Part shown: piece after piece, positions 1 to 64,000 of the stretch
How positions within the stretch are numbered: the stretch's first letter is position 1
Layout: every line of letters starts with the position of its first letter
From: Candidatus Daviesbacteria bacterium GW2011_GWA1_41_61
GTDB lineage: Bacteria; Patescibacteriota; Microgenomatia; Daviesbacterales; UBA10151
Assembly: GCA_000997385.1 (NCBI GenBank)
Contig: LCBT01000002.1
Coordinates: 6,315-70,314, forward strand
Direction: 5' to 3'
DNA length: 64,000 nucleotides
Notes under the pieces: model-generated
What the model was told of the DNA's origin: nothing
The model's input: only the letters and a program-made list of their open reading frames with translations
The model's database searches: none
Made by a program: the position numbers and the translations under genes

Positions 1-200
1 CAAAAACAGCTCTTAGGATCCCAAGATATAACTACAGCTTGCCAGTTACTGGTTAGAAATAATCTGGATTACTTAGAACTTTCCCCCGGAGCTGCCTCTG
101 ATCCTAACATCCCTCCTATCTCGCCTCTTTTTGTCCAGCAATTTCAGCCCATCTATCGAAACCCCATCAGTGGTTACATTATTTATAGCATTGAAGAAAA

Positions 201-1433
201 TTGTCCTTAATCTTTATGCGCCTTTTAGTAAACCCCAAGTGGATAAATATACTTTGTCTAATCATTTTAATGATCCTCTCACTTCCTCCCCGTTTATGGC
301 AACTTTCCGCTATTCCTCCAGTCATTGTGGATGAGCCAGCTAACCTTCGCGATATTAATAAAATGATTGATACTCCCAACTATTATCCAGCCAATTTCCA
401 ATGGGATTTTAACCAAGCCACCCTGGTTCATTATCCCGCCATAGCAGTCGTAAAAATATTTAGTTCTCTGGATCAATTACTGGCCTTAAGACTGACTTCA
501 GTAGCTTTGAGTCTTTTGGCTTTAATACCCTTCTTTTTGATTATTCAAAGATATACCAATACTTACACCGCTTTTCTTTCAACCCTTCTTTTTTCTTTCA
601 GCTATTACTACTTACAATTTTCCCGAGTTGGTTGGACAAATATCCACGCCATCACCTTGGGCTTATACCTACTATGGAGTCTTCTTAAAACTTTAGATAA
701 ACAATCTAAAAGATGGTTAATAGTGGCTGGTATATTGGCCGGATTGACTTTATATACCTACCGAGGAGCTCATATTTACCTTTTGGCCTCTTTTGTATTA
801 ATCGCAGCCAAGATTTTATCTGAGCATAAGAAAAGATTAAAAATGGTGGTTTTTTATGCCATCTTTGGGGTTGTTTCTCTAATAATCAGCACTCCTTGGC
901 TGATAACTGTTTTTAACAATTGGCAGCAATATAACTTAAGATTGAGTGTTATCTCTGTTTCTGCAACGCCGCTTCCCTATCATGGAGTTTATTCCCCGGG
1001 CTCGGTATGGCAATACCAGATTTCGACAGTTTTTAAATCTTGGTTTCTGATGCAGTCAATAAGTGGCGATAATATTGAAAATAAAAGATATTTACCTTTA
1101 GGGTACCCGGCGGTAAATCATGTCGTAAAACTTTTGTTTTGGGCAGGGCTAATCATGGCGGTATTGAATTTCCCAAGTTATTGGTATTGGCTATTTATCC
1201 TAGGTAGTGGTCTTATACTGGGGCAGGTGTTGACTGTTGACCCTCCCAATGGTTCCCGTGCGTTGTCTATCTTACCAATAATCTATCTTCTCTCAGCTTT
1301 GCCTTTATACGCTCTTTATAAAAGGATCGCCAATAAGCCCTATCTCGTGTTGGCCATGGCCATTATGGTTTCCTTGGTAGCTTTTCAAGATTACCAATTT
1401 TACCAATACTGGATGAGTTGGATAGAAGTCTGA
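201..1433 (+). CDS. GT-C fold membrane glycosyltransferase, GT39/ArnT/PMT-like (start may lie upstream of 201)
   Basis: Polytopic membrane protein. Loop-1 DE motif (VIVDEPANL) typical of GT39/PMT/ArnT. YYYLQFSRVGW region resembles the PMT_2 family. Confidence 0.45.
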   Translation: MSLIFMRLLVNPKWINILCLIILMILSLPPRLWQLSAIPPVIVDEPANLRDINKMIDTPNYYPANFQWDFNQATLVHYPAIAVVKIFSSLDQLLALRLTSVALSLLALIPFFLIIQRYTNTYTAFLSTLLFSFSYYYLQFSRVGWTNIHAITLGLYLLWSLLKTLDKQSKRWLIVAGILAGLTLYTYRGAHIYLLASFVLIAAKILSEHKKRLKMVVFYAIFGVVSLIISTPWLITVFNNWQQYNLRLSVISVSATPLPYHGVYSPGSVWQYQISTVFKSWFLMQSISGDNIENKRYLPLGYPAVNHVVKLLFWAGLIMAVLNFPSYWYWLFILGSGLILGQVLTVDPPNGSRALSILPIIYLLSALPLYALYKRIANKPYLVLAMAIMVSLVAFQDYQFYQYWMSWIEV

Positions 1434-1472
1434 CTGGATTAATCAGGTGATTTCTTTTAAAATGAGGCTGAG

Positions 1473-3581
1473 ATGGAGTTTCTTAGTTGGTATGTTATCT
1501 TTTTAGCTTTAGGGCTGATCTTTTGGCCCATCACTACTTTACTTTTCCCCTCTTTTTTTGATAAAGGCTATGCTTTATCCAAAATTTTAGGCCTGCTTAT
1601 TTTAGGCTACAGCATGTGGCTTTTTTCCAGTTTAAAACTTCTCCCCTTTAATACCTTCTCCTTAATTGTTCTTTTGGGAATTTTTTTGCTCATCAATACT
1701 GTTTTAGCTTACAAAAAACAGCTCACTCCCCAACTTTTAGGCAGTGTTAGAATTATTATTTTTGAGGAGCTGTTATTTTTAGGGGGATTAATTTTTTGGA
1801 GCTATATCAAAGCTCATGAACCTTCCATCCATGGTTTGGAAAAGTTTATGGACTTTGGCTTTATCAATTCGAGCTTAAAAGCTGAGTTTATGCCTCCGAA
1901 AGATATCTGGTTAGCCCCTTTTTCTATCAACTACTATTATTTTGGTCATTTTGTAACAGCCCTGCTGACCAAAATATCAGGCATTAATTCAGCTGTGACC
2001 TACAACCTGATGCTTTCAACCCTCTTTGCCCTCACTTTAAGCGGAGGATTTTCTTTAGGAGCTAACCTTTATCATTTGTTTATAGCCCATTATAAGTCAC
2101 TCTCACTACATACTACACGCTACATACTACTATCTGGTTTACTGGCAGCTTTTCTTCTCACCTTAGGAGGCAATTTGCAGACTATCTATGCTTTCTTCCA
2201 AACCTACACTCCGGCAGACAGTCCCGTGCCTTTTTGGACTCTTCCTTTCCAGTTTAACTTTAACGGTTACTGGTACCCTAATGCTACCAGATTTATCCCT
2301 CTTACCATTCATGAGTTCCCCATCTACTCCTTTGTGGTCTCTGATCTACATGGCCATGTCTTAAACATCCCCTTTGTTTTACTGCTCATTGCCTTACTTA
2401 TTAAGATTTTCTCTTCTTCTCTACTATCTGCTACTTACTACTTACTACTTAGCTTACTCATCGCCATTTCCCTGATGACCAATGTTTTAGACGGACCGAT
2501 CTATCTTTTGGTGATCTCCTCAGTGTTATTTGTTAAAAATCTCCAAACTCGCCCTTTTTTGACTGCAGCTTTACACACAGCAAAAGAAGGGGCAATCATT
2601 ATTTTTTTAGCAGCTATTTTTTCCCTGCCTTTTTGGCTGGCCTTTAAACCTTTTGCCTCGGGGGTAGGCATGCTCTGTGCTCCTCAATTTTTAATCAATC
2701 TGGGCAAACTGGGACCGTTTATCTTTGAAGCCGACCATTGTGCCAGATCCCCTCTTTGGATGCTCGCGATCCTTTGGGGCTTCCCCTACTTTATAATTAT
2801 AGGTTTTATCTTCTTTGTTATTAAAGGACTTAAGTCACTTAGATCACTTAATTCTACCGATCTCCTAGTTCTCACTCTAGCCTTGGCAGCTACCCTACTG
2901 ATACTGATTCCGGAGTTTTTCTATGCCAAAGACATCTACCCTGCCCACTACCGGGCTAACACCGTCTTTAAATTTGGCTATCAGGCCTTCATTATATTAG
3001 GCCTTATTTCGGGCTACATAATTACCCGCCTTATCACTCTTACTAAAAAACCATATCTGTTTCTTGCACCATGTTTTCTGTTGCTTGCTTTTATTGCCAT
3101 CTATCCTTATTTTGCTATCAACTCCTACTACGGAGAGTTAAAAACTTATCGTGGTCTGGATGGTTTAAGTTACCTTAAAGATCTTTATCTAAATGATTAC
3201 CAGGCCATTCTTTGGCTGAGAAACAACATTCAGGGCCAACCGGTGATTTTAGAAGCCCAAGGAGATTCATATACAGATTATGCCAGAATTTCTTCTAACA
3301 CCGGTCTGCCTACTGTCATCGGCTGGCCGGTTCACGAGTGGCTGTGGAGAGGCAGTTATGATGAGGCCGGTAAAAGATCAGCTGAGGTGACCACTCTTTA
3401 TGAAAGTCCAGAGATTAATCTGACCCAAAGTTTAATTCAAAAATACAACATCTCTTATGTATTTATAGGTGATTTAGAAAAGCAAAAGTATACCAATCTA
3501 AATGAAGAAAAATTTTCCCAGTTAGGCAAAATAGTCTTCCAGTCAGGAGAGACCAGAATTTACCAACTGAATAATAACTAG
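1473..3581 (+). CDS. Large polytopic membrane protein, DUF2298-like (GT-C-like) with C-terminal soluble domain
   Basis: 702 aa with >12 predicted TM helices plus a ~120-aa hydrophilic C-terminus. It sits adjacent to and co-oriented with the GT39-like gene. Confidence 0.4.
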   Translation: MEFLSWYVIFLALGLIFWPITTLLFPSFFDKGYALSKILGLLILGYSMWLFSSLKLLPFNTFSLIVLLGIFLLINTVLAYKKQLTPQLLGSVRIIIFEELLFLGGLIFWSYIKAHEPSIHGLEKFMDFGFINSSLKAEFMPPKDIWLAPFSINYYYFGHFVTALLTKISGINSAVTYNLMLSTLFALTLSGGFSLGANLYHLFIAHYKSLSLHTTRYILLSGLLAAFLLTLGGNLQTIYAFFQTYTPADSPVPFWTLPFQFNFNGYWYPNATRFIPLTIHEFPIYSFVVSDLHGHVLNIPFVLLLIALLIKIFSSSLLSATYYLLLSLLIAISLMTNVLDGPIYLLVISSVLFVKNLQTRPFLTAALHTAKEGAIIIFLAAIFSLPFWLAFKPFASGVGMLCAPQFLINLGKLGPFIFEADHCARSPLWMLAILWGFPYFIIIGFIFFVIKGLKSLRSLNSTDLLVLTLALAATLLILIPEFFYAKDIYPAHYRANTVFKFGYQAFIILGLISGYIITRLITLTKKPYLFLAPCFLLLAFIAIYPYFAINSYYGELKTYRGLDGLSYLKDLYLNDYQAILWLRNNIQGQPVILEAQGDSYTDYARISSNTGLPTVIGWPVHEWLWRGSYDEAGKRSAEVTTLYESPEINLTQSLIQKYNISYVFIGDLEKQKYTNLNEEKFSQLGKIVFQSGETRIYQLNNN

Positions 3582-3829
3582 CCAAAATGTTGCCGTTTTC
3601 TTTCTCTCACCAATCTTCGGGCACTTTTAATAATGTGAAACATACCAAACCCAGAAGCAGCTAACAAAAACCATCCATTATTGTTAAAACCTTGGGTAAA
3701 GGCATCGTGTGCCCGTATTGCCGGAATAGATGTTAAGATGGCACCTATAATAATCTCCACTTTGGGATTCATCGGGCGGTAAATTGCTGGCAGCTGATCA
3801 TGGAAAGAAGGCTCTCTTTCACCATTCAT
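3578..3829 (-). CDS. small hypothetical membrane protein
   Basis: ORF only; contains a hydrophobic stretch. Confidence 0.2.
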   Translation of the reverse strand: MNGEREPSFHDQLPAIYRPMNPKVEIIIGAILTSIPAIRAHDAFTQGFNNNGWFLLAASGFGMFHIIKSARRLVRERKRQHFG

Positions 3830-3876
3830 ATTTATTTGACTGGTATTCTATTACTTGAAGTGTCTATTTGTAAAGG

Positions 3877-3933
3877 TTATAACTTTTCTACTTCCTCTAC
3901 CGTGTAAATCCAAATTTGGATGGTTCTTGTAAT
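3877..3933 (-). pseudogene. displaced remnant of the yjbQ 3' end (encodes ITRTIQIWIYTVEEVEKL*)
   Basis: Minus-strand translation gives ITRTIQIWIYTVEEVEKL-stop. This closely echoes the C-terminus of the intact YjbQ gene 1 kb away (QRTVQIWIYPVEGIEEL-stop). Confidence 0.55.
3908..3920. repeat. 13-nt core ATCCAAATTTGGA (palindromic with following T), copy 1; candidate att core
   Basis: Identical 13-mer at 4907-4919, embedded in ~45 nt of ~70% identity (accgtgtaaATCCAAATTTGGAtggttctt vs accggatagATCCAAATTTGGAccgttctt). Confidence 0.6.
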
Positions 3934-3962
3934 AAGTTTATACTCATTAACCAATTCTAGCG

Positions 3963-4820
3963 TTATTGATAAAGGACGTAAGGAAAAATTTTAATGACAG
4001 CTCTGTCCAAAACTCTTAAAAGTGTGGGTGTCTCCCTTACTGAGTGTGCCCACTCCCGCAACTCATATCTATCCACAAAACCATTTTCCCGTAAAGTAGC
4101 AGGCAATTCATCAATCATGCTGTTAGTCCACTCCCTAATCTGCGCAGGTAAACTTCCCAGTTCCTTTTGGGTTGCTTGATAACTATAAAGCATACTGAGA
4201 AGTTGGTACTTCGTATCTGCTGCTTGTAAAGGAAGCTTGTCTTTATTCATAGAAAAAACACTAACTCTACCCTTGTTAAGTCTCACCCCATCCCAAAGTG
4301 CCTCAAAACCCACTCCCCTTCTTTTAACCACCCCCTTGATTGTGTCAAATTTGCGTAGCTTAACATTAAAAGAACCAATATCTACTAATGTAATTGCTGA
4401 AAATTCAGGAGATCTTGGCGCAGTAATAAGAACTTCCAGAGTCGTATTTGCCTCTTGCAAACCAATCCCTGAAGTTTGTGTCCTTCCCCAATCAGCTCTA
4501 CTAATCTGAGTTAGATAGGGAAATGGGTCGGAACAGAGACGCAATCCTCTGCCTGATCCACCCAACTCACTATCGCCAAAGGAAATCTTTCCCTCTTTCC
4601 AAACCTCATCACGAATCACCTCTAAGGCTTCATCTACTTGGAGTTCTTTTAAAATTTCCTGGGTTCTGGTAACGTCTTTTTTTGTTTTTGACTCTTTTGA
4701 CTCTTTTGTCGATTGGCGGGCCTGAATTTTTGCTTTTAATTTGACCCGTTGCTCAGCTAAAGCTAAAGCTTGAGCTTGACGATAATTATTTGCCGTCCTC
4801 TCTAAATCTTCTAATCTCAT
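3963..4820 (-). CDS. hypothetical 285-aa protein carried by the insertion; candidate novel recombinase/homing factor (function unknown)
   Basis: Charged, coiled-coil-like N-terminus. No RHRY (Tyr-recombinase), Ser-recombinase, DDE, HUH, DEDD, HNH, GIY-YIG or LAGLIDADG signature recognizable by eye. Confidence 0.45.
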   Translation of the reverse strand: MRLEDLERTANNYRQAQALALAEQRVKLKAKIQARQSTKESKESKTKKDVTRTQEILKELQVDEALEVIRDEVWKEGKISFGDSELGGSGRGLRLCSDPFPYLTQISRADWGRTQTSGIGLQEANTTLEVLITAPRSPEFSAITLVDIGSFNVKLRKFDTIKGVVKRRGVGFEALWDGVRLNKGRVSVFSMNKDKLPLQAADTKYQLLSMLYSYQATQKELGSLPAQIREWTNSMIDELPATLRENGFVDRYELREWAHSVRETPTLLRVLDRAVIKIFPYVLYQ

Positions 4821-4875
4821 AGTGAGAATATTATATACCCAAAGTCAAGATAGGGATGTAGGGTAGAAACAAAGC

Positions 4876-5409
4876 CTAAAGTTCCTCTATTCCTTCCACC
4901 GGATAGATCCAAATTTGGACCGTTCTTTGCCGAATAGGGTTTTTACCTGTGCCATCCCGGCCGTCAAATTCCAAAGCTGCCACCTCTTGGTATTTTCCCA
5001 AAACAGGTTTCCCATCTTGGATAGGAATAAAAACTGAAGGGTGACCATAAAGCATCGACCTGATATGGGAAGGGGCATTATAATCTTCATCAATCTCATT
5101 ACAAAAAGGGTTGTCCTGGCAACGGTGGGTCCAGTCACAAGTAGGATAGGCAAAACCCTCCTTTTTAGCCTGCCAAGCCCTTCTGTCAGTAGGAACTAAG
5201 TGCAGGGCAAAGTTTAACATATCTTTTAACAGGTTTGGCTCTGAAATTTCCTGGATCACTACAGTCAAGGTTGTATGCTTAGAGTTAACCACCACTATCC
5301 CCTGTTTCACTTTAGACTTTTTGACAGCTTCTTTGACCTCATCAGTGAGATTTTTAAAATGAGCGTACTCTTTAGAAGGAAACTTGATCTCTTTTAAAAA
5401 AGCTTTCAT
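4876..5409 (-). CDS. yjbQ: YjbQ/UPF0047 family protein (secondary thiamine-phosphate synthase-like); start at MKAFLKEIKF
   Basis: VVVNSKHTTLTVVIQE and NAPSHIRSML motifs match UPF0047. Starting at the ORF-track start (5451) would overlap the divergent sigma factor gene. Confidence 0.55.
   Translation of the reverse strand: MKAFLKEIKFPSKEYAHFKNLTDEVKEAVKKSKVKQGIVVVNSKHTTLTVVIQEISEPNLLKDMLNFALHLVPTDRRAWQAKKEGFAYPTCDWTHRCQDNPFCNEIDEDYNAPSHIRSMLYGHPSVFIPIQDGKPVLGKYQEVAALEFDGRDGTGKNPIRQRTVQIWIYPVEGIEEL
4907..4919. repeat. 13-nt core ATCCAAATTTGGA, copy 2 (inside the yjbQ 3' coding end)
   Basis: Direct repeat of 3908-3920. It lies in the codons for VQIWIY of YjbQ. Confidence 0.6.
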
Positions 5410-5429
5410 ACACTTTATACTATTAGACA

Positions 5430-6011
5430 ATGAATATGAGAAAAACCCCACGTTTTTCCCCTCAAAGATTGGCCAAAAAACATGAGAGATTTGCTGCTCT
5501 TTATAAAAACTTAGCCCTCCCTTTAACTAAGTTTCTAGTAAAACATTCGGGAGGTGATCAAGAAGCTGCGGAAGAAGTTTTTTCCCAAACCATTGTGGCT
5601 GCCTGGAAAGGCTGGCATACCTTTGAACACCGCAGCAGCTACTTTACCTGGCTTTGCCGTATCGGATTAAACAAAATTGCTGATTATTATAAAGATCAGG
5701 TGAATATTAGGTCTAAGTTTGTCTTCCCCACTCTTTCCGCTTGGGCCAATATTGAAGATAAAAGTTTATCTTTGGAAGAGAAGACGGCTTTGGATGAGCT
5801 TCGAGAGTCAGTCAGAGAGTGTCTGGAACTTTTACCGGAGGAAAAAAGAAAGCTGTTATATCTTCGTTTCTGGCAGGAGATGACTGTTAAGGGTATGGCA
5901 GAGGTGTTGGGAATCTCTGAGAGGGCAACTGAAGGTAAACTCTACCGGGCCAAATTAGCTTTAAGAGAGGTTTTACAGGTCAGGAATCCCGAGATTATTT
6001 CTTCCTACTGA
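5430..6011 (+). CDS. RNA polymerase sigma-70 family ECF-type sigma factor
   Basis: Region 2 (FSQTIVAAWKGWHTFEH...YFTWLCRI) and region 4 HTH (MTVKGMAEVLGISERATEGKLYRAKLALRE). Confidence 0.6.
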   Translation: MNMRKTPRFSPQRLAKKHERFAALYKNLALPLTKFLVKHSGGDQEAAEEVFSQTIVAAWKGWHTFEHRSSYFTWLCRIGLNKIADYYKDQVNIRSKFVFPTLSAWANIEDKSLSLEEKTALDELRESVRECLELLPEEKRKLLYLRFWQEMTVKGMAEVLGISERATEGKLYRAKLALREVLQVRNPEIISSY

Positions 6012-7029
6012 CCAGAAAGTCTGCCATCTGATAAAGAAGAAATCTCTTGTCCTCGGCAATATCCATTGTTTTAACAACTGCCTTGGCTTCTTCTACTAAC
6101 TGGGCAGCCTTCTTTTGGGAATATTCTAAAGCTCCGGTATCTACAAACACCTTTTTAATTTGTTCTAGTTCCTGCTGGCCAATCTTCCCTTTACCATAAT
6201 AGCTATCTAACACCTTCTTCTTCTCTGCAGAGGCTTTTTTCAGGGCCTGAATAAACAGCAATGTATTTTTTCCCTCTTCAATATCTGAGGTGACAGACTT
6301 GCCCAAAGTTGCCTCATCACCAAAAACTCCCAAAATATCATCCTGGATCTGAAAAGCTATTCCTAAGTTACTGCCAAACTCCGCAATATCATCAATAAGT
6401 TTTTTATTGGCTCCCCCAACTATTGCTCCTAAATGAAGCGGCCCACTGATAGTATAACGGGCGGTTTTTAAACGAAAGACTGCTAAGGCATCCGCTTCCC
6501 TTGCTGAATCTTTTTCATGAGGCAACTGCACATCAAGCATCTGCCCTAATGCCGTATCGAGCATGGCTTGAGCAAATAAAGAGAGGGCCTGATTTTTTTC
6601 CTGATCAGGGAAATTGCTCTGAGAAATTGATCTCACAGCCAAAAAGTAACCAATATCGCCCAAGCAAATAGTCTGAGAGATGGCGTAATGATCCCCACCT
6701 AAGGCCTTATAAACGGTTGGTTTACCTCTTCTTAAGGGAGAGAGGTCAATAATGTCATCATGAGCTAGGATTGCAGTCTGGAAGATTTCAAAGGCCACAG
6801 CCGCCTTGAGGATATCCGCATTTTCCTTCCCTCCCGCCATCTCATATCCCAGCTTAACCAAAGCTCCTCTCAACCTTTTTCCACCTTCTGAAGCCTGGAT
6901 AAAAACTTTGTTCAAACTTATAAGTTTGGGACTCACTGAAGCTACTTCCTTACTCCAACTTTGGAAGAACTTCTCCATCTCCTCATTAATTTCAGAAGCA
7001 GCTGTTTCAAGGTAAGTAAGGAAATCCAT
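5995..7029 (-). CDS. polyprenyl diphosphate synthase (FPP/GGPP synthase family)
   Basis: Two Asp-rich motifs: LAHDDIIDLSPLRRGKPT and FQIQDDILGVFGD. Confidence 0.7.
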   Translation of the reverse strand: MDFLTYLETAASEINEEMEKFFQSWSKEVASVSPKLISLNKVFIQASEGGKRLRGALVKLGYEMAGGKENADILKAAVAFEIFQTAILAHDDIIDLSPLRRGKPTVYKALGGDHYAISQTICLGDIGYFLAVRSISQSNFPDQEKNQALSLFAQAMLDTALGQMLDVQLPHEKDSAREADALAVFRLKTARYTISGPLHLGAIVGGANKKLIDDIAEFGSNLGIAFQIQDDILGVFGDEATLGKSVTSDIEEGKNTLLFIQALKKASAEKKKVLDSYYGKGKIGQQELEQIKKVFVDTGALEYSQKKAAQLVEEAKAVVKTMDIAEDKRFLLYQMADFLVSRKK

Positions 7030-7114
7030 GTAATACTACTTTAACCACAAAAACCTTTTGTTATATAGAATGCACAGATCTTAGCATTCGGTCTTTTTCC
7101 TGTCAATCTTGCGC

Positions 7115-7143
7115 TTGACCCCGAGAGAGAGGACAGTTAAAAT
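7115..7143 (+). promoter_or_regulatory. putative sigma-70-like promoter for ispG (TTGACC-17nt-TAAAAT)
   Basis: -35 TTGACC at 7115-7120, a 17-nt spacer, and -10 TAAAAT at 7138-7143, about 25 nt upstream of the ispG start. Confidence 0.35.
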
Positions 7144-7168
7144 GCTTTAGTGCTCACTTATATCACAG

Positions 7169-8353
7169 ATGATCAAAATCTCTTTTCTCCGTTTTAAAAC
7201 CAGGCCGGTTAAAGTTAAAAATTTAGTGATTGGTGGTGATAATCCAGTAGTGGTACAAACTATGTGTACTGAGTATACCGAGAACGTACCAGCTGTGGTA
7301 GAACAAATTATTGCCCTTCATCAAGCCGGAGCAGAACTTATCAGAATCACCGTCCCCTCTTTAAAAGATGCCGAACATGTGGCAGAGATTAAAAAACTTC
7401 TCAAGAAAAAATACCAGGATGTGCCTTTGGTAGCTGATGTTCATCATTTTGGTTCGGATATTGCCATTAAAACTGCTGAGGTAATGGATAAAATCCGTAT
7501 TAACCCCGGCCTTTTTGTCTTTAAAAAACCATCCGGAAAATTGGAATACTCTAAAACCGAGATTGAGGCAGAATTAGCCGAGATCGAAAAAGCTTTGCTG
7601 CCGGTTTTGGCAACCTGTAAAAAACATGGTACAGCTATGAGGATAGGAGTAAACCATGGCAGTTTATCCGAGAGATTAAAGATAATGTATGGAGACACTC
7701 CCCAAGGCATGGTGGAATCAGCTATGGAATATCTAAAAATTTGTCAAAGGAACCACTTTCAAGAGCTGGTTATCTCTTTAAAGGCGAGCAAAGTAAAAGT
7801 AATGATTGAGGCCAATAGGTTAATGGTCCAAAGGATGGTAGAAGAAGGCATGAACTATCCCCTACACTTGGGAGTTACCGAGGCAGGAGCAGGGCAAATG
7901 GGACGGGTAAAAGGAGTGGTAGGCATTGGTACTCTCCTAGCAGAAGGTATCGGTGATACTATCCGAGTCTCCCTTTCAGAGGACCCTATAAATGAGCTTA
8001 GTGTTTGTTATGATCTACTCCAATCTTTAGGACTAAGAAGAACTAAACTGGAACTTATTGGCTGTCCTACCTGTGGCAGAACCCGTTTTGACCTGCCACC
8101 TATGTTAGCTAAAGTAGAGACAGAGTTTGGACATTTAAGTAATCTTTCTATTGCCGTCATGGGTTGTATTGTTAACGGTCCGGGTGAAATGGCTGATGCA
8201 GATTACGGGATGATGGGCCAGGAAGAAAAAACAGTAACTATCTTTCGGGGCCAAACTTTAATTAAACCTAATGTTCCCCAAGACCAAGCTTTAACAGTTT
8301 TAAAAGAGCTTATTCAAGCTGATGGAAAATGGATCGAAACAAATAAGGAGTAA
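7169..8353 (+). CDS. ispG: 4-hydroxy-3-methylbut-2-en-1-yl diphosphate synthase (IspG/GcpE)
   Basis: VKVKNLVIGGDNPVVVQTM N-terminus and GCPTCGRT [4Fe-4S] motif; length ~394 aa. Confidence 0.8.
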   Translation: MIKISFLRFKTRPVKVKNLVIGGDNPVVVQTMCTEYTENVPAVVEQIIALHQAGAELIRITVPSLKDAEHVAEIKKLLKKKYQDVPLVADVHHFGSDIAIKTAEVMDKIRINPGLFVFKKPSGKLEYSKTEIEAELAEIEKALLPVLATCKKHGTAMRIGVNHGSLSERLKIMYGDTPQGMVESAMEYLKICQRNHFQELVISLKASKVKVMIEANRLMVQRMVEEGMNYPLHLGVTEAGAGQMGRVKGVVGIGTLLAEGIGDTIRVSLSEDPINELSVCYDLLQSLGLRRTKLELIGCPTCGRTRFDLPPMLAKVETEFGHLSNLSIAVMGCIVNGPGEMADADYGMMGQEEKTVTIFRGQTLIKPNVPQDQALTVLKELIQADGKWIETNKE

Positions 8354-9413
8354 GTCTTTGACGGGTGGCACGAAGGAGAGATCTCGGGCGTCGACCGCAT
8401 CCCGACGTACGTCGGGAGAGGACGCACCTGAGATACCGAAGCGGCAGGATCCGTCAAAGGTAGTATGGCCTCAAAAATTACTTTTAGCCTCACCTCGGGG
8501 TTTTTGTGCTGGAGTAAGACGGGCTATCGATGCCTTAAACCGGCTGGTAGAAGCTCACCCCAGGCAAACCATTTATTGTTTTCACCAGATTGTCCATAAC
8601 ACTTATGTAGTCTCTGAATTTGAAAGCAAAGGTGTAAAGTTTGTAAACTCTTTAGAAGAGGTGCCAGAAAATAGCATTATAGTCTTTAGTTCACATGGAG
8701 TTTCTCCTCAAGTAAGACAGCAAGCTGAGAAGAAAAAGCTAAAAACTATTGATGCTACCTGTCCTTTTGTTACTAAAACTCACCTGGAGGTTAAAAAATA
8801 TGCTTCAGAGGGAGATAAGATCATCTATATTGGGCAATCCCATCATGATGAAGCAGTAGGTGCCACCGGAGAAGCTCCAGAAAGCACAGTGATTGTCCAA
8901 ACTCCAGAAGAGATAGAGGCTTTAGAAATTTCTCCTAGTCAAAAAGTAGCCTTAGTAACCCAAACAACACTATCCTTTGATGAAACAGAAGGCTTAAGAC
9001 AAGCTCTAAAGTCTAAATATCCCCATTTAATTGAGCCATCCCACTCAGATATCTGTATGGCTACCCAAAACAGGCAAAATGGGGTCAAAGAGTTGGTTCA
9101 ATCCGGGGCAAAGGTAGTCATAGTTTTAGGCTCAGCCAACAGCTCTAATTCTAATAAGTTAAAAAAAGTAGCTGAAAAAATGGGAGTAAAGGCTGTTTTA
9201 ATTGACGAAATTTCTGAGTTGGATTTAAGTTTAATAGAAAGTGTAGAGTGTGTTGGTTTAACAGCCGGGGCCTCTTTACCGGAAAATAAAATCACTAAAG
9301 CTTTAGAATGGTTTAAAGATCATGGTACTAAGACTATTGAAGAGATACTGGTAGCAGACGAATCTTCTATCTCACTGCCCACGGTAGATACTCATCAACC
9401 ATCTAAAGCCTAA
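8322..9413 (+). CDS. ispH: 4-hydroxy-3-methylbut-2-enyl diphosphate reductase (IspH/LytB); true start uncertain (ATG 8322 overlapping ispG, or TTG 8358)
   Basis: LLLASPRGFCAGVRRAID, HNTYVV and conserved Cys residues match IspH/LytB. The N-terminal ~45 aa is the Arg/Ser-rich translation of the GC-rich element. Confidence 0.75.
   Translation: MENGSKQIRSKSLTGGTKERSRASTASRRTSGEDAPEIPKRQDPSKVVWPQKLLLASPRGFCAGVRRAIDALNRLVEAHPRQTIYCFHQIVHNTYVVSEFESKGVKFVNSLEEVPENSIIVFSSHGVSPQVRQQAEKKKLKTIDATCPFVTKTHLEVKKYASEGDKIIYIGQSHHDEAVGATGEAPESTVIVQTPEEIEALEISPSQKVALVTQTTLSFDETEGLRQALKSKYPHLIEPSHSDICMATQNRQNGVKELVQSGAKVVIVLGSANSSNSNKLKKVAEKMGVKAVLIDEISELDLSLIESVECVGLTAGASLPENKITKALEWFKDHGTKTIEEILVADESSISLPTVDTHQPSKA
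8356..8459 (+). other. GC-rich (~63% GC) nested-hairpin element at the ispG/ispH junction; candidate structured RNA / cis-regulatory element
   Basis: Outer inverted repeat CTTTGACGG...CCGTCAAAG. Inner GCGTC...GACGC. A perfect 16-nt palindrome CCCGACGTACGTCGGG. A GAGATCTC palindrome. GC content is far above the ~38% background. Confidence 0.3.
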
Positions 9414-10207
9414 TTACTTTCAATGAAGATACTACTTTGGTTTTCAAAGACTAGATTGTGGAACTCCCAGTACTTGCCCTGATCTCCAGCACACCTGGCT
9501 GCTTCAGCAGCTTTTAAAGCTCCAAAATGAATTTGAGTTAAAGGAAAATCCCGGTAGTAAAGTTTGACCTTACCTGTATCTATATAGTCTTTCTTTAACT
9601 GAACAACAGTAGCTTTATAAAGTCTTTCGCAAAATGGGCACTGGTAATCAGAAAACTCTACTAAAGTAACTGAAGCTTGAGTATTTCCTAAAACCGGATT
9701 ATCTCCTGCTTTGACCTCCTTTTTTTCTTTACCAATCTCCCCATTTTGAGGGTTGCCGTCAACTAAGTAAGCCACCGATGAATCAGCCGTTTCCCAATTA
9801 CCCCCTTTTAATTCATATTCAATAGCATCTTTAAAAACGGTGTATGGTTGAGCTCCCTCAACCAGATGCCCATTGATCAAAACTGCCGGTGTTCCATTAA
9901 CTCCTAGCTTCACCCCATCCTCCTGATCAGCACTAACCAAAGAAGCTTTTTGCCCGGAGTCTAGGCAGCTGTCAAACTTTTTCTGATCTAAGCCTAAATT
10001 TTTAACCTGGGCCTTAATATTAGCTACAGCAAAATCAGCAGTTCCTTTTTGAGTCTGGGGGTTGTTGTCAGCAGCTTTGGCAGCTGGGACTTTAGCCTCC
10101 TTTTTTAAGGTAATCACTCCGCCCGAGACTAAAATTGCCAAAGCGATAATCACACTACCTAAAAGTACGGCTATGGGGGTAGTTAAGAAGGTATTTTTAT
10201 CTTCCAC
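9410..10207 (-). CDS. membrane-anchored DsbA-like thiol:disulfide oxidoreductase, apparently circularly permuted
   Basis: N-terminal TM helix. CxxC motif (FSDYQCPFCERL) sits in the C-terminal half. The GVNGTPAVLINGHLV segment, normally C-terminal in DsbA/BdbD, precedes it. Confidence 0.5.
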   Translation of the reverse strand: MEDKNTFLTTPIAVLLGSVIIALAILVSGGVITLKKEAKVPAAKAADNNPQTQKGTADFAVANIKAQVKNLGLDQKKFDSCLDSGQKASLVSADQEDGVKLGVNGTPAVLINGHLVEGAQPYTVFKDAIEYELKGGNWETADSSVAYLVDGNPQNGEIGKEKKEVKAGDNPVLGNTQASVTLVEFSDYQCPFCERLYKATVVQLKKDYIDTGKVKLYYRDFPLTQIHFGALKAAEAARCAGDQGKYWEFHNLVFENQSSIFIESN

Positions 10208-10247
10208 GTTTGCTTATTCTATACTGCCCAAGAAAGAACTGTCAATG

Positions 10248-10859
10248 TTAGTTATATTGGTTTTGGGCAACCTCTACCCCTTTATTTAACAGAGTTTCTA
10301 TAGCTTCTACAGCGCTTTTGAGCATATGTTTCAACTTAGATTTTTCAGAAGGCAAAAAGGGCTCTAAAACAAAACGCTCTACATTAAAACTATCCATTTT
10401 ATGTTCACTTAAAACTGTTCTGCCAGAGGAAGGACCAATTCCTAATCTGACTCTGATAAACTTATCATCTCCCAAGCAGCTGATCACTGATTCCACTCCA
10501 TGATGCCCGGCAGCAGCCCCTCCTACTCTGATTTTAATCTTTCCCAGGGGCAAGTCTAGATCATCATGGATCACCACCACATCTTCTAAGGGAATTTGAT
10601 AGTAATCTGCCAGAAGTTTAACTGCCAGACCAGAATTGTTCATGTAAGTTTGAGGCTTTATTAAAATTAAGGATAAAGGAGAAGCGGTAAGGGGAAAGTT
10701 TATTTGTATAACCTCAGATTTAAATTTTTTCTCGCTGCTCCAGCTTAACCCTTCACTATTTATGCTATCCACTAATTTATCTACCACTTCAAATCCTAAA
10801 TTATGCCTGGTTCCTTGATATTTTTCCCCAGGGTTTCCCAGTCCAACCATTAATTTCAC
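10248..10859 (-). CDS. pth: peptidyl-tRNA hydrolase
   Basis: MKLMVGLGNPGEKYQGTRHNLGF N-terminal signature. Confidence 0.7.
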   Translation of the reverse strand: MKLMVGLGNPGEKYQGTRHNLGFEVVDKLVDSINSEGLSWSSEKKFKSEVIQINFPLTASPLSLILIKPQTYMNNSGLAVKLLADYYQIPLEDVVVIHDDLDLPLGKIKIRVGGAAAGHHGVESVISCLGDDKFIRVRLGIGPSSGRTVLSEHKMDSFNVERFVLEPFLPSEKSKLKHMLKSAVEAIETLLNKGVEVAQNQYN

Positions 10860-10915
10860 AAAATTATTTTACCACTATTGTTGAAATTCCTGCATAAAAT
10901 CCCTAAGATTAAAGT

Positions 10916-11266
10916 ATGCCTAATTCTGCCCAAATATATATTGATCATCAGGTAGCTGAGCTGGAGGGAGTGAATTTTGAGCTGTTAAACAGTGAGGATA
11001 AGCTTTTACCCACTGCCCAGAAAGTAGCTGAGCAGTTAAATTTAAGAGTAGTTAAGTCTTTTATCCACCGTTTTGATCCCCACGGGTTGTCTTTAATGTT
11101 AGTTTTATCCCAATCTCATCTGGCTATCCATACCTGGCCGGAACATGGGTACATGCATGTGGATATCGTGACCTGTTCTGCAAATATGGCGAGCAGCAAA
11201 TTTGCAGAGGTCCTTAAAAAATACTTTTCCCCCACCAAAATCACCTGCAGAAAGATTGAATATTAA
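10916..11266 (+). CDS. speH: S-adenosylmethionine decarboxylase proenzyme, small class 1-type
   Basis: LSQSHLAIHTWPEHGYMHVDIVTC, including the self-processing Ser site. Confidence 0.55.
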   Translation: MPNSAQIYIDHQVAELEGVNFELLNSEDKLLPTAQKVAEQLNLRVVKSFIHRFDPHGLSLMLVLSQSHLAIHTWPEHGYMHVDIVTCSANMASSKFAEVLKKYFSPTKITCRKIEY

Positions 11267-11268
11267 CA

Positions 11269-13002
11269 TCAATCTTTCTTATGTTGCTGCTGGTACATCT
11301 CTGTCAACTCTTTCACTGTTGTAGCATCTTCTGGCTCTTTATCTTCCCTAAACTTGATCAATCTGGGAAATCTTAGAGCATAACCCGCTTCTTTGCCCTC
11401 TTTTCCAGCAGTATGAATAGGGGATCTGGTGATCTCATCAGCTAATACCTCTATCACAATCTCCGGTTTAATCCAAACAGAAGGTTCCAAAATAGCATTA
11501 ACTCTGGCAGGTCTATGTTCTACCTTAATCTTATCAGCCCGGGCATGGATAGTCTTCCATTCCTCATCAGTTAAGCCCGTACCTATCTTAGAAACTGTCA
11601 CAAATTCATCCTTTTCCTTATCATAAACTCCTACCAATAAAGACCCCGCCCCAAACTTCGCCCTCTTGCCCCGTCCCCAAATATAACCTAAGATGACACA
11701 ATCAATGGTATCCTTCAGTTCTCCGGCAGAATGCCTTTTTAGCTTCACCCAATTAAAATTCCTGGCTCCAGCTTCATATTTGGAATCAGGCCTTTTGACC
11801 AACAACCCCTCTAAACCCTTGGTAATAGCATCATTAAACAGGTTATTAATCCTCTCCTCGGAAGCGGTTATTTCTCCGGATTGAGGCACCAAAATATCGT
11901 CAGACGAGACCACCTTTTTTAAAACCTCCATCCTCTCCTGTAAGGGCCTATCAATTAATGATTTGCCATCCACATACATAATGTCAAAGACAAAGGCTTT
12001 TAGAGGAAGTTTTTTCGCCATCTCTTCCACTCCATACTTACGCCTCCTCTTGGTAGTTTCCTGAAAGGGTAAAAATTCATCAGATTCCGGGTTAAAAGCT
12101 AAGGCTTCAGCATCTAAGATGGCACTTTTAGCCTTCACTTGTTTCTTCACTCCCTCCACAAGTTCTGGAAGCATGGCCGTCGTTTCCTCCAAGTTACGGG
12201 AAAAAATCCTTACATGGTCTCCATCTTTGTGCAATTCTGTCCGAAAGCCGTCGTATTTATATTGGACATGGGCCTGTCCCCCAAATTTAACAAGGATAGT
12301 CTTGGCATCAGGCAACCTTTCAGCAAGCTCAGGTCTTATTGGTCTCCCCACCGCTACATCCAGCTTTTTCACCCCTTGAAGCCCCTTCTGCCATAGTGTT
12401 TGACCGATTAGTCCTAAATCGGAAGTTCTATTGTATGCCTCCTCCAACTCTTTCCTTCTCTTTCTATCCCCCAGTTTTGTTTGGGCAAAGGCATCCAAAA
12501 GTGTGGGGTCTCCTACCCCTAACCTGCTGCTACCCAAAGGAATTCTTACTAGATGTTTAGCTCCTATCTCATCCACCTTACCCAATAAACCAGCTAAGAG
12601 GGTGGTCTTTTTCTCCACCGTCCCCTTACCAGAAGTTTCAGCAATCGCTCTTAAAGTTTCAAAAACTTCCTCAACTGTCAACTCGGTGCTTGTTATTTGT
12701 CTCTTGTTGCTAACTCGTTGGGCAACTAGCCCCAGATCTCCCACTCTTCCATACCCTTTTAACACCTCTTCTTTTTCTATGCCATAAGCTTTAGCAATAG
12801 CTGCAGCCACCAGCTTCTCACTCATCCCCATCTCTATCGGTTCATAAAAGGGTCCAACCCTCCCCTGTATCAAATAAGCCACCTTGGCTATTTCCTTAGC
12901 CTCAACTTGCTGGAAAAGCTGAGCCAGAATATCAATTAAAGCCAGCCTGGAGGAGGTGGCTTCCAGTTTTTCTAAATATGAAGTAAATTGAGCAAAGGTC
13001 AT
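11269..13002 (-). CDS. ATP-dependent DNA ligase (archaeal/eukaryal Lig-type with N-terminal DNA-binding domain)
   Basis: Adenylation motif KYDGFRTELHKD (KxDG), with downstream motifs III-VI and an OB domain; 577 aa. Confidence 0.7.
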   Translation of the reverse strand: MTFAQFTSYLEKLEATSSRLALIDILAQLFQQVEAKEIAKVAYLIQGRVGPFYEPIEMGMSEKLVAAAIAKAYGIEKEEVLKGYGRVGDLGLVAQRVSNKRQITSTELTVEEVFETLRAIAETSGKGTVEKKTTLLAGLLGKVDEIGAKHLVRIPLGSSRLGVGDPTLLDAFAQTKLGDRKRRKELEEAYNRTSDLGLIGQTLWQKGLQGVKKLDVAVGRPIRPELAERLPDAKTILVKFGGQAHVQYKYDGFRTELHKDGDHVRIFSRNLEETTAMLPELVEGVKKQVKAKSAILDAEALAFNPESDEFLPFQETTKRRRKYGVEEMAKKLPLKAFVFDIMYVDGKSLIDRPLQERMEVLKKVVSSDDILVPQSGEITASEERINNLFNDAITKGLEGLLVKRPDSKYEAGARNFNWVKLKRHSAGELKDTIDCVILGYIWGRGKRAKFGAGSLLVGVYDKEKDEFVTVSKIGTGLTDEEWKTIHARADKIKVEHRPARVNAILEPSVWIKPEIVIEVLADEITRSPIHTAGKEGKEAGYALRFPRLIKFREDKEPEDATTVKELTEMYQQQHKKD

Positions 13003-13063
13003 CTTCTGGATTGTAGTTCATTGCTCATTTCTTGTAAAATAGTTTTAGATCTTTTGAAGTTGG

Positions 13064-13756
13064 ATGAACCAAAGAACAGAAACCGAGCCACCGCCTCCTT
13101 TGTCACCTTTTAAAATTGCTCGAGAGCAGCACGAGCAGTTTATAAAATCATTCGGCCGGCGCCGGTTAGACCTTCTTCTTTCCTTAAAACCGGGAGAGGA
13201 GCAGGAAAAATATAAAAACAAACTCCTTGATCAATTTGTTCTGCTAATGAAAGCTAAAGAGCGACAAATTAGTCAAGATACAGTAGCACGGGCAATTTTG
13301 AATAAGAGGACTTTCCAACTCAGACTTAGACAAGCCTTAGTATTCTGCCACCGACATGAAGTTGAAGCCACTCTTCTTTTATTAGATGGTAATAAGTTCA
13401 AGCTTGTTAATGATACCTATGGCCACCCAGTAGGAGATAAGGTTATTCAGGCGATGATTCAGGCTGTAGTTAAAAGCGTACGTGAGGACGACTTGGTGGG
13501 TCATTATGGAGGAGATGAAATCGCTGTTTTGCTGTTAGGAACTGGCGCTCAAGATGCAGAGATAGTTATTAGTAGAATTAATCAGAATGTTCCTCAATTT
13601 ACTAGACAAGAGGTACCTCAACTGGCCTGGGAACAAACGGTGAGTATTGGTCTGGCTCAAGTAAAGTCAGAGGATAGTGAAAAAACCCTTCTTATTAAAG
13701 CCGATCAAGCTTTATATGAGGCAAAAAAGGAAAGGTATAGTCTCCCAATAGCATAA
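13064..13756 (+). CDS. GGDEF domain protein (putative diguanylate cyclase)
   Basis: HYGGDEIAVLLLG GGDEF motif and LLDGNKFKLVNDTYGHPVGDKV. Confidence 0.55.
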   Translation: MNQRTETEPPPPLSPFKIAREQHEQFIKSFGRRRLDLLLSLKPGEEQEKYKNKLLDQFVLLMKAKERQISQDTVARAILNKRTFQLRLRQALVFCHRHEVEATLLLLDGNKFKLVNDTYGHPVGDKVIQAMIQAVVKSVREDDLVGHYGGDEIAVLLLGTGAQDAEIVISRINQNVPQFTRQEVPQLAWEQTVSIGLAQVKSEDSEKTLLIKADQALYEAKKERYSLPIA

Positions 13757-13770
13757 ATCCCTTTGTAAAT

Positions 13771-13799
13771 TTGACAACCTTCACCCCATAGTGTATAAG
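13771..13799 (+). promoter_or_regulatory. putative promoter TTGACA-17nt-TATAAG upstream of 13838 gene
   Basis: Consensus-like -35/-10 hexamers with 17-nt spacing. Confidence 0.25.
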
Positions 13800-13837
13800 T
13801 ATACCCACTGTTTGAGTAAGAAGGTCTAATTAATAAT

Positions 13838-14257
13838 ATGCGTGAAGAGCAGGACAGAATTCATGTGACAGATGAGACAGATCGCAAGGGTACCATACAT
13901 TGGGAACTCAGTTCTCCTGAGGAAACCATCATGAGGGCTGGCGACACCATTCCAGAAACCCTTGGTCAATCACTGACCTGCACCAAGGGCCACCTTCAAG
14001 CAGCACTGAAGTTACTCTCTGAACAATATCCCGAATGTCCAGATAAAGTGACCTCGCTTCTAGAGAAGGCATTAAAGACTGTGAATAGGACTATCAGAGA
14101 GTCAGGCGCCCTAGAAACAGTATTAAAAACCAGAGGCGATCAGTTCTTGCCTGTGGACACAAGATACAATAACAATGAAAAGAACGGTGGTATTATTGCC
14201 CTCGACCTAGTTTCTACCCTCAAAGGAAAGGGTACAAATAACTCTAACTCAGTTTAA
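13838..14257 (+). CDS. hypothetical protein
   Basis: ORF with a consensus-like promoter upstream; no recognizable motif. Confidence 0.3.
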   Translation: MREEQDRIHVTDETDRKGTIHWELSSPEETIMRAGDTIPETLGQSLTCTKGHLQAALKLLSEQYPECPDKVTSLLEKALKTVNRTIRESGALETVLKTRGDQFLPVDTRYNNNEKNGGIIALDLVSTLKGKGTNNSNSV

Positions 14258-14259
14258 TA

Positions 14260-15336
14260 TTATTTAAGCATATAGACCGCATTTTTAGTACCACCCTGTT
14301 TTTTGACTAACCCTTTTTGCTTTAAGAATTTAATCTCCCGCAGTACTGTATCATCAGAATAATCCGGAAAGATCTTTCGGAAATCTTTATTTTGCATACG
14401 TTTATGACGGTGCAAAAACTCCATAATTAACATCTGCCTTTCATTTAACTCTACCTGCTCCCCCAGCCGGTCTTTAACATGAGAGTCCAAAGAGATCCTT
14501 CTGACTCTTTCTTTGATTTTATTAAGCTCAATCGCCACCCCTTCTATAAAATAATCAACCCAAGGTGTTAAGTCCCTCTCATAGCTATCTAAAACCAGCT
14601 GATTAGAGACAGCCTGCAATGTCGTGTAATAATTCATCGGGTTGGCATCAAAATATTCCTCCAAAGAAAAAAGTTTTCGGATATCATAGCCTTCTAAAAA
14701 CATGATGAGGGTAGCGATAGCCCGGCAGGTTCGGCCGTTACCGTCAACAAAAGGATGGATCCGCGCCAATTCATAATGGATGATCCCCGCTTTAATGACC
14801 GGATGGAGATCCTTTGATTGCCCGCTGTTGATCCAGTTTACCAGATCTTCAATCAGGTAAGGCACCTCGGCAGCCGGAGGAGGAGTGTAGGAAATCTGGC
14901 CGGTTTTGCTATTTTTAATCACCACCTGACGCACCCTAAATTTCCCTGATTGCTCCGGGTGTACAACCCTCTCAACAGTTAACCGGTGGACCTCTAAAAT
15001 AGTCTCTACAGTTAAAATATAAGGATTATTGGAGCCGATCTTAGAAGCGATAGTATCAATAAATTTTAAAACATTGCGGTAGTTGATCACCTCTTGAATA
15101 TCCCGGTCCCGCGCCATCACCTCCTGACCATCCAAAACCTGTTGGGCTTCTTCAAAAGACAGCTGGTTGCCCTCCAGGTGTGTTCCGTGGTGGACAAACC
15201 TCTCCATCGCCTCTTTCCTGAATTTAGCTTCCCAGGCGGGGATTAAAGGAGAGTTTAAAATTACCTCCCGGGCAGCATCAATCACTCCAATATTGCGTAA
15301 GGTTTTATTAGTAATTGTATACTTCGACATGAACAT
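14260..15336 (-). CDS. Fic family protein (canonical active site) with C-terminal winged-helix domain
   Basis: HPFVDGNGRTCRAIATL matches HxFx(D/E)GNGRxxR. Confidence 0.65.
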   Translation of the reverse strand: MFMSKYTITNKTLRNIGVIDAAREVILNSPLIPAWEAKFRKEAMERFVHHGTHLEGNQLSFEEAQQVLDGQEVMARDRDIQEVINYRNVLKFIDTIASKIGSNNPYILTVETILEVHRLTVERVVHPEQSGKFRVRQVVIKNSKTGQISYTPPPAAEVPYLIEDLVNWINSGQSKDLHPVIKAGIIHYELARIHPFVDGNGRTCRAIATLIMFLEGYDIRKLFSLEEYFDANPMNYYTTLQAVSNQLVLDSYERDLTPWVDYFIEGVAIELNKIKERVRRISLDSHVKDRLGEQVELNERQMLIMEFLHRHKRMQNKDFRKIFPDYSDDTVLREIKFLKQKGLVKKQGGTKNAVYMLK

Positions 15337-15345
15337 AACTGATAA

Positions 15346-16047
15346 TTAACCCTTTTTCTCTTTGACTAACAGTTTAGAAAAAACTAAAGTTGCCACTACC
15401 AGTAACATTATCACAAAGGAATAGCGGCTTAAAACCAAAATAAAGCTGTCCCCCACCAGATAAATGCCATAACCCCATAAGGTAGCCCAACTGAAAGTAG
15501 ATAAGATGGCAATGGAGATAAACTGCCAAAAAGGCATCCGCGAGGTGCCGGCAGCCAAAGACAGAAAAGCCGCGATATTGGGATAGGAAAATCCCAAAAC
15601 TAAACCTTTAGTCCGGTGATTGATTAGTTTTTCTCTAGCCTCCTGTAAAATCTGTCCATAGCCCATTTTCTTAACAATACCCGAGAAGCTAAAATACCCT
15701 ATTAAAAAGTCCAGAAGATAACCCACTAAAGCCCCTAAAGAAGCCGCTATGATAACCCAATAAAGTTCAATACTGCCGGTTCTGGCAAAAGCTGCTCCCA
15801 AACCTATGGTTACCATCCCGGGGGCAAAAAGATTAATTACCACCAAACTTTCCAAAGCTGCTGCCACAAAGATAATCTCATAACCATACCTGGCATAAAG
15901 TAAGGTAAAAGTAGCTATCAGTTCTTCAGAGGTAGGGATAGCTCCCCGGGCAATAATGATAAATACAACATAAGTGATGATCAAAAGGACCGGGGCAAAG
16001 AGATCATGTTTTAAAACAGCGATCATCCGGCTAAATAAATTGCTCAT
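15346..16047 (-). CDS. DedA/VTT-domain membrane protein
   Basis: Multi-TM protein with a DedA-like core (FAPGMVTIGLGAAFAR...GYLLDFLIGY). Confidence 0.45.
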   Translation of the reverse strand: MSNLFSRMIAVLKHDLFAPVLLIITYVVFIIIARGAIPTSEELIATFTLLYARYGYEIIFVAAALESLVVINLFAPGMVTIGLGAAFARTGSIELYWVIIAASLGALVGYLLDFLIGYFSFSGIVKKMGYGQILQEAREKLINHRTKGLVLGFSYPNIAAFLSLAAGTSRMPFWQFISIAILSTFSWATLWGYGIYLVGDSFILVLSRYSFVIMLLVVATLVFSKLLVKEKKG

Positions 16048-16215
16048 GGAACAAATTACCAGTATTCTTGCACATTTCCCGCAGATAAGAAAGATCTCCA
16101 GATTGATCTATGCTCTCATTGTCACCCTACTGGCAGTGACTGTTACCTATCAACTTTCCAAAACTCCTCTCATTTCCAATCAAAGGGAAAATAGTTCTTA
16201 GGCGGTGGTTTCAGG

Positions 16216-17319
16216 TCAGCTATCTTGCAGTTTCCCCTCTTGGACATGCACTAACTTAACTGATTTTAAAAACTCCTCGGGAATCGGTTCTGATTCGACA
16301 GCAGAGATGATGGATTGTTGGGAAGAGATAACCCCAATGACATAATCCCGGTGATCCATATCCAGCTCGGAAAAGATATCATCTAAAAGGAGCACTGGCT
16401 TTGTTCCTAAAACTTCAGTAATGAAGTGGAGTTCTGCCAGTTTTAGCTCTAAAACAGCTGTCCTTTGTTCCCCCCGGGAACCAAAAAAAGCCAGGTTGTG
16501 CCCATCCATCATAAAGGTAAAATCATCCCGATGGGGGCCGATTAAGGTAGCACAGGCTCCTATCTCCCGCGGCTGATATTCTCTAATTCTGCTTTCTGAG
16601 ATAACGTTCTCCTCATAGATAAATCTAAACTTACCCATCGATCCTGGTATTAACTTCAACCGCCGCACCTGATCATTGAGGCTTATAAAAAGCTCCCTTC
16701 TTTTGGTGGAAATCATACTTCCCCACTTAACAAGCTCTCCTGTCCAAAATTCCAGTTCAGAAATTTCAGCCTGGCCTTCCTGGATCCTTTTTAAAAGCTT
16801 ATTCCTGGCAGTTAAAGTAGCACTGTAGCTGTTTAAAGCTCTTTTGTATTGTTTATCCACTTGGGACAAAGCGGTGTCCATAAAACTGCGGCGTAAAGCC
16901 GGGGGCCCAGCCACCAAAAATATATTCTCTGGGGCAAAGTACACCACTACCAAATGGCCAAGGTAATCCATCACCCTTCGAGGTACCCCGTTGACCTTAA
17001 CTCTCTTTTCCAGACCTTCCAGCCCTGGTTTTACCTGCATACCAATCTCTAGTCTTGTCACCTCCCTTTCTTCCTTCTCTTTCAATTCTGAATTCTCTTC
17101 TATTTCCCCTTCTATCAGACAGTAACTTTCTCCTTGTTTAATTAACTGCTGCTCGGTTTCGGTTCTGGTAGATCTAGCAGTCGCCAAAAAAGAAATTGCT
17201 TCCAAAAGGTTGGATTTTCCCTGGGCATTTTTACCCACTAAAAGGGTCGTTTGAGGAAACTCTAAATCAACATGAGAAAAATTTCTAAAATTAGTCAGTT
17301 TTATTTTTTTAAGAAACAT
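16216..17319 (-). CDS. recF: DNA replication and repair protein RecF (start at MFLKKIKL)
   Basis: LKKIKLTNFRNF...LLVGKNAQGKSNLLEAI Walker A and RecF N-terminus. Confidence 0.7.
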   Translation of the reverse strand: MFLKKIKLTNFRNFSHVDLEFPQTTLLVGKNAQGKSNLLEAISFLATARSTRTETEQQLIKQGESYCLIEGEIEENSELKEKEEREVTRLEIGMQVKPGLEGLEKRVKVNGVPRRVMDYLGHLVVVYFAPENIFLVAGPPALRRSFMDTALSQVDKQYKRALNSYSATLTARNKLLKRIQEGQAEISELEFWTGELVKWGSMISTKRRELFISLNDQVRRLKLIPGSMGKFRFIYEENVISESRIREYQPREIGACATLIGPHRDDFTFMMDGHNLAFFGSRGEQRTAVLELKLAELHFITEVLGTKPVLLLDDIFSELDMDHRDYVIGVISSQQSIISAVESEPIPEEFLKSVKLVHVQEGKLQDS

Positions 17320-18718
17320 TCTTGCGAAGTAACAGCTTACTACCCTTCTCCCAGTGTCCAAAGCCTAAAAACTCTCTGACCCTTTTAGGAAGATGAGTTT
17401 CTTGGAAAAAAAAGTCTGGATAACGGGCAATTAGTCCCAAGGCTACCACTAAAACCCCTAAAGTAAAAAGTATCGGCGCGGTTCCAAAGACATCAGATAA
17501 TCCTCCGGCTAACACCACCGGCAAAGCTGCCACCGAGGTCATAATAACTCCCAACACGGCAAAGATCTTACCGCGATTCTTTTCATGGGTATTCTCCTGA
17601 AGGACCGTTTGACAAGGGACAATCACCGAAACAGTAAACAGGCCCAGCAGATAGGCCCCAGCTGCAAACCAAAAAGAGATAGAAGGAACTTTAAAAAAGT
17701 AGCGGAGACGAGTAAGGTGAAGGGGAAGTTCCGGAGACTGAGCAATCCGGGCAATCAGCGGTGCTGCTCCAATGAGTAAAAAAATTATTCCTGCCCCCAA
17801 GATAGCCGGGATAACCACTTGACGCTTCGGACGGTTATAAAAGAGTCTGCCCACGATCAACGAGCCGGAAACCATCCCCAGCCCCAAAGGTAACATCACA
17901 AAATATGAGGAGTCAGTAGCATGGATACGCAGCACTCTCTCCAGATAAGAGGGCATCAGCACCGCTAAAATTCCCACTACCCCCTGAATACCAGAAAGCA
18001 GAGCAATGGCTGTGGCGATATTAAGCCTGCCTCGAATAAAACGAAACGTTTCTGAAGCTTCCTCTTTAGTTACCTTAACCATCTTTTGAAGGTTACTCCA
18101 AGTGATATTTTTCCCAAATTTTTTCTCCACTGAAGAAGCCACGATGGAGGGCAAATTTTGAGCCAGCAAGAAAGCAATGGCCAGCATCCCTGCTCCCAGA
18201 AAAAAGATGGTATTAATACCAAAGATATTTAAGATTGGACCTCCTACTGAGTATCCCAACATAAAAGAGGCATATAAAGTCAAAGAAAATAAGGAGTTGG
18301 CTAAAAACAACTGTTTTTTACCTACTAACATCGGGATAGAAGAACTCTCTGAGGGCATAAAAAACTGGGCTAAGGTATTAATAAAAAAAGTATTAATTAA
18401 AATCAGCAGGAAAGACCCTTTAATAAAGATAAACAAGACAAAAGAGACAGCCAAAAGCAGATCAATTAAAATAATAATCTTCTTTCGGTCAGTGACATCC
18501 ACAAACACTCCGGCAAAGATGCCAAAAAGAATCGCCGGCAGATAAATTGACAGCATTAAGGCCGAGACAGCTAAGTTGGAATCAATCAATTTAAAAACCC
18601 AAACAATTAAAGCAAAATTTAAGGTATTATAGGCCAGTTGGACTAGGATTTGGTTGATCCATAAAGATCTGAAACCCCGGTTGGAAATGACAGCAAGATA
18701 AGTAGGTTTTTCTGACAT
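17309..18718 (-). CDS. MFS transporter
   Basis: 12-14 TM helices with an MFS-like loop motif; 469 aa. Confidence 0.5.
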   Translation of the reverse strand: MSEKPTYLAVISNRGFRSLWINQILVQLAYNTLNFALIVWVFKLIDSNLAVSALMLSIYLPAILFGIFAGVFVDVTDRKKIIILIDLLLAVSFVLFIFIKGSFLLILINTFFINTLAQFFMPSESSSIPMLVGKKQLFLANSLFSLTLYASFMLGYSVGGPILNIFGINTIFFLGAGMLAIAFLLAQNLPSIVASSVEKKFGKNITWSNLQKMVKVTKEEASETFRFIRGRLNIATAIALLSGIQGVVGILAVLMPSYLERVLRIHATDSSYFVMLPLGLGMVSGSLIVGRLFYNRPKRQVVIPAILGAGIIFLLIGAAPLIARIAQSPELPLHLTRLRYFFKVPSISFWFAAGAYLLGLFTVSVIVPCQTVLQENTHEKNRGKIFAVLGVIMTSVAALPVVLAGGLSDVFGTAPILFTLGVLVVALGLIARYPDFFFQETHLPKRVREFLGFGHWEKGSKLLLRKNVS

Positions 18719-18841
18719 ACAAAAATTAATCCACCAAACCTTAAGGCAGGTGGAGTTAAAAGATATTATACAGCAAAAAGAGAAAGCTATTGCGAACTTT
18801 CTCTGGATGGCTACTGATACAATCTATGACTAACAGTCCAC

Positions 18842-19213
18842 CTATGGTGAGATGATTTTAATATCCTTCATGGGGAAATCAGCTTTGTTATTGGTCACTA
18901 AAGTTAAATTATGAAGCTTTGCTTGAGCAGCTATAAAATAATCCAGAAGTTGTATTCTTCGCTGTTTTAAGAACTTTTTCCTATATTCTCCAGCTAATTG
19001 AGCAACTTTGAGATCAACCCCTAGAACCTGGAAAGCGGCTAATAATCTTTCAAGCTCCATGTCTTCCCCTTCTGATGATTGAGATAAAAACTCAGCCACA
19101 GGAATGACTGATAAAATGAGTTGCTTTTTAGTGATAATTTTTTGTAAAAAACTGTAATCCGGATCTTGTTTACTAATAGCTAAAATTAAAACATTGGTAT
19201 CTACTAAATACAT
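18842..19213 (-). CDS. vapC: PIN-domain toxin (VapC-like)
   Basis: MYLVDTNVLI with acidic PIN residues. Adjacent to a small antitoxin gene. Confidence 0.55.
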   Translation of the reverse strand: MYLVDTNVLILAISKQDPDYSFLQKIITKKQLILSVIPVAEFLSQSSEGEDMELERLLAAFQVLGVDLKVAQLAGEYRKKFLKQRRIQLLDYFIAAQAKLHNLTLVTNNKADFPMKDIKIISP

Positions 19214-19219
19214 TTACAG

Positions 19220-19480
19220 TTACAGTATTTTCCTATCTTTACGAATCTCTCTTTGCCACTTAATCACATCAATCCCTTCCCAACCACTTTTAGTTACAAG
19301 GTTACCCAGCTCTGCCGCTAATTTTTTCAAGCCCTCTTTCTCTTTCTTCTCCTTCTGAAGACGATCTTCTGCTGCTTTCCGCAAATACTCTGCTAGGGTT
19401 TCATGTTTCTCACGGCGATCTCTATCAATCGCTTCTCTTAACTCTTTTGGTAAATAGATCTGAGTTCTAGTGGCTTGCAT
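19220..19480 (-). CDS. putative antitoxin (VapB/RHH-like)
   Basis: 86 aa, charged, located immediately upstream of the PIN gene. Confidence 0.4.
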   Translation of the reverse strand: MQATRTQIYLPKELREAIDRDRREKHETLAEYLRKAAEDRLQKEKKEKEGLKKLAAELGNLVTKSGWEGIDVIKWQREIRKDRKIL

Positions 19481-19520
19481 ACATCACTATTATACATCAC
19501 TTTCAAAACCTGTCAATCAT

Positions 19521-20585
19521 TTAAGCTGTATTTTGTGGGGGAAGATGCTTATTAAGCCGGTGTAGCCTATGTAATAAGTAGGTTGAGACTTTGGCGACAG
19601 ATTCTGCTCTAAAAAGCGGCACTCCGTGATGCCCCACTCTTTTTGCCACCACCATCTTCACTGCTGGACTACTTTTAAAGAGGTTTGCTTTTAGATATTC
19701 TTCACGCAAATCCGGAGTCGGGACATCTCTTGATGGAGTAATTTTCTCAGGAGACGATACTGGATCCATACTACCTTGTACTAAAATAATTGGTGCCGTT
19801 ACCTCAGACATTCTGGGATTAATTGCGCCCATTTCTCTTATCTCGTTAATAATCCTTTTCGGGTATTCTAGCCTAGATCTGCCCATCTCTTTTACAATCC
19901 CAAGGAACACGTCTAGCCCAACTGCTCCTGAATCTACTACTTTCCCTGCTTGAATTGCTTTAGATAAAAGATCTGGCGCAAATTTTCGGAAAAAGGTTCT
20001 GTATCTTATTCCCTCACCTAACCTTCTAAAAAATGCTGCACCTGATGTTTTGGGTGTACCTAAGAGAGAGTCAGCAGCAAATTTTCCTGCCAACTCTCCC
20101 TTTCCCTGCTCATATAAACCAGTTGAATCCATCAGTATTACTCCTTCTACCTGAATCTCTGGGTCCTGTTTGGAAAGTTCCTGTAGTATTACAGCCACGT
20201 TAATTGCTTTATCTCCCCCCTGAGAATTACCTGCCAAAATCACCCTTTTAATACCCTTCTCTTGAATCAGTTTGACAATAGCCTGAGATTCTTTATAAAG
20301 AGAGTTCGGAATAACTTGCTCTGCCCGAGTTGTTATAGCATAGGTGATACCTGATTGATCAGCAAAAGCTTGGCCTAATAACTCTACGGATTTTCCTCCC
20401 AAATTTGCCGACCACCCTGGAAGCACAATTGTGGCCATACCGGAGGTAGAATTTTCTTCTACTTTTAAAGAATCCTCTTGAAGTAAAAATCTCTTTGCTT
20501 TTACCTCGATAGGGATATTGTCTACAAGATAGTTACGAGTCTCTATTTTATCCTCCGTTCGAGCCTCAACTTCAGATATTTCCAT
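19521..20585 (-). CDS. alpha/beta-hydrolase fold protein (esterase/lipase-like)
   Basis: GNSQGG nucleophile elbow (GxSxG). Confidence 0.4.
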   Translation of the reverse strand: MEISEVEARTEDKIETRNYLVDNIPIEVKAKRFLLQEDSLKVEENSTSGMATIVLPGWSANLGGKSVELLGQAFADQSGITYAITTRAEQVIPNSLYKESQAIVKLIQEKGIKRVILAGNSQGGDKAINVAVILQELSKQDPEIQVEGVILMDSTGLYEQGKGELAGKFAADSLLGTPKTSGAAFFRRLGEGIRYRTFFRKFAPDLLSKAIQAGKVVDSGAVGLDVFLGIVKEMGRSRLEYPKRIINEIREMGAINPRMSEVTAPIILVQGSMDPVSSPEKITPSRDVPTPDLREEYLKANLFKSSPAVKMVVAKRVGHHGVPLFRAESVAKVSTYLLHRLHRLNKHLPPQNTA

Positions 20586-20590
20586 AAATA

Positions 20591-21451
20591 TTATTTCTGG
20601 CAGTCAGGGCAAAAGTATGTTCCTCTGCCTGCCTGAGTAATTTTGACTACTTTATCTGGGCAGCCCCGGCAAGCTTGACCATCCTTACCATAAACATTAG
20701 CAAAGTCTAAGAAATAACCCTTTTGTCCATCTACATTAACAAAATGAGCTCTGGTAGAGCCACCCTTTTCAATGGAAAGTCTAAGTGAATCTAAAATTCC
20801 CCTATGAAGTTTTTTAAATTCTTCATCAGTGATAGTATTTACCAATCTTCTGGGATCTACTCTGGCTAAAAATAAACTTTCTGAAGTATAGATATTACCA
20901 ATACCAGCGATTAAACTTTGGTCCATTAAAGCCACTTTGATTGGTGTTTTCTTCCTTTTCAAAAGATTATCTTTTAGCACCTGCCAGGTAAAGTCTTTTT
21001 CTAAAGGTTCAGGCCCCAACTCCCCCAAAAGCTTCTTTTCTTCAGCTTCAATCCGAGAGGTAGGAATAACCTTCACCCAGCCAAACTGACGTTGATCATT
21101 AAAGTAAAGGTGAGACCCATCATCAAAAGAAAAGATCACTACAGTACTTTTATTGGGCATCGGACCAAGCATATCCTTTGTGGGATGTCCCCCGGTGATT
21201 TTTTCCTTGCCCTTTTCAAAAATTAATTGTCCGGTCATCTTTAAATGGAAAAGAAGGGTTAAATCCGAAGTTAAGTCTATGCCTAGCATCTTAGCTCTTC
21301 GCCATATATTGAGTACTTTTTTACCCTGTAGTAATTTATTATCCCCTTGGAAGGTTTTAGGACGAATAAGCTCAATATTAGTAATCTCCAAACCAACAAT
21401 TTTTTTCTCCAGGCCTAGTCTAATAGTTTCCACCTCAGGAAGCTCCGGCAT
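20591..21451 (-). CDS. mutM: formamidopyrimidine-DNA glycosylase (Fpg/MutM/Nei family)
   Basis: MPELPEVE N-terminus and a C-terminal zinc finger CRGCPDKV...CPDC. Confidence 0.7.
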   Translation of the reverse strand: MPELPEVETIRLGLEKKIVGLEITNIELIRPKTFQGDNKLLQGKKVLNIWRRAKMLGIDLTSDLTLLFHLKMTGQLIFEKGKEKITGGHPTKDMLGPMPNKSTVVIFSFDDGSHLYFNDQRQFGWVKVIPTSRIEAEEKKLLGELGPEPLEKDFTWQVLKDNLLKRKKTPIKVALMDQSLIAGIGNIYTSESLFLARVDPRRLVNTITDEEFKKLHRGILDSLRLSIEKGGSTRAHFVNVDGQKGYFLDFANVYGKDGQACRGCPDKVVKITQAGRGTYFCPDCQK

Positions 21452-21460
21452 AAGGCTATT

Positions 21461-21721
21461 CTAATCAGAAGTAAGACGAGAAGCAAGGTCCGGAACATTC
21501 GGTAAGGAAACCACCCTTCGGCATTCAAATTCACGTCGAAGTTGTTCAGGAGTAGGTAAAGTTCCAAAACGACCTCCAGTCACATGCATTAAAAATCTTC
21601 TTCTAAAATCTGTTAATAACTCTTTTACTCTAAATCCACCTGTGACTACTGGAAATTCCTCTCTTTGATCAACTCTATCTCTAGAACGACCCTCACATAA
21701 AATACCTTCTGCCCAAGACAT
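21461..21721 (-). CDS. hypothetical small protein
   Basis: ORF only; Arg-rich. Confidence 0.2.
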   Translation of the reverse strand: MSWAEGILCEGRSRDRVDQREEFPVVTGGFRVKELLTDFRRRFLMHVTGGRFGTLPTPEQLRREFECRRVVSLPNVPDLASRLTSD

Positions 21722-21751
21722 ACTTTTAGTCTATCTTATCCCAAAGAGAAA

Positions 21752-22897
21752 TCAACCCTTTAAATTTTTAGCAACAAGGTCTAAAATTTCTTTTTTAAAT
21801 CTCTCTTTAGAAAACTTGGCAGCTTGCTTTTTTAAGTCTTCTGCCTGGTACTTGCTGGGATCAAAATCCTTTAGTAGTTCCATTAAACTCTCCACTGTTA
21901 CCTGTCCATCTTCTCCTTCAAAAAACTCTCCAGTCTTACCCTCTACTACCGTTTCCAAAAATCCCCCGGCTCTGACAGCAATAACCGGAGTTCCGGCAGC
22001 CATGGATTCTACCGGGACTATTCCAAAATCCTCATCTTCCGAGGCCACAATAGTAGCTTTGGCCCCAGCTAAGAACTGGACCCTTTCCTCATCACTGACA
22101 TTACCTACAAACTCGATAGTTTCACCAGCCAAAGACTTTAACCTGGCAAGCTCCGGCCCACTGCCTGCTACCTTCAGCGATAAATTAAGTTTGGTGCAAG
22201 CCTCAACGATGATTTCAGTCCCCTTCCCCCTAACCAATCTTCCTAAAGATAAGTAATACCCTTCTTTTGAATTTTGACTTTTGAATTTCTCTATATCTAC
22301 CGGAGGATAAATAACTACTGCTTCCCGCCGGTAAAATTTTTTAATCCTGGCAGCTACATTTTGAGAGTTAGCCACTAAGATATCCGGCCTTTGTGAAACT
22401 TCAAAATCAACAATCCTTAAAAAATGACTAGCTGTCTCACCTAAAAACCTAATGATAGGATTTTTTTTGTAGTTGAAGGCTGTCGCATAGCCGTACAAGT
22501 ACCTCGGGGGAGTATGGATATAAGCAATATGCAAAGCCCCAGGCCTTGTGATCACTGCCTTGGAAAAATAGGCTGCAGAAGAAGATATAACTAAATCATA
22601 GTCACTTAAATCAAAACTTTCAAACATTAAGGGAGCAAAAATTCGAAGGGGCGAAAGAAGATATCTGGCCCCAGGTACTCTTTGTAACCAGGAGCAACGG
22701 ATATCCCATTGTTGAATCTCTTTGGTATTAGGACCTAAACCCCTTAAATCTAACAAAGAAGTGTATATCGGAGCTTGGGGAAAAAGCTCATGTAAAGCCT
22801 CTAAAACTCTCTCTGCTCCCCCATAGGAGCTTAAGTAATCATGAACCAAAGCTACTTTCATCCTTAAATTATCTGCCACTTTGCCTGTATACTTCAA
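21752..22897 (-). CDS. glycosyltransferase family 4 (GT-B)
   Basis: EDFGIVPVESMAAGTPVIA motif. Confidence 0.6.
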   Translation of the reverse strand: MKYTGKVADNLRMKVALVHDYLSSYGGAERVLEALHELFPQAPIYTSLLDLRGLGPNTKEIQQWDIRCSWLQRVPGARYLLSPLRIFAPLMFESFDLSDYDLVISSSAAYFSKAVITRPGALHIAYIHTPPRYLYGYATAFNYKKNPIIRFLGETASHFLRIVDFEVSQRPDILVANSQNVAARIKKFYRREAVVIYPPVDIEKFKSQNSKEGYYLSLGRLVRGKGTEIIVEACTKLNLSLKVAGSGPELARLKSLAGETIEFVGNVSDEERVQFLAGAKATIVASEDEDFGIVPVESMAAGTPVIAVRAGGFLETVVEGKTGEFFEGEDGQVTVESLMELLKDFDPSKYQAEDLKKQAAKFSKERFKKEILDLVAKNLKG

Positions 22898-23969
22898 GTG
22901 TCTTTCTGGCTGTCCTTTGCCAGGAAAACTTTTTTACTCTCTCAAAACCTTTTTTGCGTAAATCATCAGCTAATTTTTTATTAGAAATGACTTTCCACAC
23001 AGCAGTAGCAATATCTCCACTATCATAAGGATCAACTAAAATTGCCGCTCCTCTACTGACTTCCGGCATCGAAGAGATTTTAGATGTAACCACCGGGGTA
23101 CCACAAGCAAAAGCCTTAAGCAAAGACAGCCCAAACCCTTCAAATAAAGACGGGTAAACTAATATTAAAGCCCCACTATAAAGTGCGGGTAGATCTTCAT
23201 CAGGGACCCAGTTAGTGAAAATGACATCTTTACCAAGACGAAGCTTTTTTACTAATTCAAAAATTTCTTCGTACAACCATCCCTTTTTCCCAACCATTAC
23301 TAAAGGTTTCATTTTGGGGTGCTTAGTTTTTAGCTGATAATAAGCCTCAATTAATCGAAGAGGGTTTTTCCGTGGCTCTAAAGTAGCATTGTATAAAAGA
23401 TATCTTGCTGGTAAGTTATATTTACTTAATATTTTTTTTACGCTTTCATTAGGGATTGGTCGATAGGAATCATCAACTGCACAATAAATAACTGAAATTT
23501 TATCTTTGTTAACTTTAGCAATTTTTATGATATCATTCTTCGTAGATTGAGAGATAGCTAGAACTTTACCTGTTCTTTTGGCTGCCAAGCTAAATAATAA
23601 TCTTCCTAAAAATTTCACCTTTAAAGAATGAGTTTGAGCAAATAATATAGAAGAGGCATCTAAAAAGGTCGTAATTGTTCTGTTACCTAAAATTACAGGG
23701 ATAATAAAGCTGTGAGTCGAGTGATAAAGATCTATTTTATTAATCAGAATATCCAGAACAACTAAAAAGTGCCACAATATCCCTGAATTTTTTATCACCT
23801 TCTTATGAATTTTCAAATTGGGAAGATTTATTTCAAAGTCATTATCAGCATAAAGATAAAATTCATTATTGGCAGCTCTCTTATTAAGCCCTATTAGTAA
23901 GCCATAAACGTAATAACCGATTCCCGCCCGCTGACCAATTAATGGCCTAACATCAATACCAATACGCAT
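22869..23969 (-). CDS. glycosyltransferase family 4 (GT-B)
   Basis: FEGFGLSLLKAFACGTPVVTS motif. Confidence 0.55.
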   Translation of the reverse strand: MRIGIDVRPLIGQRAGIGYYVYGLLIGLNKRAANNEFYLYADNDFEINLPNLKIHKKVIKNSGILWHFLVVLDILINKIDLYHSTHSFIIPVILGNRTITTFLDASSILFAQTHSLKVKFLGRLLFSLAAKRTGKVLAISQSTKNDIIKIAKVNKDKISVIYCAVDDSYRPIPNESVKKILSKYNLPARYLLYNATLEPRKNPLRLIEAYYQLKTKHPKMKPLVMVGKKGWLYEEIFELVKKLRLGKDVIFTNWVPDEDLPALYSGALILVYPSLFEGFGLSLLKAFACGTPVVTSKISSMPEVSRGAAILVDPYDSGDIATAVWKVISNKKLADDLRKKGFERVKKFSWQRTARKTLEVYRQSGR

Positions 23970-23970
23970 A

Positions 23971-26022
23971 TTATTTATTATTAATTATTTCTTCTAACAT
24001 CTGTATACTTTTATCCCATCTCCATTGTTTTACAGTCTCTTGACCACCTTTTTGGAGCTTTGTAAATAGCTTCTTGTCCTTGGCCAACCTGCTGATAGCT
24101 TTATTGGCACCTTCAATATCTCCTGAATCTATTACTAAAGCATTTTCTCCATCCTTGATATACTCATCGAAACCACTAACTTTAGCCACTATTGGGACTC
24201 CCCCGCAAGCCATCATCTCTAAAGGGGGTCCAAAAAAGCCCTCTACTTTGGACATTTTAAGTATGAGATCACAAGAAGAGTATATCTGTCTCATCTCCTC
24301 CATGGGGACCTTTCCCAAAAATTTATCACATTTCCATTCAGACTTAGGCTTACCTAATGAACTGACGCACCAAACTTCACAGTCTAGATCTTTAACAGCA
24401 GCGAAGGAATCAGTCATACCTTTATAGGGAATATCTATTGGCCCTTCAAGTAAAACTCTAAACTTACCTTTTGGCTTAGGGGCCAGCGGGTCACAGGAAT
24501 AAAAGATATCAATATTAACACCGTTAGGAACATATCCTACCTCCTTGTTAAATTCCTCTTTGAGCCACTTTTGAATCCATTTAGCCTCAGTCATAAACTC
24601 ATAGTCCATCTTATAAGTAGCTTCAACTCTGGCTACAAAATCTTTATCTATTAAAGAAAACCGTCTTTCGTCTGATTGCACAAAATAGAGCCTCCTCTGG
24701 GCTTTTATTCTTTGACCACTATAAGCAGTGGACCAACCTGTCATGACCAAAATATCAATATTTTCTAACTGATCTGCTTCTTTGATTGTTACCACCCGAA
24801 CCGCTTGTCCAGGAAACCAGCTTAAATCAGTTTTTCTTCCCTCAACAATAATTAATGGATCATAACCTTTATGGAGTAGTCTATTGACGTGTTCACACAC
24901 CACCGCCACACCTCCACTAACTCCGTTATCAGGTAACAAGTAAGCAATCTTTAATGGTAAACTTTTCTTTGTTAAATAACTTATAAGTGCTTTCTGATGC
25001 CATTTTTTATCTTCTTGTTTAAAATTCAATTCGTTATTTCCTGCATGTAACCTTAAATTAGTCAATATTTTAGGGATTGATTTAAATTTATATCCCCAAT
25101 GGAGTAATCTGAGCCACAGTTCATGATCCTCATGGTATTCAATTTGAGGATTTAAACCTCCTACATCAAGAAGGGCCTGGCGTTTTACCATGACCGTACT
25201 TTGACACGGGATACAACTTCTCTTCATTAAGGGCAAGGTACATTGTGGACTATAGATCACTTGCCCATTTTTTATATCAATATCTTTTCTTGAACCATCT
25301 ACTAACGCTCTCCACCCACCATAAACAACATCAATCTTATATTTGTGCATATATGTAAGAGACAGTTTTAACCTTTGAGGATCAGCCACATCATCAGAAT
25401 CCTGAAAGGCAATATATTCACCTTTAGCTTCTTTTATCCCCTTATTCCTTCCTCGAACAGCATTTCCTGACTGTTTAAAATAATGAAAAATCCTCACCTT
25501 GGGATGATTTTTATAGCTATTAACTATTTTCATCGTTTCAGTAGGAGATCCATCAGTCACGATTATTAATTCGTAGTTTAGATATGTTTGATGAAGTATC
25601 GACTCTATAGACTCTTTCAGCTCCCAAGTACAATTGTAAACAGGCATAACTACGGTTATTAAAGAGCAGCTATTTAAAGTATATCTTGGCTCTAATTTTT
25701 GTCCGATCCACAATTTCAAAAGAAGACTTTTCCCCCAAGCTAAAAAAAGCAGTTTTTTAAATTTTGTAATAAATTTACATTTGAAACTATATAATTTATA
25801 GATCGATGAATCTTTATATTTTGTTACTTCAACTAACATAATCTCAATCTGATTTTCTAAGTTAGAAATTAACCGAGTTTGCTCATCCAGCTTTTTAATC
25901 GATTTGGCAAGTTGACTCTTTAAAAGTTGTTTTTCCCTTATGGATTTGGATAATTCTCTATTTAAATCATCAATCGTAGTTAACAGCTTATTCTTTAGTA
26001 ATGGTTTATTGCTTTTTGTCAC
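23971..26022 (-). CDS. multidomain glycosyltransferase: N-terminal coiled coil + GT2 + C-terminal GT4-like domain
   Basis: ~90 aa of heptad-rich sequence. VVMPVYNC...IIVTDGS GT2 DxD region. C-terminal EGFFGPPLEMMACGGVPIV. Confidence 0.55.
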   Translation of the reverse strand: MTKSNKPLLKNKLLTTIDDLNRELSKSIREKQLLKSQLAKSIKKLDEQTRLISNLENQIEIMLVEVTKYKDSSIYKLYSFKCKFITKFKKLLFLAWGKSLLLKLWIGQKLEPRYTLNSCSLITVVMPVYNCTWELKESIESILHQTYLNYELIIVTDGSPTETMKIVNSYKNHPKVRIFHYFKQSGNAVRGRNKGIKEAKGEYIAFQDSDDVADPQRLKLSLTYMHKYKIDVVYGGWRALVDGSRKDIDIKNGQVIYSPQCTLPLMKRSCIPCQSTVMVKRQALLDVGGLNPQIEYHEDHELWLRLLHWGYKFKSIPKILTNLRLHAGNNELNFKQEDKKWHQKALISYLTKKSLPLKIAYLLPDNGVSGGVAVVCEHVNRLLHKGYDPLIIVEGRKTDLSWFPGQAVRVVTIKEADQLENIDILVMTGWSTAYSGQRIKAQRRLYFVQSDERRFSLIDKDFVARVEATYKMDYEFMTEAKWIQKWLKEEFNKEVGYVPNGVNIDIFYSCDPLAPKPKGKFRVLLEGPIDIPYKGMTDSFAAVKDLDCEVWCVSSLGKPKSEWKCDKFLGKVPMEEMRQIYSSCDLILKMSKVEGFFGPPLEMMACGGVPIVAKVSGFDEYIKDGENALVIDSGDIEGANKAISRLAKDKKLFTKLQKGGQETVKQWRWDKSIQMLEEIINNK

Positions 26023-26920
26023 TCAAAACCCACCTCCTGATCTTATGATAAACTCCTCTAATTTTAAAAAATTTGGATGCCTGAACAGCAGCCAGCTCTT
26101 GTTGCAAAGCATTTATCTTAAACTCCATTAAATTAAATTGTTCTGTCAAGGATACAAATCCTCGTCTTAGATCAAATCCAGAGACATAACGTGAGTTCAT
26201 CAAAACTGGCTGTAATGAAGGTATTGGATAGTCTGAACAAACAGCCAAAACAAACTCCGAGTTTGCAATGTCTCCAGGGGGAAGAAACCCAAGATAGCTA
26301 TCCTTAATAAAATCTTCTTCTAATGATACTTCTAGTTGTCGGTCTTTTTTTATAACATGGGAAAATTCGAAACCTTCTTGGTAAAGGTCAACTTCTTTAT
26401 AATAGCTTTTTAAAAGCCTTAGGAAATCTTTTGGATATATTTCATTTTTATGAAAGGGGTTCCCTTTTGGAGATGTATGTTTGTTAGGTGTTGAAACCAC
26501 AAAAAAACCGTCCTCTTTCAAAACCCTCTTCGATTGTTGAAGTAATTCATCGACCATCTGTAAATGTTCAATCACTTCAAAGCAAACAATCACCTCTAAA
26601 GAATGGTTTGGAAAGTGTTTTAACTCTTCAACATCATCCAGAAGATAATTGATATTTTTTAGGGAATAATTTTGCTGAGCATAATTAATAGCCTCAGGGG
26701 TAATATCAATTCCATAAACTCTTTTAGCTTTACCATACTCAGAGAGGATAAAACTGCCATACCCAGTCCCACATCCAGCATCAAGTACGACCTTCCCCTT
26801 GGTAAGTTGAGAAGCAAAAAGATACCTTGATAGATGTTCATAAAAATATGCCTTGCCCCTATCTAGCTTTGGCACTAGCCTTTCACCGGTAGATTTAATA
26901 GCTGATTTTTTTTTGTTCAT
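26006..26920 (-). CDS. class I SAM-dependent methyltransferase with C-terminal coiled coil
   Basis: VLDAGCGTGYGS motif I. The C-terminus (KINALQQELAAVQ) overlaps the start of the coiled-coil GT. Confidence 0.55.
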   Translation of the reverse strand: MNKKKSAIKSTGERLVPKLDRGKAYFYEHLSRYLFASQLTKGKVVLDAGCGTGYGSFILSEYGKAKRVYGIDITPEAINYAQQNYSLKNINYLLDDVEELKHFPNHSLEVIVCFEVIEHLQMVDELLQQSKRVLKEDGFFVVSTPNKHTSPKGNPFHKNEIYPKDFLRLLKSYYKEVDLYQEGFEFSHVIKKDRQLEVSLEEDFIKDSYLGFLPPGDIANSEFVLAVCSDYPIPSLQPVLMNSRYVSGFDLRRGFVSLTEQFNLMEFKINALQQELAAVQASKFFKIRGVYHKIRRWVLSDKKQ

Positions 26921-26922
26921 AA

Positions 26923-28137
26923 TTACTTAATATTAATAAAGTGGGGAAAATTTAATAAACTCCCGGTAGAATAAGGCTTTTTGACTGAAAAAAAGGCTGA
27001 ATTTTCTCTCCAGGTGTAAAAATTAAGACCATTTTTATAAGCCACAGCAGGAGAAATAGAATATCTACCATTATCCCAATAATTTTTAAATTCCCAACTG
27101 ACTATTTTCTCCGTTCCTTTTTTGAAATTACCAGTTTTAATCCCTAATAAATGAGTATTAGAAGTCATTGCCACTTTATCATCAGAGGTTTTTATAACAA
27201 TCCCAAAAATTGGATCAGTTGCATCTTCTAAGAACTTAACCTTAAAAGAAATTCTTATTATCTCTTCAGCAAAAAGGTTTCTTTTGCTTCCTTTTTTATC
27301 TTCAGTCCTAACATCAATTATTTTCGCCTTCCCATCTCCACGTCTTAAATCATCTTTATCTAAGCCTTTATTATCTTCTCTAGTCTGAGTGTTTATAGAT
27401 TCTAGATAGCCAGTAATTACCTTATCAGATGTCCCAGTTAAAATTAGTCTTCCGTCATAAATAAGGAGAACTTTGTTACAAACATTTCTAACTGCTTCCA
27501 TACTATGAGAAACAAAGATAATTGTTACCCCTTGGTCTTTAAATTGATTAATTTTTCCAAAGCATTTATTTTGAAATGCCATATCCCCTACTGCTAAAAT
27601 CTCATCAATGATTAAAATATCCGGGTTGGTATGGACAGCAATAGAAAACCCTAGTCTCATATACATTCCTGAGGAATAATGCTTTATCGGAGTATCGATA
27701 AAATCACCTAATCCAGAGAATTCGACAATTTCTGCAAACTTTTCCTCAATCTCTTTTTTGGATAAACCTAAAATAGTTCCATTTAAATAAATATTCTCTC
27801 TCCCTGTAAGCTCTGGATGAAAACCAGCTCCCAATTCAATTAAAGGGCTAATTCTCCCCTCAACAGTTATTTTCCCTTGGGTGGGTTTTAAAACCCCCGC
27901 TATTAACTTTAAAATAGTGCTTTTACCGGAACCATTAGTCCCAATTATTCCTACTGACTCACCTTTATTAATTTGGAAACTAACATCTTTTAAAGCCCAA
28001 AAATCCCCTTTTCCCTTAGGTCTAAAAAGATCCACTAGCGCTTCCTTTAAAAAAAGTTTTTGCCCTTTACGGAACTTTTTACTAACATTATTAAATTTGA
28101 TAGCACTATTATTTGACATATTAGATGACATCAGCAA
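26923..28137 (-). CDS. wzt: ABC transporter ATP-binding protein, Wzt/TagH-like with C-terminal ~150-aa extension
   Basis: GIIGTNGSGKST Walker A, LSGG-like signature, and an extra C-terminal beta-rich domain. Confidence 0.65.
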   Translation of the reverse strand: MLMSSNMSNNSAIKFNNVSKKFRKGQKLFLKEALVDLFRPKGKGDFWALKDVSFQINKGESVGIIGTNGSGKSTILKLIAGVLKPTQGKITVEGRISPLIELGAGFHPELTGRENIYLNGTILGLSKKEIEEKFAEIVEFSGLGDFIDTPIKHYSSGMYMRLGFSIAVHTNPDILIIDEILAVGDMAFQNKCFGKINQFKDQGVTIIFVSHSMEAVRNVCNKVLLIYDGRLILTGTSDKVITGYLESINTQTREDNKGLDKDDLRRGDGKAKIIDVRTEDKKGSKRNLFAEEIIRISFKVKFLEDATDPIFGIVIKTSDDKVAMTSNTHLLGIKTGNFKKGTEKIVSWEFKNYWDNGRYSISPAVAYKNGLNFYTWRENSAFFSVKKPYSTGSLLNFPHFINIK

Positions 28138-28906
28138 AATACCAAGAACGTTTCTTAAAGTACCAATACCCTGCTACTAAAAAAAGTAGGGAAATAAAAA
28201 CAGTCGGGATAAATACTTCAAAAGAGGGTAAAACACCATATAAAATAACATCACGGTAAGAGTTAACTATCCCCGCCATGGGGTTAAAGTTTAGAAAAAA
28301 CCTTAAGTTTGGAGGGATCATCTGAGGAGAATAGATGATGGGGGTCAAATAGAGCCACAGTGTTAAAAAGACTCCCAAAACATTCTCAATATCCCTAAAA
28401 AAGGCATTAGTGGCTGAGAAAAAAAAAGAGATTCCTATGGTAAACATCAGCTGTACTAAAAAGATCAAAGGAACAAAAAGCAGAGTTGGGAAAAATGTTA
28501 CCTTAAATAAAATCAAAAAGATAATCAAAATTAAGGCGGTAAGTATTAAATCCACAAGTTTTGCAGCAATGGCTGAAAGGGGAAAAATTTCCCTGGGTAG
28601 AAAAACCTTAGTTATTAAAGAGTTATTAGCAGAGATGCTCCCAGTAGCTGAAGTAATAGCATTAGCAGTAAAAGTCCACGGTACTAAGGCTACAAAGAGA
28701 TATATCGGATATGGGATAGAATCGGTGGAAACCTTAAAAAAGTAGGAAAAAACTATGCTTAAAACTAACAAATTCACTAAAGGGACAATTATTACCCAAG
28801 CATAACCCAACAAAGATTGTTTATACTTAGCTTTTATCTCTCTTAAAGTTAGTTGTATAAATAAGTCTCTATAACGAGAAACCATAGTCTCAATCTTTCT
28901 TTCCAA
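28121..28906 (-). CDS. wzm: ABC-2 type polysaccharide export permease (Wzm-like)
   Basis: 6-TM ABC-2 permease, translationally coupled to the Wzt gene. Confidence 0.55.
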   Translation of the reverse strand: MERKIETMVSRYRDLFIQLTLREIKAKYKQSLLGYAWVIIVPLVNLLVLSIVFSYFFKVSTDSIPYPIYLFVALVPWTFTANAITSATGSISANNSLITKVFLPREIFPLSAIAAKLVDLILTALILIIFLILFKVTFFPTLLFVPLIFLVQLMFTIGISFFFSATNAFFRDIENVLGVFLTLWLYLTPIIYSPQMIPPNLRFFLNFNPMAGIVNSYRDVILYGVLPSFEVFIPTVFISLLFLVAGYWYFKKRSWYFADVI

Positions 28907-28978
28907 AATACCAATTTTTTCCTCTGAAAGTATCCATAATTATGTCTTTAAATGCAAGTTTTTAAGATATGTTTAAAA

Positions 28979-29887
28979 TCAGCTATGAAGTTTTGTCTCT
29001 AGATCACTCCTGACTTTCCCACTTCGATGAGTTAGGAAATCATACCATGCCCAGTAAACCGGGCGGTAAAAAAATCTATTGTTAGTACAAATTTTCAAAG
29101 ATATCGACACCAGATAAAATAAAGCCACAGTCTTCTGATAAATATTAAAAAATTTGGTGACAAATATTAAATTATTACGCAGATTATAATAGATCTTTAA
29201 AGGGGCTGTCTCTTTTAATGATCCTCCTTCTTTGTGGGTAATAACTGCCTGAGGATCTATCCAGATTTCATAACCTAGTTTTTTAGCTCTTTGGCAATAA
29301 TCAATATCTTCAAAACCAAAAAAGTAATTATCGTCTAACAAACCGACTTTTTCTATCACTTCTCGGCTAGTAAAGAGACCTGCCCCACAAACATAATCCA
29401 CTTTCTTGGGTCTAAATCCTTCAAGAGCTGATATAACTATATTTGGACAACGCCCAAAAGGCCTAATTTTGCCTCCAACGTTATAAACCATTCTCCCCTC
29501 TCTTTGCAAAAGCATAACGGGGGCTATTACCCCAACTCTCTTTTTATGATGAATAAAGTGGATCAGACTTCTCAAAAAATCCGGAGTAACAACAGTATCA
29601 TTATTCAGAAGTAATAGATAGTCTGCTCCTTCTTTTAAGGCTCTGTTTACTCCTAAGTTATTAGCGCCAGTAAAACCTAAGTTTTGATTGTTTTGCACAG
29701 TAATAACTTTATGGAACCTTTGGTGAATAACAGCTAGTTCATTCTTTTGGGAAGCATTGTCTATAACTAAAGTCTTAACCTTATATTTTTCGACTTTAAC
29801 CTTCTCTAAAGATTTTAAACATTTTAATGTATCAGATAAACCATTATAGTTGATAATAATAATAAATATCTTGCCTTCCCTTTCCAT
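28979..29887 (-). CDS. glycosyltransferase family 2
   Basis: IIIINYNGLSDT...LVIDNAS and DxD-like motifs. Confidence 0.55.
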   Translation of the reverse strand: MEREGKIFIIIINYNGLSDTLKCLKSLEKVKVEKYKVKTLVIDNASQKNELAVIHQRFHKVITVQNNQNLGFTGANNLGVNRALKEGADYLLLLNNDTVVTPDFLRSLIHFIHHKKRVGVIAPVMLLQREGRMVYNVGGKIRPFGRCPNIVISALEGFRPKKVDYVCGAGLFTSREVIEKVGLLDDNYFFGFEDIDYCQRAKKLGYEIWIDPQAVITHKEGGSLKETAPLKIYYNLRNNLIFVTKFFNIYQKTVALFYLVSISLKICTNNRFFYRPVYWAWYDFLTHRSGKVRSDLETKLHS

Positions 29888-30009
29888 ATAAAAGCTATTT
29901 TACCAGACTTATCCTCAACCTTTAACTAATTTTACCCATTAGACACATTTGTTCATTTAATGACTAGTATTGCACCCAGAACCATTAGTCCTGTGCCTAA
30001 GGCTTTGGA

Positions 30010-30360
30010 CTAAGTAAAGCTCTCCCCTAAAAATAGAGCTGCCAAAACCAGGGACAATCTATCAATAGGGGCTACCTGGGAAGCCTGCCCCAGCTGTAAG
30101 GCCTTAAAATAAGCTAGCCAGGACAATGCTCCAGCTATAGCAGATAAAATCACAAAGATGGTGGTGGTGGAAGACAACTGGAAAAGTTGGCCTACTTGGC
30201 CTTTGGTAACTACCAAGCCCACAATCACCAATGCCATAATTAAAGACCTGGCAGCTGTAGCCACATTAGAGTCTACCCCTGAAACTCCAATTTTCCCAAA
30301 GATAGCTGTTAAAGAAGCAAAAAAAGCTGAAAGTAAAGCAAAAAATAACCAGTTCATCAC
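30010..30360 (-). CDS. half-size EamA/DMT (4-TM) protein, ArnE/ArnF-like candidate lipid-linked sugar flippase subunit
   Basis: 116 aa with 4 TM helices and EamA-like sequence (AIFGKIGV...LGESFT). Confidence 0.35.
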   Translation of the reverse strand: MMNWLFFALLSAFFASLTAIFGKIGVSGVDSNVATAARSLIMALVIVGLVVTKGQVGQLFQLSSTTTIFVILSAIAGALSWLAYFKALQLGQASQVAPIDRLSLVLAALFLGESFT

Positions 30361-30404
30361 TTTAGTATACTCTATACTCCTGAAAAAATGCTAAAATATT
30401 TTTA

Positions 30405-31286
30405 ATGTTACTTTTTAAAAAACTCACTTTTGCCTTACCTTGGCTAGTCTTTTTTACCATTGCTTGTAGCTATCTCCCTTCTCTTTACCAAGACCCTTAT
30501 TTTATTATCTCTACTGATTTTAATTTTTACCTCCAACTACTAACTTTAGTTGGCTTAATCTTGTTAAGTAGTTTCTTTTTTGTTATTTTTGTGACCCTTG
30601 CCTCTATTTTAAAAATTATCTTACCTGCTTGTTTATTAGCTTCTTTAATTCCCCTGCTTTTTTTAAATCCCCCTTCTAGTTTCCTTTTAACCGGAGGGGC
30701 TTTTTTATCTTTTACTGCTATCTCCCTGCTGTTACAAAAGGAGCTGGATCAGTATTTAACCTTTAAGGCTACTTCACTTCTTTCTCCTTCCATTAAACAA
30801 CTGGCCACTATTTTACTGTTAGTTATCTCAGTGATTTTTTATTTGGTAGCAGAAAAGGAAGTAAGCCAAAATGGATTTAAGATTCCCTCTTCCTTAATAG
30901 AGATGAGTTTAAGTCTCACCCAAACATCTCAAAGTTTAGAGGTTAGCCCCACCACAGCTGTTAATCAACCCCAGATTCCCCCTGAGCTGCTTAAGCAATA
31001 CGGAGTAGACCCAGCAGTTCTAGAAGAGCTGGATAAACCTCAAAACAAGCCTCAAAACACTATGGCAACTTTAGTAGAAAGCCAAATTAACAACTTAATC
31101 AAACCCTACCAGCAATTTATTCCTTTAGTTTTAGCTCTGCTGCTATTTGTTACCCTTAAATGGCTGGCTTCTATTTTATCCATCCTTCTTACTCCCCTGC
31201 TGTGGTTTATCTTCTGGATTTTAGAAAAAACAGGCTTTACTAAATACGAGAAAGAGATGAGAGAAGTCAAAAAGCTGATTATTTAG
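30405..31286 (+). CDS. hypothetical polytopic membrane protein
   Basis: Multiple TM helices; Pro/Gln-rich central loop. Confidence 0.3.
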   Translation: MLLFKKLTFALPWLVFFTIACSYLPSLYQDPYFIISTDFNFYLQLLTLVGLILLSSFFFVIFVTLASILKIILPACLLASLIPLLFLNPPSSFLLTGGAFLSFTAISLLLQKELDQYLTFKATSLLSPSIKQLATILLLVISVIFYLVAEKEVSQNGFKIPSSLIEMSLSLTQTSQSLEVSPTTAVNQPQIPPELLKQYGVDPAVLEELDKPQNKPQNTMATLVESQINNLIKPYQQFIPLVLALLLFVTLKWLASILSILLTPLLWFIFWILEKTGFTKYEKEMREVKKLII

Positions 31287-31425
31287 AGGGTAATTCTCCG
31301 ACATATCTAACAATATTACCCTCCTCATCACAAACCACAAGACCCCTCTCTGATAGACGGTAGTGCAAAACTTGTCCGGGAGTTTTTATAACAAATCCTC
31401 CGATTCTTCCCAGTTAGAACCAGCC

Positions 31426-31872
31426 TTATTCAAATTTTTTCACTCTCCCTAAAGCAAACACTTTTTCAAAATCACTATCAAACGTGGCCAAATATTTAAT
31501 CTTATTTTCCAGAGTAATAAGCAAATGATAGGCATCTCTGGGTTTAAGACCAAACTTCTCCATAAGTTTTAAAACTTTAAGCTGTTTTTTAACCTCTAAA
31601 GGTGGGTTAAAAATCTTTATTCCTGGTAATTTCAGAATTTCTCTTAAACTTAACGTAATCATCTTTATCTTCTCTTTTTCAGCTTTATATGAGGAAGTAA
31701 AAGTATTATAAATATACTCATCAAGAACTAGAGGGGAAATTATTAGATCAAGTCCTCCTTTTATTAACTTACTTATCATCTCTTGAGTCTGTTGGTAAAA
31801 AGGAGATTGCCAGTCTTGATAATAAAGCAGAATGTTAGTGTCTAAGTAACAACTATTTGTAACTCTCTTCAT
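31426..31872 (-). CDS. PIN-domain toxin (VapC-like)
   Basis: YLDTNILLYY PIN signature. Overlaps the upstream antitoxin gene. Confidence 0.55.
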   Translation of the reverse strand: MKRVTNSCYLDTNILLYYQDWQSPFYQQTQEMISKLIKGGLDLIISPLVLDEYIYNTFTSSYKAEKEKIKMITLSLREILKLPGIKIFNPPLEVKKQLKVLKLMEKFGLKPRDAYHLLITLENKIKYLATFDSDFEKVFALGRVKKFE

Positions 31873-32101
31873 ATAGGAGATCTAACTCTTCAGCGTTTAA
31901 ATGTCGTTCTAATTTCAAGTGACCAGAGAGCTTTTTAACCAGCTTATCCACCTCAACCTCAGAAAGTTTTTTTTCTTTTAAAATCACCTTCTTTCCCTGC
32001 TTTTCTACCTTCAGTTTCTGACCTGGTTTAATACCTAAGCCCTTAGGAAGAGTTACAACAGTGCTGGAGCCTAGCTGAAAGGTTTGAACAATGTAAGTCA
32101 T
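31853..32101 (-). CDS. AbrB/MazE/SpoVT-type antitoxin
   Basis: QLGSSTVVTLPKGLGIKPGQKLKV swapped-hairpin motif. Confidence 0.5.
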   Translation of the reverse strand: MTYIVQTFQLGSSTVVTLPKGLGIKPGQKLKVEKQGKKVILKEKKLSEVEVDKLVKKLSGHLKLERHLNAEELDLLYEESYK

Positions 32102-32133
32102 ATATATAATATTATCATTTTAATATATATCTG

Positions 32134-34344
32134 TCAAGATATTTTTAAAGGCTTCATCTCTCCCCAGTTGGGGCCTACTTTGAGATCAACCATCACTGGC
32201 ACAGAAAGTTTTAAGGCAGACTCCATCTTTTCTTTGACCATCTTGGCTGTTTCTTTAACTGCTTTTGGGCCACATTCAAACAAAAGCTCATCATGGACCT
32301 GCAAAATAAGTTTACAGTTATCAGTTTTCTGTTTACCAGTTACTGATAACTCTTTATCTATCTCCACCATGGCCTTTTTAATCATATCGGCTGCTGTGCC
32401 TTGAACAGGCATATTTATAGCTGCCCTTTCTCCAAAGGCTCTTAAAGACCTGTTGGACATTTGCAGTTGAGGGATATATCTTCTTCTCCCCCAAATTGTC
32501 TCCACATATCCATCTTTGACTGCTTGTTCCAAAAGATTAATCATCCAATCCCGGACTTTAGGAAACTGTTCAAAGTACTCCGCGATGTATTCTCTGGCTG
32601 TTTGATAATCCACATCAAGCTGTCTGGACAAAGCGTGGGGTCCCTGACCATAAAGGGTGGCAAAGTTCATGGTTTTGCCAATCCTTCTTTGCTCCTTTGT
32701 TATTTCCTCTACAGGCACCTTAAAGATCATTGAGGCGGTAGCAGCATGAATGTCTATCTCTTCCTGAAAAGCTTTTAATAGTCCCGGATCTTGGGCCAGA
32801 TGAGCCATAATGCGAAGCTCTATCTGAGAGTAGTCGGCTGCCAAAAGCACTTTTCCTTTAGGGACAATAAAAGCTTTCCTAATTTCTCCTCCAATTTCCC
32901 CTTTAATGGGAATATTTTGCAGGTTAGGATTTTGGGAAGAGAGTCGGCCTGTGGCTGCTCCCTCCACATTAAAGGTAGAATGAATCCTTTTATCCTCCCC
33001 CACCGCTTTGGGCAAAGCATCAACATAAGTCGAGATCAGTTTAAACAGCTGGCGGTACTGTAAAATCAAAGGGACTGCCGGATGATGATCAAAAAGCTCA
33101 TGTAAAGTTTCCTCATCAGTGGACCTGCCGGTTTTAGTCTTTTTTATAACCGGCAGTTTCAATTCATCAAAAAGAACCGCTGACAACTGTTTAGGGCTAT
33201 TAAGGTTAAATTGGTGCCCTAATGTAGCATAAATCTCCTCCTCTATCTTCTCCAACCTCTCCTTTAACTGTTTCCCCATCTTTGCCAAAAACTTCAGATC
33301 CACCGCCACTCCCGTCTCCGACATCTTTTTTAAGACCGGTTCCACCTGATGATCCAAATCAGTAGTGTTAGTAGACACGGCTTTATGCCTGTCATGCTGG
33401 AGGTCGCCTTGACGACCGATAGCATCCTTGTTTTGGGATTCTATCGCTTCACTTTGTTTCGCTCCAGAATGACCATCTGTAGTTCCTGGTATCCGGTTAA
33501 TCAAACTTCTAAACTCCAGCTCTGCAAATAAATTTTTTACCTTTTCTTTATCAAAATCATGGACCCTGCACGCCAGTAAATCCAATTTAATAGGAATCTG
33601 GGTTTCTATAGTGGCTAACTTTTTACTAGTTACAGCACTCTCTTTTCCTTCTTCTAAAAGTTTCTTCAATCTCTGGGGAAATTCATTTAAGTGTCTATAA
33701 ACTTTTTCTACAGTCTGATGCTCCTGAATCAACTTGGTGGCAGTTACCTCCCCTATCCCAGGGACTCCAGGAATACCATCTGAAGCATCCCCAGCCAAAC
33801 CTTTATAATCTATTAAATTTTTGGGGGCAAAACCAAACCTTAAAACAAACTCCTCTTCCCCATAAAGCCCCACATCATTAATAGTTTTTTTAGGCATTAA
33901 AACTTTAATTCTTTTATTGATCAGCTGCATTAAATCCCTGTCTCCGGTGAGAATGATAATCTCCATGGCTTTTTCTTTTTGCTCTGCTTGTTTGGCTAAA
34001 GCTCCCACCAGATCATCAGCCTCAAAGCCCGACAGTTTAAACTCCGGAATATTTAAAGCATCGATCACTTGATGAACTCTCTCATATTGCCCAAGCAAAG
34101 CATCGTCAGCCGCCTTCCTCTGAGCTTTATAACCAGCAAACTGCTCATGTCGGAAAGTAGGAGCCCTCATATCCCAAGTTACTGCCAGATAATCAGGCTG
34201 CAGCTCATTTAAAGCTTTTAAAAGCATGGCGGTAAAACCGTAGACTGCGTTAACCAGCTCTCCTTTGGAGGTAGAAAGAGGAGGAGTGGCATGATAAGCC
34301 CGATGAAGTAAAGCATTCCCATCCACTAAAACTAAACGTTTCAT
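32134..34344 (-). CDS. polA: DNA polymerase I (5'-3' exonuclease + polymerase domains; no 3'-5' exonuclease domain)
   Basis: VLVDGNALLHRAYHA 5'-nuclease N-terminus and polymerase motifs A/B/C (DYSQIELR, RRxGKxxNFxxxYG, VHDE); only 736 aa. Confidence 0.75.
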   Translation of the reverse strand: MKRLVLVDGNALLHRAYHATPPLSTSKGELVNAVYGFTAMLLKALNELQPDYLAVTWDMRAPTFRHEQFAGYKAQRKAADDALLGQYERVHQVIDALNIPEFKLSGFEADDLVGALAKQAEQKEKAMEIIILTGDRDLMQLINKRIKVLMPKKTINDVGLYGEEEFVLRFGFAPKNLIDYKGLAGDASDGIPGVPGIGEVTATKLIQEHQTVEKVYRHLNEFPQRLKKLLEEGKESAVTSKKLATIETQIPIKLDLLACRVHDFDKEKVKNLFAELEFRSLINRIPGTTDGHSGAKQSEAIESQNKDAIGRQGDLQHDRHKAVSTNTTDLDHQVEPVLKKMSETGVAVDLKFLAKMGKQLKERLEKIEEEIYATLGHQFNLNSPKQLSAVLFDELKLPVIKKTKTGRSTDEETLHELFDHHPAVPLILQYRQLFKLISTYVDALPKAVGEDKRIHSTFNVEGAATGRLSSQNPNLQNIPIKGEIGGEIRKAFIVPKGKVLLAADYSQIELRIMAHLAQDPGLLKAFQEEIDIHAATASMIFKVPVEEITKEQRRIGKTMNFATLYGQGPHALSRQLDVDYQTAREYIAEYFEQFPKVRDWMINLLEQAVKDGYVETIWGRRRYIPQLQMSNRSLRAFGERAAINMPVQGTAADMIKKAMVEIDKELSVTGKQKTDNCKLILQVHDELLFECGPKAVKETAKMVKEKMESALKLSVPVMVDLKVGPNWGEMKPLKIS

Positions 34345-34385
34345 AAAGGAATTTTAACAGATAAAGTGGTCTAATGCAGCTTAAA

Positions 34386-34739
34386 CTAACCGTGAGGGGT
34401 AAAAAGTTCTGGTTCACAAGCCTCAGCATATTTCATGACACAATAAGTAAACAGTTCTGCTGCTCCAAAGGAAAGCACTGTATAAAAAGGGTTTCCTCCC
34501 TCCGAAATATACCAGGCACCCGTTACTGGAATCATTGAAAGTAAACCAACTTTAGCACAATGCTCAATAGTTTTATTATGTTTTTCCCCAAATCTTGCCA
34601 TAGCCCCAGCAACCCTATTTACAACTCCTTCTACTGATGCTTGCAAGGCTTGTAGTAGTGGCCGCACTCCACCGACTCCAGGTCTAACATCAGCTCCCTG
34701 AACTATAGGAAAATCTTCGTTTCTATTTTCTATTCTCAT
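34386..34739 (-). CDS. hypothetical protein
   Basis: ORF only. Confidence 0.25.
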   Translation of the reverse strand: MRIENRNEDFPIVQGADVRPGVGGVRPLLQALQASVEGVVNRVAGAMARFGEKHNKTIEHCAKVGLLSMIPVTGAWYISEGGNPFYTVLSFGAAELFTYCVMKYAEACEPELFTPHG

Positions 34740-34787
34740 ATCCTGGATGGTAACAATTTCTTTTCATTTATACAATAGGTTTAACTA

Positions 34788-35615
34788 TTGAAATATCTTG
34801 TGGCTGAAAGTATAATTCACAAAATTATGAGTACCTTAAGAGAAGCTGAAGCTTTGCCTTTTGTAATTAAAGAGGGAGAAGATTTTCCTTTATTTGACGC
34901 CCGACATACTGTGGCGGTAGTTAATCAGGAACATCAGCTTATAGAGTTTAAATCACTTGCTCTGCTGCAGTACTCGAGTGCAGATAATCTATTGAATATA
35001 CCCTTGGAAATATTCGCCGCAGCAGCAAGGATAAAAAAGGGACAAGCCTTTGTATTACACAACCCCCAGATAGGTTATTCCGTAGATAGCCGAGATTATC
35101 AACCGAAGACCCGAGAAGTAAAATATCAGGAAAGGGAGGAAGAATTTGAGGCAGAGATAGACTTCCAAGAGGCCCCTCTAGTGTTAAGTGTAGAAACGAA
35201 TGATGAAAAAACACGGGATTTTTCTGAAGACCAAAATCCCTACTTAATAGATCAAGTCTGGAGAATAAGCGCGGAACGGCTTAGGATGATAATAACCTCC
35301 TCCGGTGCTGATATTGTAGAGCCTTATCAACCTCACCACTTTACACCTCAATTAGAAGGACAGATGCATCTAGGCATGGCCGGTTTTAATCGCCACACTC
35401 GAATGACAGAAAGCTTTGTCAGTTATATTTATGACTTTTACCCCCTAGACTTTGGACCTTTAGCAGTTGACTATAATCTTTCCCGAACGTGGAGAGAGAG
35501 GCAACGCTTTGGCTTTGGTCTATATGTCTGTCTTTCTCCCGATCCTTACTCATTAAATATAACTAGCCGCGTTCTCATAGACAAAGAAAGGTTAGAGGAG
35601 CCAGTAGAAACTTAA
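34788..35615 (+). CDS. hypothetical protein
   Basis: ORF only. Confidence 0.3.
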   Translation: MKYLVAESIIHKIMSTLREAEALPFVIKEGEDFPLFDARHTVAVVNQEHQLIEFKSLALLQYSSADNLLNIPLEIFAAAARIKKGQAFVLHNPQIGYSVDSRDYQPKTREVKYQEREEEFEAEIDFQEAPLVLSVETNDEKTRDFSEDQNPYLIDQVWRISAERLRMIITSSGADIVEPYQPHHFTPQLEGQMHLGMAGFNRHTRMTESFVSYIYDFYPLDFGPLAVDYNLSRTWRERQRFGFGLYVCLSPDPYSLNITSRVLIDKERLEEPVET

Positions 35616-35763
35616 AGCAAACGGTTTTTTAAAACCATTTAAGATTAAAGCCCGAGCACCTCTTTCTTGCATCTTAACTAGTTTTTCTACTCTAGCTTAT
35701 AATTCCCATCAAAGAAGACTACCATTAGCCATAGGCATATAAAGAATACTAATAGAACATAAA

Positions 35764-36819
35764 TTATTTCAGTGTATAACCAACTTCTTTTCTAAAATCA
35801 ACTGCCGTAAAACGTGCCTTATTGTTATAATTTACTTGCTGAAAAACTAGTGGTTTTTCCCAACGAGATCCCCTAAACCTCTCTTCTGCTTCTCTTAATT
35901 TCTCGTCACTATAGGAAAATACGGAAATTCGTGGTTTGATACCACGCCTGCTTTGAACGTCATAGGCGATTTCTACAAACTCAATTCCACCCATCTTGCC
36001 TTTTCCCAACTCCAAGTCAGTCAATATTACGTCATAATGTCCTCTTCTTAATGCTTCCAGGGCAGATTCACAGTCAGGAAAAAAACCTTGCTGATCAGCT
36101 TGATCCTTAAAACCAACAGCTATAAGTCTTTCATACCAAACCTGAGCTTTTTGATCATCAACCACCATTAATGTTAAATCTAATGGCTCTGTTTCACCAT
36201 GCTCAAGTAGACTCCCAAAATGCCAGGTTAGAAAATTAAACGACTCTGCCGGACCCACCAATCCATGCCCTAAATCGATTGTATAAGCATCACTTTTCGG
36301 TATTCTTCCTTCATAAACAGCCAAACCTATCTCCTTAGAGATGGTCTGCATCATTTCATGAAGAGGTGCCGACAAAGTTGGCTGAGCCAACATTAAAGCA
36401 CTCATTTCATCCCATCTCCTGTTATATTCTTCCGGGGTCTCATATAAAAGCTGCATGTGATTGTTATTAAATCTTGTTTCGACAGTAAGCCCCCTTAAAA
36501 GAGAGTATACTTGTTCTTGATGACCAGCTTGAGGGTTAAAAATAGCCATTTTATCAAGAAACCAATTTCCCACAACTGGATAAGTTAATAATCGGCGTAC
36601 CCTCTGGGGCAGTTTGCAAACAGATGCCAAGTCGTCTAAATCTTGAGCTAAGTTTTCCTCATGAAACCGAAACCAATTCCGCACCAACTCATAGTCAGCT
36701 TTTATTTCTTTCTCTTCTGATCCTAATTGATCTAAGATAGTAGTTAATTTCTCTAGTAACATATAGGGGGATTTATCCTTTGAGCTCACTTTGATGAACA
36801 ATGGCAGCATAGATACCAT
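35764..36819 (-). CDS. orphan response-regulator receiver domain protein with uncharacterized ~200-aa N-terminal domain
   Basis: C-terminal REC features: MVVDDQ acidic pocket, phospho-acceptor Asp in VILTDLELG, and a conserved K in KPL. Confidence 0.4.
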   Translation of the reverse strand: MVSMLPLFIKVSSKDKSPYMLLEKLTTILDQLGSEEKEIKADYELVRNWFRFHEENLAQDLDDLASVCKLPQRVRRLLTYPVVGNWFLDKMAIFNPQAGHQEQVYSLLRGLTVETRFNNNHMQLLYETPEEYNRRWDEMSALMLAQPTLSAPLHEMMQTISKEIGLAVYEGRIPKSDAYTIDLGHGLVGPAESFNFLTWHFGSLLEHGETEPLDLTLMVVDDQKAQVWYERLIAVGFKDQADQQGFFPDCESALEALRRGHYDVILTDLELGKGKMGGIEFVEIAYDVQSRRGIKPRISVFSYSDEKLREAEERFRGSRWEKPLVFQQVNYNNKARFTAVDFRKEVGYTLK

Positions 36820-37272
36820 TTAAATATCTTTTAAATTAATTACTTTCAGCTCTTTAAACTTTTTTAGCCTTTCATCATTAGTAATGAGGGCATTGGCCTT
36901 ACCAAAAAGTGCAGTTGCCAGTTGAATTGAATCCGGTAACCTAAATCCATATTCTCTCCTGATTCTGGCTGCTTCAACAGTAATAGTCCTATCAACATTC
37001 AAAACTTTTAAATTAGGGATGTCGAAAAATTTCTTTTCTGTCTCACGCGCAGCTACCTTAGAAAGAAAATCCGGAGACAGAATTTCCATTAAAGATATCA
37101 CGCTGGTGACAGTGTTTAAACTATTAGTACTTAATAAATCAAAAATCTTCTTCGCGGATTGGCCAAACTCTGAATTTTGTTCAAAGTAATAAATAAAGAT
37201 ATTAGTGTCCAAACCCACCAATTTTAATTTATTTAATTTTTTATCCAGGGTTTTCAAGCCTTCCTCTCCCAC
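36820..37272 (-). CDS. PIN-domain toxin (VapC-like)
   Basis: LVGLDTNIFIYYF PIN signature. Confidence 0.55.
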   Translation of the reverse strand: MGEEGLKTLDKKLNKLKLVGLDTNIFIYYFEQNSEFGQSAKKIFDLLSTNSLNTVTSVISLMEILSPDFLSKVAARETEKKFFDIPNLKVLNVDRTITVEAARIRREYGFRLPDSIQLATALFGKANALITNDERLKKFKELKVINLKDI

Positions 37273-37523
37273 TCATTACGTATTTTTTCTACTGCCCCTA
37301 CCATATCCCTACCTTGCCAATATTTTTTTAAGCTACCATAATTTTCATCTGACCAGCTTTGTTTAACAGGTTTTACAGTAATAACACCTTCCTCAGATGA
37401 TTTGACTACTACTTTACTCCCAGGCCTGATACCTGATACCTGTTTCCTAACCTCTTTAGGAATCACTATTTGATACTTGGCTCCAACTGTTACTTGGTAT
37501 ATATTAATTTCCTCGTATAACAA
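37254..37523 (-). CDS. AbrB/SpoVT-type antitoxin
   Basis: YQIVIPKEVRKQVSGIRPGSKVVV. Overlaps the PIN gene. Confidence 0.5.
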   Translation of the reverse strand: MLYEEINIYQVTVGAKYQIVIPKEVRKQVSGIRPGSKVVVKSSEEGVITVKPVKQSWSDENYGSLKKYWQGRDMVGAVEKIRNEWERKA

Positions 37524-37575
37524 TTTTACTAAATTTTGTCATACCAGTCAACTATGAATTTTTTGAATATTGGGT

Positions 37576-39456
37576 TTAAGAAGCTTTTTTCTTATCGACG
37601 ATTGCTTCAAACTCATCAGCATCGAGAGTTTCTTTTTCTAATAAGGCTTTGGCTACCTTATCCAACTTTGATTTGTTAGCCCGTAAGATATCTTGGGCTT
37701 GAGTGTAAGCTGTATCAATAATCTTTTTAATCTCGGCATCAACCTTGGTTTGCATGGTCTCCGAAACCCCATTTCCTTCTTCCGGCAACTGTGGCCACAT
37801 TCCAAACATACTCTGAGGTTTAACGTTAATCGGCCCTAAATCCGACATGCCATATTCTGTCACCATATCCCGGGCAATATTGGTAGCTATCTGAAGGTCC
37901 GAGGCAGCTCCGGTGGAAATATCTCCAAAAACCATCAACTCGGCGGCCTGTCCTCCTAAAGCGGCAGTAATCTGTTCTACTAAACGGGATTTTCTTTCAT
38001 TGGAGCGGTCTTCCGTGGGAGGAAACATGGTGTGTCCCCCGCTCATCCCCCGGGCCACAATGCTAATACGGTGGACCGGGTCAACTTTAGGCAACAGATG
38101 CCCTACCAAAGCATGCCCTGCTTCATGATAAGCCGTCAGCTTCCTATCTTCTTCTGTTTGCATCCTCTTTCTTTGCGGACCAAGTTTAACTTTAGTAGCA
38201 GCTTCTTCTAAATCACGAGCATCAATGGCTTTCTTATTCTCCCGGGCTGCCAAAATAGCTGCCTCATTTAACATGTTAGCCAAGTCTGCTCCGGAAAAGC
38301 CCACTGTACGTCTGGCCAATCTATCCACATCCACCTCTGAGGTAAAGGGCTTGCCCTTCATGTGAAGCTTGATAATAAACTTTCTTTCTTCAATATCAGG
38401 TAGATTTAAAACCACCCGTCTGTCAAACCTGCCGGGCCTAACCAAAGCTGGATCAAGTAAATCCGGCCTGTTGGTTGCCCCGATAACAATGACATGATCA
38501 TTGGGGGTAAAACCATCCATCTCCACTAAAATTTGGTTTAGAGTCTGTTCTCTTTCATCATGACCTCCGGACATGCCAAAACCCCGCATCCTACCGATTG
38601 ACTCAATTTCATCGATAAAGATAATTGATGGAGCAGCTTTTTTAGCTTGGGCAAACATGTCACGGACCCTGGCAGCCCCCACTCCGACCAACATCTCCAT
38701 AAACTCTGATCCGGCAATGGAGAAAAAGGGTACTTTGGCCTCGCCTGCAACTGCCCGCGACAAAAGAGTCTTTCCCGTTCCGGGTGGTCCCACCAACAAC
38801 ACCCCTTTAGGGATTCTGGCTCCAATATCTTTGTACTTTTTAGAGTTTTTTAGAAAATCCACCACCTCTTCCAACTCTTTTTTAGCCTCCTCTACTCCAG
38901 CTACATCGGAAAATCTAATTTGGGATTGATCTTTAGAAAAAACTTTGGCCCTGGATTGACCAAAAGCAAAGATTCCCTGACCGGCATCTCTGGCTTGTCT
39001 AAAGATAAGGAAGAAAAACCCGACCATTAAGGCAATGGGTAAGATGGTCCCCAAAAGTGAGAGCCACCCTTGTTGCCAGGAGGTGTCTTTGACTTCAATA
39101 GTCACTGATTTAGGATCAACTTCAGCATTTTTTAAGACTTGGTAGATAGATTCCCCGCCCTCTTTGCGGGAAAAAGCTTCCTGGTCAGAGTCTTTATAAT
39201 CCACATTGATCCGGTCATTTTCCAAAACTAACTTATCCACCTTGCCTTCTTTGACATCAGTCACTACTTGAGAGATAGGGACCTCATTACTGGGCTTACC
39301 TCCACCTGAAAGGTTAACGAAAAAGATTAAGGCTGCCAGGCCTACTAGGATATAAACTATTAAACCTTTGAAGACATTAAACATCTTTTTAGAACCATTT
39401 TTGGGATTTAATTTTATTTTACCGTTTACCATAGTTTGATACTGTTTCATGGGCAT
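37576..39456 (-). CDS. ftsH: ATP-dependent zinc metalloprotease FtsH
   Basis: N-terminal TM helices, AAA Walker [17 protein letters not shown] region, and HEAGHAL zinc motif. Confidence 0.8.
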
Positions 39457-39500
39457 TTTAACACAGAAAGGCTCAAAAAACTAGGAGATTGAGTACAATT

Positions 39501-39821
39501 TCAGCGTAGTTTAGTGCCAGAGGTAACCTTGGAGATGGGTTTTATAAGGACAGGTTTACTACTGTCTGCTGCCAAGATCATCCCTTGAGACTGAAAGCCC
39601 ATCATAGTTCTAGGCTCCAAGTTAGTCACAAAAACAAATTGCTTTCCTACTAAAGCTTGAAGTTTGTACCATTGCTTTATCCCGGCTAAAATCTGCCTAG
39701 GGTTCTCTTCACCTAAATCTACCTTAAGTTTGATCAGCTTTTCTGAGCCTTCCACCTCTTCAGCTTCCAAAACAGTACCAACTCTTAACTCTACCTTAAT
39801 AAAATCATCAAAATTGATCAT
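39501..39821 (-). CDS. tRNA-binding domain protein (CsaA/Myf/EMAP-like OB fold)
   Basis: VGTVLEAEEV...KLKVDLGEE...GMIL pattern of the tRNA-binding OB domain. Confidence 0.5.
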   Translation of the reverse strand: MINFDDFIKVELRVGTVLEAEEVEGSEKLIKLKVDLGEENPRQILAGIKQWYKLQALVGKQFVFVTNLEPRTMMGFQSQGMILAADSSKPVLIKPISKVTSGTKLR

Positions 39822-41068
39822 ATAGCCCGTGATCTTATCATTAAAGCAAAGTTTTTCATCTCTGTTCGCATATATTCCCAGTCAGGGTTCATCTTTCTGA
39901 TTAATACTACTGATTCTAAAGGATAAACTCTACCCCCGTCTATATCAATACAAGACATCCAGTCCGTAATCTCTTCAGTTTTCTCCATGGGCGCATAAAC
40001 CGCCTTTAATTTGGATTGTAAATCTATGACATGCTCGGTCCGGAAATTAGCTTGACCACTCTTCTCCCTTCTTACAATCGGTAGATCTGTAAACCCAAAT
40101 ACCACCGGAAAGGGAGGCTCTGTCGAAGGAACAGGATTCAACATTAATTCAACTAGCTCCTCTTCTATCAACTTTTTTCTTTCTAACCACTCCCCTAAAC
40201 TATGCTTGGCACTATAATGACCATTATAAATCTCTTCCGGTCGGTCAAGAACACCCTGCCAATAACTTATCATTTGTTCTGTTTTAGCCAGTTGATCCCT
40301 TATCTTCTCCGGGCTCTGATGAAAATAGTCACAGCAAAGATCAGCATAAGTCTCGCCTGCCTCAAACCATTCACTTACAGATATCCCCTCGTTGGAGGCA
40401 ACTCTGGCGCTAGCGCCACCCTTTAATCCCTCACCAGTCCTTCTAGTAATACCTCTCTTCAACAATTCAGCACGAGAAAGAATTTTCCCTCCAAATTCCT
40501 CGATACCTGCTAAGGAAGTCGAGGATGTTCCCTGATAACTTTCTGACAAGAAACCATAGTTAGGGAGACGTAGTAACTCTCTTGCTTGTCTTATTATTTT
40601 TTGATCATTGCTATTCCCATTTTGCAAAGATTCCTGTTCCGCTCGCGCAAGCAAAGCGTCTATCACGATTTTTTGTAAACTAAGACTTTCTGTCCAAGCC
40701 ATCTCCCACTTTGAGGGCGTTCTCTCCCCAGTCCGAGGTTTATAACCCTCCCACCCAGGAGGTGATTCACCCCAACCTGGTGGGTTTGGCACTACTCTAT
40801 CCATAAATCTTCTTGTTAAATCCGCTAAATTATCTTCATGAATATCAAATTTGTCTGGAAAAACTGCAGCTAATCTTTGTAGGGCCAAAGAAATTTCCCG
40901 CCCATTAAAATCGTCATACTCCGCTTTGGTGATATCGCTATTAACTGCTGATAAATATAAACTAAATAAGAGATCAGCCTGATTGTGATTAAGGTCTTCA
41001 CTTTTGGAAAATTCCAGTGGTGTTAAGACTGAAGCTGATTGTTCTCTAGCCTCAACATCATTGTCCAT
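39818..41068 (-). CDS. hypothetical protein (416 aa)
   Basis: ORF only; PPGWGESPPGWEGY Pro/Gly/Trp repeat. Confidence 0.3.
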   Translation of the reverse strand: MDNDVEAREQSASVLTPLEFSKSEDLNHNQADLLFSLYLSAVNSDITKAEYDDFNGREISLALQRLAAVFPDKFDIHEDNLADLTRRFMDRVVPNPPGWGESPPGWEGYKPRTGERTPSKWEMAWTESLSLQKIVIDALLARAEQESLQNGNSNDQKIIRQARELLRLPNYGFLSESYQGTSSTSLAGIEEFGGKILSRAELLKRGITRRTGEGLKGGASARVASNEGISVSEWFEAGETYADLCCDYFHQSPEKIRDQLAKTEQMISYWQGVLDRPEEIYNGHYSAKHSLGEWLERKKLIEEELVELMLNPVPSTEPPFPVVFGFTDLPIVRREKSGQANFRTEHVIDLQSKLKAVYAPMEKTEEITDWMSCIDIDGGRVYPLESVVLIRKMNPDWEYMRTEMKNFALMIRSRAI

Positions 41069-41076
41069 AACTTAAT

Positions 41077-42084
41077 TCACTCGAAGTAATTGAGCTTCAT
41101 GGCTTTTTTGACTTCCTCTAAAGTTTTTTGGGCTTCAGCTCTGGTTTTTTGGGTTCCTTCCTTTAGTATTTTCTTCACCAACCCTGGTTGAGATTCAAAC
41201 TGCACCCTTCTTTTTCTGATAGGATCTAGGAAATTATTTAAAACTTGGGCCAGGTACTTTTTAACCTCAATATCACGAACTTTACCTATCATATAGCGAT
41301 TTTTATATTCGTTAATTTGAGCATTATCTTCTTCTGTACCAAAAGCATCCAGATAAATAAACACCGGATTTCCTTCTATATGCCCGGGGTCAGTCGGATG
41401 AATTCTAGTGGGGTCAGTGTACATACTCATCACTTTTTTCTCTACCTCTTGGGCAAAATCAGATAAATAAATGGCATTATTTAAAGACTTGGTCATTTTG
41501 ACATTACCATCAATACCCACTAAACGTTTGACCCTCCCCACTTTACCCTCTATTTCTTTTAAAGTGTTCCCATAAACCTGGTTAAACCTTCTAACCACCT
41601 CGTTAGTTAGCTCCAAATGCGGTAACTGATCCTCACCTACAGGAACTAAATCTGCCTGAACACTTAAAATATCGGCAACTTGCAGTAGCGGAAAGTTAAT
41701 AAATCCTAAGGAATAATTATCACCCAAATTTTTATCTTTAATTTCTTCTTTAATAGTCGGGTTACGCAAAGCTCGATTATGAGTCACTAACATACTCAAA
41801 ATAGTGGCCAGTTCGTAAATTTCCGGGACTGCTGATTCCGGGAAAAAAGTCACATTATCTGGATTTAGGCCAACTGCCAAGTTGTCCAGAAGAACCTCTT
41901 TGGCTGAAGCATTAATCACCTCTGGGTTTTCTACATACTTAGGATAAGCAAAAGAGTGCATATCCGCTAAAACAATGAACGTTTCATACTCGTCCTGCAG
42001 CTTCACTCTATTTTCCAAAGAGCCAACATAATGCCCCAAATGAAGCTTACCCGTAGTATTGTCTCCAGTTAAAATCCTTTTCAT
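41077..42084 (-). CDS. trpS: tryptophan--tRNA ligase
   Basis: Class I HIGH (TGKLHLGHY) and KMSKS (VKMTKSLNN) motifs. The size (335 aa) is typical of TrpRS. Confidence 0.65.
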   Translation of the reverse strand: MKRILTGDNTTGKLHLGHYVGSLENRVKLQDEYETFIVLADMHSFAYPKYVENPEVINASAKEVLLDNLAVGLNPDNVTFFPESAVPEIYELATILSMLVTHNRALRNPTIKEEIKDKNLGDNYSLGFINFPLLQVADILSVQADLVPVGEDQLPHLELTNEVVRRFNQVYGNTLKEIEGKVGRVKRLVGIDGNVKMTKSLNNAIYLSDFAQEVEKKVMSMYTDPTRIHPTDPGHIEGNPVFIYLDAFGTEEDNAQINEYKNRYMIGKVRDIEVKKYLAQVLNNFLDPIRKRRVQFESQPGLVKKILKEGTQKTRAEAQKTLEEVKKAMKLNYFE

Positions 42085-42141
42085 AGTAGGTAGAATATAT
42101 CACTATTTAGATAGGTTTGTCGAATCCTGCAAGAAGGTGAC

Positions 42142-42597
42142 TCAGAATCTTAGCTTATTATTCTTTAAACTAAAAATATCCCCTCCTGAAGTGGTACCCT
42201 CGTAAGCAATTTTATCACCCTGATTTCTACTTAACAGAACTTGAGCTATTTTACTCAATTCCTCCATTGAGTACTGGCTGAGCATCGTTTTCAAAGCCCT
42301 TGATAGTGGATGATCTTCACTTAAACAATCCTCGTCCCCTTCATCTTCTTCTGCTGGAATAAACTCCCACCTTCCCACGCTGCCTCCCAATTTCAGAACT
42401 TCAAGAGGCACAAATACGATATCTCCTTTATGGCTGCCAATCATCTTAAGCATAACCTGCTTGTTACCTTGATCGTCTGTAATCACAGCTTTGGGTTCAA
42501 AAAGCGTCCGACTTACTACCTGACCTCCTTCTTGCCCTCGAGCCTCAATGAAACCTTTAAAACCACTTTCTCTAGTTATTTTAAACTCTCTTTCCAT
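42142..42597 (-). CDS. hypothetical protein
   Basis: ORF only. Confidence 0.3.
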   Translation of the reverse strand: MEREFKITRESGFKGFIEARGQEGGQVVSRTLFEPKAVITDDQGNKQVMLKMIGSHKGDIVFVPLEVLKLGGSVGRWEFIPAEEDEGDEDCLSEDHPLSRALKTMLSQYSMEELSKIAQVLLSRNQGDKIAYEGTTSGGDIFSLKNNKLRF

Positions 42598-42700
42598 AAT
42601 TTCAAAAAAAGAATCCCCAAAGGGATTTATAATATTTTTCTATTATAGCATCTTTTGTCTTAAAATCAAGCCAAAATTAAGCTATAGTAAAAATTACTTG

Positions 42701-42774
42701 TAGCAGGGGTGGGAGTCGGACCCACGGTCTAGGGGTTATGATTCCCTCGCTTTAACCAACTAAGCTACCCTGCC
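42701..42774 (-). tRNA. tRNA-Met(CAT) (elongator Met or Ile2/lysidine type; no encoded CCA)
   Basis: Cloverleaf GGCAGGG/CCCTGCT acceptor, D-arm GCTT..AAGC, anticodon loop AUCAUAA, and T-arm GTGGG-TCCGACT-CCCAC. Confidence 0.6.
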
Positions 42775-42813
42775 GTAGGCTCAATTGTACCAGATGAAGA
42801 GGTTTTTAGAAAG

Positions 42814-43149
42814 TCATTGAGGAATTTGACCGGTTTGTTTAATTTTTGCTACCTCTTCATTCAGCTTTTGTTCCAAAACTTGGGCTAACCCCGGAATTTG
42901 AGCTGCAAAAAGGCTAATCTTTTCCTCCATTTGGGGGCTCTCCGGATCCAAAGCCTCCAGCTGGCTGATCTGTTCTTCATTTAAATTATCAATAGTGGTA
43001 TCCAGTATCACTTGATAAAAATGATTATAAAGTTTATTGTTCATCTCTTCTTGTTGTTGTAAAGAGACCATATTAAAAGCTGGAGAACTCAGAACTTGAG
43101 TGACTAAACCGTCAATATATTCATCAATATTTTTTTCAAGAAGATTCAT
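42814..43149 (-). CDS. hypothetical acidic protein
   Basis: ORF only. Confidence 0.3.
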   Translation of the reverse strand: MNLLEKNIDEYIDGLVTQVLSSPAFNMVSLQQQEEMNNKLYNHFYQVILDTTIDNLNEEQISQLEALDPESPQMEEKISLFAAQIPGLAQVLEQKLNEEVAKIKQTGQIPQ

Positions 43150-43159
43150 AAATTTATTA

Positions 43160-45007
43160 TTAAGCTGCTTTTTTAACTAAATTCAAGGCTACGTCTTTAA
43201 ACTCTTTAGTAATCTGCAGTTTCGTACCTATTGGGATAAAGCGGGCATCTTTCCCTGGAATACCTGCTCCCCAAGAATAACCGTTATCAGCACAAAGTTT
43301 GGGGTTGGCCTGGCGGATTATCTCATTCCACTCCCCCTGAGGAGGTTTAGGAATATTTAACTGCTTAAAAAGCTTAGTCATTATCTCATCAGTTTCATTC
43401 CAAGGATTTGATCCAGCTTCAACTTCCACAAAATCACCAATGTCCGCAACTTTGAACAACTCCACAGAATTACCAGTTAAATCGCCAAAGGCTCCCCCCA
43501 AAGAGTCAGTAACCGGTTCTTCTACTCCCAGGCTTTTGGCCACAGCTTGAGAATACCTGGCTACGGTTTTAGCTTCCTCAGCGTCGAAATGCTCCCCATA
43601 AACAGTGACACCAGCATCTTTTGAGGCAGCATCATTCAACTGCCCAGAAAGATTACCCAAACGTTTGGTCAGACCCTGAAGTTTATTTTCAGCTTCTGCC
43701 AGTTGGGCTTTGGTCTTGGCAAGCTCATCTTTCACCTCATTTAACGTTTCCGATTGTTGTACTGCGTCACCAACTTTTTGGACGACGCCATCTAGATTAT
43801 CCAGCCTTCCCCCGCTAATTTCGTTAATCCCTCGTCCTGCACCTTCCCAAGCTCCCCCTGCCCAGTTAGAAATATCCTTGACTCCCGAGACTCCTCTTAG
43901 AAAATCTAATGTTATACCATGCTCCTCTAAGAAAGCAGCGATCAGTGGTGAGAAAGCTCCACCTACAACCCCCATGGCTGCCCCTTTAGCAGCAGCAACA
44001 GCTAATTTTTTCTTACTTTTCACCGTAAACAGCTTTTCTTTGAGGCTTACTTTTCTCAACTCCAGTTCTGCTTCTCCTGCAGCTCTCCGCGATATATTTT
44101 CTTCTTTAGCTCTTTTCCACTCAGCTTTAACCTCTCCTCTAAACTCCATCAACTGACGGAAATACTCTACGGCAAAGCCAGAGGCTGCTCCTATTCCAGC
44201 TCCTACTACTGCTCCTCCGGCTAGACCGCCTCCCACAAATCCAGCTACTCCAGCCCAAGATAAAATTGTCCTGGCTGCCATCCTTGTCCCCCCACCAACA
44301 ACCCTACTTACAATAAATTCACCCGCTGGATTTCCAAAGATCTTCATGCCTCCCAACCGATCAGTCACTCTATTTAAGAGGCCTAATTTCAAACCCAGCC
44401 TTTTGCTTCTCTCCGGATCTGTTTGGATCCATTCCCTGGCCCAAGCCTCATCACCCTCAAGCCTAACCTCTTCCCCATTTTCTAAAACTACATTTAACTC
44501 TTCCGGATTTAAAATACCCCTCTCTGCCCGATCCATGACCACCTCTCTTATAGCTTCCAAATCAATTGGAGCCATAATAGCCTCAAGTCGCCTTACCAAT
44601 TCATGGTTTGGCTCAAACCTACCTTCGACAATTTGTAAACAGACATCCCGATAACCTTCTTTCAATTCCTTGACCACCATCTCATGTTTTTGTGCTTCGG
44701 TGAATTTAGAGGACCCATATGGATTTGTTTCCTCAAATATAGGAGCAAGACGTAATCTTACTTCCTCTTCTCCGCTAATTTTATAATTAATGTCTCCCCT
44801 CATATGTCTCATATGTACTGTATGGTCTCTTTCTCTTTTTAATTGAGTTCCTGTCTCACGGAAGCTGTTTGTTCGGGCCTCAAGATATCTTTCTTGCTCC
44901 TCCCTACTGGCTTTCCTGGTTCCGGGATTAGGAATATCAAGAGGTATACCTCTGGCGAAATCAGCTGAGGCTCTTAACTGAGCTAATTGTTCTGGAGTTA
45001 GTGCCAT
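43160..45007 (-). CDS. hypothetical 615-aa protein with Gly/Ala-rich hydrophobic segments, coiled coil and C-terminal LysM-like region
   Basis: Gly/Ala-rich hydrophobic segment GVAGFVGGGLAGGAVVGAGIGAASG, and a C-terminal ...IIRQANPKL...IPIGTKLQI LysM-like pattern. Confidence 0.3.
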   Translation of the reverse strand: MALTPEQLAQLRASADFARGIPLDIPNPGTRKASREEQERYLEARTNSFRETGTQLKRERDHTVHMRHMRGDINYKISGEEEVRLRLAPIFEETNPYGSSKFTEAQKHEMVVKELKEGYRDVCLQIVEGRFEPNHELVRRLEAIMAPIDLEAIREVVMDRAERGILNPEELNVVLENGEEVRLEGDEAWAREWIQTDPERSKRLGLKLGLLNRVTDRLGGMKIFGNPAGEFIVSRVVGGGTRMAARTILSWAGVAGFVGGGLAGGAVVGAGIGAASGFAVEYFRQLMEFRGEVKAEWKRAKEENISRRAAGEAELELRKVSLKEKLFTVKSKKKLAVAAAKGAAMGVVGGAFSPLIAAFLEEHGITLDFLRGVSGVKDISNWAGGAWEGAGRGINEISGGRLDNLDGVVQKVGDAVQQSETLNEVKDELAKTKAQLAEAENKLQGLTKRLGNLSGQLNDAASKDAGVTVYGEHFDAEEAKTVARYSQAVAKSLGVEEPVTDSLGGAFGDLTGNSVELFKVADIGDFVEVEAGSNPWNETDEIMTKLFKQLNIPKPPQGEWNEIIRQANPKLCADNGYSWGAGIPGKDARFIPIGTKLQITKEFKDVALNLVKKAA

Positions 45008-45167
45008 AAACTTACTTTACTTTCTATAGTAAGGAAGTATAAGCTAAAAAGTCAAATTTGTCAATACTATGGGGTCTAATTTATTAACTATTATTTGCCC
45101 CATTTACAAGAATAATTACAAATCTACTCTCTAATTTACTATAATATATCTTATACAAAGGTAATTT

Positions 45168-46691
45168 ATGGGGCGTGAAGGAGAACAAAGAGAAGACAGA
45201 GACAAATCACCTGAGGAGCGGGCAGAAATTACTGACCGCATATTGAGGTCAGCAGAGAGTGGGAGTTTAACTCCTCCCATCTTTGTCTCTAATGCTCAAA
45301 GATTACTCGAAGTTAGTAAAGGTGCTGATGAAGTTAAAACTTATTTACAAACAGTTATAGGTATAACTGAGCTTGCTCCTCAAGTTCAAGACATTTTAGT
45401 TGATTTACTACTCCAAAGCTGTGAAGCAGGACAAATAGCAAAGATCAGAAAACATTACCAGACTTTTCAAACTTTAGGCTTAGATCAAAAGCCAGAAGTG
45501 CAACAGTTTTTAGTAACAGTTAAACGTATTTTCCCGGATGTTGAGGCTCCTTCAGGAACACCTGACAGCGCCCCCACTCCTACCCACCCTCAGGTGAGGT
45601 ACCGCCGTATCAGTAGAAGAGCAGTGATCTTGGGAGGGGTTGGTCTGTTTGCAACGGCCATATTAGGAGGATTAGGAGGGAAAGCAGCTTCAGATACGAC
45701 AGAAGCTATGGCTACGGCACAACAAGCATCTTCTGCAAACCCAGCTCCAACTCCACCAAAAGATTTAGGAGAAATAGCCCCTGCTGCCGAGATTCTCCCT
45801 CCTCCTAACCCCCATTTAGGGATCCGTAACGATATTGTCGAGATCATGGAATGGGTTCCCCGCTTGGGTGCCACCAGCATCCGTATTGATGGCGGAATGA
45901 GCGAAACTTTGGCAGGAGAGCTGAAAGATTATAAAGTAAGAAGCCTTCTTAACAAAGCCAAAAAGATGGATTTAAATGTCCTCTATGTTTTCAACCCTCA
46001 GGGTTTACTGACTCCGGAGGAAATAGAAAGAAGGTTAGAAACCATTTTAACTTCAGGAGCCAAGATTACTGTCGAGTTGGGAAATGAGCCGGATGTGGAA
46101 GTGATCGATAAGAGCGGGTTAGATATTGATTATTGGAGAGGAGATATGACCTCCTTTGCCCAATTTATAGCTGCTGCCCTCCAATCTGTTAAGAAACTAA
46201 AAGCCTCCGGAAAAATTCCTCCTGAAACAAAATTAGTAGTGGCTGCTCCCCTAAAAGAAGAGAACCTCAAAATTGTCATCCAGCAACTTAAAAACCGAGA
46301 ATTAAACCCCTCTGATCTAACTTTCGCTGTCCATGCTTATCACACTCCGGAGGAGGTCAAAAGGGTGGCTGAAATGATTAAAAGGAACACCGGGGGCAAG
46401 TTAATGTTTACAGAAATCGGCGTAGATAGCGTAGGAGATAGTAGCAAAGAAAAAAATGTTGAAAATTTAATCAAGATGTATGAGACAGCTCGAGTTTACA
46501 GTCAAGAGCCAATTTTCATTCATGAGCTTCCCTTCCACCAACCAGACCCAGTAACAGGGGAAGGGTTTGGTTTTATTAAGCTAAACGGTCGAGGAGGCAC
46601 TCCCTTACCTACCTTTAATGCCTTAAAAGAAGGAACAAACAATAACGTTGAAAAAGCATTGGAGGCCCCAAAAGCTACTGCTAACCCATAA
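45168..46691 (+). CDS. membrane-anchored GH5-like (TIM-barrel) glycoside hydrolase with N-terminal cytoplasmic domain
   Basis: VELGNEPD (acid/base NEP), HAYH, and FTEIGVD (nucleophile Glu) motifs in the GH5 order. There is a TM helix at ~aa 150. Confidence 0.4.
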   Translation: MGREGEQREDRDKSPEERAEITDRILRSAESGSLTPPIFVSNAQRLLEVSKGADEVKTYLQTVIGITELAPQVQDILVDLLLQSCEAGQIAKIRKHYQTFQTLGLDQKPEVQQFLVTVKRIFPDVEAPSGTPDSAPTPTHPQVRYRRISRRAVILGGVGLFATAILGGLGGKAASDTTEAMATAQQASSANPAPTPPKDLGEIAPAAEILPPPNPHLGIRNDIVEIMEWVPRLGATSIRIDGGMSETLAGELKDYKVRSLLNKAKKMDLNVLYVFNPQGLLTPEEIERRLETILTSGAKITVELGNEPDVEVIDKSGLDIDYWRGDMTSFAQFIAAALQSVKKLKASGKIPPETKLVVAAPLKEENLKIVIQQLKNRELNPSDLTFAVHAYHTPEEVKRVAEMIKRNTGGKLMFTEIGVDSVGDSSKEKNVENLIKMYETARVYSQEPIFIHELPFHQPDPVTGEGFGFIKLNGRGGTPLPTFNALKEGTNNNVEKALEAPKATANP

Positions 46692-46695
46692 CCTT

Positions 46696-47439
46696 TTACC
46701 CTTCCAGCAGTTGAGTAAAAATCCAAAGGATGACTATTCCTAAAACAAAAGGTAATGTTTGAACCCAGCTTTTTTGTTTTTCAAAATCTTTGTGCAGTTC
46801 AGGAATTAAATCTGAAGAGGCAATATAGATAAACATCCCGGCAGTAAAAGCAAGAAGAAGTGGTAACATTGCCTCCAGCTTTTCTAAAAAATAAAACCCT
46901 ACCACTGCTCCGAGCAAAGCTGTCAGCCCGGAGATAAAATTAAAGACCAAGGCCCTAACCTTACCTAAGCCCCCATGGACTAAGATACTAAAATCAGCAA
47001 TCTCTTGAGGCACCTCATGGGCGGCAATAGCTAAAGTAGTTAAAAAACCCAGAGCAGGGTTTACTAAAAAGGTGGCAGCTATCCCCACCCCGTCAATAAA
47101 GTTGTGGACCCCGTCCCCCACCAAAATTAAAATTACAGTTGGGCTAGCATCATGAGGGGAATCATGATGATGAAACCAAACCACAAACCTTTCTAAAAAA
47201 AAGAAAGTTAAAAGACCTAAAAGAGCAGGAACAAAGATATTAGCTTCTGTTGAAGCTTTCAACGCTTCAGGTAAAAGATCGAGGAAAGCCACTGCCAACA
47301 TTGTCCCCGCCGCGAAGCTGACTAAATAGGCGGTTATCTTTTGGGTACCAACCTTTCCCCAAAACAGAAGTATTCCTCCCACAAAAGAGACTAGGCTGAT
47401 AAATAAACTGGCCAAAATAATGGATAAAAGGGTTGGCAT
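46696..47439 (-). CDS. zupT: ZIP family zinc transporter (ZupT-like)
   Basis: HHHD His-rich loop plus GVHNFIDGVGIA and HEVPQEIADF ZIP signatures. Confidence 0.6.
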   Translation of the reverse strand: MPTLLSIILASLFISLVSFVGGILLFWGKVGTQKITAYLVSFAAGTMLAVAFLDLLPEALKASTEANIFVPALLGLLTFFFLERFVVWFHHHDSPHDASPTVILILVGDGVHNFIDGVGIAATFLVNPALGFLTTLAIAAHEVPQEIADFSILVHGGLGKVRALVFNFISGLTALLGAVVGFYFLEKLEAMLPLLLAFTAGMFIYIASSDLIPELHKDFEKQKSWVQTLPFVLGIVILWIFTQLLEG

Positions 47440-47585
47440 ATATAAATGGTATTATTCTTTCTTTTCATAAGCAAGAGCGCTTAAGAAGGTGGTGATGGAT
47501 ACAGCTAAAATTAAATCAATTAATCTTAGGACATAGCTAGAGAATCAGCGAAGATCCTCGGTCCAATACCCAGCATTAACAAAAA

Positions 47586-47610
47586 GACCACCCATAAAGG
47601 GTGGCTTTTT
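47586..47610 (-). terminator. hairpin plus T-tract terminator immediately after tRNA-fMet (also reads as a terminator on the + strand)
   Basis: ACCACCC-ataaa-GGGTGG followed by CTTTTT on the plus strand. The reverse complement likewise gives a stem followed by a T-run. Confidence 0.4.
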
Positions 47611-47616
47611 GATTAA

Positions 47617-47688
47617 GTTGCGGGGGTTGGATTCGAACCAACGACCTTCAGATTATGAGCCTGACGAGCTACCACTGCTCTACCCCGC
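47617..47688 (-). tRNA. initiator tRNA-fMet(CAT), no encoded CCA
   Basis: CGCGGGG...CCCCGCAA acceptor with a C1·A72 mismatch. Near-identical to the E. coli initiator in the acceptor, D and T arms, with anticodon loop CUCAUAA. Confidence 0.6.
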
Positions 47689-47739
47689 GGTAACTTAGGT
47701 ATTATACACCCCCAGCTTGATTAATCAAAGCCCTCGATC

Positions 47740-48093
47740 TTACTTCCAGAACAACTTCATCCAGCCTTGCCAGTAGGGCTCTATAATTTTTTGGACCTCC
47801 TCCTTGACCCCTAAAACCTTATCTAGCTCTTCCTGAGGGATAATCACCACTGTCTCCCCTGCCCTGGACCAGCCTAATTTATTCCTGGTTTGCTGTTCTA
47901 TAAAAGATAAAGACTGAACCTCAGTTAACTTTTTTTTAAGTTCAGAATTTTTCTTCTCTAAGTTAACCAACTCTTCTGCCTCCTGCTCTAACCTGCCACT
48001 GACCTGTAATGACTCATAAATCTGTACTCCCAAACTGTAGAGTATTCCTATAATGAATATTAAAATTAAGACAATAAAGATTTTTTTAGGCAT
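47740..48093 (-). CDS. septum formation initiator family protein (FtsB/DivIC-like)
   Basis: N-terminal TM helix plus a coiled coil. ...KNSELKKKLTEV...EQQTRNKLGW matches the DivIC/FtsB pattern. Confidence 0.45.
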   Translation of the reverse strand: MPKKIFIVLILIFIIGILYSLGVQIYESLQVSGRLEQEAEELVNLEKKNSELKKKLTEVQSLSFIEQQTRNKLGWSRAGETVVIIPQEELDKVLGVKEEVQKIIEPYWQGWMKLFWK

Positions 48094-48123
48094 ATTTCCC
48101 TCCTTTACATTTAACCTATAATT

Positions 48124-48138
48124 GTGATAAAATCACAC
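48124..48138. promoter_or_regulatory. perfect palindrome TGTGATAAAATCACA in divergent promoter region (candidate operator)
   Basis: Lies between the divergently transcribed ftsB-like and recombinase genes. Confidence 0.2.
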
Positions 48139-48201
48139 TATAGTTTTATCATGATTACACTCTAATCTGTTAAAATTAAACTATAAAATTACCTTAAATC
48201 T

Positions 48202-49071
48202 ATGGTTAGTTTATCAGATGCCAGACAACAATTTATCGGACACCTTAAAGGTAAAAGCCGCTCTTCAGCTACTATCTTAGCCTATGGCAAAGACATTGAG
48301 CAACTAGTAGACCATTTAAAGAAAGAGGGGGTCACTGATCCTTTAGAAGTCACCACAGACCAGATGAAAGACTTTATGGCTAAGTTGGCCAAAGAAGGGT
48401 ACACTCACAAATCCATCTCCCGCAAAACCAACTCTACTAAAACCTTTTTTAAATTTTTAAAAATTTCCGGGATTATTGAATCAGACCCGGCTACCGCCTT
48501 AGAACACCCCACCTTTGAAAATAAACCACCCAGAATTCTAACTAAATTGGAGTACCGGGCCCTCCGGGATGCTGCTCGGGGTGATATCAGGATGTCAGCT
48601 ATTATCGAGTTGCTGCTGCAAACTGGGGTGAGGATTGGCGAACTTTCTAAAATCACCACTCCCGATATTAACTTAGAGGAAGAAAACCCCACCCTTTATA
48701 TCCGACCCACGGAAGGATCTGTGGAAAGAACCATTCCTTTAAACAAACCTGCTGTTGAAATTTTAAAAAAGTACCTGGAGATCAGGCCAAAAACTCAAAA
48801 TAAAACCCTTTTTATTACCAAAACCGGCAGACCATTACTAGTTAGAAACATCAGAACGGCTATTGACCGCTACTTTAAATTAGCTGGCATTAGTGGGACT
48901 AAGGTCAATGATTTAAGACATACTTGGGTGACCCATCAACTGGCCTCAGGTATCTCTTTAACTTTAGTTTCTAAGATGGCCGGACACAAAAGAGTCTCCA
49001 CTACGGAAAGATACCTTCAATATATCCCCCAAAGAACTACTGAGGACAAAGTTAAACTAGAAGAACTTTAA
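48202..49071 (+). CDS. tyrosine site-specific recombinase (XerC/XerD/phage-integrase family)
   Basis: N-terminal SAM-like core-binding domain. Catalytic R...HxxR...Y: LRHTWVTHQL...GHKRVSTTERYLQ. Confidence 0.65.
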   Translation: MVSLSDARQQFIGHLKGKSRSSATILAYGKDIEQLVDHLKKEGVTDPLEVTTDQMKDFMAKLAKEGYTHKSISRKTNSTKTFFKFLKISGIIESDPATALEHPTFENKPPRILTKLEYRALRDAARGDIRMSAIIELLLQTGVRIGELSKITTPDINLEEENPTLYIRPTEGSVERTIPLNKPAVEILKKYLEIRPKTQNKTLFITKTGRPLLVRNIRTAIDRYFKLAGISGTKVNDLRHTWVTHQLASGISLTLVSKMAGHKRVSTTERYLQYIPQRTTEDKVKLEEL

Positions 49072-49076
49072 TCTTA

Positions 49077-49334
49077 TTAAACTGAGTAAACTAAGGTTCC
49101 TTCGTCTACTGGCTGGTCAACCTTAAGACCAAAAGCATCCCCTATCTTGACTTCCTCCACGAGATGATGTTCCACCTGAAGAGACTCTATGGTTTGGGTA
49201 AATTCTTCATCTCCCTTTTTAAATTTAACCTGTTGACCAACCTTTAAATTTCCCGAGTTTAGATCAATAATCGCCACGCCAAGCTTGTTGTAATAATGAG
49301 TAACCTTACCGATAGGACTGTCCAAAATTATCAC
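49077..49334 (-). CDS. hypothetical small protein
   Basis: ORF only. Confidence 0.25.
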   Translation of the reverse strand: MIILDSPIGKVTHYYNKLGVAIIDLNSGNLKVGQQVKFKKGDEEFTQTIESLQVEHHLVEEVKIGDAFGLKVDQPVDEGTLVYSV

Positions 49335-49362
49335 CTCCTTTGATGAGGAAACCGACCTGGGT

Positions 49363-49434
49363 GGGCGGACCAGGACTCGAACCTGGAACCAAGATTGTAT
49401 AAGAATCCCGCGCTACCATTGCGCCATCCGCCCA
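49363..49434 (-). tRNA. tRNA-Ile with anticodon UAU (TAT), no encoded CCA
   Basis: GGGCGGA/TCCGCCC acceptor, GCGC/GCGC D-stem, anticodon stem GGATT/AATCT with loop CUUAUAC (U33, UAU, A37), and T-arm CCAGG-TTCGAGT-CCTGG. Confidence 0.55.
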
Positions 49435-49463
49435 GACAGCAGTATTTTAGCACAAAAGTAGGT

Positions 49464-49667
49464 TTACTTCCTTAGAAAGTTAAAAAGTATTATTAAAAGC
49501 AGGGAAATTATCAAAGAGGAAGTTAGCGGTATATAAATCCTTACACCGTCTTTTTCTATTAAAATATCCCCCGGCAATTTAGGAAACTGTGGAGTTAAGC
49601 TCAAGATAAAACCCAAAAGCAGAAAAACTAAAGATAACAGAAAAAATATTCTACTGATATTTTCCAT
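49464..49667 (-). CDS. small membrane protein, DUF2905-like
   Basis: 67 aa, two TM helices, LPGDI motif. Confidence 0.3.
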   Translation of the reverse strand: MENISRIFFLLSLVFLLLGFILSLTPQFPKLPGDILIEKDGVRIYIPLTSSLIISLLLIILFNFLRK

Positions 49668-52013
49668 TTATAGTTTAGCTCTTTGGTTAATTTCTGCTTC
49701 CACCTCTGCCACATCCCGCCCATAGGTCAGCCTGGACAACTCCTTAATCGCCTGAGCTATCTCCGGTTTCTTCATGGCATTCCATGCCTTAAAATCAATC
49801 CCCACCTTCATGGAAAAAGGTGGCACTGGCTCTCCTTTAACTTGGGTTTTGACATAAACATTCCAAGCTTCAATATTAACTAGGTCTTGCTCGCTAAATG
49901 TTGGGGCAAATTCATGTTGTAAAAAGTTAGCATCGGTTACACCGATACGGAAAGATATTTGAGTCCCCACGTTCCCAAAGATGGCATTTTTAATATCCTC
50001 CGGCATCTGGCCGATAAATTGGTTGGCTACAATAAGATTTAATTTATACTTTCTGGCCTCAGATAAAATGGTGGCAAAGGTATCGGTGGCAAAATTTTGG
50101 AACTCATCAACATAAAGGTAAAAAGGGCGCCGCTCCTGCTCCGGTATATTGACCCGGGACATCGCTGCTGCTAATATCTTTGGTACCAAGACCAACCCTA
50201 AAAAGTTAGAGTTTTCCTCCCCCATCATCCCCTTGGAAAGATTGACAATTAAGATCTTCCCCTGATCCATAATCTGGCGGAAATTAAAAGAGGATTTTCC
50301 TTGACCGATGATATTGCGCAGCATCCGGTTGGTGACAAAACGGCCGAATTTAGAAACAGTATAGTCTAAAACCTCCGATTTATGAAAATCCGCGGTATGG
50401 GCAATTTGATCTGTCCAATAGCGGCGCACCACCGGATCAGTCACATGAGGCAAAAGCTCTTTGACAAACTCCGGATCCTGCATAATGCGCATTACCTCCA
50501 CAAAAGTATTTCCGGGGACAGCCATGACCGTGAGCATAGCATTTCTGACCCCGTGTTCAAAACGGGGGCCGATAATACCGGTTTTATTGGGATCGTAGAG
50601 TTTATACATTAAACCGATAATCTCAGCAGTAATAAAGTGTTTCTCATCTTCGGTTGAGGCTTCTAACATGTTCATACCAAAAGGCCTTTGGGCATCACCG
50701 GGGTTAAAATAAATCACATCTTTGGCCCGGTGCGGCGGGATTAAAGACAGCATCTCCTCGGCCGCGTCACCGTGAGGATCAACAAAAGCCAAACCTTTGC
50801 CGGCTAAAATATCTTGCAGCATCAAAGTCTTCATTAAAGTAGTTTTACCGGTACCGGTGCGTCCAATGATATACATATGTCTTTGGCGGTCTTCTTCAGC
50901 GATATAGACCGGTCTTTCCAAGCCCCTAAAGACAGATTTACCCAAGTAAAGCCCGGAGGTAGGGATCTTTTCCGAAGCTGGAGCAGCTCTAGCCGGTAGC
51001 CAAGTAATATGGGGAGTAGTAACTGATTTATTAGGAAAGTGATAAATAGTGGCAATCTCATCAGCTGTCAAAACCGGCAGCTTAGCAAATTTCGGCAGAT
51101 AGCGGTAGATTAAATCAGTCATAAAGCCTTTCTCGCCGGGAACCTTGGCTCCGGAAAAGCCGTTGTAAGGGCCGGAGAATTGTTCAAAAACCGCCTTAAT
51201 ATTTGACAGATGAGCTTTGGAGTTGTCTTTGGAAGTTGAAGAGATCGCTGCCCTTAAAACAACATTAAACCCCGGCCGGGCTAACTTCCCTTCCACTGCC
51301 TCCAGTTGTTTGGCATCAGGGGGAGGTTTGGGCGGACTGTCCGGTTTGCCCGGCTCTTTTTCTTTCTTCAGCCATTTTTTACCGCCATCTTTCCACTTAT
51401 TATCAGCTGGAGCTATAATCATCTGCAATAGCGCTCCCTCCTCTGGTTCCATCTTGGCCAAAGCTGCAGTTAAAGAAGAAAGTGGATCAGTGGGTAAATC
51501 ACGATAGGTTTTAAGCGGAAAATAGTTAGCAGCCCGCAGGATATATTGAGTATAAGCTGTTTGACCATCGTCGGTAAAAATATTATATTCCGGAACTTCT
51601 TTAATGGCGGCATCAGGGTAAGCGCCATGAATCTGCTTTTCGATTAGATCCCGCAACGATTTATGAACACAGATCAAGAAGCGGATTGACTCATGTAAAG
51701 CCACAATCTCAAAAGCAATCTGGGCTTGAGGTTGATGATTTAAAAAGCCAGTACTTTTTTTTATAGAGTAAAGGGCGGAGAAAAACTGCTCCATAGCATC
51801 AATTTTAATTTCGTTGTCCCGCGGTACCTCCACCTGTAAGATGACCGACTCTAAGGAGTATTTCTCCCGATCCCGGCTGCGGTACCAACCAACAATAAAG
51901 GGAACCAAAAAAGCCAGTCCTAAAATCACTACCGCCAAGACCACTAAGAGGATTATTCCTCCCGTGAGCAAATCTAATAAATCTGGTTGTGCAGCCTGAA
52001 CGCCAACTTCCAT
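49668..52013 (-). CDS. VirD4/TraD-like type IV coupling protein family ATPase (FtsK/HerA superfamily P-loop NTPase) with N-terminal TM anchor
   Basis: TM helix; Walker A IIGRTGTGKTT; Walker B LYVDEFQNF; LIVANQ...NVGTQISFR. Confidence 0.45.
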   Translation of the reverse strand: MEVGVQAAQPDLLDLLTGGIILLVVLAVVILGLAFLVPFIVGWYRSRDREKYSLESVILQVEVPRDNEIKIDAMEQFFSALYSIKKSTGFLNHQPQAQIAFEIVALHESIRFLICVHKSLRDLIEKQIHGAYPDAAIKEVPEYNIFTDDGQTAYTQYILRAANYFPLKTYRDLPTDPLSSLTAALAKMEPEEGALLQMIIAPADNKWKDGGKKWLKKEKEPGKPDSPPKPPPDAKQLEAVEGKLARPGFNVVLRAAISSTSKDNSKAHLSNIKAVFEQFSGPYNGFSGAKVPGEKGFMTDLIYRYLPKFAKLPVLTADEIATIYHFPNKSVTTPHITWLPARAAPASEKIPTSGLYLGKSVFRGLERPVYIAEEDRQRHMYIIGRTGTGKTTLMKTLMLQDILAGKGLAFVDPHGDAAEEMLSLIPPHRAKDVIYFNPGDAQRPFGMNMLEASTEDEKHFITAEIIGLMYKLYDPNKTGIIGPRFEHGVRNAMLTVMAVPGNTFVEVMRIMQDPEFVKELLPHVTDPVVRRYWTDQIAHTADFHKSEVLDYTVSKFGRFVTNRMLRNIIGQGKSSFNFRQIMDQGKILIVNLSKGMMGEENSNFLGLVLVPKILAAAMSRVNIPEQERRPFYLYVDEFQNFATDTFATILSEARKYKLNLIVANQFIGQMPEDIKNAIFGNVGTQISFRIGVTDANFLQHEFAPTFSEQDLVNIEAWNVYVKTQVKGEPVPPFSMKVGIDFKAWNAMKKPEIAQAIKELSRLTYGRDVAEVEAEINQRAKL

Positions 52014-52015
52014 AA

Positions 52016-52348
52016 CTAGCTTTTTTCTACTACCTCACCCTCCGGATGTTTTTTCCTTAACCTGGCCAAAAAAGTCCCCAAAAAATGCTTGGAGCTTTCC
52101 GTCCGGGGTTTACCTTCAACTCCTGATTTCAAATCTCTCAGATCTATTTTAGGTTGGGGGTTTTTCATCAGCTGTTTTAGCTCCTCTGAGGCCACATCTT
52201 GATCTTGAGAAGGCATCACTTGGTCTGAAGTCACCGGCCCTCCTGTTAAAGCAGTCAAGGTTTGGGCAATATTTTGCTGTAATGTTTGGGTATGCTCATC
52301 AGCATCCTTCCCCGGTTGTAAAACAGACTGACTTTGGACAGTAGACAT
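52016..52348 (-). CDS. hypothetical protein
   Basis: ORF only, co-directional with the ATPase. Confidence 0.25.
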   Translation of the reverse strand: MSTVQSQSVLQPGKDADEHTQTLQQNIAQTLTALTGGPVTSDQVMPSQDQDVASEELKQLMKNPQPKIDLRDLKSGVEGKPRTESSKHFLGTFLARLRKKHPEGEVVEKS

Positions 52349-52469
52349 ATTATCTGTATTATACCCAAAAAGAAAGTAAGAGGATAGCAGTTTGGTAAGG
52401 TACGGTTTAAAGTATAACAGTGAAGAAGTTCGTTACGTTAAACGTATCGGACATCGTTACTTCTATTTC

Positions 52470-53420
52470 TTATTTAACTTTTTCCAAATATCCTTCAGCA
52501 TCTAAAGCAGCTTTGGCACCGGAACCGGCGGCAGTAATTCCCTGGCGGTAATGAAAATCAGCCACATCTCCAGCAGCAAACACCCCTTCCACCGAAGTAT
52601 GTGTCCCATTTTTTAAGAGGTTGTGTACATCATCTTTAATAACAATATAACCTCTCTCATCAAGCTCAACTTCTCCTTCTAAAAATTTGGTGTTGGGGTT
52701 ATGGCCAATGGCGACAAAAACACCGTCAGTCAACAAATCTTGTACCTTCCCTGTTTGTAGATTCTTGACTTTTACTCCTGTTACTTTTTCTTCTCCTAAA
52801 ATCTCCTCTACTGTACTACTGAAAATAAAAGAAACATTATTTTTAGCTTTAACCAACTCCTGCAATGCCTCCTGTGCTTTGAGGGTTTCCCGACGGTGGA
52901 TGATAGTCACAGAAGAAGCATATTTTGAGAGGTGTTGGGCCTCACGCATCGCTGCATCCCCTCCGCCAACTATAACCACCTCTTTACCTTTAAAAAAGGG
53001 TCCATCACAAACTGCACAAGCAGACACCCCGCGCCCAATTAAACGGTACTCAGATTTTAGTCCTAACCATTTGGCTGAAGCACCAGTGGCAACAATGACT
53101 GCTTTAGAATACAGTGTTTGTGTCCCTGTTCTTACTTCAAAAGGTTGCTTTTGAAAATTCACAGCGGTCACATCTTCATCTATAAAACGTGTCTCAAACC
53201 GGCTTGCTTGAGCACGCATCTTCGACATTAAATCTGACCCTTGGATTCCTTCAGGAAATCCTGGAAAATCATCAACATCGGTGGTGAGCATCAACTGCCC
53301 GCCGGGAGCACTTCCAGAAATCACCACAGGGTTCAACCCCCCGCGAGCAGCATAGATAGCTGCCGTGAGTCCTGCTGGCCCGGAACCAATAATGACAAGT
53401 TTCAACTGTTCTTCGCTCAT
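52470..53420 (-). CDS. trxB: thioredoxin-disulfide reductase
   Basis: VIIGSGPAGLTAAIYAAR FAD motif, CAVCDG redox-active site, and GGGDAAMREA NADPH motif. Confidence 0.75.
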   Translation of the reverse strand: MSEEQLKLVIIGSGPAGLTAAIYAARGGLNPVVISGSAPGGQLMLTTDVDDFPGFPEGIQGSDLMSKMRAQASRFETRFIDEDVTAVNFQKQPFEVRTGTQTLYSKAVIVATGASAKWLGLKSEYRLIGRGVSACAVCDGPFFKGKEVVIVGGGDAAMREAQHLSKYASSVTIIHRRETLKAQEALQELVKAKNNVSFIFSSTVEEILGEEKVTGVKVKNLQTGKVQDLLTDGVFVAIGHNPNTKFLEGEVELDERGYIVIKDDVHNLLKNGTHTSVEGVFAAGDVADFHYRQGITAAGSGAKAALDAEGYLEKVK

Positions 53421-53432
53421 ATTTACCCTTCC

Positions 53433-53702
53433 CTAAGGGATAATCCTTCCTGAACCAGTAGTTTGAGGCTCAGTCGGAGTAGGACTCCTTTTGGCTTTGG
53501 GACTAATAGTTGCTGAAGGACTGACGGAAGGACTGGCCTCCACTGTTGGTGTTGGGGTGAAGGTAGGGGTGAGGACTGTGGGGATAGGTGTGGGCGTGGG
53601 GACAACAGTAGTGGCTTGAAACCTTCCCCTCAGCCAAACCAAATATCCGGCGATTAAGATAACGGTCAAAATAATAATTAAAATGGTAACATTACGATGC
53701 AT
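53433..53702 (-). CDS. hypothetical membrane-anchored Pro/Thr-rich protein
   Basis: TM helix followed by a PT-rich linker; low-complexity. Confidence 0.2.
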   Translation of the reverse strand: MHRNVTILIIILTVILIAGYLVWLRGRFQATTVVPTPTPIPTVLTPTFTPTPTVEASPSVSPSATISPKAKRSPTPTEPQTTGSGRIIP

Positions 53703-53838
53703 TTTGGATTTTGAACTTTCACCTCCCTTGGGGCAGAAAGCTACCGTATTTTAACAGAAGGAAAAATTATCCCACAAGAGCTCAAACTAGATCAAATTCG
53801 ACAACACACCGGTATGCTAGAAAGCCTTATTTACCCAG

Positions 53839-54825
53839 CTAAATCCCCTGGTTGTTTATAACATCATACAGGGAAGCTAAATCTAAATATTGCTGCCTGT
53901 TTACTAAAGCAGGAGCTTTACTATCTGTCCTACTGAACAGTTGGCCTAAAGTCTGGACACTTCCCCCTCCTAAGATAGACTGAAGTGAGAAAGATAGGTT
54001 ATATGATTTAGCTAAATTTTTCCGTCCTGATTTAACATTTAACTGGGTGACTAAATATTGAGCTGAAAATTTATTTTTAGCGCATCGCAGTTGATCACCG
54101 CTTTTTTTGCTGTTGTTACAATTTTTGGTGGCATCATCAATAATTTGCACCATTTTAGTGGTCGTCAAAGGAGCAAAGGGGGTAAACCAGGAGGTATCAT
54201 CTATTGCCTCAAGCCAGGAGTTAATATCACTTTGGAGATAAATTTGATGTTTGTTCCAGTTGCGCCAAAAACCTATTGTCCCTTCATATTCAGTGACAGT
54301 GCCAAAACTTAAATCAAAGATCACAGTTTTTCCTTGGAACTCGTTACCAGCAGAGATGGGGAAGGTTACCTCAAAGTTGTAGGTTTTAGTACTTGCGGGA
54401 TTAATGGTTCCCAAAACTACCCCATCAAAACCGGCACTATCACCAAAAAAGTCAGTCACGCTTTTGGATCCAGTGGGGCTACCATCTCCATAAACTGGAA
54501 CCAAGCCCTCTTTAATGATGATCCCCAGGATTGTTTCTATCTTCAGGTCAGCTCCTACCCCACCTTTTTTGATGGCCTTAACTGCCACTAAATAGCTTTG
54601 GCTACCGCCATTTTGGACATCAACACTTCTGTTCTCCACTCCTCCTGGTGCCCAGTTGTTGACTACAAAGATGGGCTCACTAGGAGGAAGATGAAAATCA
54701 ACCAGCAACTCTCCAAAGGCTCGAACGGTGGAGCTTCTAAAAAGGTTTTTAAAACCACCATTTGCCACAAAAATACTCACCATAATTAGTAGGGCGATAA
54801 TAATTGTTAATAATCTTTTCTTCAT
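53839..54825 (-). CDS. TasA/camelysin (peptidase M73)-like secreted protein with extra C-terminal domain
   Basis: SipW-cognate-type signal peptide. A motif NEFQGKTVIFDLSFG resembles the TasA C-terminal beta-strand signature. Confidence 0.4.
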   Translation of the reverse strand: MKKRLLTIIIALLIMVSIFVANGGFKNLFRSSTVRAFGELLVDFHLPPSEPIFVVNNWAPGGVENRSVDVQNGGSQSYLVAVKAIKKGGVGADLKIETILGIIIKEGLVPVYGDGSPTGSKSVTDFFGDSAGFDGVVLGTINPASTKTYNFEVTFPISAGNEFQGKTVIFDLSFGTVTEYEGTIGFWRNWNKHQIYLQSDINSWLEAIDDTSWFTPFAPLTTTKMVQIIDDATKNCNNSKKSGDQLRCAKNKFSAQYLVTQLNVKSGRKNLAKSYNLSFSLQSILGGGSVQTLGQLFSRTDSKAPALVNRQQYLDLASLYDVINNQGI

Positions 54826-54828
54826 CTT

Positions 54829-56367
54829 TTAACAGCTGCCATTATTACTTATCCCCTTGGTTGGAGCAGTACAAGTTGTCCAAAGATTGGCAGCATCATC
54901 TTGTCGGCCGATCACTTGGTCAGAAGTATCTGTTCCAATATAAGCGTGAGAATCAATAACTTTTCCATCAGGATTTTTTAAGAAGACGGTCTCTGAACCA
55001 CTGTTGTTTAACATCGGAGAGGTAATATCAAGGACTTTAAAGGTGCCGTTACCAATAGTGCCTAAGGAGGTTAAGCTTTTAGTGTTATTGGCAGCATCAA
55101 CGATGGTCCAGCCGTTCAAATTGATCGGGTCACCGCCTGCATTATAAACTTCTACCCATTCATCATTTAAAGGGGAGCTTAATTTATAGACAAACTCATT
55201 TAAGACTAAATTTGTACCATACCCGGAAGTTGGAGTTTCCCGGACAATAAAGTCGGTCGGTTCAAAGTTGGAACCAAGGGCCGAATCTTTACCAACTGGA
55301 ACTCTTTCTATTGACTGATTTAGAACGGGGGTCAGTCCAGTGGTACCTGCCCAGTGCACAGTATCAATGACATTATTTTGAGCATCTAACAGCTGAAGGA
55401 ACCCTACATCAATATTCAGTTGTCCTCCTAAATTGGCCACGGTTGATCCGTGATCATGATAGCACTTATTATTACCAAAAATTGAGGTGTCATGTGCCAG
55501 CAGTACAAATTTACCAGCTTCAGCAGTGATGTTGGTAGCTGTAACCAAGTCAATAATATTGGTCCCATCGGTAATCTTAAAGTTTTTTAAGTTAACATCA
55601 GTGGGAAAGCCATTATAAACCTCTATCCATTGAGCTTCTTTTTGCCCTTGGAAACAGCTGCTATCAGGTAACACTTCATTGATTACTAAAGTTTGGGCAA
55701 TGGGAGGAGCAAATTGGCCAGCAGCGAAAGTATTATTTAGACTTTGGCCACTGTCAGAAAAAAAGGCCCAGGTCTGGCTAGTTTGAAAAAAAGTTACACT
55801 TAAAAAGGCCAATATTACTGGAAAGCTAACTTTGGGCATCGCTGGTAAAGGATCTTTTTTACTTTCCCTCCAGATAGTTAAAGTTTCTGCTACCAGGACA
55901 TAAAGAGTTGGTAAAATCACTAAAAGCAACAACCCTAATTTAGTTTTGGCAAAGCCAATAATAAAGCCTAAAAAAGGCAGGCTGAAGATAACCTTGCCCA
56001 CGATATTTTTTTCACTAACCCCTTTTCCATCAGCACTATTGTTAGCATCCCCCTTGGTCTGATAAACAAAAGAGGAATTAGGTTGTTGAATTTGAATAAT
56101 CCGGTGGGTGACAAAGTTAGTACTACCAGCTATTTTATAGCTGACAATATCTCCCCGGGAAAATTTAGGACTGTTGGGAGAAGAACTTTGAGGGGAAACT
56201 AGCACTACTGAACCAGTCTTAATAGCTGGCTCCATCGAACCTGATAAAACCACTAGTAATTTATTTCTCCCAAAAAGAGGAAGTGTTGAGAAAACTAAAA
56301 GGAAAACTACCGCCAAAAAGGCGACCACAAGAGCTGTCTTAAAGATTATTAGAGTTTTCCCAAGCAC
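54829..56367 (-). CDS. sipW: SipW-type (ER/archaeal-type) signal peptidase I fused to two lamin-tail domains (LTD)
   Basis: VVLSGSMEPAIKTGSVVLV catalytic Ser motif. Two LTD signatures: TLVINEVLPD...EAQWIEVYN and LVLNEFVYK...DEWVEVYN. Confidence 0.55.
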   Translation of the reverse strand: MLGKTLIIFKTALVVAFLAVVFLLVFSTLPLFGRNKLLVVLSGSMEPAIKTGSVVLVSPQSSSPNSPKFSRGDIVSYKIAGSTNFVTHRIIQIQQPNSSFVYQTKGDANNSADGKGVSEKNIVGKVIFSLPFLGFIIGFAKTKLGLLLLVILPTLYVLVAETLTIWRESKKDPLPAMPKVSFPVILAFLSVTFFQTSQTWAFFSDSGQSLNNTFAAGQFAPPIAQTLVINEVLPDSSCFQGQKEAQWIEVYNGFPTDVNLKNFKITDGTNIIDLVTATNITAEAGKFVLLAHDTSIFGNNKCYHDHGSTVANLGGQLNIDVGFLQLLDAQNNVIDTVHWAGTTGLTPVLNQSIERVPVGKDSALGSNFEPTDFIVRETPTSGYGTNLVLNEFVYKLSSPLNDEWVEVYNAGGDPINLNGWTIVDAANNTKSLTSLGTIGNGTFKVLDITSPMLNNSGSETVFLKNPDGKVIDSHAYIGTDTSDQVIGRQDDAANLWTTCTAPTKGISNNGSC

Positions 56368-56400
56368 CTCAACACCTCCTTTCTAAACCACTGGCCTCCA

Positions 56401-56985
56401 CTACTGCGAAGCGTCTTGGTTTAAGGTAACTGTCCAATCGCTATCCACACTATCACCTTGATACTCATTCCCGGCATCAGACCTGAAGGTAACAGTCAGA
56501 TCTAAGTTGTGATTAGTATTAAGGTCGGTCAAGGCTAAATTATCCAAACCTGAAGATTTAAGATCATCAAGGTCTGTCCAACCGTTGCCATTGTTGTTTA
56601 TCACTTGAGACAAAACACTAACCCCGCCATAGTCCAAAGTTGTAAGCTCCAGGACCTTGTCTAAGGGGTTGGTGATATCAGAGTTGGTATTAACCAAAGC
56701 TACTTCGGCGTGACTGGCCGCTATTGACCCTGTATTTTTAAGTCTTAACTGTCCGGAAACAGAAGCACCCGGGGCAAGATTAGTCCCCCCAAAGCTGGCG
56801 GTAACATTATCCTGATCAGTCTCTGGAGTATTATCAGAAAGTTTTAAATCCAAAGTACCGGCAGCAAAAACATTATCATTACTGGTTCCCTGATTGCTAA
56901 AGTAAGCAAAAGTGGCAACTGAAATGATGGCCAAAGAAGCCAAAATACTGGCTGAGGAGAGAACTATTTTTGTATTGATTACCAT
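56401..56985 (-). CDS. TasA/camelysin family protein
   Basis: AYFSNQGTSNDNVFAAGTLDLKLSD matches the TasA N-terminus (AAFND...TFASGTLDL). C-terminal NEYQGDSVDSDWTVTL. Confidence 0.55.
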   Translation of the reverse strand: MVINTKIVLSSASILASLAIISVATFAYFSNQGTSNDNVFAAGTLDLKLSDNTPETDQDNVTASFGGTNLAPGASVSGQLRLKNTGSIAASHAEVALVNTNSDITNPLDKVLELTTLDYGGVSVLSQVINNNGNGWTDLDDLKSSGLDNLALTDLNTNHNLDLTVTFRSDAGNEYQGDSVDSDWTVTLNQDASQ

Positions 56986-57118
56986 TTTCTCACCCCCTTT
57001 TAGTGAAAACTCACTTGATCTTTTGTAGAGGAATTACAGGATAAATTCAAGTAGGACTAAATGAATACCACTAGATCAGTTTTTACTTTTGGCTGAAAAA
57101 ATAGGTTATTACCATTCT

Positions 57119-57412
57119 TTAATCGTGTTTGACAAATGCTTGATCAAAAGTTGGATCGTTTTGTCTTAAATATTCAATAAGCATGGCAGCATGCTCTTTT
57201 TCCTCATCACGGTTATGAGCTAAAACCTTTTTAAGGGGCTCATCCTCACTGGCCTGAATCCTCTCTTCATAAACATTGATGGCATCAAGTTCCTCGATTA
57301 AAGATTGTCTGGCCCGGGCTAAATTTTTAGCTTGCTCATCTTCTTTTTGGGCATCAAAACCCAAGTTATATGTCATATATATCACCTCCTGGTAGATTGA
57401 ATGATAGCACAC
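57119..57412 (-). CDS. small ferritin-like diiron-motif protein (EncFtn-like); likely starts at internal Met (MTYNLGF)
   Basis: E...EExxH pattern (YEERIQ...DEEKEHAAML) in an ~85-aa helical protein. Confidence 0.3.
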   Translation of the reverse strand: MCYHSIYQEVIYMTYNLGFDAQKEDEQAKNLARARQSLIEELDAINVYEERIQASEDEPLKKVLAHNRDEEKEHAAMLIEYLRQNDPTFDQAFVKHD

Positions 57413-57520
57413 TTAGTAGTAGTATTGGAGTCTGAGGATGTATATATCATTACCAGGCACAAGTATACTTTCATCGTCCTATCTTGTGGTTGTCTACTTT
57501 TTCTACTATGATACTTTTAA

Positions 57521-57886
57521 ATGATCGAAGTTAGACTGGCAATTGAAGACTCTAAAGATTCGGGTCTTTCCCTGGAGGTGGTAAGGTCTCTTACCACGGA
57601 AGAGGTTGAATCTCTCATCCAGGTAAAGTTAAAGGTACTCTACCCTACAAAGGTCATTAGACAGGAAATTTCTGAAGCAAAGCGGTGCATACTGATAAGT
57701 GATTTGGGACTACTTGAAGAAGTGAGACCAATGCAGGTGATAGTAGCAGATCCGCCACCATCAAAAGAAGAGATTCGCTTCACTAAGGAAAGGGAGAGAG
57801 CTCAAAGATTAGCTGAGGAAATAAGATATCTTTCAGGGTTGGAACGACCAAAGGGGAGACACCCTACTCACCGGCATCCCATCTAA
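57521..57886 (+). CDS. hypothetical protein
   Basis: ORF only. Confidence 0.25.
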   Translation: MIEVRLAIEDSKDSGLSLEVVRSLTTEEVESLIQVKLKVLYPTKVIRQEISEAKRCILISDLGLLEEVRPMQVIVADPPPSKEEIRFTKERERAQRLAEEIRYLSGLERPKGRHPTHRHPI

Positions 57887-58020
57887 GCTTTTTGCATAGT
57901 AACTTGCTTATAAGTACCAACTGTAAATAAGCTTTTGAGAATGTTATTCAAATGGGGTTGATAAGAGTAAGATGGAAAAAAATAAAGGGATTATAAACCC
58001 AACCTGACTTTCTCCAAACT

Positions 58021-58680
58021 TTATTTTAAATCCTTTTTCATTTCTTCAAATTCTTTCTTACCTATTTCTCCACGAGCGTAACGCTCTTTTAGAATTTCTA
58101 AAGGAGTTTTTTCTTTATCGCTACTTTTCCCTGAACCACCCAGATAGCGAATAAGGGCAACTACGCCAAGAATTATAAGAATCCAGAATATAATCATAAA
58201 GAGCCATCCTAAGATTCCGAATCCCCAGCCCATCATATTACCCCAATCACCATATCCCATCATAGGGTTTCCACCTCCTCTCATCATCCACATCATCGGC
58301 ATAAAACCCACTCCACAACCGCTATTTCTTTTACCCATAGCAATATGCATCTGTTCTTCGCCTTCCTCACCCATCATGCTTATCATCATCTGATTCATGG
58401 CAACATGTCTTTGGGTATCGCCGATTGATTGACCCATAAAATACTCGCCAAGCACTGCATAATTGTCGTCAGTAAGGTCTTTACATTCAAACTGTTTTGT
58501 TTGTAATTTTTCCCAAATAACTTTGCCTTCTGCCTCCTCAGAAGCAGTATGGTTATCAGTTGGGGATGTTGTTTGTGCCTGCACTGACCCTCCACTTATT
58601 ATAAAAACCAAAAGAAAGAAGGCCGCTATCAGAATGGTAATTTGTCTCATATTAATCAAGAAATTGGAAGAAATTTCCAA
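58021..58680 (-). CDS. Met-rich membrane protein with C-terminal SHOCT domain (probable start MRQITIL at 58650)
   Basis: Signal/TM region. Methionine-rich motifs (MNQMMISMMG, GFMPMMWMMRGGGNPMMGYGDWGNMMGWG). Second TM helix. SHOCT-like LKERYARGEIGKKEFEEMKKDL. Confidence 0.4.
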   Translation of the reverse strand: MEISSNFLINMRQITILIAAFFLLVFIISGGSVQAQTTSPTDNHTASEEAEGKVIWEKLQTKQFECKDLTDDNYAVLGEYFMGQSIGDTQRHVAMNQMMISMMGEEGEEQMHIAMGKRNSGCGVGFMPMMWMMRGGGNPMMGYGDWGNMMGWGFGILGWLFMIIFWILIILGVVALIRYLGGSGKSSDKEKTPLEILKERYARGEIGKKEFEEMKKDLK

Positions 58681-58737
58681 GTTTAGTCTGATCTTTTGTA
58701 ACTACACCCAATAACTTTTGCTTTTGTGTAGCCGTAC

Positions 58738-60198
58738 TTAAACTCCACAGCCTCCTCCTTGGCTTGGTGGTGGCTCAACTATACCGTTTTCTGTCAGCCA
58801 TTTCTTCACTGTTTGCGCGCCGAAAGCCGAGGAGATGTCTTTACTAAGCACCAACCTGGCATCTATATCTTTATAATCCTTACCCTCTTTATTTTTAAAG
58901 TAAAGAGCAATATCATAGTAATTACCGGGAAACCAAAAAGCATTGATATATTTTGCCGCCTCATACATTTCATCTTCAGTTGCCCCGTTTGCCGCCATCA
59001 ACTCAAGTATTCCGAGTAATGCCATGCCATGGTTACAGTCGGGAAATGCTGTTGAATTACCACAACATGGCCTGTAAATATTTGAGGCAACTTTATTTAC
59101 CAGCTCTTCTTGTTCGGCGGTGAATGGCATCAAAGCCCTTTTTGAGTAATAGTCAGTTGCATCACCTTTGGCAAGCGTCCACCCGCCAGTTGAGGCAAAG
59201 TTGCCTACTTGTCCCTGGCCGTATTTAACCATGTCACCTGCTGTCAATATTTTGGTTTTATTACCAAGTCCAAAGGCCCAAAAAAAGTTTAATAAGAAAT
59301 AGGAGTTACTTTGGTCGATTTTGATCGTCTTATCAGAGCCACGAATCAAGATCTCTTCCTGTTCCGGTGTTAACGGTTGTCCAGATTGCTGGTAAACTTG
59401 TTTAAATTTTTCCAAGTCAATTACCCCCATCTCAAGCATCTTAGGGCCGATATTGCCATATGTAGCATTCATCTCATATCCCCCTGCAGGGTTAATCTGA
59501 GCAAAGACATCGGCTGAGTTAACTTGAGTTTTTGAAACATTATTAGATACTGCAACTACCGTATCATTTTGGGTTTTAGCTCGATATTTGATCGGAAGTC
59601 TGGGAATAGCGTAAACAATAAAAATAAACAAAACTAACAGCAATAGGGGCTGCAATTGAGAAAGACTTTTCCTGTTAATATTGAGGGCCAATTTATTATT
59701 GTGGAAGGATATTAAATTCTTTTTCGGAATTTCACAAAGTCCTAGAACACTTTTTGAGTATTGCCAGATTGCATACAGAAGTATAAGAGCTGAGAAAATT
59801 TTTATTTCCAATCCCCCAAAAGGAAAAGCTGCCAAAGATGCAGCAATGCCAAGGGTTGGAAGAAGGAAAGCACTGCAAACCGAGCATCCTGTCACAGCTG
59901 CGGAAAAAAATAAAGATCCAAGAGTATGTAAAAACGTTGACTTAGATCCTTGCCTTCTCTCTTCTACTACATAGAAAAGAAAAGAAATAGTAACTCCTAT
60001 AAGTAAGGCGTTAATAATACTTAGGACTACCTGGGACCATACATACCAGGTGGTATTAGACTGCCAAAAAGCATCCCAGGTAGTTCTTTGGATAAGGATA
60101 AGATAATACAGAAATAAAACATTAAAAGTGACGGCCGCTGTAATAACCCAAGCATAAGATTTATTAAAAACTTTCGTTAAAGCAGTTTGGAAAATCAT
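58738..60198 (-). CDS. membrane protein with Cys-containing TM segment and Cys/His-containing extracytoplasmic domain
   Basis: ~5 TM helices (TGCSVCSAF) followed by a ~300-aa soluble domain with RPCCGNSTAFPDCNHG and a C-terminal GGGCGV. Confidence 0.35.
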   Translation of the reverse strand: MIFQTALTKVFNKSYAWVITAAVTFNVLFLYYLILIQRTTWDAFWQSNTTWYVWSQVVLSIINALLIGVTISFLFYVVEERRQGSKSTFLHTLGSLFFSAAVTGCSVCSAFLLPTLGIAASLAAFPFGGLEIKIFSALILLYAIWQYSKSVLGLCEIPKKNLISFHNNKLALNINRKSLSQLQPLLLLVLFIFIVYAIPRLPIKYRAKTQNDTVVAVSNNVSKTQVNSADVFAQINPAGGYEMNATYGNIGPKMLEMGVIDLEKFKQVYQQSGQPLTPEQEEILIRGSDKTIKIDQSNSYFLLNFFWAFGLGNKTKILTAGDMVKYGQGQVGNFASTGGWTLAKGDATDYYSKRALMPFTAEQEELVNKVASNIYRPCCGNSTAFPDCNHGMALLGILELMAANGATEDEMYEAAKYINAFWFPGNYYDIALYFKNKEGKDYKDIDARLVLSKDISSAFGAQTVKKWLTENGIVEPPPSQGGGCGV

Positions 60199-60386
60199 TT
60201 TTTTAGTATGCTAGAAATTGATGATATCTGCCGCATCTGGCGCCACCATATGGATACCTAAAATTTTTCTATTTTCAGCGTTTATGACCATCTTGATAAC
60301 TCCTCTGGTGTCTTTAATTGCACCTGCCTTTTGAATGACTATTCAATATAATAGTTATCTTCTTGTTGTCTGTCAAGAAATAATCA

Positions 60387-60881
60387 GTGAAAGCGAAAAG
60401 GGGTTGTATTTTCCGGGGAAGAGTGTATCATAAAAGTATGAATAATAAGGTGATGATCGGACTAATTGTAATTATTATTCTTTTCGCTGGCAGCTTTTTC
60501 TTACTCAATAAAAATAATTCTACTACTCCGCAGTCAAATTCCTCTCAGAATACTCAAGTTTTACCCTCTCCTACGAACGCTCAAACTACTTCGGGAGCAG
60601 AGCCACAACAAACTCAGAATGTAGTAACATACACAGTAAGTGGTTTTTCTCCAGCAACCTTAACGGTAAAAGCCGGGACTACAGTTACATGGGTAAATAA
60701 AAGTGGGAGTAATTTTTCTCTTAACTCCAATCCACACCCGGTACATACTGATTATCCGCCATTAAATATTGGCATAACAGGAGACGGACAATCGAAAAGC
60801 CTCACCTTTGATAAGCTTGGAACGTATGGCTATCACAACCATCTTAATCCAAGCGATACAGGAGAAGTTATTGTACAATAA
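60387..60881 (+). CDS. secreted cupredoxin-like domain protein lacking the canonical Cys ligand
   Basis: Signal anchor plus TVTWVNKSG...PHPVH...GTYGYHNHLNP, which resembles the amicyanin/plastocyanin pattern but with Cys replaced. Confidence 0.35.
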   Translation: MKAKRGCIFRGRVYHKSMNNKVMIGLIVIIILFAGSFFLLNKNNSTTPQSNSSQNTQVLPSPTNAQTTSGAEPQQTQNVVTYTVSGFSPATLTVKAGTTVTWVNKSGSNFSLNSNPHPVHTDYPPLNIGITGDGQSKSLTFDKLGTYGYHNHLNPSDTGEVIVQ

Positions 60882-60954
60882 GGATAATTCACTATGTGTT
60901 ACAACTGTGGCTGGCAATCGCCAAAATAAAGTCAAGTTATGAAAATGGGGCTAA

Positions 60955-62199
60955 CTAAGGGAGAAGCAAAACTGCATTAGCAGCGTTGACACGGCCGGAA
61001 GACCAATACATTCCAGTTCCGGGAATTTTATCCGCTGTTCCCTCAAGCCTTGTTCGAACTTGAGAAGCAGAAGTTCCATAAGGCGTTGACCAAATAAGGG
61101 CGGCTACAGCTGATGTCATTGGAGTAGCCATAGAAGTTCCTGAGCCAAAATCATAGCCTAGTGACTTATTTATTTTATATGGGTGGTTGGGGAATGTAGA
61201 AAAGATGTCAACACCAGGAGCCGCTACATCAACCCATTTTGCTCCGTAGCTAGAAAATGTTGCTTTTTGGTCTTTATTATTAGTGGCAGCTACAGCGATG
61301 GCATTTGTATAAGCGGCAGGGTAAGTTTTTGAGGGATTACCCGAATTACCGGCCGCTGCCACCACCACAACACCTTTACTCCAAGCATAGTTCACTGCAT
61401 TTTCCAAAGTAAAAGATTTTACAGAGCCTCCCAAGCTCATATTGATAACTTTGGCTCCATTATCTGCCGCCCAAGTAATACCACTGGCTATCCAGGAATA
61501 AGCGCCCGAACCGTTGTCATTTAACACTTTACCATTTATTAATTGGCAACTAGGACAACCACTGGCTACTCCAGTTCCATTATTGGTAACGGCTGCCACT
61601 ATTCCTCCCACATGAGTCCCATGTCCATACATATCATCATATCCTGATGATGAACCTGTGAAATCTCTATTTAAGACAATCTTTGGAGATAAATCCTCAT
61701 GGTCTTGGTCAATGCCGGTATCTAAAATAGCAACTTTCACTCCGCCGGCAGTTGTCTCCCAAGCGGTAGGGCCATCAATATCTGCATCAACTACCCCGGT
61801 AATACCTTTAATAATTTGTCCGGTGTTTTCCAGTCCCCATTGATTACCAACAAAGTATGTATCATTTGGGATAAAGAAAGCTTGCCCAATATAGTCTAAC
61901 TCCGCATAGTCTACGTGAGGGTTCCTGGACAATGCAGCAACTACTTTTTCTTCTGCTGTCTGAGGCACCTGCAACACTAAAACTCCAAGAGCTTCAAGTT
62001 TATTAACTACCCGTGCTCGATTATTTCTTAACAAATTATCCCTATCCGCCTGTGAAACCCCGTCCTTAAACTTTATAAGGACTTGACCGGGTACATGATT
62101 GTTATTATCCTGAGCTTTTGCTAAAGGAGAAAACAGGTTAAAGAAGCCTAAAAGGAGAATAAATAGTAAAGTAATTGAGAAGATGAATAATTTTTTCAT
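60955..62199 (-). CDS. subtilisin-like serine protease (peptidase S8) with signal peptide and propeptide
   Basis: Catalytic triad contexts VAILDTGID (Asp), HGTHVGG (His) and GTSMATP (Ser). Confidence 0.65.
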   Translation of the reverse strand: MKKLFIFSITLLFILLLGFFNLFSPLAKAQDNNNHVPGQVLIKFKDGVSQADRDNLLRNNRARVVNKLEALGVLVLQVPQTAEEKVVAALSRNPHVDYAELDYIGQAFFIPNDTYFVGNQWGLENTGQIIKGITGVVDADIDGPTAWETTAGGVKVAILDTGIDQDHEDLSPKIVLNRDFTGSSSGYDDMYGHGTHVGGIVAAVTNNGTGVASGCPSCQLINGKVLNDNGSGAYSWIASGITWAADNGAKVINMSLGGSVKSFTLENAVNYAWSKGVVVVAAAGNSGNPSKTYPAAYTNAIAVAATNNKDQKATFSSYGAKWVDVAAPGVDIFSTFPNHPYKINKSLGYDFGSGTSMATPMTSAVAALIWSTPYGTSASQVRTRLEGTADKIPGTGMYWSSGRVNAANAVLLLP

Positions 62200-62330
62200 A
62201 TCAATAACTGAAATTATTGTAAATAAACTTGAGAGATAAATCAAGCAGCAGTCTTGTCTCATACAAAATAAGTATGAAATTAAGGTAAGCTCTCATACAA
62301 AAAGAGCATAAAAATATAGTCCAATTAAAA

Positions 62331-63386
62331 TTATCTAAAATAAGTCTCGTTGGCAAACTTAATCTGTTCTATAAACAACTTTTTGATTTCATAAATACTT
62401 TCCTGCTCGTAAAACAAAATTAAAGCCTTTTTAAATTCATCTTCGTCAACACTGCGATATGAAAGTGGATATAAATCATAAGCTAACAAAATCGCATTTG
62501 TCAGCATTCTGGCAGTTCTTTTGTTGCCATCTGCATACGGCTGAATATAAGGAACCATAAAATGAACAATTAGCGCTTTTTCAAAAGGGATTTTGACCCT
62601 GTTTACAACATTAATTGTTTTTTCAAAAACCTCTTTTGTCTGATGTTCATTATCAAGAGGATGATAAGTTGTTCCGGTAATTCCCACTGCTTGTTTTCTG
62701 ATACCAAAAGAAATCCCCAATCCTTTAATTAAAATATTGTGCAGCTGATTAATTCCTGAAACAGAAATAGTTTTAAAATCTTTTTTTGCTTTTAGTATTT
62801 CTTCAAAAGCTGCTTTGTGATTAAGAATCATCACTGCCTCATCTTTGCTCTTACCAACTGCTTCTTTTTGTTCCTTAATTAAAGACTCTGTTTCTAAAAG
62901 CGTATAAGTATTGCCTTCAATTTTGGATGATTTCCAAGACAATTCAATGACAAACCTTTCCAGTTCCCTTTTCAAAAGGTCAGGACTCAGTTTAACCGTC
63001 TTCTCTCTAAAACTTAGTGCCACTCTCTCTAAAGTATTTATTTCTTCCGGCGTCAATAAATCATGCAAATTTTTAAATATCTCAAAATCAAATGATTTTC
63101 TGGCACCAATTCTATTGTCTGGATCATCGGCGAAATATCTTTCAAGGTTAAACTCGCGAAGAAGCGGGTTGAAAACTTTGGAAAAATATATTGTAGCTCT
63201 AGCCTTCCCTGTTACCCTAACCAGTTTTTTAATCAATAAAACATGAAGATCCCTTATAGCGGTTGGCTTTGAAACGGGATATAATTTAGAAACTTTTTCT
63301 TGAATTTCTTCTCTAAGAAGTCCTTCCGATTGGTTAATTATATTAAGAATATATTTTTGCCTTGTAGTTAATATCGTCTCATCCAT
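62331..63386 (-). CDS. Fic-domain-like protein with N-terminal wHTH and degenerate active-site motif
   Basis: QPYADGNKRTAR sits where HPFx(D/E)GNGRxxR is expected (H->Q, G->K). N-terminal DeoR-like wHTH. Confidence 0.45.
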   Translation of the reverse strand: MDETILTTRQKYILNIINQSEGLLREEIQEKVSKLYPVSKPTAIRDLHVLLIKKLVRVTGKARATIYFSKVFNPLLREFNLERYFADDPDNRIGARKSFDFEIFKNLHDLLTPEEINTLERVALSFREKTVKLSPDLLKRELERFVIELSWKSSKIEGNTYTLLETESLIKEQKEAVGKSKDEAVMILNHKAAFEEILKAKKDFKTISVSGINQLHNILIKGLGISFGIRKQAVGITGTTYHPLDNEHQTKEVFEKTINVVNRVKIPFEKALIVHFMVPYIQPYADGNKRTARMLTNAILLAYDLYPLSYRSVDEDEFKKALILFYEQESIYEIKKLFIEQIKFANETYFR

Positions 63387-63578
63387 ACATATTATCGTAT
63401 CATATTGAAACGATTTGTCAAGAGATATTTATTGGTATATTAAGTCCCAATTGGCTCCCTAACCCTGAGATTCTTAGAGCTATGGTTGATGAACTGTTAA
63501 GAGCTTTTGAAAACGTAACTCAAACAAAGTTGATAGGGATTAGGTTACAGGAGATTAAAAGGTTTCAAATAAATTGAT

Positions 63579-64000
63579 TTAATTTGGATTCCCAAAAATT
63601 GGAATAGCATAATTGCCGTAGCGCCATTCGCGAACGCTTCCTGCCGGAGCGGATACAAAAGTATTATTGATTGATTTAGCGTTTGATTTAGGATCTATAT
63701 AGACCCCGTCGCCGCAATTTGTAATAGTATTATTTTCAATCAGTTGCGATCCGGCTATAGAAGCGATGCCGGTATGGCAGTCTTCGATAATATTATTGGC
63801 AACTTCTTGATTGCCGTTAAATTTAAGATCGATTCCCTCATGTCCAGCATCGGATAAATGATTATTGACTATTTTAATGTTTGAATTAGCCGCAGATATT
63901 GCACCCCACATTGCATGGCGAGAGATGCTATTTTGAATAACGCTGTTTGGTTGTTTATCAATAGGATTAAGCCCGTTGCGGGTATATTCAACAATAACAT
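63579..64000 (-). CDS. right-handed parallel beta-helix repeat protein (partial; N-terminus beyond window end)
   Basis: PbH1-like repeats (NNIIEDCHTGIA, NNTITNCGDGVYI). The reading frame stays open upstream of the listed Met through to position 64000. Confidence 0.4.
   Translation of the reverse strand, partial: VIVEYTRNGLNPIDKQPNSVIQNSISRHAMWGAISAANSNIKIVNNHLSDAGHEGIDLKFNGNQEVANNIIEDCHTGIASIAGSQLIENNTITNCGDGVYIDPKSNAKSINNTFVSAPAGSVREWRYGNYAIPIFGNPN

Follow-up and report, generated by a model that had tools for sequence, protein, structure and literature searches.

A candidate recurrent, one-sided insertion point for small cassettes: the yjbQ tail in Candidatus Daviesbacteria

Comparison of syntenic loci indicates that the last ~75 nt of yjbQ are a recurrent, one-sided insertion point in Candidatus Daviesbacteria, since at four of the eight occupied loci the yjbQ tail is present twice, once in place and once displaced. 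In related Daviesbacteria of different species, this tail has on separate occasions received four or more unrelated small cassettes, with cargo of one or two genes. The tentative explanation preferred here, which is given a probability of roughly 0.4, is that the insert in the DNA under study is a small non-autonomous cassette (orf285, a gene for a 285-aa protein, together with its own upstream signals) placed at this point by a site-specific recombinase which would act in trans or would have been lost with a larger element. For CPR bacteria, whose genomes are very small, descriptions of mobile elements are few and little is known of how genes are exchanged.

In the window (the whole stretch of DNA that was analysed, 64 kb in length), yjbQ lies on the minus strand at 4876-5409 and encodes an intact protein of 177 aa. 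It belongs to the UPF0047/secondary thiamine-phosphate synthase family, as both family models exceed their curated thresholds (Pfam PF01894, E=1e-26, 93.8 bits with a cutoff of 27; TIGR00149, 85.5 bits with a cutoff of 67.75), and orthologues with 55-92% identity are present in 90 loci. A repeat search identified a 57-nt direct repeat, with copies at 3872-3928 and 4871-4927 that are 72% identical and spaced 999 nt apart. It is the longest among the direct repeats spaced within 8 kb in the entire window. Both copies are in-frame YjbQ C-terminal tails with stop codons, and a single gene, orf285, lies between them. The resident, attL-like tail (4871-4930, minus strand) ends in the codons ...RQRTVQIWIYPVEGIEEL followed by a stop at 4876-4878. 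The displaced, attR-like tail (3872-3933, minus strand) ends in ...ITRTIQIWIYTVEEVEKL with its stop at 3877-3879; in frame (3877-3933) it reads ...KLITRTIQIWIYTVEEVEKL up to the stop and has neither a start codon nor a gene body.

An insertion by the 3' end of yjbQ between two copies of the gene end had been proposed from the letters of the window alone (hereafter the sequence-only reading), and this proposal was borne out. The protein encoded by the displaced tail scores 60 (BLOSUM62, 20 aa) with the stop in register, compared with a best chance score of 36 in six-frame scans of 91 loci; by this measure the fragment is a genuine YjbQ tail. A gapped alignment extending the fragment further upstream (LEL.. 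against ALEF..) was within chance. The insert is present in all contigs of the source organism, and neither an excision product nor population polymorphism was seen. GC content is 0.37-0.43 both within and beyond the insert, which therefore bears no compositional sign of foreign origin. In the repeat search the borders of the insert proved free of terminal inverted repeats, and there is no transposase at the locus. Around the site, Rfam gave no RNA gene either in the window or at seven related loci, and there is thus no hidden tRNA or tmRNA integration target.

The neighbours upstream of the insert are yjbQ and a sigma-70-family gene. Beyond the displaced tail lies a second, more distal piece of cargo, orf83 (3578-3829, minus strand), a small ORF from the ORF list with two hydrophobic segments that has no tblastn match in 90 related loci and no family match in Pfam, NCBIfam, PHROGs or PADLOC. 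A sigma-70-like promoter match upstream of orf83 (TTTACA-18-TAGAAT, 3845-3874, minus strand; a match to the consensus only) begins directly past the stop codon of the displaced tail. The gene for a DUF2298 membrane protein (1473-3581, plus strand; assigned by Pfam) is convergent with yjbQ and, judging by its synteny, bounds the variable spot on the distal side as a conserved gene.

The order of yjbQ followed by convergent DUF2298 is common to 13 Candidatus Daviesbacteria loci. Five of these (L009, L013, L026, L028 and L031) are empty, with the yjbQ stop 0-15 nt from the DUF2298 stop, so that the empty-site alleles which the sequence-only reading called for in relatives do exist. The other eight are occupied by 302-1386 nt of mutually unrelated cargo. 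A displaced yjbQ tail is found in the window, L010, L011 (= L025) and L012, with scores of 58-86 (background <=36), an in-register stop and the V/I-Q-I-W-I stretch in every case, and is absent from L014, L018, L027 and L034. The duplications are 48, about 57, about 63 and 74 nt long, and, counted from the conserved stretch, their left limits lie upstream by 0, about 10, about 20 and 29 nt. The cargo between the tails is the size of a single gene (0.45-1.0 kb). The duplication is one-sided: no duplicated DUF2298 tail was found at these loci.

Two of the displaced tails lie in a native context. At L010 DUF2298 directly follows the displaced tail, in exactly the way that it follows yjbQ at the empty sites, and at L011 the sequence past the displaced tail matches the native yjbQ-downstream sequence of L027. 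The arrangement is also polar, as the window, L011 and L012 have more cargo distal to the displaced tail. A toxin-antitoxin-like cassette (L011, L014 and L029) always begins directly after the yjbQ stop, and the genes distal to it are unrelated between L011 and L014. The three other displaced-tail insertions lack orf285 and carry unrelated cargo.

A recombinase gene was sought in several ways. There is no integrase in the cargo of L010, L011, L012, L014 or L018, none at or near the site in the 13 syntenic loci, and no integrase-bearing element at the yjbQ tail in ~90 loci (the 13 syntenic and about 77 more distant ones, a limited sample). Outside the yjbQ-like segment the four cassettes have no arm motifs in common. 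Viral contigs contained no exact match to GTCCAAATYTGGATYTAYCC, a 20-nt degenerate pattern which covers the resident tails of L010, L011, L012, L014 and L018 and neither tail of the window, and which would miss diverged attP-like copies. A two-sequence alignment used as the query likewise had no match in viral contigs, nor did tblastn against plasmids and phages. A regular-expression screen of the window for recombinase motifs was negative and is unreliable, as it missed an Xer-like recombinase gene at 48202-49071 that was found by phmmer with XerD and gamma-delta resolvase sequences as queries.

Most differences between the resident and the displaced tail are synonymous (pN/pS of 0.14 in L012 and of 0.19 in both the window and L010), and pS between the tails is 0.8-0.96 in the window and L012. 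Under a model of one copy decaying neutrally, P was 0.045 for the window, 0.005 for L012 and 0.05 for L010. By these substitution patterns, the two tails look like those of two functional alleles rather than an in-place duplication that decayed. Past the core, the resident tail of the window is 88% identical to the L018 tail, and a second comparison of the two tails gave 90% (gene bodies 66-74%). Its identity to the native tail of the sister locus L010, which is the displaced copy there, is 82% (gene bodies 81-86%), and the displaced tail of the window is only 67% identical to that same native tail. These identities were considered for deciding which tail is native to the window, for which the tails are too short. 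The L010 copies are identical over 53 nt, including positions -29 to +15 around the conserved stretch, and then diverge abruptly. Their last 7 codons differ mostly synonymously, and for this reason the resident tail of L010 is taken to be a foreign functional tail. The L011 copies are 85-89% identical, with a W to R change at the invariant tryptophan in the displaced copy.

The two tails of the window have in common a 13-nt stretch, ATCCAAATTTGGA, at 4907-4919 in the resident copy and 3908-3920 in the displaced copy. This 13-mer is found only at these two places; with <=1 mismatch, 0.40 occurrences are expected, and the observed count was reached in none of 100 shuffles. An identical palindromic core had been described in the sequence-only reading, and both copies are indeed present, with 3908-3921 forming a perfect 14-nt palindrome. 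The resident copy encodes part of V-Q-I-W-I, and Q165, W167 and I168 are invariant in the orthologues, making this the most strongly conserved coding part of the tail. The palindrome is imperfect in most yjbQ orthologues (CAAATCTGG, CAAGTCTGG and similar) and is a by-product of the V/I-Q-I-W-I codons. Since the stretch is the most conserved coding part, its identity does not need to be explained by a recombination site.

The cargo gene orf285 (3963-4820, minus strand) encodes a member of an uncharacterised protein family whose members are ~270 aa long. A first homology search gave one or two close relatives; the family was revealed by an exhaustive HMMER search (57 representatives), and a word-indexed homology search with a 30-sequence profile gave at least four matches. 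The protein had been said to lack any known recombinase or homing signature, and this agrees with the absence of a significant family match in Pfam, NCBIfam, PHROGs and PADLOC. An AlphaFold2 model built with 30 sequences is confident (pLDDT 89.9, pTM 0.81; pLDDT 37 with 2 sequences) and predicts a long N-terminal helix, a six-stranded sheet and a C-terminal helical bundle. Fold comparison of the model gave no significant match, and the cryptic recombinase or nuclease fold that was suspected did not emerge. In an alignment of family representatives the invariant residues are W74, G77, L95, P225 and P240, with no acidic, histidine, serine or tyrosine catalytic set. Pfam, NCBIfam and PHROG searches, fold comparison and the conserved residues gave no homing endonuclease domain (LAGLIDADG, HNH, GIY-YIG, His-Cys box, PD-(D/E)xK or EDxHD).

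Members of the orf285 family at six other loci lie in unrelated contexts with no common neighbours, and the duplicated flanking gene ends that might have been expected beside them are absent from all six. One member of the family adjoins type IV secretion genes. Comparison of the window with L001, which carries an orf285 homologue in a different context, shows by blastn that homology begins at 4851, 25 nt downstream of the yjbQ stop. L001 has in common with the window only the upstream block and the ORF, and has neither the upstream yjbQ tail nor the remaining flanking sequence. The conserved block (4821-4851, minus strand) was delimited by eye against a 54%-identical homologue at an unrelated locus and contains TATAAT at 4830-4835, 9 nt ahead of the orf285 ATG. 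The block may have a promoter-like role. A sigma-70 scan did not call the TATAAT site, because the TTGACT is only 7 nt away from it. Because the protein has no recombinase or nuclease fold, its relatives have no duplicated gene ends and the other inserts at yjbQ lack orf285, the gene looks like passenger cargo rather than a new kind of recombinase. It is preferable to regard the family as an uncharacterised accessory protein of CPR bacteria, with a well-predicted structure that is apparently a new fold.

If the insert is a non-autonomous cassette, incoming DNA would have consisted of the cargo and some 50-75 nt of yjbQ tail derived from another functional allele. Recombination between the incoming and the resident tail would be additive and of Campbell type, by which yjbQ would keep a complete reading frame and one tail copy would be displaced beyond the cargo. 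The small gene orf83 would be older cargo that was pushed away from yjbQ. With the site-specific recombinase acting in trans, or formerly encoded by the larger element, the insert would have its analogues in cis-mobilizable elements or decayed islands. A circular or one-sided intermediate is presumed, as are the type of enzyme and the choice of which tail in the window is native. The tail pairs are 61-89% identical, with longest identical runs of 8-14 bases in the window and L012. Given minimal homology needs, such diverged short tails offer too little for an efficient RecA crossover, and a site-specific or short-homology mechanism is therefore favoured.

The most credible alternative, itself somewhat unlikely, gives the same architecture without a dedicated recombinase, through integration of DNA from other Daviesbacteria by RecA- or short-homology-dependent recombination. 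Donor DNA made up of a yjbQ 3' end and downstream cargo would be taken up or circularised, with the V/I-Q-I-W-I stretch as the best microhomology, and a tail-flanked cassette could then move between lineages by ordinary double crossover. The shared "core" would be simply the most conserved coding stretch, and the lack of an integrase at every locus is as expected. Both tails resemble those of functional chromosomal alleles, and the mosaic affinity seen in the resident tail of the window suggests that lineages have exchanged DNA. The 53 identical nt of L010, followed by abrupt divergence, are what homologous exchange or a conversion tract typically leaves; to judge from the alignment, this boundary looks more like one of homologous crossover or gene conversion than a fixed site-specific crossover. 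However, the 48-74 nt of homology at the identities given above, with the short identical runs of the window and L012, are a very poor RecA substrate. Random donor fragments should often leave long displaced pieces, but all four are <=74 nt, and it is always the yjbQ end that is duplicated, although the DUF2298 end is equally conserved.

It is doubtful, though conceivable, that the yjbQ tail is a docking site for integron-like gene capture without an integrase in cis, in which the enzyme would be host-encoded or otherwise unrecognised, for example the Xer-like enzyme of the genome. Promoter-bearing single-gene cassettes, each with a short functional tail copy, would be added successively beside yjbQ. 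In a weaker variant, the orf285 family may have an unrecognised role in DNA transactions. Like integron cassettes, the units are small and mostly of a single gene, are added with polarity and have a recombination repeat between them. They differ in the absence of IntI, attI and attC hairpins, in having apparent upstream signals of their own and in a repeat that is a coding gene end. The locus also does not qualify as an integron array, its neighbours being yjbQ and the sigma-70-family gene and Rfam giving no structured element.

A classical target-site duplication, in which a transposition-like or Cas1-like staggered cut ~50-75 nt apart was filled in and the distal copy decayed, is improbable. 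The insert of L010 is directly flanked by the 53-nt identical duplication, and the close similarity of the L011 copies and the displaced W to R change fit decay. Against this, the duplications differ in length, the near-saturated synonymous sites with few replacements in the window and L012 are unexpected under neutral drift of one copy, the resident tail of L010 is a foreign functional tail, and there are neither terminal inverted repeats nor a transposase.

Very little likelihood is left for a self-sufficient minimal integrative or homing element, the proposal of the sequence-only reading in which the 285-aa protein would be a new recombinase or nuclease acting on the palindromic core. In its favour, no gene other than orf285 lies between the repeats, the protein is uncharacterised and has a fold without a close match, and one relative is encoded beside type IV secretion genes. 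The proposal is contradicted by the three insertions at the same tail that lack orf285, by the six family loci without duplicated gene ends or common neighbours, and by L001, which has the upstream block and ORF without a yjbQ tail. Nor do the invariant W, G, L, P and P form a catalytic set, and the palindrome is not conserved at the other sites that were hit.

Chance similarity or an assembly artefact, for which the short length of the repeat is the sole argument, is refuted for practical purposes as the source of the two-tail structure by the tail score with its stop in register, a 13-mer count unmatched in 100 shuffles, the identical structure in at least eight independent assemblies of the source organism, the same architecture in three further species and a repeat too diverged to confuse a k-mer assembler (its longest run of identical bases in the window is 14, which excludes k-mer misassembly).

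The empty sites permit comparison and the displaced tails record insertion events, making the yjbQ tail informative about gene exchange in CPR bacteria. If a trans-acting recombinase is responsible, the tail would be a new attachment site with a class of minimal cassettes in the phylum. If plain recombination is responsible, conserved coding microhomology can serve as a de facto integration site. Integron-like capture would provide a simple route of accessory-gene exchange for tiny CPR genomes. The orphan protein as a new recombinase is a tempting reading that is unsupported under either mechanism.

Several known systems resemble the yjbQ site in part. The insert has the repeat flanks and the empty sites of an autonomous integrative element and lacks the internal integrase. 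It differs from transposons and insertion sequences in having no transposase, no terminal inverted repeats and duplications that vary from 48 to 74 nt. IMEXs are integrative elements that exploit the host XerCD/dif system, have no recombinase of their own and are flanked by two copies of the site. The yjbQ inserts are similar in carrying no recombinase, in presumably needing a host enzyme and in their two flanking site copies, but dif lies near the replication terminus, and the yjbQ tail does not have dif-like two arms around a 6-8 nt spacer. Polymorphic-toxin genes (rhs and cdiA) have displaced "orphan" C-terminal modules downstream. In those genes, as proposed for yjbQ, an incoming gene end with a downstream gene displaces the previous end and produces an array of tail fragments, in which a short stretch with homology to the main gene stands ahead of each fragment. 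Their modules are large toxin domains with immunity genes that are selected for diversity, whereas here a 16-24-codon tail of a housekeeping-type protein is displaced and the cargo is unrelated to the tail.

Islands specific for ssrA in Dehalococcoides (16 of 31 keep the integration module; PMC3146451) likewise have one conserved chromosomal attachment point and many cargo sets, with about half lacking the integration module. They target a tmRNA gene, are ~10 kb or more in size and in those 16 cases have a syntenic integrase module, in contrast to the protein-coding tail without such a module described here. In Vibrio cholerae, yjbQ is an insertion hotspot for mobile elements (PMC12082036), and thus the same gene family marks a recurrent site for accessory or defence cargo. 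The V. cholerae hotspot is in an unrelated phylum, its islands are much larger and integrase-bearing elements are reported there. Elements flanked by att sites without an integrase are known, and include cis-mobilizable elements (CIMEs) at the 3' ends of genes, such as those beside ICESt1/ICESt3 at fda in Streptococcus thermophilus (PMC5704250). A CIME can be traced to an identifiable ICE or IME, and its site is also used by an element that bears the cognate integrase, whereas no such element was found at yjbQ in ~90 loci, the units are of single-gene size and the host is a CPR bacterium. With its att-like flanks and no integration or transfer genes of its own, the window insert is like a CIME, and new arrivals can accrete on the gene-proximal side.

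The yjbQ gene of the window (4876-5409, minus strand, 177 aa) matches the UPF0047/YjbQ family models and is a bona fide member of that family, as the sequence-only reading had held. The same strand carries orf285 (3963-4820, 285 aa), a displaced fragment of the yjbQ tail (3877-3933) and orf83 (3578-3829, with two hydrophobic segments), and a DUF2298 membrane-protein gene (1473-3581) is convergent with yjbQ. The duplicated gene end proposed in that reading is confirmed: positions 3872-3928 and 4871-4927 form a direct repeat of 57 nt (72% identity, spacing 999), and among direct repeats within 8 kb it is the longest of the whole window. Both copies translate in frame as YjbQ C-termini with stop codons in register, and the displaced tail has a BLOSUM62 score of 60 over 20 residues against a chance maximum of 36 in six-frame scans of 91 loci. 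An attL/attR-like reading of the two tails is reasonable. The GC content of the insert is that of its flanks. An assembly artefact was rejected since the two-tail structure is unchanged in at least eight independent assemblies and the two copies of the repeat differ too much to confuse an assembler. There is a 4-nt overlap between the DUF2298 stop codon and the small gene orf83; a promoter-like site near orf83 begins immediately past the displaced-tail stop codon, and no counterpart of orf83 was found among about 90 related loci. It looks like an older cassette without a displaced tail of its own.

YjbQ of this clade has 177 aa compared with 117 positions in the Pfam model, and in the alignment of the window protein with its orthologues the domain contains an invariant Cys/His/Asp-rich segment (HRCQDNPxCNEIDEDYNAxxH), possibly a metal-binding insertion. 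Divergent from yjbQ, a sigma-70-family gene on the plus strand (5430-6011) lies between yjbQ and a polyprenyl synthase gene. This gene is absent from the related loci L010 and L011/L025 and therefore the upstream side of yjbQ is variable too.

The 13 bases identical between the two tails occur nowhere else in the window. They encode part of V/I-Q-I-W-I, residues that are invariant or nearly so among orthologues, and their identity needs no explanation beyond purifying selection. The sequence-only reading had described the core as a palindrome suited to a dimeric DNA-binding or DNA-cleaving protein. The identity stands, but the palindrome follows from the codons used and is interrupted in most orthologues, even at the insertion-bearing loci L010, L011 and L012 (CAAATCTGG), and so gives no support to a dimeric-enzyme site.

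YjbQ searches yielded 10 close loci from genomes and 80 from metagenomes, and yjbQ has a convergent DUF2298 gene at 13 distinct loci, window included. Empty-site alleles, which the sequence-only reading proposed looking for in relatives, are present in L009, L013, L026, L028 and L031, where 0-15 nt separate the two stop codons. At the occupied sites the gap is 302 nt (L034), 388 nt (L027), 449 nt (L010), 619 nt (L018), 904 nt (L014), 1298 nt (window), 1332 nt (L012) or 1386 nt (L011, equal to L025). No cargo of an occupied site encodes a recognisable recombinase; the insertions carry none in cis. The L012 cargo includes a PaaX/Cas2-like-domain protein, and several other cargo ORFs had no match in family searches. 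Cargo is unrelated between occupied loci except for a toxin-antitoxin-like two-gene cassette at the yjbQ tail of three Daviesbacteria (L011 5598-6147, L014 5575-5739, L029 1229-1388), with weak, sub-cutoff Pfam matches to RHH antitoxins and RelE/YafQ-like toxins. In all three it starts at the same point, directly past the yjbQ stop codon, and has a TTGAAA-17-TATTAT motif 8 nt upstream of its ATG. The L014 copy is truncated and 77% identical in nucleotides to that of L011, comparable to the yjbQ bodies, and the genes distal to the cassette in L011 and in L014 are unrelated. About 500 nt between the displaced tail and DUF2298 in L012 (5700-6208) are seemingly relatively G+C-rich with only implausible ORFs and have no match in Rfam or Pfam; they may be the remnant of a gene or an RNA of an uncharacterised kind. 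The L018 cargo (5555-6150, minus strand) consists of several short frame-shifted ORFs without Pfam matches, whose wording (NHIHAIIVL, WQCNFFEHIIMNEAEL) is reminiscent of IS200/RAYT-type Y1 transposases, to which they may be related.

When each locus was scanned with the last 20 residues of its own YjbQ, displaced tails appeared at four occupied loci only, namely the window (about 57 nt), L010 (74 nt), L011/L025 (48 nt) and L012 (about 63 nt), all with the V/I-Q-I-W-I codons and the terminal stop codon. The L010 displaced tail adjoins DUF2298 in exactly the manner of native tails at empty sites, and in L011 the stretch beyond the displaced tail shows homology to the native yjbQ-downstream sequence of L027; thus the displaced copy is the original gene end at both. 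Because there are four displaced tails, no duplicated DUF2298 tail at related loci, further cargo distal to the displaced tail (window, L011 and L012) and a fixed cassette start, insertion at the yjbQ tail is recurrent, tail-specific, additive and polar. The original observation is real and extends to a recurrent insertion hotspot.

The window tails differ by 8 synonymous and 6 replacement changes (pS 0.81, pN/pS 0.19) and those of L012 by 11 and 6 (pS 0.96, pN/pS 0.14), while in L010 (pN/pS 0.19) all differences lie within the last seven codons. Neutral drift of one copy since duplication in place has P=0.045 (window), 0.005 (L012) and 0.05 (L010). Judging by the mostly synonymous differences and low P values, the tails appear to come from two functional yjbQ alleles that had long been separate before they were brought together, in which case the incoming DNA would have carried a yjbQ tail. 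The cassettes either supply a second allelic tail or encounter one. The window yjbQ body is nearest L010 along its full length (81-86%) and 66-74% identical to L018. Over the segment that begins shortly ahead of the conserved codons and runs through to the stop, its resident tail is 90% identical to L018 and only 65% identical to the L010 resident tail. Identity to the L010 displaced native tail is 82% for the window resident tail and 67% for its displaced tail; either window tail may be the native one. In L011 identity between the copies is 85-89%, and the displaced copy has W to R at the invariant tryptophan, consistent with a more recent event and subsequent decay.

The orf285 product, whose sequence is identical to that of a database entry (a hypothetical protein from a groundwater CPR organism, Candidatus Daviesbacteria bacterium GW2011_GWA1_41_6...), has no match in Pfam, NCBIfam, PHROGs or PADLOC. 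An exhaustive HMMER search gave a family of 57 cluster representatives, nearly all of 250-300 aa and aligned end to end. Phage, plasmid and viral-contig collections gave no relatives. The family has the conserved motifs RDEVWxEG, SLPxQIRxW and ELRxWxHxxRG, and its invariant residues (W74, G77, L95, P225, P240) form no catalytic constellation. The cryptic recombinase or nuclease fold that had been suggested did not emerge: an AlphaFold2 model from the family alignment (pLDDT 89.9, pTM 0.81; a 57-residue N-terminal helix, six-stranded sheet and helical C-terminal part) had no Foldseek match with E<0.06 in PDB or BFVD. What a homologue in L001 (54% identical) has in common with the window is limited to the ORF and a block of 30 nt upstream of it, in which TATAAT precedes the ATG by 9 nt; neither the upstream yjbQ tail nor the remaining window flanks are present there. 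Another member, P0004, adjoins VirB4-like, TrbL/VirB6-like and TrbC/VirB2-like type IV secretion genes (L021 646-5652), which may be incidental since other members lack such neighbours; they lie after murB in another Daviesbacteria (L105) or between housekeeping or transport genes (L022, L023, L024, L106). The protein is cargo of unassigned function.

The favoured, still tentative explanation (probability roughly 0.4) is that the insert was made by a site-specific recombinase that either works in trans or disappeared together with a larger element, because every one of the four duplications falls within the final 75 nt or fewer of a single gene and the tails have diverged too far to recombine efficiently through RecA. 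A Campbell-type topology would be simplest: DNA with a short yjbQ tail and cargo would recombine with the resident tail, leaving the gene followed by a tail, the cargo, a second tail and the older cargo. Paired tails are 61-89% identical, with identical runs of 8-14 bases in the window and L012, and homology so short and diverged is a poor substrate for efficient RecA crossover. This tells against the main rival, a somewhat less probable explanation, in which homology or short homology drove recombination with other Daviesbacteria DNA and the conserved coding stretch served as microhomology; an identical 53-nt block followed by abrupt divergence in L010, cassettes without common arm motifs and a site wholly devoid of integrases speak in its favour. 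Staggered-cut target duplication is improbable given variable duplication lengths and synonymous-biased divergence. Less credible still, and not supported, is a recombinase encoded by orf285 itself, as the sequence-only reading suggested, since both genomic predictions failed: cargo at other insertions is unrelated, and family members at the other loci examined lack duplicated neighbour-gene ends.

A recombinase supplied in trans has a candidate, in the loosest sense and with nothing linking it to the yjbQ site, in an Xer-like tyrosine recombinase gene (48202-49071, plus strand; Phage_integrase E=7e-32 and an N-terminal SAM-like domain). This gene has tRNA-Met (47617-47689) on one side and tRNA-Ile (49358-49434) on the other, and nearby are a VirD4/TraG-like coupling-protein gene (49668-52013, minus strand), a DivIC-like gene and an 85-aa ORF with a weak, sub-threshold EF-Tu domain 2 match (23.8 bits, cut-off 30.3). 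The Xer-like gene could encode the housekeeping enzyme or belong to an integrated element. The trans-acting or lost recombinase is further favoured because elements with att sites but without an integrase are well known (PMC5704250, PMC3146451) and yjbQ is a mobile-element insertion hotspot in Vibrio cholerae (PMC12082036). The small cassettes described here, which lack an integrase and accumulate at the end of a gene in a CPR lineage, are a variant on this known theme.

Follow-up and report, generated by a model that had tools for sequence, protein, structure and literature searches.

In-frame palindromic repeats in housekeeping genes have until now been mostly a Rickettsia curiosity. The Rickettsia palindromic elements (RPE) were reportedly described by Ogata and colleagues in 2000. 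In yeast mitochondria, GC-rich palindromic mobile inserts, the GC clusters or byps, punctuate an AT-rich genome and are also found in coding sequence; the ribosome bypasses byps, which need not lie in frame. T4 gene 60 and these mitochondrial ‘byp’ elements are examples of ribosomal bypass. RPEs, for their part, fuse in frame with many genes (reviewed in PMC10969869).

How does the ispG/ispH junction of a Microgenomates (CPR) bacterium compare with these systems? The window analysed here is a 64,000-nt stretch of Candidatus Daviesbacteria bacterium GW2011_GWA1_41_61, in which the following gene features bear on the question.

7169–8353, plus strand: ispG (GcpE), 394 aa, from the ORF list, the Pfam GcpE match of the identical gene and the junction DNA of relatives.
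8322–9413, plus strand: ispH (LytB) ORF, 363 aa from the ATG at 8322, from the ORF list and homology.
8358–8360, plus strand: alternative TTG start, in frame and inside the closing stem P1; the choice of one gene caller, giving the 351-aa product P0001.
8465–8467, plus strand: out-of-frame ATG that opens a 44-aa ORF; not the ispH start.
8475–8507, plus strand: start of the conserved IspH core, KLLLASPRGFC, from alignment to solved IspH, invariant columns and the AF2 model.

The product is a member of the IspH/LytB family (PF02401), with a full-length core and its Fe-S cysteines. Homology to the solved E. coli IspH (E 7e-71) spans residues 52–325, starting only at residue 52. Residues P58, R59, G60, F61 and C62 are invariant, as are C147 and C245, and Cys62 aligns with the first Fe-S cysteine of the E. 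coli enzyme. The AF2 model has a mean pLDDT of 87.7, falling below 50 for residues 1–29 and 31–34 and exceeding 90 from residue 51. Upstream of the core the ispH frame offers only two starts, the ATG at 8322 and the TTG at 8358, as a first-pass annotation of this DNA had claimed and the ORF list bears out; the same annotation rightly placed a further ATG in the wrong frame, but at 8464 rather than its true site, 8465–8467. Counted from 8322, ispH overlaps ispG by 32 nt. An AAGGAG (8345–8350) stands 7 nt 5′ of the TTG, but only 8 of 42 ORFs in this genome have an SD-like motif, so the Shine–Dalgarno case for the TTG is weak.

What, then, lies between the overlapping start and the core? The site is empty in the nearest IspH relatives, which are 82% and 74% identical.

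8347–8465, plus strand: inserted segment, 119 nt against a single T in the empty-site relatives, from DNA alignment with L010 and L011.

The relatives’ proteins P0002 (MENGLKTNNWPSK) and P0004 (MESGFKTNNWPQK) flank the insert exactly, and their DNA reads ...CAAATAA-T-TGGCC... in place of the window’s 119 nt. When an A-run shorter by 1 nt upstream is counted, the net gain is 117 nt, or 39 codons (about residues 9–48), placed between MENGSK and WPQK. The window’s ispH and both relatives share a MENG.K start that overlaps ispG, and the ispG C-terminus reads ...DGKWIETNKE* in the window and ...WIENK* in the relatives. When the 51 closest listed IspH homologues (P0002–P0052, 58–82% identity, the window’s own product left out) are compared, P0036 alone has an extension; all others have 7–22 residues before PRGFC. 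In P0036, from locus L009, the 95-nt element at the IspH N-terminus shares the ends and differs in its interior. The alignment of orthologous junctions that had been proposed at first pass thus places the element as absent from the nearest relatives.

A different account would make the junction an artefact: an assembly or sequencing frameshift, with the A5 run really A4, the ATG at 8465 the true start and the element intergenic. Dropping one A from 8472–8476 would indeed yield MASKLLLASPRG. But the junction DNA is identical in L001–L008, which come from different samples, runs and assemblers and make up at least six independent assemblies. Moreover, the window and its relatives read WPQKLLLASPRG in one shared frame, with W-P-Q-K encoded in frame 0 ahead of the A-run in both, and the ATG itself is formed by the last base of the insert (A) and an ancestral TGG codon. 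We give the artefact virtually no credence, and the frameshift that the first-pass annotation had entertained is refuted.

The insert contains a strongly folded element, whose parts are as follows.

8356–8459, plus strand: hairpin element, 104 nt, an imperfect hairpin of 62–63% GC identified from its fold.
8358–8457, plus strand: family core TTGACGGGTGGC...CAGGATCCGTCAA, matched by a covariance model.
8355–8366, plus strand: 5′ strand of the closing stem P1, pairing with 8449–8460 in the minimum-free-energy structure and as an inverted repeat.
8449–8460, plus strand: 3′ strand of P1, with an unpaired, conserved CAGG (8445–8448) just before it.
8400–8417, no strand assigned: apical perfect 18-nt palindrome TCCCGACGTACGTCGGGA, the variable P4 of the family.

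Against a window GC of 40.0%, 100-nt windows over the element reach 62%, and the highest 80-nt value of the whole window (0.65) lies here. The outer stem CTTTGACGG/CCGTCAAAG (8356–8364 and 8451–8459) is a perfect 9-nt inverted repeat. Folded as RNA, 8350–8470 forms one long hairpin of −51.5 kcal/mol (z −4.05), a stability equalled by 0 of 200 shuffles; the minus strand gives −47.3 kcal/mol (z −3.86), and the element of L009 is equally stable (−52 kcal/mol, z −5.65). The other GC-rich islands of the window are tRNAs or fold no better than dinucleotide shuffles. The GC-rich folded element described at first pass is thus confirmed by the folding proposed there, as is its perfect palindrome: the 16-mer quoted is unique in the window and had no match in 100 shuffles, and the apical palindrome spans 18 nt. 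Two Logan unitigs stop just past it.

Is this hairpin peculiar to the junction? Pattern scans returned about 24 distinct homologous elements with the common ends TTGACGGGTGGC...CAGGAYCCGTCAA; the use of exact search patterns accounts for part of this conservation. Exact-pattern scans gave two more genomic copies (L016 and L021, both in the metagenome-assembled genome JBDRCK01) and 29 metagenomic matches on 28 contigs; 8 of 11 genome-contig pattern matches were set aside as chance, having no hairpin, GC contrast or model score. The family is multicopy and dispersed: contig L046 holds two copies, JBDRCK01 a pair, and identical 103–104-nt copies have different flanks inside one metagenome. Most copies are intergenic, in both orientations relative to the neighbouring genes and even between convergent genes. 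The hosts are CPR bacteria from groundwater, with a small number of other genomes, including contigs of 54–70% GC (L024, L028, L034). Scans of the 64-kb window by 13-mer (3 mismatches), 16-mer and covariance model revealed no second copy, so multicopy status is established for the family rather than for this genome.

The common core consists of P1 (UUGACGGGU/ACCCGUCAA), loops that are asymmetric (GG/ACAGG and GAAGG) and a junction, GCGCGCAG...CGAGCAC. P1 is invariant throughout. Across the 16 canonical members pairing extends to 97.4% of the cells, and both sides have changed in 13 of 31 pairs. The covariation score is 0.288; shuffles give 0.136, none of 500 attaining the observed value, and sliding the pairing partners yields no more than 0.085. 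When 14 diverse members, the window’s copy among them, are aligned by fitting to the model, pairing holds in 93.4% of cells and compensatory change is seen in 22 of 31 pairs. A covariance model built from the other members only recovers 8358–8457 of the window at full length on the plus strand (35.8 bits, E 2.8e-6), and chance pattern matches in L012–L022 do not score with it. The covariation analysis suggested by the first-pass annotation thus came out positive, and the model is in hand for a census of the family. The GC-rich miniature insertion which that annotation had listed among four possibilities gains support both from the empty site of the relatives and from this dispersed multicopy family; taken together the four fared unevenly, the insertion being upheld and the assembly frameshift rejected.

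Is the element mobile? We infer from its distribution that it is or was, although the flanks of about 28 copies contain no consistent direct repeat that would mark a target-site duplication; the window’s own flanks, GGAGTAAGTC and GGTAGTA, share AGTA only, offset from the ends. Around the copies inspected there was neither a transposase ORF nor an autonomous partner or parent IS with matching ends. A viral contig scan and BLAST against phages and plasmids gave no real matches. Searches of the literature by sequence string and by CPR, MITE and palindromic terms found nothing describing this ~100-nt palindromic repeat family, which is apparently undescribed.

If most copies are intergenic, what becomes of those that fall inside genes? 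Five copies lie in ORFs, of IspH (twice), TrxB, TsaD and Tdk, and all are in plus orientation and read in frame 0 (LTGG...). The two IspH copies, of the window and of P0036, are N-terminal; the TrxB copy (L043) is an internal insert of 33 codons, the TsaD copy (L039) is likewise internal, and the Tdk copy (L049) forms the protein’s C-terminal tail. Unrelated and essential genes have thus been occupied repeatedly in one fixed frame. Over all 24 elements, frame +0 is open in only 16 and frame −0 in 18. Both canonical internal copies measure exactly 99 nt, whereas intergenic ones span 98–105 nt. Since every in-ORF copy is in frame and without a stop, read-through translation is indicated. At our locus the frame is open, there is no start 3′ of the element, and MENGSK and WPQK match the relatives in the same frame; the extension proposed at first pass therefore appears to be translated, as an insert in IspH.

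These same features make it highly improbable that the element is removed or skipped, by intron-like excision of the RNA or by ribosomal bypass, to leave a mature IspH without it. Such a process is called to mind by the great stability of the structure and by the resemblance of a GC-rich hairpin in AT-rich coding DNA to the mitochondrial GC clusters and byps. But the +0 frame is open through both IspH copies and those of TrxB and TsaD, and the Tdk tail is read in +0; one would not expect such a filter on open frame and length in ORF copies, 99 nt against 98–105 nt, unless the element were translated. Taking out 8356–8459 (104 nt) would itself break the frame, and no ribozyme or intron family matches.

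Less plausible still is a lineage-specific N-terminal extension that serves the protein, the hairpin being incidental to it. The ORF is open and the exact 363-aa IspH is called on 20 contigs, but the peptide is not conserved (P0036 shares LTGG and PSK only), AF2 predicts it to be disordered, and the DNA element itself is also met with between genes and in the ORFs of unrelated proteins.

Might the family be instead a functional structured RNA of the plus strand, acting in protein binding, processing, stability or as a small RNA, with the ispG/ispH copy tuning ispH? Ribosomes terminating at the ispG stop (8351–8353) would, for example, open P1 and thereby link ispH translation to ispG; alternatively, the long helix would be cleaved by RNase III. 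The compensatory changes are strong, and the unpaired motifs (GG versus ACAGG, GAAGG, GCGCGCAG versus CGAGCAC) are asymmetric, conserved and common to CPR copies and a 58% GC genome (L028). All five in-ORF copies lie in the sense orientation, two copies sit at one type of junction, and the base of P1 is 2 nt past the ispG stop, with AAGGAG-N7-TTG at the stem. The plus strand folds better in all diverse members (overall in 14 of 24, p 0.065) and G-U pairs outnumber A-C mismatches 12 to 4; these strand tests lean to the plus strand without reaching significance, and in one of them the model-fitted alignment introduces a bias. On the other hand, of the 51 closest listed IspH relatives only one has the element, intergenic copies lie in either orientation, including between convergent genes, identical multicopy spread is typical of repeats, and SD use is rare in this genome. 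Rfam 15 at gathering score gave no match in the window or 13 related loci, and at E≤10 none over 8250–8560, with noise only for a canonical copy; as a member of a known family, the embedded ncRNA raised at first pass finds no backing. Neither an intrinsic terminator (either strand; 3′ flank GGUAGUAUGG) nor a promoter was found at the element. A regulatory RNA of this kind seems to us unlikely. Small SRP RNA, Y RNA, RNase P CR-V, attC, K-turn and retron had each been suspected, and none was supported.

We conclude that the junction carries a dispersed palindromic repeat of the MITE or RPE kind, inserted between ispG and ispH and tolerated in frame, and put the probability of this reading at roughly 0.7. 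A non-coding, GC-rich palindromic repeat of ~85–105 nt would have inserted at the junction, and it would have fallen within the first codons of ispH because this gene starts inside the 3′ end of ispG. The copy would survive because it adds a net 39 codons, none of them a stop, and be tolerated because it is in frame and codes for a disordered peptide. Ribosomes starting at the ATG at 8322 (or, less likely, the TTG at 8358) would read through it, adding a hydrophilic stretch rich in Arg, Ser, Thr and Gly, predicted to be disordered, before the first beta-strand and Fe-S cysteine, and leaving IspH otherwise normal. On this reading the insert is most likely a floppy segment of 39 residues, presumably harmless. 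The hairpin would be a trait of the element family rather than a device evolved for ispG–ispH. For annotation, ispH can be taken as intact and its long Arg/Ser-rich N-terminus as a translated repeat rather than a frameshift, signal peptide or riboswitch.

What sort of repeat might this be? Two of the ~24 distinct copies occupy the same ispG/ispH junction, which could reflect site preference or function instead of neutral chance. Ends and internal-loop sequences are conserved between hosts of 31% and of 58–70% GC, a closer conservation than a decaying MITE usually shows and one that would fit a functional RNA. With its GC-richness, conserved loops and wide range of host GC, the family is a candidate new mobile structured RNA or DNA element. 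Tentatively, and with rather more doubt than belief, we would see in it an undescribed ~100-nt family that crosses phyla, from CPR bacteria of about 30% GC to genomes of 58–70% GC, proliferates within genomes, enters essential genes in a fixed frame and, to judge from its orientation bias and conserved loops, acts as RNA, or as a folded single strand for a mobilising enzyme, rather than a decaying transposon relic.

Of the known systems, REP/BIME repeats with their RAYT transposases resemble it in being extragenic palindromes abundant between genes; REPs, however, are 20–40 nt with a conserved GTAG, whereas this element is ~100 nt without one, and no RAYT gene was seen near its copies. Unlike byps, every in-ORF copy here is in frame and stop-free. 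With MITEs (Correia/NEMIS, ERIC, BOX, RUP) it shares small size, non-coding and multicopy nature, a strong RNA hairpin, mostly intergenic positions with occasional ORF fusion, and terminal inverted repeats (TTGACGGGT/ACCCGTCAA) with perfect ends of 9–12 bp; it differs in the lack of a consistent target-site duplication or parent IS in the flanks inspected, and in being one covarying helix throughout rather than inverted repeats around an unstructured core. The RPE families differ in host, which here is CPR/Microgenomates and some high-GC bacteria rather than Rickettsia, and in composition: this family is far richer in GC than its AT-rich hosts, with ends and loops conserved over hosts of 30–70% GC. 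Yet in both cases palindromes of about 100–150 bp are dispersed in a reduced genome, between genes and in frame within unrelated housekeeping genes, where they would be read in one set frame as a hydrophilic peptide, at positions that the protein can accommodate; like the RPEs, this family seems to lack a transposase of its own. We regard the element as an analogue of the RPE families in functional class, not as a member; a relationship in sequence is not expected. That ultra-small CPR genomes behave in the same way, in IspH, TrxB, TsaD and Tdk, suggests that in-frame colonisation, as in Rickettsia, is a general outcome of repeats spreading where intergenic space is nearly absent.

What kind of sequence separates ispG (7169–8353, +) from the conserved part of ispH (8322–9413, +)? 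Positions 8356–8459 are the highest-GC stretch of the window: against 40% overall, 100-nt windows here reach 62% GC and the richest 80-nt window 0.65. The element's termini form a perfect 9-nt inverted repeat (CTTTGACGG/CCGTCAAAG) and its centre a perfect 18-nt palindrome (8400–8417). The RNA of 8350–8470 folds as a single long imperfect hairpin at −51.5 kcal/mol (z-score −4.05), equalled by 0/200 dinucleotide shuffles; the complement strand folds slightly more weakly (−47.3 kcal/mol). GC content, inverted repeats and fold thus confirm the GC-rich hairpin that the first-pass annotation placed at this junction. Two independent Logan unitigs (L007, L008) terminate at ...CGTCGGGAGA, ~8419, immediately past the 18-nt palindrome, which seems to break de Bruijn assemblies there.

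Might the junction be a frameshift introduced by assembly, as had been proposed? Gene calls give the 363-aa product on 20 contigs, and the junction DNA does not differ by a single base between loci of various samples and assemblers (ENA megahit k127 and k141, JGI, a scaffold set and Logan). Relatives read W-P-Q-K, ahead of the A5 run, in the frame used here, which rules out a missing or extra A in that run. On both counts the frameshift was not borne out.

The host is a groundwater bacterium of the Microgenomates (CPR), and its best named IspH matches are Daviesbacteria and Microgenomates MAGs. Of 51 IspH homologues, the closest ones listed (P0002–P0052, 58–82% identity, the window's own product excluded), all but one have 7–22 residues before the PRGFC motif. 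The N-termini of the two nearest element-free relatives with available DNA read MENGLKTNNWPSK (P0002, 82% identity) and MESGFKTNNWPQK (P0004, 74% identity); that of the window reads MENGSK[QIRSKSLTGG...QDPSKVV]WPQK, the brackets marking the extra segment. At the DNA level, relatives have ...CAAATAA-T-TGGCC..., and the window replaces the T by 119 nt (8347–8465), with the upstream run one A shorter: a net change of +117 nt, or 39 codons. IspG ends ...ETNKE-stop in the window versus ...ENK-stop in relatives (8340–8353 versus 3018–3026 of the empty-site locus L010), both overlapping frames being re-set at once by the A-run 1 nt shorter and a stop codon from the inserted segment.

Of these listed homologues, only P0036 (59% identity, locus L009) has an extension. 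Its 95-nt element, near the same junction, has the same ends, TTTGACGGGTGGC...CCGTCAAA, a different interior and an equally strong hairpin (−52 kcal/mol, z −5.65). A conserved extension of one sequence across orthologues, posed earlier as the mark of ordinary coding sequence, was therefore not seen: one listed homologue of 51 carries an extension, with that different interior. The L009/L019 contig (CAZDEH010000001.1; 36% GC) carries Microgenomates-like IspG and IspH in the window's gene order; its deposited label, 'uncultured Gammaproteobacteria bacterium', is probably wrong.

Is the element translated? ispG stops at 8353, and the open ispH frame runs from 8322; as first proposed, ATG 8322 and TTG 8358 are its only start codons ahead of the conserved core. 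The out-of-frame ATG does lie in the wrong frame, but at 8465–8467 rather than 8464, where the last base of the insert meets the ancestral TGG codon. ATG 8322, which overlaps ispG, is the most likely site of initiation, since its surroundings are AU-rich and unstructured, it is common to relatives lacking the element, and it is coupled to ispG. The element sits within the ispH reading frame. TTG 8358 is buried in the closing stem, P1 (8355–8366/8449–8460), and its AAGGAG motif carries little weight, since an SD-like tetramer lies ≤22 nt from the start in only 8/42 ORFs of ≥200 aa across the window; initiation in this genome seems largely independent of Shine–Dalgarno pairing. The open frame, the flanking residues matching relatives and the lack of a downstream start argue for the proposed translation of the element. 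Homology to solved E. coli IspH starts at residue 52, and AlphaFold2, given an alignment of 30 IspH sequences, returned a confident core (pLDDT >90 from residue 51), with pLDDT <50 for residues 1–29 and 31–34.

How widespread is the element? Scanned with an exact pattern, a set holding one genome per species yielded 11 matches: L009, two clear relatives (both intergenic, in one low-GC MAG) and eight chance-like matches with neither GC contrast nor long hairpin, which gave no score with the covariance model described below. A tighter pattern gave 29 matches on 28 metagenome contigs, mostly groundwater and of 31–37% GC, three being of 54–70% GC; a scan of viral contigs gave none. The family totals ~24 distinct sequences of 81–105 nt, the sameness of whose ends is partly imposed by the search patterns. 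One contig (L046) holds two copies, and identical 103–104-nt copies occur in different flanks inside one metagenome. The empty site in close relatives and this multicopy family support the GC-rich miniature insertion among the original possibilities.

Around many low-GC copies (L025 ~4290–4440 (−), L035, L037, L045, L046 and others) runs a composite repeat, without Rfam match: AAATAGCTCGATACC, a structured ~70-nt 'unit A', GGTATCTTCGCTATTT, the hairpin element, GGTATCGAGCTATTT. Unit A is GGGAGCC-hairpin-TCCCAAAGCG, with covariation of GGGA/TCCC to GAGA/TCTC; the outer pair of 15-mers forms a perfect inverted repeat. In L028 the full copy is followed, after 4 nt, by a second instance of its 3′ end, GACAGGACCCGTCA (13035–13056, −), a partial tandem duplication. 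A solo inverted 3′-end fragment, TTGACGGATCCTGTCAAG, in L050 (~230–250), ~150 nt upstream of the full copy, appears to be what is left of a second copy now decayed. In two genomes (L025 4785–8328; L016 2379–5454) a tRNA plus 23S rRNA gene begins a short way downstream of the element, the orientations being opposite; the 23S gene of L025 has a group I intron (7710–7999) and large insertions.

The covariation asked after in the first-pass annotation is present. Across 16 canonical members, paired cells make up 97.4% and 13/31 pairs change on both sides, with a covariation score of 0.288 versus 0.136 for column shuffles (reached by 0/500) and ≤0.085 for slid partners. A covariance model of these members, the window excluded, matches 8358–8457 (+) end to end (35.8 bits, E 2.8e-6). 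In 14 diverse members 22/31 pairs are compensatory, in a model-fitted alignment by construction tilted towards structure. We conclude that the hairpin is a conserved feature of the family. Neither the window copy nor a canonical copy matched any Rfam 15 family even at E≤10, which speaks against the suggested embedded ncRNA being one of a known family; no terminator-like site was found at the element.

Most copies are intergenic, in either orientation to neighbouring genes; five lie inside ORFs.

Copies inside ORFs
IspH N-terminus, window (8356–8459, +) and L009 copies: sense, frame +0
Thymidine kinase C-terminal tail, L049: sense, frame +0
Thioredoxin reductase loop, L043, a 33-codon insert with solved TrxRs aligning on both sides: sense, frame +0
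TsaD insert, L039: sense, frame +0

In all five, TTG ACG GGT GG is read as LTGG. A TGA invariably stands at the beginning of frames +1 and −1; since, of the other four, −0 is open in 18/24 elements and +0 in 16/24, the 5/5 use of +0 exceeds what openness alone explains. Both canonical internal copies have a length of exactly 99 nt, whereas the intergenic ones range from 98 to 105 nt. Such a pattern is the signature expected under translation with survival of in-frame, stop-free, hydrophilic copies only. The same L043 gene (3088–4239, −) has a second, AT-rich insertion of ~57 aa (TrxB residues 281–338), in no solved TrxR.

The shared sense orientation would also suit a family of functional + strand RNAs, the window copy modulating ispH. 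Asymmetric loop motifs, conserved in CPR copies and in a genome of 58% GC alike, and two copies at the same ispG/ispH junction, point the same way; greater + strand stability (14/24, p 0.065) and G-U over A-C (12 to 4) lean towards it, not decisively. No item among these is decisive; we consider such a function, the main rival reading, unlikely.

The feature is real: an inserted GC-rich hairpin, most likely translated, and not a frameshift, known ncRNA or terminator. We favour, at a probability of roughly 0.7, a MITE- or RPE-like palindromic repeat that would have landed at a gene junction, one of the rare sites likely to tolerate it in so compact a genome. Since ispH starts inside ispG, ribosomes starting at ATG 8322 would translate through it, adding 39 disordered residues close to the N-terminus of IspH, a change probably neutral or nearly so. 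No target-site duplication, partner IS or adjacent transposase was seen at the copies inspected. We found no description of the family in the literature; it appears undescribed so far and deserves a proper census. In-frame palindromic repeats are themselves a known kind of element: Rickettsia palindromic elements (RPEs), fused in frame with many genes (PMC10969869), offer a precedent for the in-ORF copies described here.

Follow-up and report, generated by a model that had tools for sequence, protein, structure and literature searches.

The open reading frame described here lies in a 64-kb stretch of DNA from Candidatus Daviesbacteria (the window), where the list of open reading frames places it at 9410-10207 on the minus strand. 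It is a complete frame of 265 residues, here called cpDsbA, which opens with a GTG start codon (10207-10205) and closes with a TAG stop codon (9412-9410). Its N-terminus (MEKSEAFLSTP...) lines up with those of its homologues, and a protein 100% identical to it, from Candidatus Daviesbacteria GW2011_GWA1_41_61 and annotated as 'DSBA oxidoreductase', is found on 16 contigs. Directly upstream, on the same strand and at a distance of 40 nt, lies pth (10248-10859), which encodes a peptidyl-tRNA hydrolase (Pfam Pept_tRNA_hydro, E 7.5e-59); given the shared strand and the short gap, the two genes are likely co-transcribed. On the other side is ispH (8322-9413, plus strand), which is convergent with cpDsbA, as an earlier note on this DNA had stated, but does not merely abut it: the 3' ends of the two genes overlap by 4 nt, within which their stop codons are interleaved. 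The motifs quoted in that note (KKFDSCLDSG, GVNGTPAVLINGHLVEG, ELKGG, VTLVEFSDYQCPFCERL and YWEFHNLVFENQ) are all found in the frame. So is the ...ENQ given there as its end, although the stop codon does not follow directly and eight residues (SSIFIESN) come between. Other members of the family end at ...IF, equivalent to residue 261 of cpDsbA, and in the alignment the four last residues, IESN, are extra; together with the stop codon they occupy 9410-9424 (minus strand).

The protein, all of whose features lie on the minus strand, starts with a TM anchor at residues ~8-32 (LTTPIAVLLGSVIIALAILVSGGVI; 10112-10186), the single hydrophobic segment detected by hydropathy scan, which AF2 models as a helix at residues 10-27 and whose motif, FL(S/T)TPxAILxGS...GGxIK, is common to canonical and permuted DsbAs of the Candidate Phyla Radiation (CPR). 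A flexible tether rich in Lys, Ala, Pro and Gln follows (residues 33-55; 10043-10111), marked by low pLDDT (48-54 at residues 31-50 and below 50 at 41-48) and differing in both length and sequence between homologues. Next comes Module B, the canonical C-terminal half of DsbA as delimited by Pfam DSBA and AF2 (residues 56-135; 9803-10042), in which the model shows helices a4 (57-71), a5 (75-84) and a6 (88-100), the Thr-cisPro loop, strands b4 (108-111) and b5 (114-117), and helix a7 (122-133). The cis-proline loop motif G-T-P includes T106-P107 at 9887-9892 (codons ACA CCG) and is immediately followed by the strand at 108-111; G105, T106 and P107 do not vary among 60 family members, and nearly all of 828 aligned domain units carry Pro in the cis-proline column. 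Helix a5 (canonical H5) bears C81 (9965-9967), which is likewise invariant in the family alignment. The linker from the old C-terminus to the old N-terminus, defined by AF2 and the alignment, spans residues 136-164 (9716-9802) and is modelled with a pLDDT of 93-97; it holds a structured insert, GGNWxxxxxxVxYLVDGNPxNGEI, that only some family members have and that the shorter ones of ~244 residues lack. The chain closes with Module A, the canonical N-terminal half according to Pfam Thioredoxin_4 and AF2 (residues 165-261; 9425-9715), which comprises the b1 region, a strand at 180-186, the CPFC motif, helix a1 (191-209), strand b3 (214-220) and helices a2 (230-241) and a3 (246-261). The active site C190-P-F-C193 (9629-9640; codons TGC CCA TTT TGC) sits at the N-terminus of helix a1, with C190, P191 and C193 invariant and F192 at least 90% conserved among 60 homologues, and a further invariant cysteine, C239 (9491-9493), lies on helix a2 (canonical H2).

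Two Pfam profiles match cpDsbA, each of them in two stretches: Thioredoxin_4 (PF13462) with 119.3 bits against a cut-off of 23.2, which removes chance as an issue, and DSBA (PF01323) with 59.6 bits against a cut-off of 25.6. Profile positions 3-94 of Thioredoxin_4 correspond to residues 168-261 and positions 118-190 of DSBA to residues 57-129, so that the first half of the family model falls in the C-terminal part of cpDsbA. Searches of PDB sequences with phmmer return the same two non-colinear pieces against the DsbA (4PWP, 4PWO) and TsdA (7UNN) of Corynebacterium diphtheriae and against BdbD. By profile mapping, the chain does not follow the canonical order (b1, CxxC, a1, b3, helical domain, cisPro, b4, b5, a7) and runs instead from the TM anchor and tether through a4-a5-a6, the Thr-cisPro loop, b4, b5 and a7 into the linker, and thence through b1, CPFC, a1, b3, a2 and a3. 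These non-colinear matches bear out the inverted order within one reading frame that had been proposed for this locus. Judged by its sequence, cpDsbA is homologous to the DsbA family and differs from it in topology, and we consider it very probable that it represents a genuine natural circular permutant of that family (Thioredoxin_4 / DSBA).

Work on protein folding by circular permutation has in DsbA one of its classic models, and an engineered permutant of the E. coli protein, cpDsbA_Q100T99, is said to have been described by Hennecke, Sebbel and Glockshuber in 1999 and its structure (PDB 1UN2) by Manjasetty et al. in 2004. Structure prediction, one of the checks suggested in the earlier note, reconstitutes a thioredoxin/DsbA fold for cpDsbA with this construct as the best match. 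The monomer model reaches a pLDDT of 90.6 (93-99 over both halves and the linker) and a pTM of 0.79, evidence that is not fully independent, since the training of AF2 included 1UN2 and many DsbAs. In Foldseek it matches DsbA structures only, 1UN2 over its full length and 3GMF, 3EU3, 3F4R and others over half of it; 1UN2 ranks first with a target-normalised TM-score of 0.62, whereas natural-order DsbAs all remain at or below 0.41. The boundaries of the secondary-structure elements are complementary to those of canonical relatives, and by model and alignment none is lost or duplicated. With hhalign, the family profile aligns to the engineered permutant over 105 columns, colinearly and through the junction, and to wild-type E. 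coli DsbA over 48; it places residue ~56 of cpDsbA opposite Q100 of the E. coli protein. 1UN2 is permuted at the position of residue 100 in 1A2J (PMC2395249), and the natural termini of cpDsbA lie, as do those of cpDsbA_Q100T99 (E. coli 99/100), in the a3/a4 loop of the helical domain. According to this model a normal DsbA domain would form within the single chain, with a linker of about 30-45 residues as the bridge between the old C- and N-termini.

The permuted architecture recurs in ~93 of the best 120 matches, taken as clusters at 90% identity, with lengths of 233-276 residues. In all of these, GTP (near residue 107) precedes CPFC (near 175) and the C-terminus has the form ...NQxxIF; their source assemblies are independent (NCBI, JGI, ENA, Logan). 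Residues C190, P191, C193, G105, T106, P107, C81 and C239 are invariant across the permuted family. The pairing of pth with cpDsbA and the wider gene order are kept in related genomes (L001-L004), so that the alignment with homologues, the second check that had been suggested, yields a permutation conserved in ~93 clusters together with conserved pth synteny. The reading of the gene as encoding a circularly permuted, membrane-anchored DsbA-like protein is supported by order, homologues, synteny and predicted fold alike.

Two-domain forms in the search point to where such a protein may have come from. Residues 48-258 of cpDsbA share 45% identity, in colinear alignment, with residues 173-382 of a two-domain protein (P0004), which run from the end of its domain 1 across the linker into the start of its domain 2; two-domain proteins account for 27 of the best 120 matches. 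Tandem arrays of 2-4 DsbA units are found in Chloroflexota and Myxococcota in a genome sample of at least 80 loci, drawn from a genome-contig scan, to which this taxonomic spread refers. In a profile search against 1.84 billion representatives, multi-unit arrays dominate the best 150, some of them with 3-7 matched stretches, and one of those 150, P0010, is permuted. Tandem DsbAs longer than four units are likely to exist. Tandem multi-domain proteins are textbook intermediates of permutation by duplication, and the abundance of tandem DsbA arrays fits this route, which by analogy is the likely one for cpDsbA: a DsbA domain downstream of the anchor would have been duplicated in tandem, and the first and last half-domains would then have been lost. 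Tandem DsbAs (2 to at least 4 units; Chloroflexota, Myxococcota and others) resemble cpDsbA in being colinear with it at the boundary of units 1 and 2, but differ in that their units are complete and that they have other anchors or signal peptides, the CPR-type anchor occurring in none. No tandem precursor with that anchor was found among 388 proteins, of which those longer than 300 residues were checked for the motif.

Besides the family to which cpDsbA belongs (PERM1, from Daviesbacteria and Microgenomates), we found two more permuted families, PERM2 in the CPR and PERM3 probably in DPANN archaea, both cut in the same a3/a4 loop. In trees each of these two is nested among canonical relatives, PERM2 within a canonical CPR subfamily of DsbA, and the best PDB match of a PERM2 model is again 1UN2. 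A single origin of the permuted forms was considered and is rejected on the grounds that monophyly of PERM1 with PERM2, of PERM1 with PERM3 and of all permuted forms is each recovered in 0/100 bootstrap replicates. Permuted DsbAs have apparently arisen about three times independently in microbes. A bolder proposal is that the a3/a4 loop constitutes a natural hotspot of circular permutation, hit independently at least three times (once in PERM1, at least once in PERM2 and once in PERM3), to which the strongest form adds selection; we regard it as conceivable and rather doubtful. All three families are membrane-tethered enzymes of ultra-small, episymbiotic lineages, and their recurrence could reflect an advantage. 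If the proposal were true, the presentation of the enzyme to partner or substrates might be changed both by a tether that attaches at the helical domain's tip instead of the thioredoxin core and by a CxxC half that is the last to emerge in secretion.

The cysteines at the H2 and H5 positions vary as a pair: both are present in 477 of the 828 domain units and neither in 346, with only 5 discordant. C239 aligns with Cys97 of Wolbachia alpha-DsbA1 (PDB 3F4R), which takes part in a second disulfide, located in the helical domain, on the evidence of the C97A/C146A mutant structure (3F4T) and of PMC3839904. In MtbDsbA, a disulfide between Cys140 and Cys192 links H2 and H5 (PMC3792642). By analogy with these two proteins, C81 (H5) and C239 (H2) probably form a structural disulfide, which in cpDsbA would tie together the two segments that bear the new termini.

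By homology, which also underlies our proposals for its activity, redox direction and location, cpDsbA is most likely a membrane-tethered extracytoplasmic thiol-disulfide oxidoreductase and most probably an oxidase, which would add disulfides to exported proteins via C190/C193 in the manner of BdbD, MdbA and MtbDsbA. The flanks of the CPR-type anchor average 1.2 K+R and 1.0 D+E on the N side and 2.0 K+R on the C side, so that the positive-inside rule is not clearly obeyed; canonical CPR DsbAs have the same charge pattern, which is therefore nothing specific to the permutation. Neither DsbB, VKOR nor CcdA was found among the tested cysteine-containing membrane ORFs of the 64-kb window, where only two multi-TM ORFs carry at least two cysteines (30405-31286 and 58738-60198), both of them devoid of Pfam matches. 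Nor does a redox partner lie beside the homologues, whose neighbours are DUF3105, a ZIP transporter, NUDIX, Ku and similar genes only; DUF3105 and the ZIP metal transporter come after the gene in L001-L003. Daviesbacteria also encode proteins of the canonical DsbA family.

Three other readings of the locus have to be weighed against that of a working, monomeric, oxidising permutant. Because cpDsbA is colinear with the middle of two-domain DsbAs, it could be taken for the decaying, non-functional remnant of a tandem gene, or for two gene halves joined by misassembly. This is scarcely credible in view of the identical protein on 16 contigs, of N- and C-terminal boundaries that are precise and equal in ~93 clusters from independent assemblies, of invariant catalytic and structural residues, of conserved synteny, and of two halves that are exactly complementary, with secondary-structure elements neither missing nor doubled; at the sequence level, the contigs, the clusters from independent assemblies and the synteny effectively exclude a local misassembly. 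The half-domains might, on the other hand, pair across chains, yielding a domain-swapped dimer or oligomer, in which case the protein would be an obligate multimer and no true monomeric permutant. Swapping is able to dimerise permuted or truncated domains, trimeric and dimeric DsbA-like proteins exist (alpha-DsbA2, ScsC and DsbC, which are among the structural matches), and the AF2 model of cpDsbA comes from a monomer run only. Yet that model is confident throughout, including the linker, and attains its pTM although the TM helix and tether are part of it; 165 of its residues can be superposed on monomeric 1UN2, and the natural linker is far longer than that of the engineered permutant, which reportedly has 5 residues (GGGTG). 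We hold such swapping to be very improbable.

The third reading leaves the permuted fold as it is and assigns it another job, as a reductase or isomerase, a maturation factor for a single substrate, or a redox protein facing the cytoplasm. The CPFC motif and the Thr-cisPro loop do not fix the redox direction (TsdA of C. diphtheriae, too, has CPFC), no DsbB or VKOR was found nearby among the membrane ORFs tested in the window, and the charges around the anchor are ambiguous. The DUF3105 and ZIP genes that follow in L001-L003 also leave room for such a role, as do the canonical DsbAs of Daviesbacteria, since the two forms may have divided labour. Against this, the characterised proteins nearest to cpDsbA in sequence and structure are of DsbA type (BdbD, DsbA and TsdA of C. 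diphtheriae, alpha-DsbA1), and the cysteine pair of the structural disulfide speaks for an oxidising compartment. A different function is in our judgement unlikely, and a membrane-tethered, DsbA-type oxidase remains the preferred reading.

Among known systems, the engineered permutant (1UN2) shares with cpDsbA the fold, the chain order, termini in the a3/a4 loop and a linker that joins the old termini. It is, in contrast, a construct made in the laboratory from the periplasmic DsbA of a gammaproteobacterium, only 17% identical to cpDsbA, which has in addition a TM anchor, a Thr-cisPro loop, CPFC, an extra cysteine pair and a partly structured linker of ~30-45 residues. In sequence, cpDsbA is closest, with 32-38% identity in each half, to membrane-anchored or lipoprotein DsbA-like oxidoreductases of monoderm bacteria, namely BdbD of B. 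subtilis (3EU3), MtbDsbA of M. tuberculosis (Rv2969c) and DsbA (4PWO) and TsdA (7UNN) of C. diphtheriae, and to alpha-DsbA1 of Wolbachia (3F4R), all of which like cpDsbA belong to the Thioredoxin_4 family and have a CPxC motif. Several proteins of this type also have the Thr-cisPro loop (as in the mutant entries T172V of alpha-DsbA1 and T153V of S. aureus DsbA), and MtbDsbA has an N-terminal anchor and the H2-H5 disulfide that we propose for cpDsbA. They are nevertheless of canonical order, with the CxxC half first, and only about half of cpDsbA superposes on them. Circular permutations within the thioredoxin-like fold are covered by the classification of Qi and Grishin (2005), in the form in which it is cited in PMC3091736. 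These represent the same general phenomenon, in the same fold class, as cpDsbA. The cases in that classification reportedly involve core thioredoxin elements moved between distantly related families, whereas the cut in cpDsbA falls in the DsbA-specific helical insertion and within one sequence family, whose canonical, tandem and permuted forms can still be aligned. The searchable literature yielded only references to the engineered protein or unrelated work for a natural circularly permuted DsbA, which is no proof of absence, and nothing for DsbA in the CPR. Permuted DsbAs are easily mis-described, as domain annotation and sequential structure aligners see a half-domain twice.

For cpDsbA, chain order, conservation, predicted fold, break site and recurrence elsewhere are all shown computationally. 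The protein provides a natural counterpart to the engineered DsbA permutant, with the same break point and ~93 clusters in its own family, and the evolutionary series of canonical, tandem and permuted forms is largely visible. This raises the questions of whether permissive sites mapped in the laboratory can serve as predictors of the natural re-threading of folds, whether a structural disulfide that was already in place allows a fold to withstand such a cut, and whether it makes a difference to a secreted oxidoreductase where its tether sits or in which order its parts are made. For Daviesbacteria themselves the meaning is modest: they probably possess, as predicted here, a working, re-threaded disulfide-bond enzyme.

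The open reading frame at 9410-10207 on the minus strand of the window (GTG start, 265 codons, TAG stop) encodes a DsbA-like protein, hereafter cpDsbA, whose two halves are inverted. Its residues 168-261 match positions 3-94 of the Pfam profile Thioredoxin_4 and its residues 57-129 match positions 118-190 of DSBA, and phmmer searches against PDB sequences split the match into these same two pieces, again non-colinear, for BdbD and for both DsbA and TsdA of Corynebacterium diphtheriae. The order is thus TM anchor, canonical C-terminal half (module B, with the Thr-cisPro), linker and canonical N-terminal half (module A, with CPFC), which confirms the inversion behind a TM anchor described in the earlier note. 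No second match to either half was found among the other ORFs of the window, and no NCBIfam model for cpDsbA was found, the best match being an unrelated lipoprotein family far under the cut-off. The gene pth (10248-10859, minus) lies 40 nt upstream on the same strand; ispH (8322-9413, plus) is convergent, as previously described, but does not merely abut cpDsbA, as the two 3' ends share 4 nt within which the stop codons interleave. As listed, ispH also shares 32 nt with ispG, and its N-terminus is extended by about 50 residues of charged, low-complexity sequence; its LytB domain begins at residue 54 and tblastn matches of relatives start at residues 43-49, and the real start codon may lie further downstream. 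Two genes from cpDsbA, at 11269-13002 (minus), is a three-domain archaeal/eukaryotic-type ATP-dependent DNA ligase (DNA_ligase_A_N, _M, _C), an arrangement kept in homologue loci L003 and L004; the archaeal locus L010 (6620-8512) has Ku and next a similar ligase after its permuted DsbA.

The order of modules is mirrored in the predicted fold. The AlphaFold2 model, computed on the alignment of the cpDsbA family (PERM1), has a mean pLDDT of 90.6 and a pTM of 0.79, with values of 93-99 over residues 55-262, linker included, and the N-terminal tether as the sole uncertain part. After a TM helix (residues 10-27) come the canonical a4, a5, a6, b4, b5 and a7 (helices 57-71, 75-84 and 88-100, strands 108-111 and 114-117, helix 122-133), the linker, and then the strand preceding CPFC, a1, b3, a2 and a3 (strand 180-186, helix 191-209, strand 214-220, helices 230-241 and 246-261), so that structure prediction, proposed earlier as a check, yields a confident set of DsbA elements with the canonical C-terminal half first. 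The PERM1 profile is colinear across the junction of the engineered E. coli permutant cpDsbA_Q100T99 over 105 columns, as opposed to 48 columns of the wild-type protein; the E. coli sequence used, joined by a GGGTG linker for the permutant, is consistent with the numbering C30, C33, P151 and T99/Q100. Residue ~56 of cpDsbA, where the structured domain starts, falls opposite Q100, and the PERM1 C-terminus falls directly after a3; nature and engineering have thus cut the chain in the same a3/a4 loop of the helical domain. In the crystallised permutant, 1UN2, the permutation site is residue 100 of 1A2J (PMC2395249).

cpDsbA is 100% identical to the 'DSBA oxidoreductase' of Candidatus Daviesbacteria bacterium GW2011_GWA1_41_61, and the exact sequence is found on 16 contigs. 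PERM1 accounts for 93 of the 120 best matches (clusters at 90% identity), with 233-276 aa and G-T-P at residue ~107 ahead of CPFC at residue ~175, while the other 27 are two-domain proteins of 374-464 aa with the pattern CxxC..GTP..CxxC..GTP. Across 60 aligned PERM1 members, C190, P191, C193, G105, T106, P107, C81 and C239 are invariant, the start position is common and the C-terminus is fixed (...NQxxIF). The permuted gene has pth directly upstream in four related genomes (Patescibacteria, Daviesbacteria and Microgenomates MAGs), and L004 keeps the full order ligase, speD, pth, cpDsbA, ispH, ispG, polyprenyl synthase, UPF0047. The alignment of homologues thus bears out a permutation conserved in 93 clusters, with pth synteny in four genomes, and, judged from these comparisons, cpDsbA is a genuine gene and no artefact. 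Together, module order, homologues and predicted fold support its reading as a circularly permuted, membrane-anchored DsbA-like protein. The downstream position, occupied by the convergent ispH in the window, holds a same-strand gene pair in L001 (4469-5790), L002 (6732-8131) and L003 (6721-8126), encoding a 1-TM protein with two cysteines and a 7-TM protein; a Pfam scan of L001 and L003 assigns these to DUF3105 and the ZIP-family metal transporters.

Two further permuted families were found. PERM2 (12 clusters and the loci L005, L006 and L042) occurs in Daviesbacteria and Saccharibacteria and in one MAG with the label Gammaproteobacteria, ends in ...TKSNGxG(I/L/V), and shares with canonical DsbAs of the Candidate Phyla Radiation (CPR) two insertions, GGDE and an extension of the b4-b5 hairpin, that PERM1 lacks. 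Its member P0121 shares 64% identity in module A and 55% in module B with canonical CPR DsbAs, a level equal to that with other PERM2 proteins (66% and 51%), and 51% and 40% with PERM1. The 'uncultured Gammaproteobacteria' label of L005 (contig CAZZEB010000002.1) could reflect mistaken binning or labelling, or else horizontal transfer. PERM3 comprises 18 clusters, mostly of 210-228 aa (two short, one of 256 aa) and on contigs of up to 840 kb, with the C-terminus ...KQxEWSxx and an anchor of the classic positive-inside type; among its close canonical relatives are DsbAs of DPANN-type archaea such as Diapherotrites, Aenigmarchaeota and Altiarchaeota. In neighbour-joining trees of de-permuted units (100 bootstraps), PERM1 (bootstrap 94 and 99) and PERM3 (96) are monophyletic and PERM2 groups with canonical CPR DsbAs (70 and 100). 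A single origin of all permuted DsbAs was rejected, as PERM1+PERM2, PERM1+PERM3 and all permuted forms together each have a bootstrap of 0. The cuts of the three families lie a few residues apart, all in the a3/a4 loop. At least two, and probably three, independent permutation events are therefore well supported by these sequences, if not proven, because the tree method is simple (Kimura distances, ~173 columns).

How the order may have arisen is suggested by tandem DsbAs. In the two-domain protein P0004, residues 173-382, which run from the end of unit 1 through the linker into the start of unit 2, are colinear with residues 48-258 of cpDsbA and 45% identical to them. When 1.84 billion representatives were scanned in full with HMMER, 62,867 relatives were found at E ≤ 0.001; the best 150 are nearly all multi-unit arrays (3-7 matched stretches, 417-1196 aa), and their best stretch follows the profile colinearly through B, linker and A. 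Classified with two HMMs in a sample of GTDB species genomes, most loci are canonical A-B and eight are B-A, and Chloroflexota and Myxococcota have arrays of two to four units. Tandem arrays and colinear B-linker-A matches are, at the sequence level, the pattern expected under permutation by duplication. The anchor FL(S/T)TPxAILxGS...GGxIK is common to PERM1, PERM2 and canonical CPR DsbAs, and the precursor would have been anchor-A-B-A-B, from which the first A would have been deleted in frame and the last B truncated; we only infer this exact route to B-A, because no tandem protein with the CPR-type anchor was seen among the 388 proteins collected. Very long tandem arrays of complete DsbA domains, or 'poly-DsbAs', are common (P0241-P0388; L012, L013, L023, L026, L031, L039, L043, L061), with three or four units in Myxococcota and Chloroflexota MAGs.

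The invariant C239 and C81 lie on canonical H2 and H5, respectively. Among 828 A-B units from all collected proteins and loci, both cysteines are present in 477, both absent in 346 and discordant in 5 (Fisher's exact test, p ~6e-232, for units that are not phylogenetically independent). C239 aligns with Cys97 of Wolbachia alpha-DsbA1, which has a second disulfide in its helical domain (PMC3839904) and whose C97A/C146A mutant structure is 3F4T; in MtbDsbA, the Cys140-Cys192 disulfide connects H2 and H5 (PMC3792642). A C81-C239 disulfide would tie the C-terminal to the N-terminal chain segment beside the new termini, and the pair is likely a stabilising feature.

Judged by homology, cpDsbA is most likely a membrane-tethered thiol-disulfide oxidoreductase, in which C190-P-F-C193 at the start of a1, adjoined by the T106-cisP107 loop, would exchange its disulfide with substrate cysteines. 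An oxidase role is our best guess, and a fairly probable one, because the characterised proteins closest to it are DsbA-type enzymes, from monoderm bacteria and alpha-proteobacteria; the structural pair C81/C239 speaks for an oxidising and hence extracytoplasmic location. The charges around the anchor are ambiguous on this point: canonical and permuted CPR anchors alike are flanked by 1.2-2.0 K+R and 1.0-1.6 D+E on the N side and 2.0-2.3 K+R on the C side, so that the anchor of cpDsbA (10112-10186, minus) and its homologues departs from the positive-inside rule for N-in, whereas archaeal PERM3 anchors obey it. No DsbB, VKOR or CcdA candidate was found among the tested membrane ORFs of the 64-kb window or beside homologues. 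The ORF at 58738-60198 (minus) encodes a 486-aa protein with ~6 TM segments, 7 cysteines, a CxxC (TGCSVCSAF) within a hydrophobic stretch and, at the C-terminus, a soluble domain containing the motif RPCCGNSTAFPDCNHGMA, without a Pfam match at E ≤ 0.01; given its cupredoxin-like neighbour at 60387-60881 (plus), it is possibly a copper- or redox-related membrane protein of no assigned family. A minus-strand cluster at 53839-62262 encodes probable secreted or cell-surface proteins: one with a lamin-tail domain (54829-56367), one with a SHOCT domain (58021-58680), a camelysin-like peptidase of family M73 (56401-56985) and an S8 subtilase (60955-62262) whose prodomain is fervidolysin-like; these proteins, only some of which have cysteines, are possible substrates of a disulfide-forming enzyme.

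In the permuted chain the tether is attached at the tip of the helical domain instead of at the thioredoxin core, and the CxxC half is synthesised last. Our default reading is a near-neutral re-threading, tolerated because the a3/a4 loop is permissive, and the function of the protein is probably ordinary. Of the 189 sites at which DsbA could be permuted, Hennecke and colleagues studied 65, and the termini of functional permutants fell outside certain helices and strands (summarised in PMC11348275); 1UN2 is the crystallised example of such engineered permutants, with its cut, like that of cpDsbA, in the a3/a4 loop. Literature searches for a naturally permuted DsbA yielded nothing beyond unrelated work and mentions of the engineered protein, and a search for DsbA in the CPR had no match; within the literature searched, DsbA permutation was previously known solely from engineering. 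Circular permutations are also known in other proteins of the thioredoxin-like fold (Qi and Grishin, cited by PMC3091736), and what appears to be new here is a permuted DsbA that is natural and conserved.
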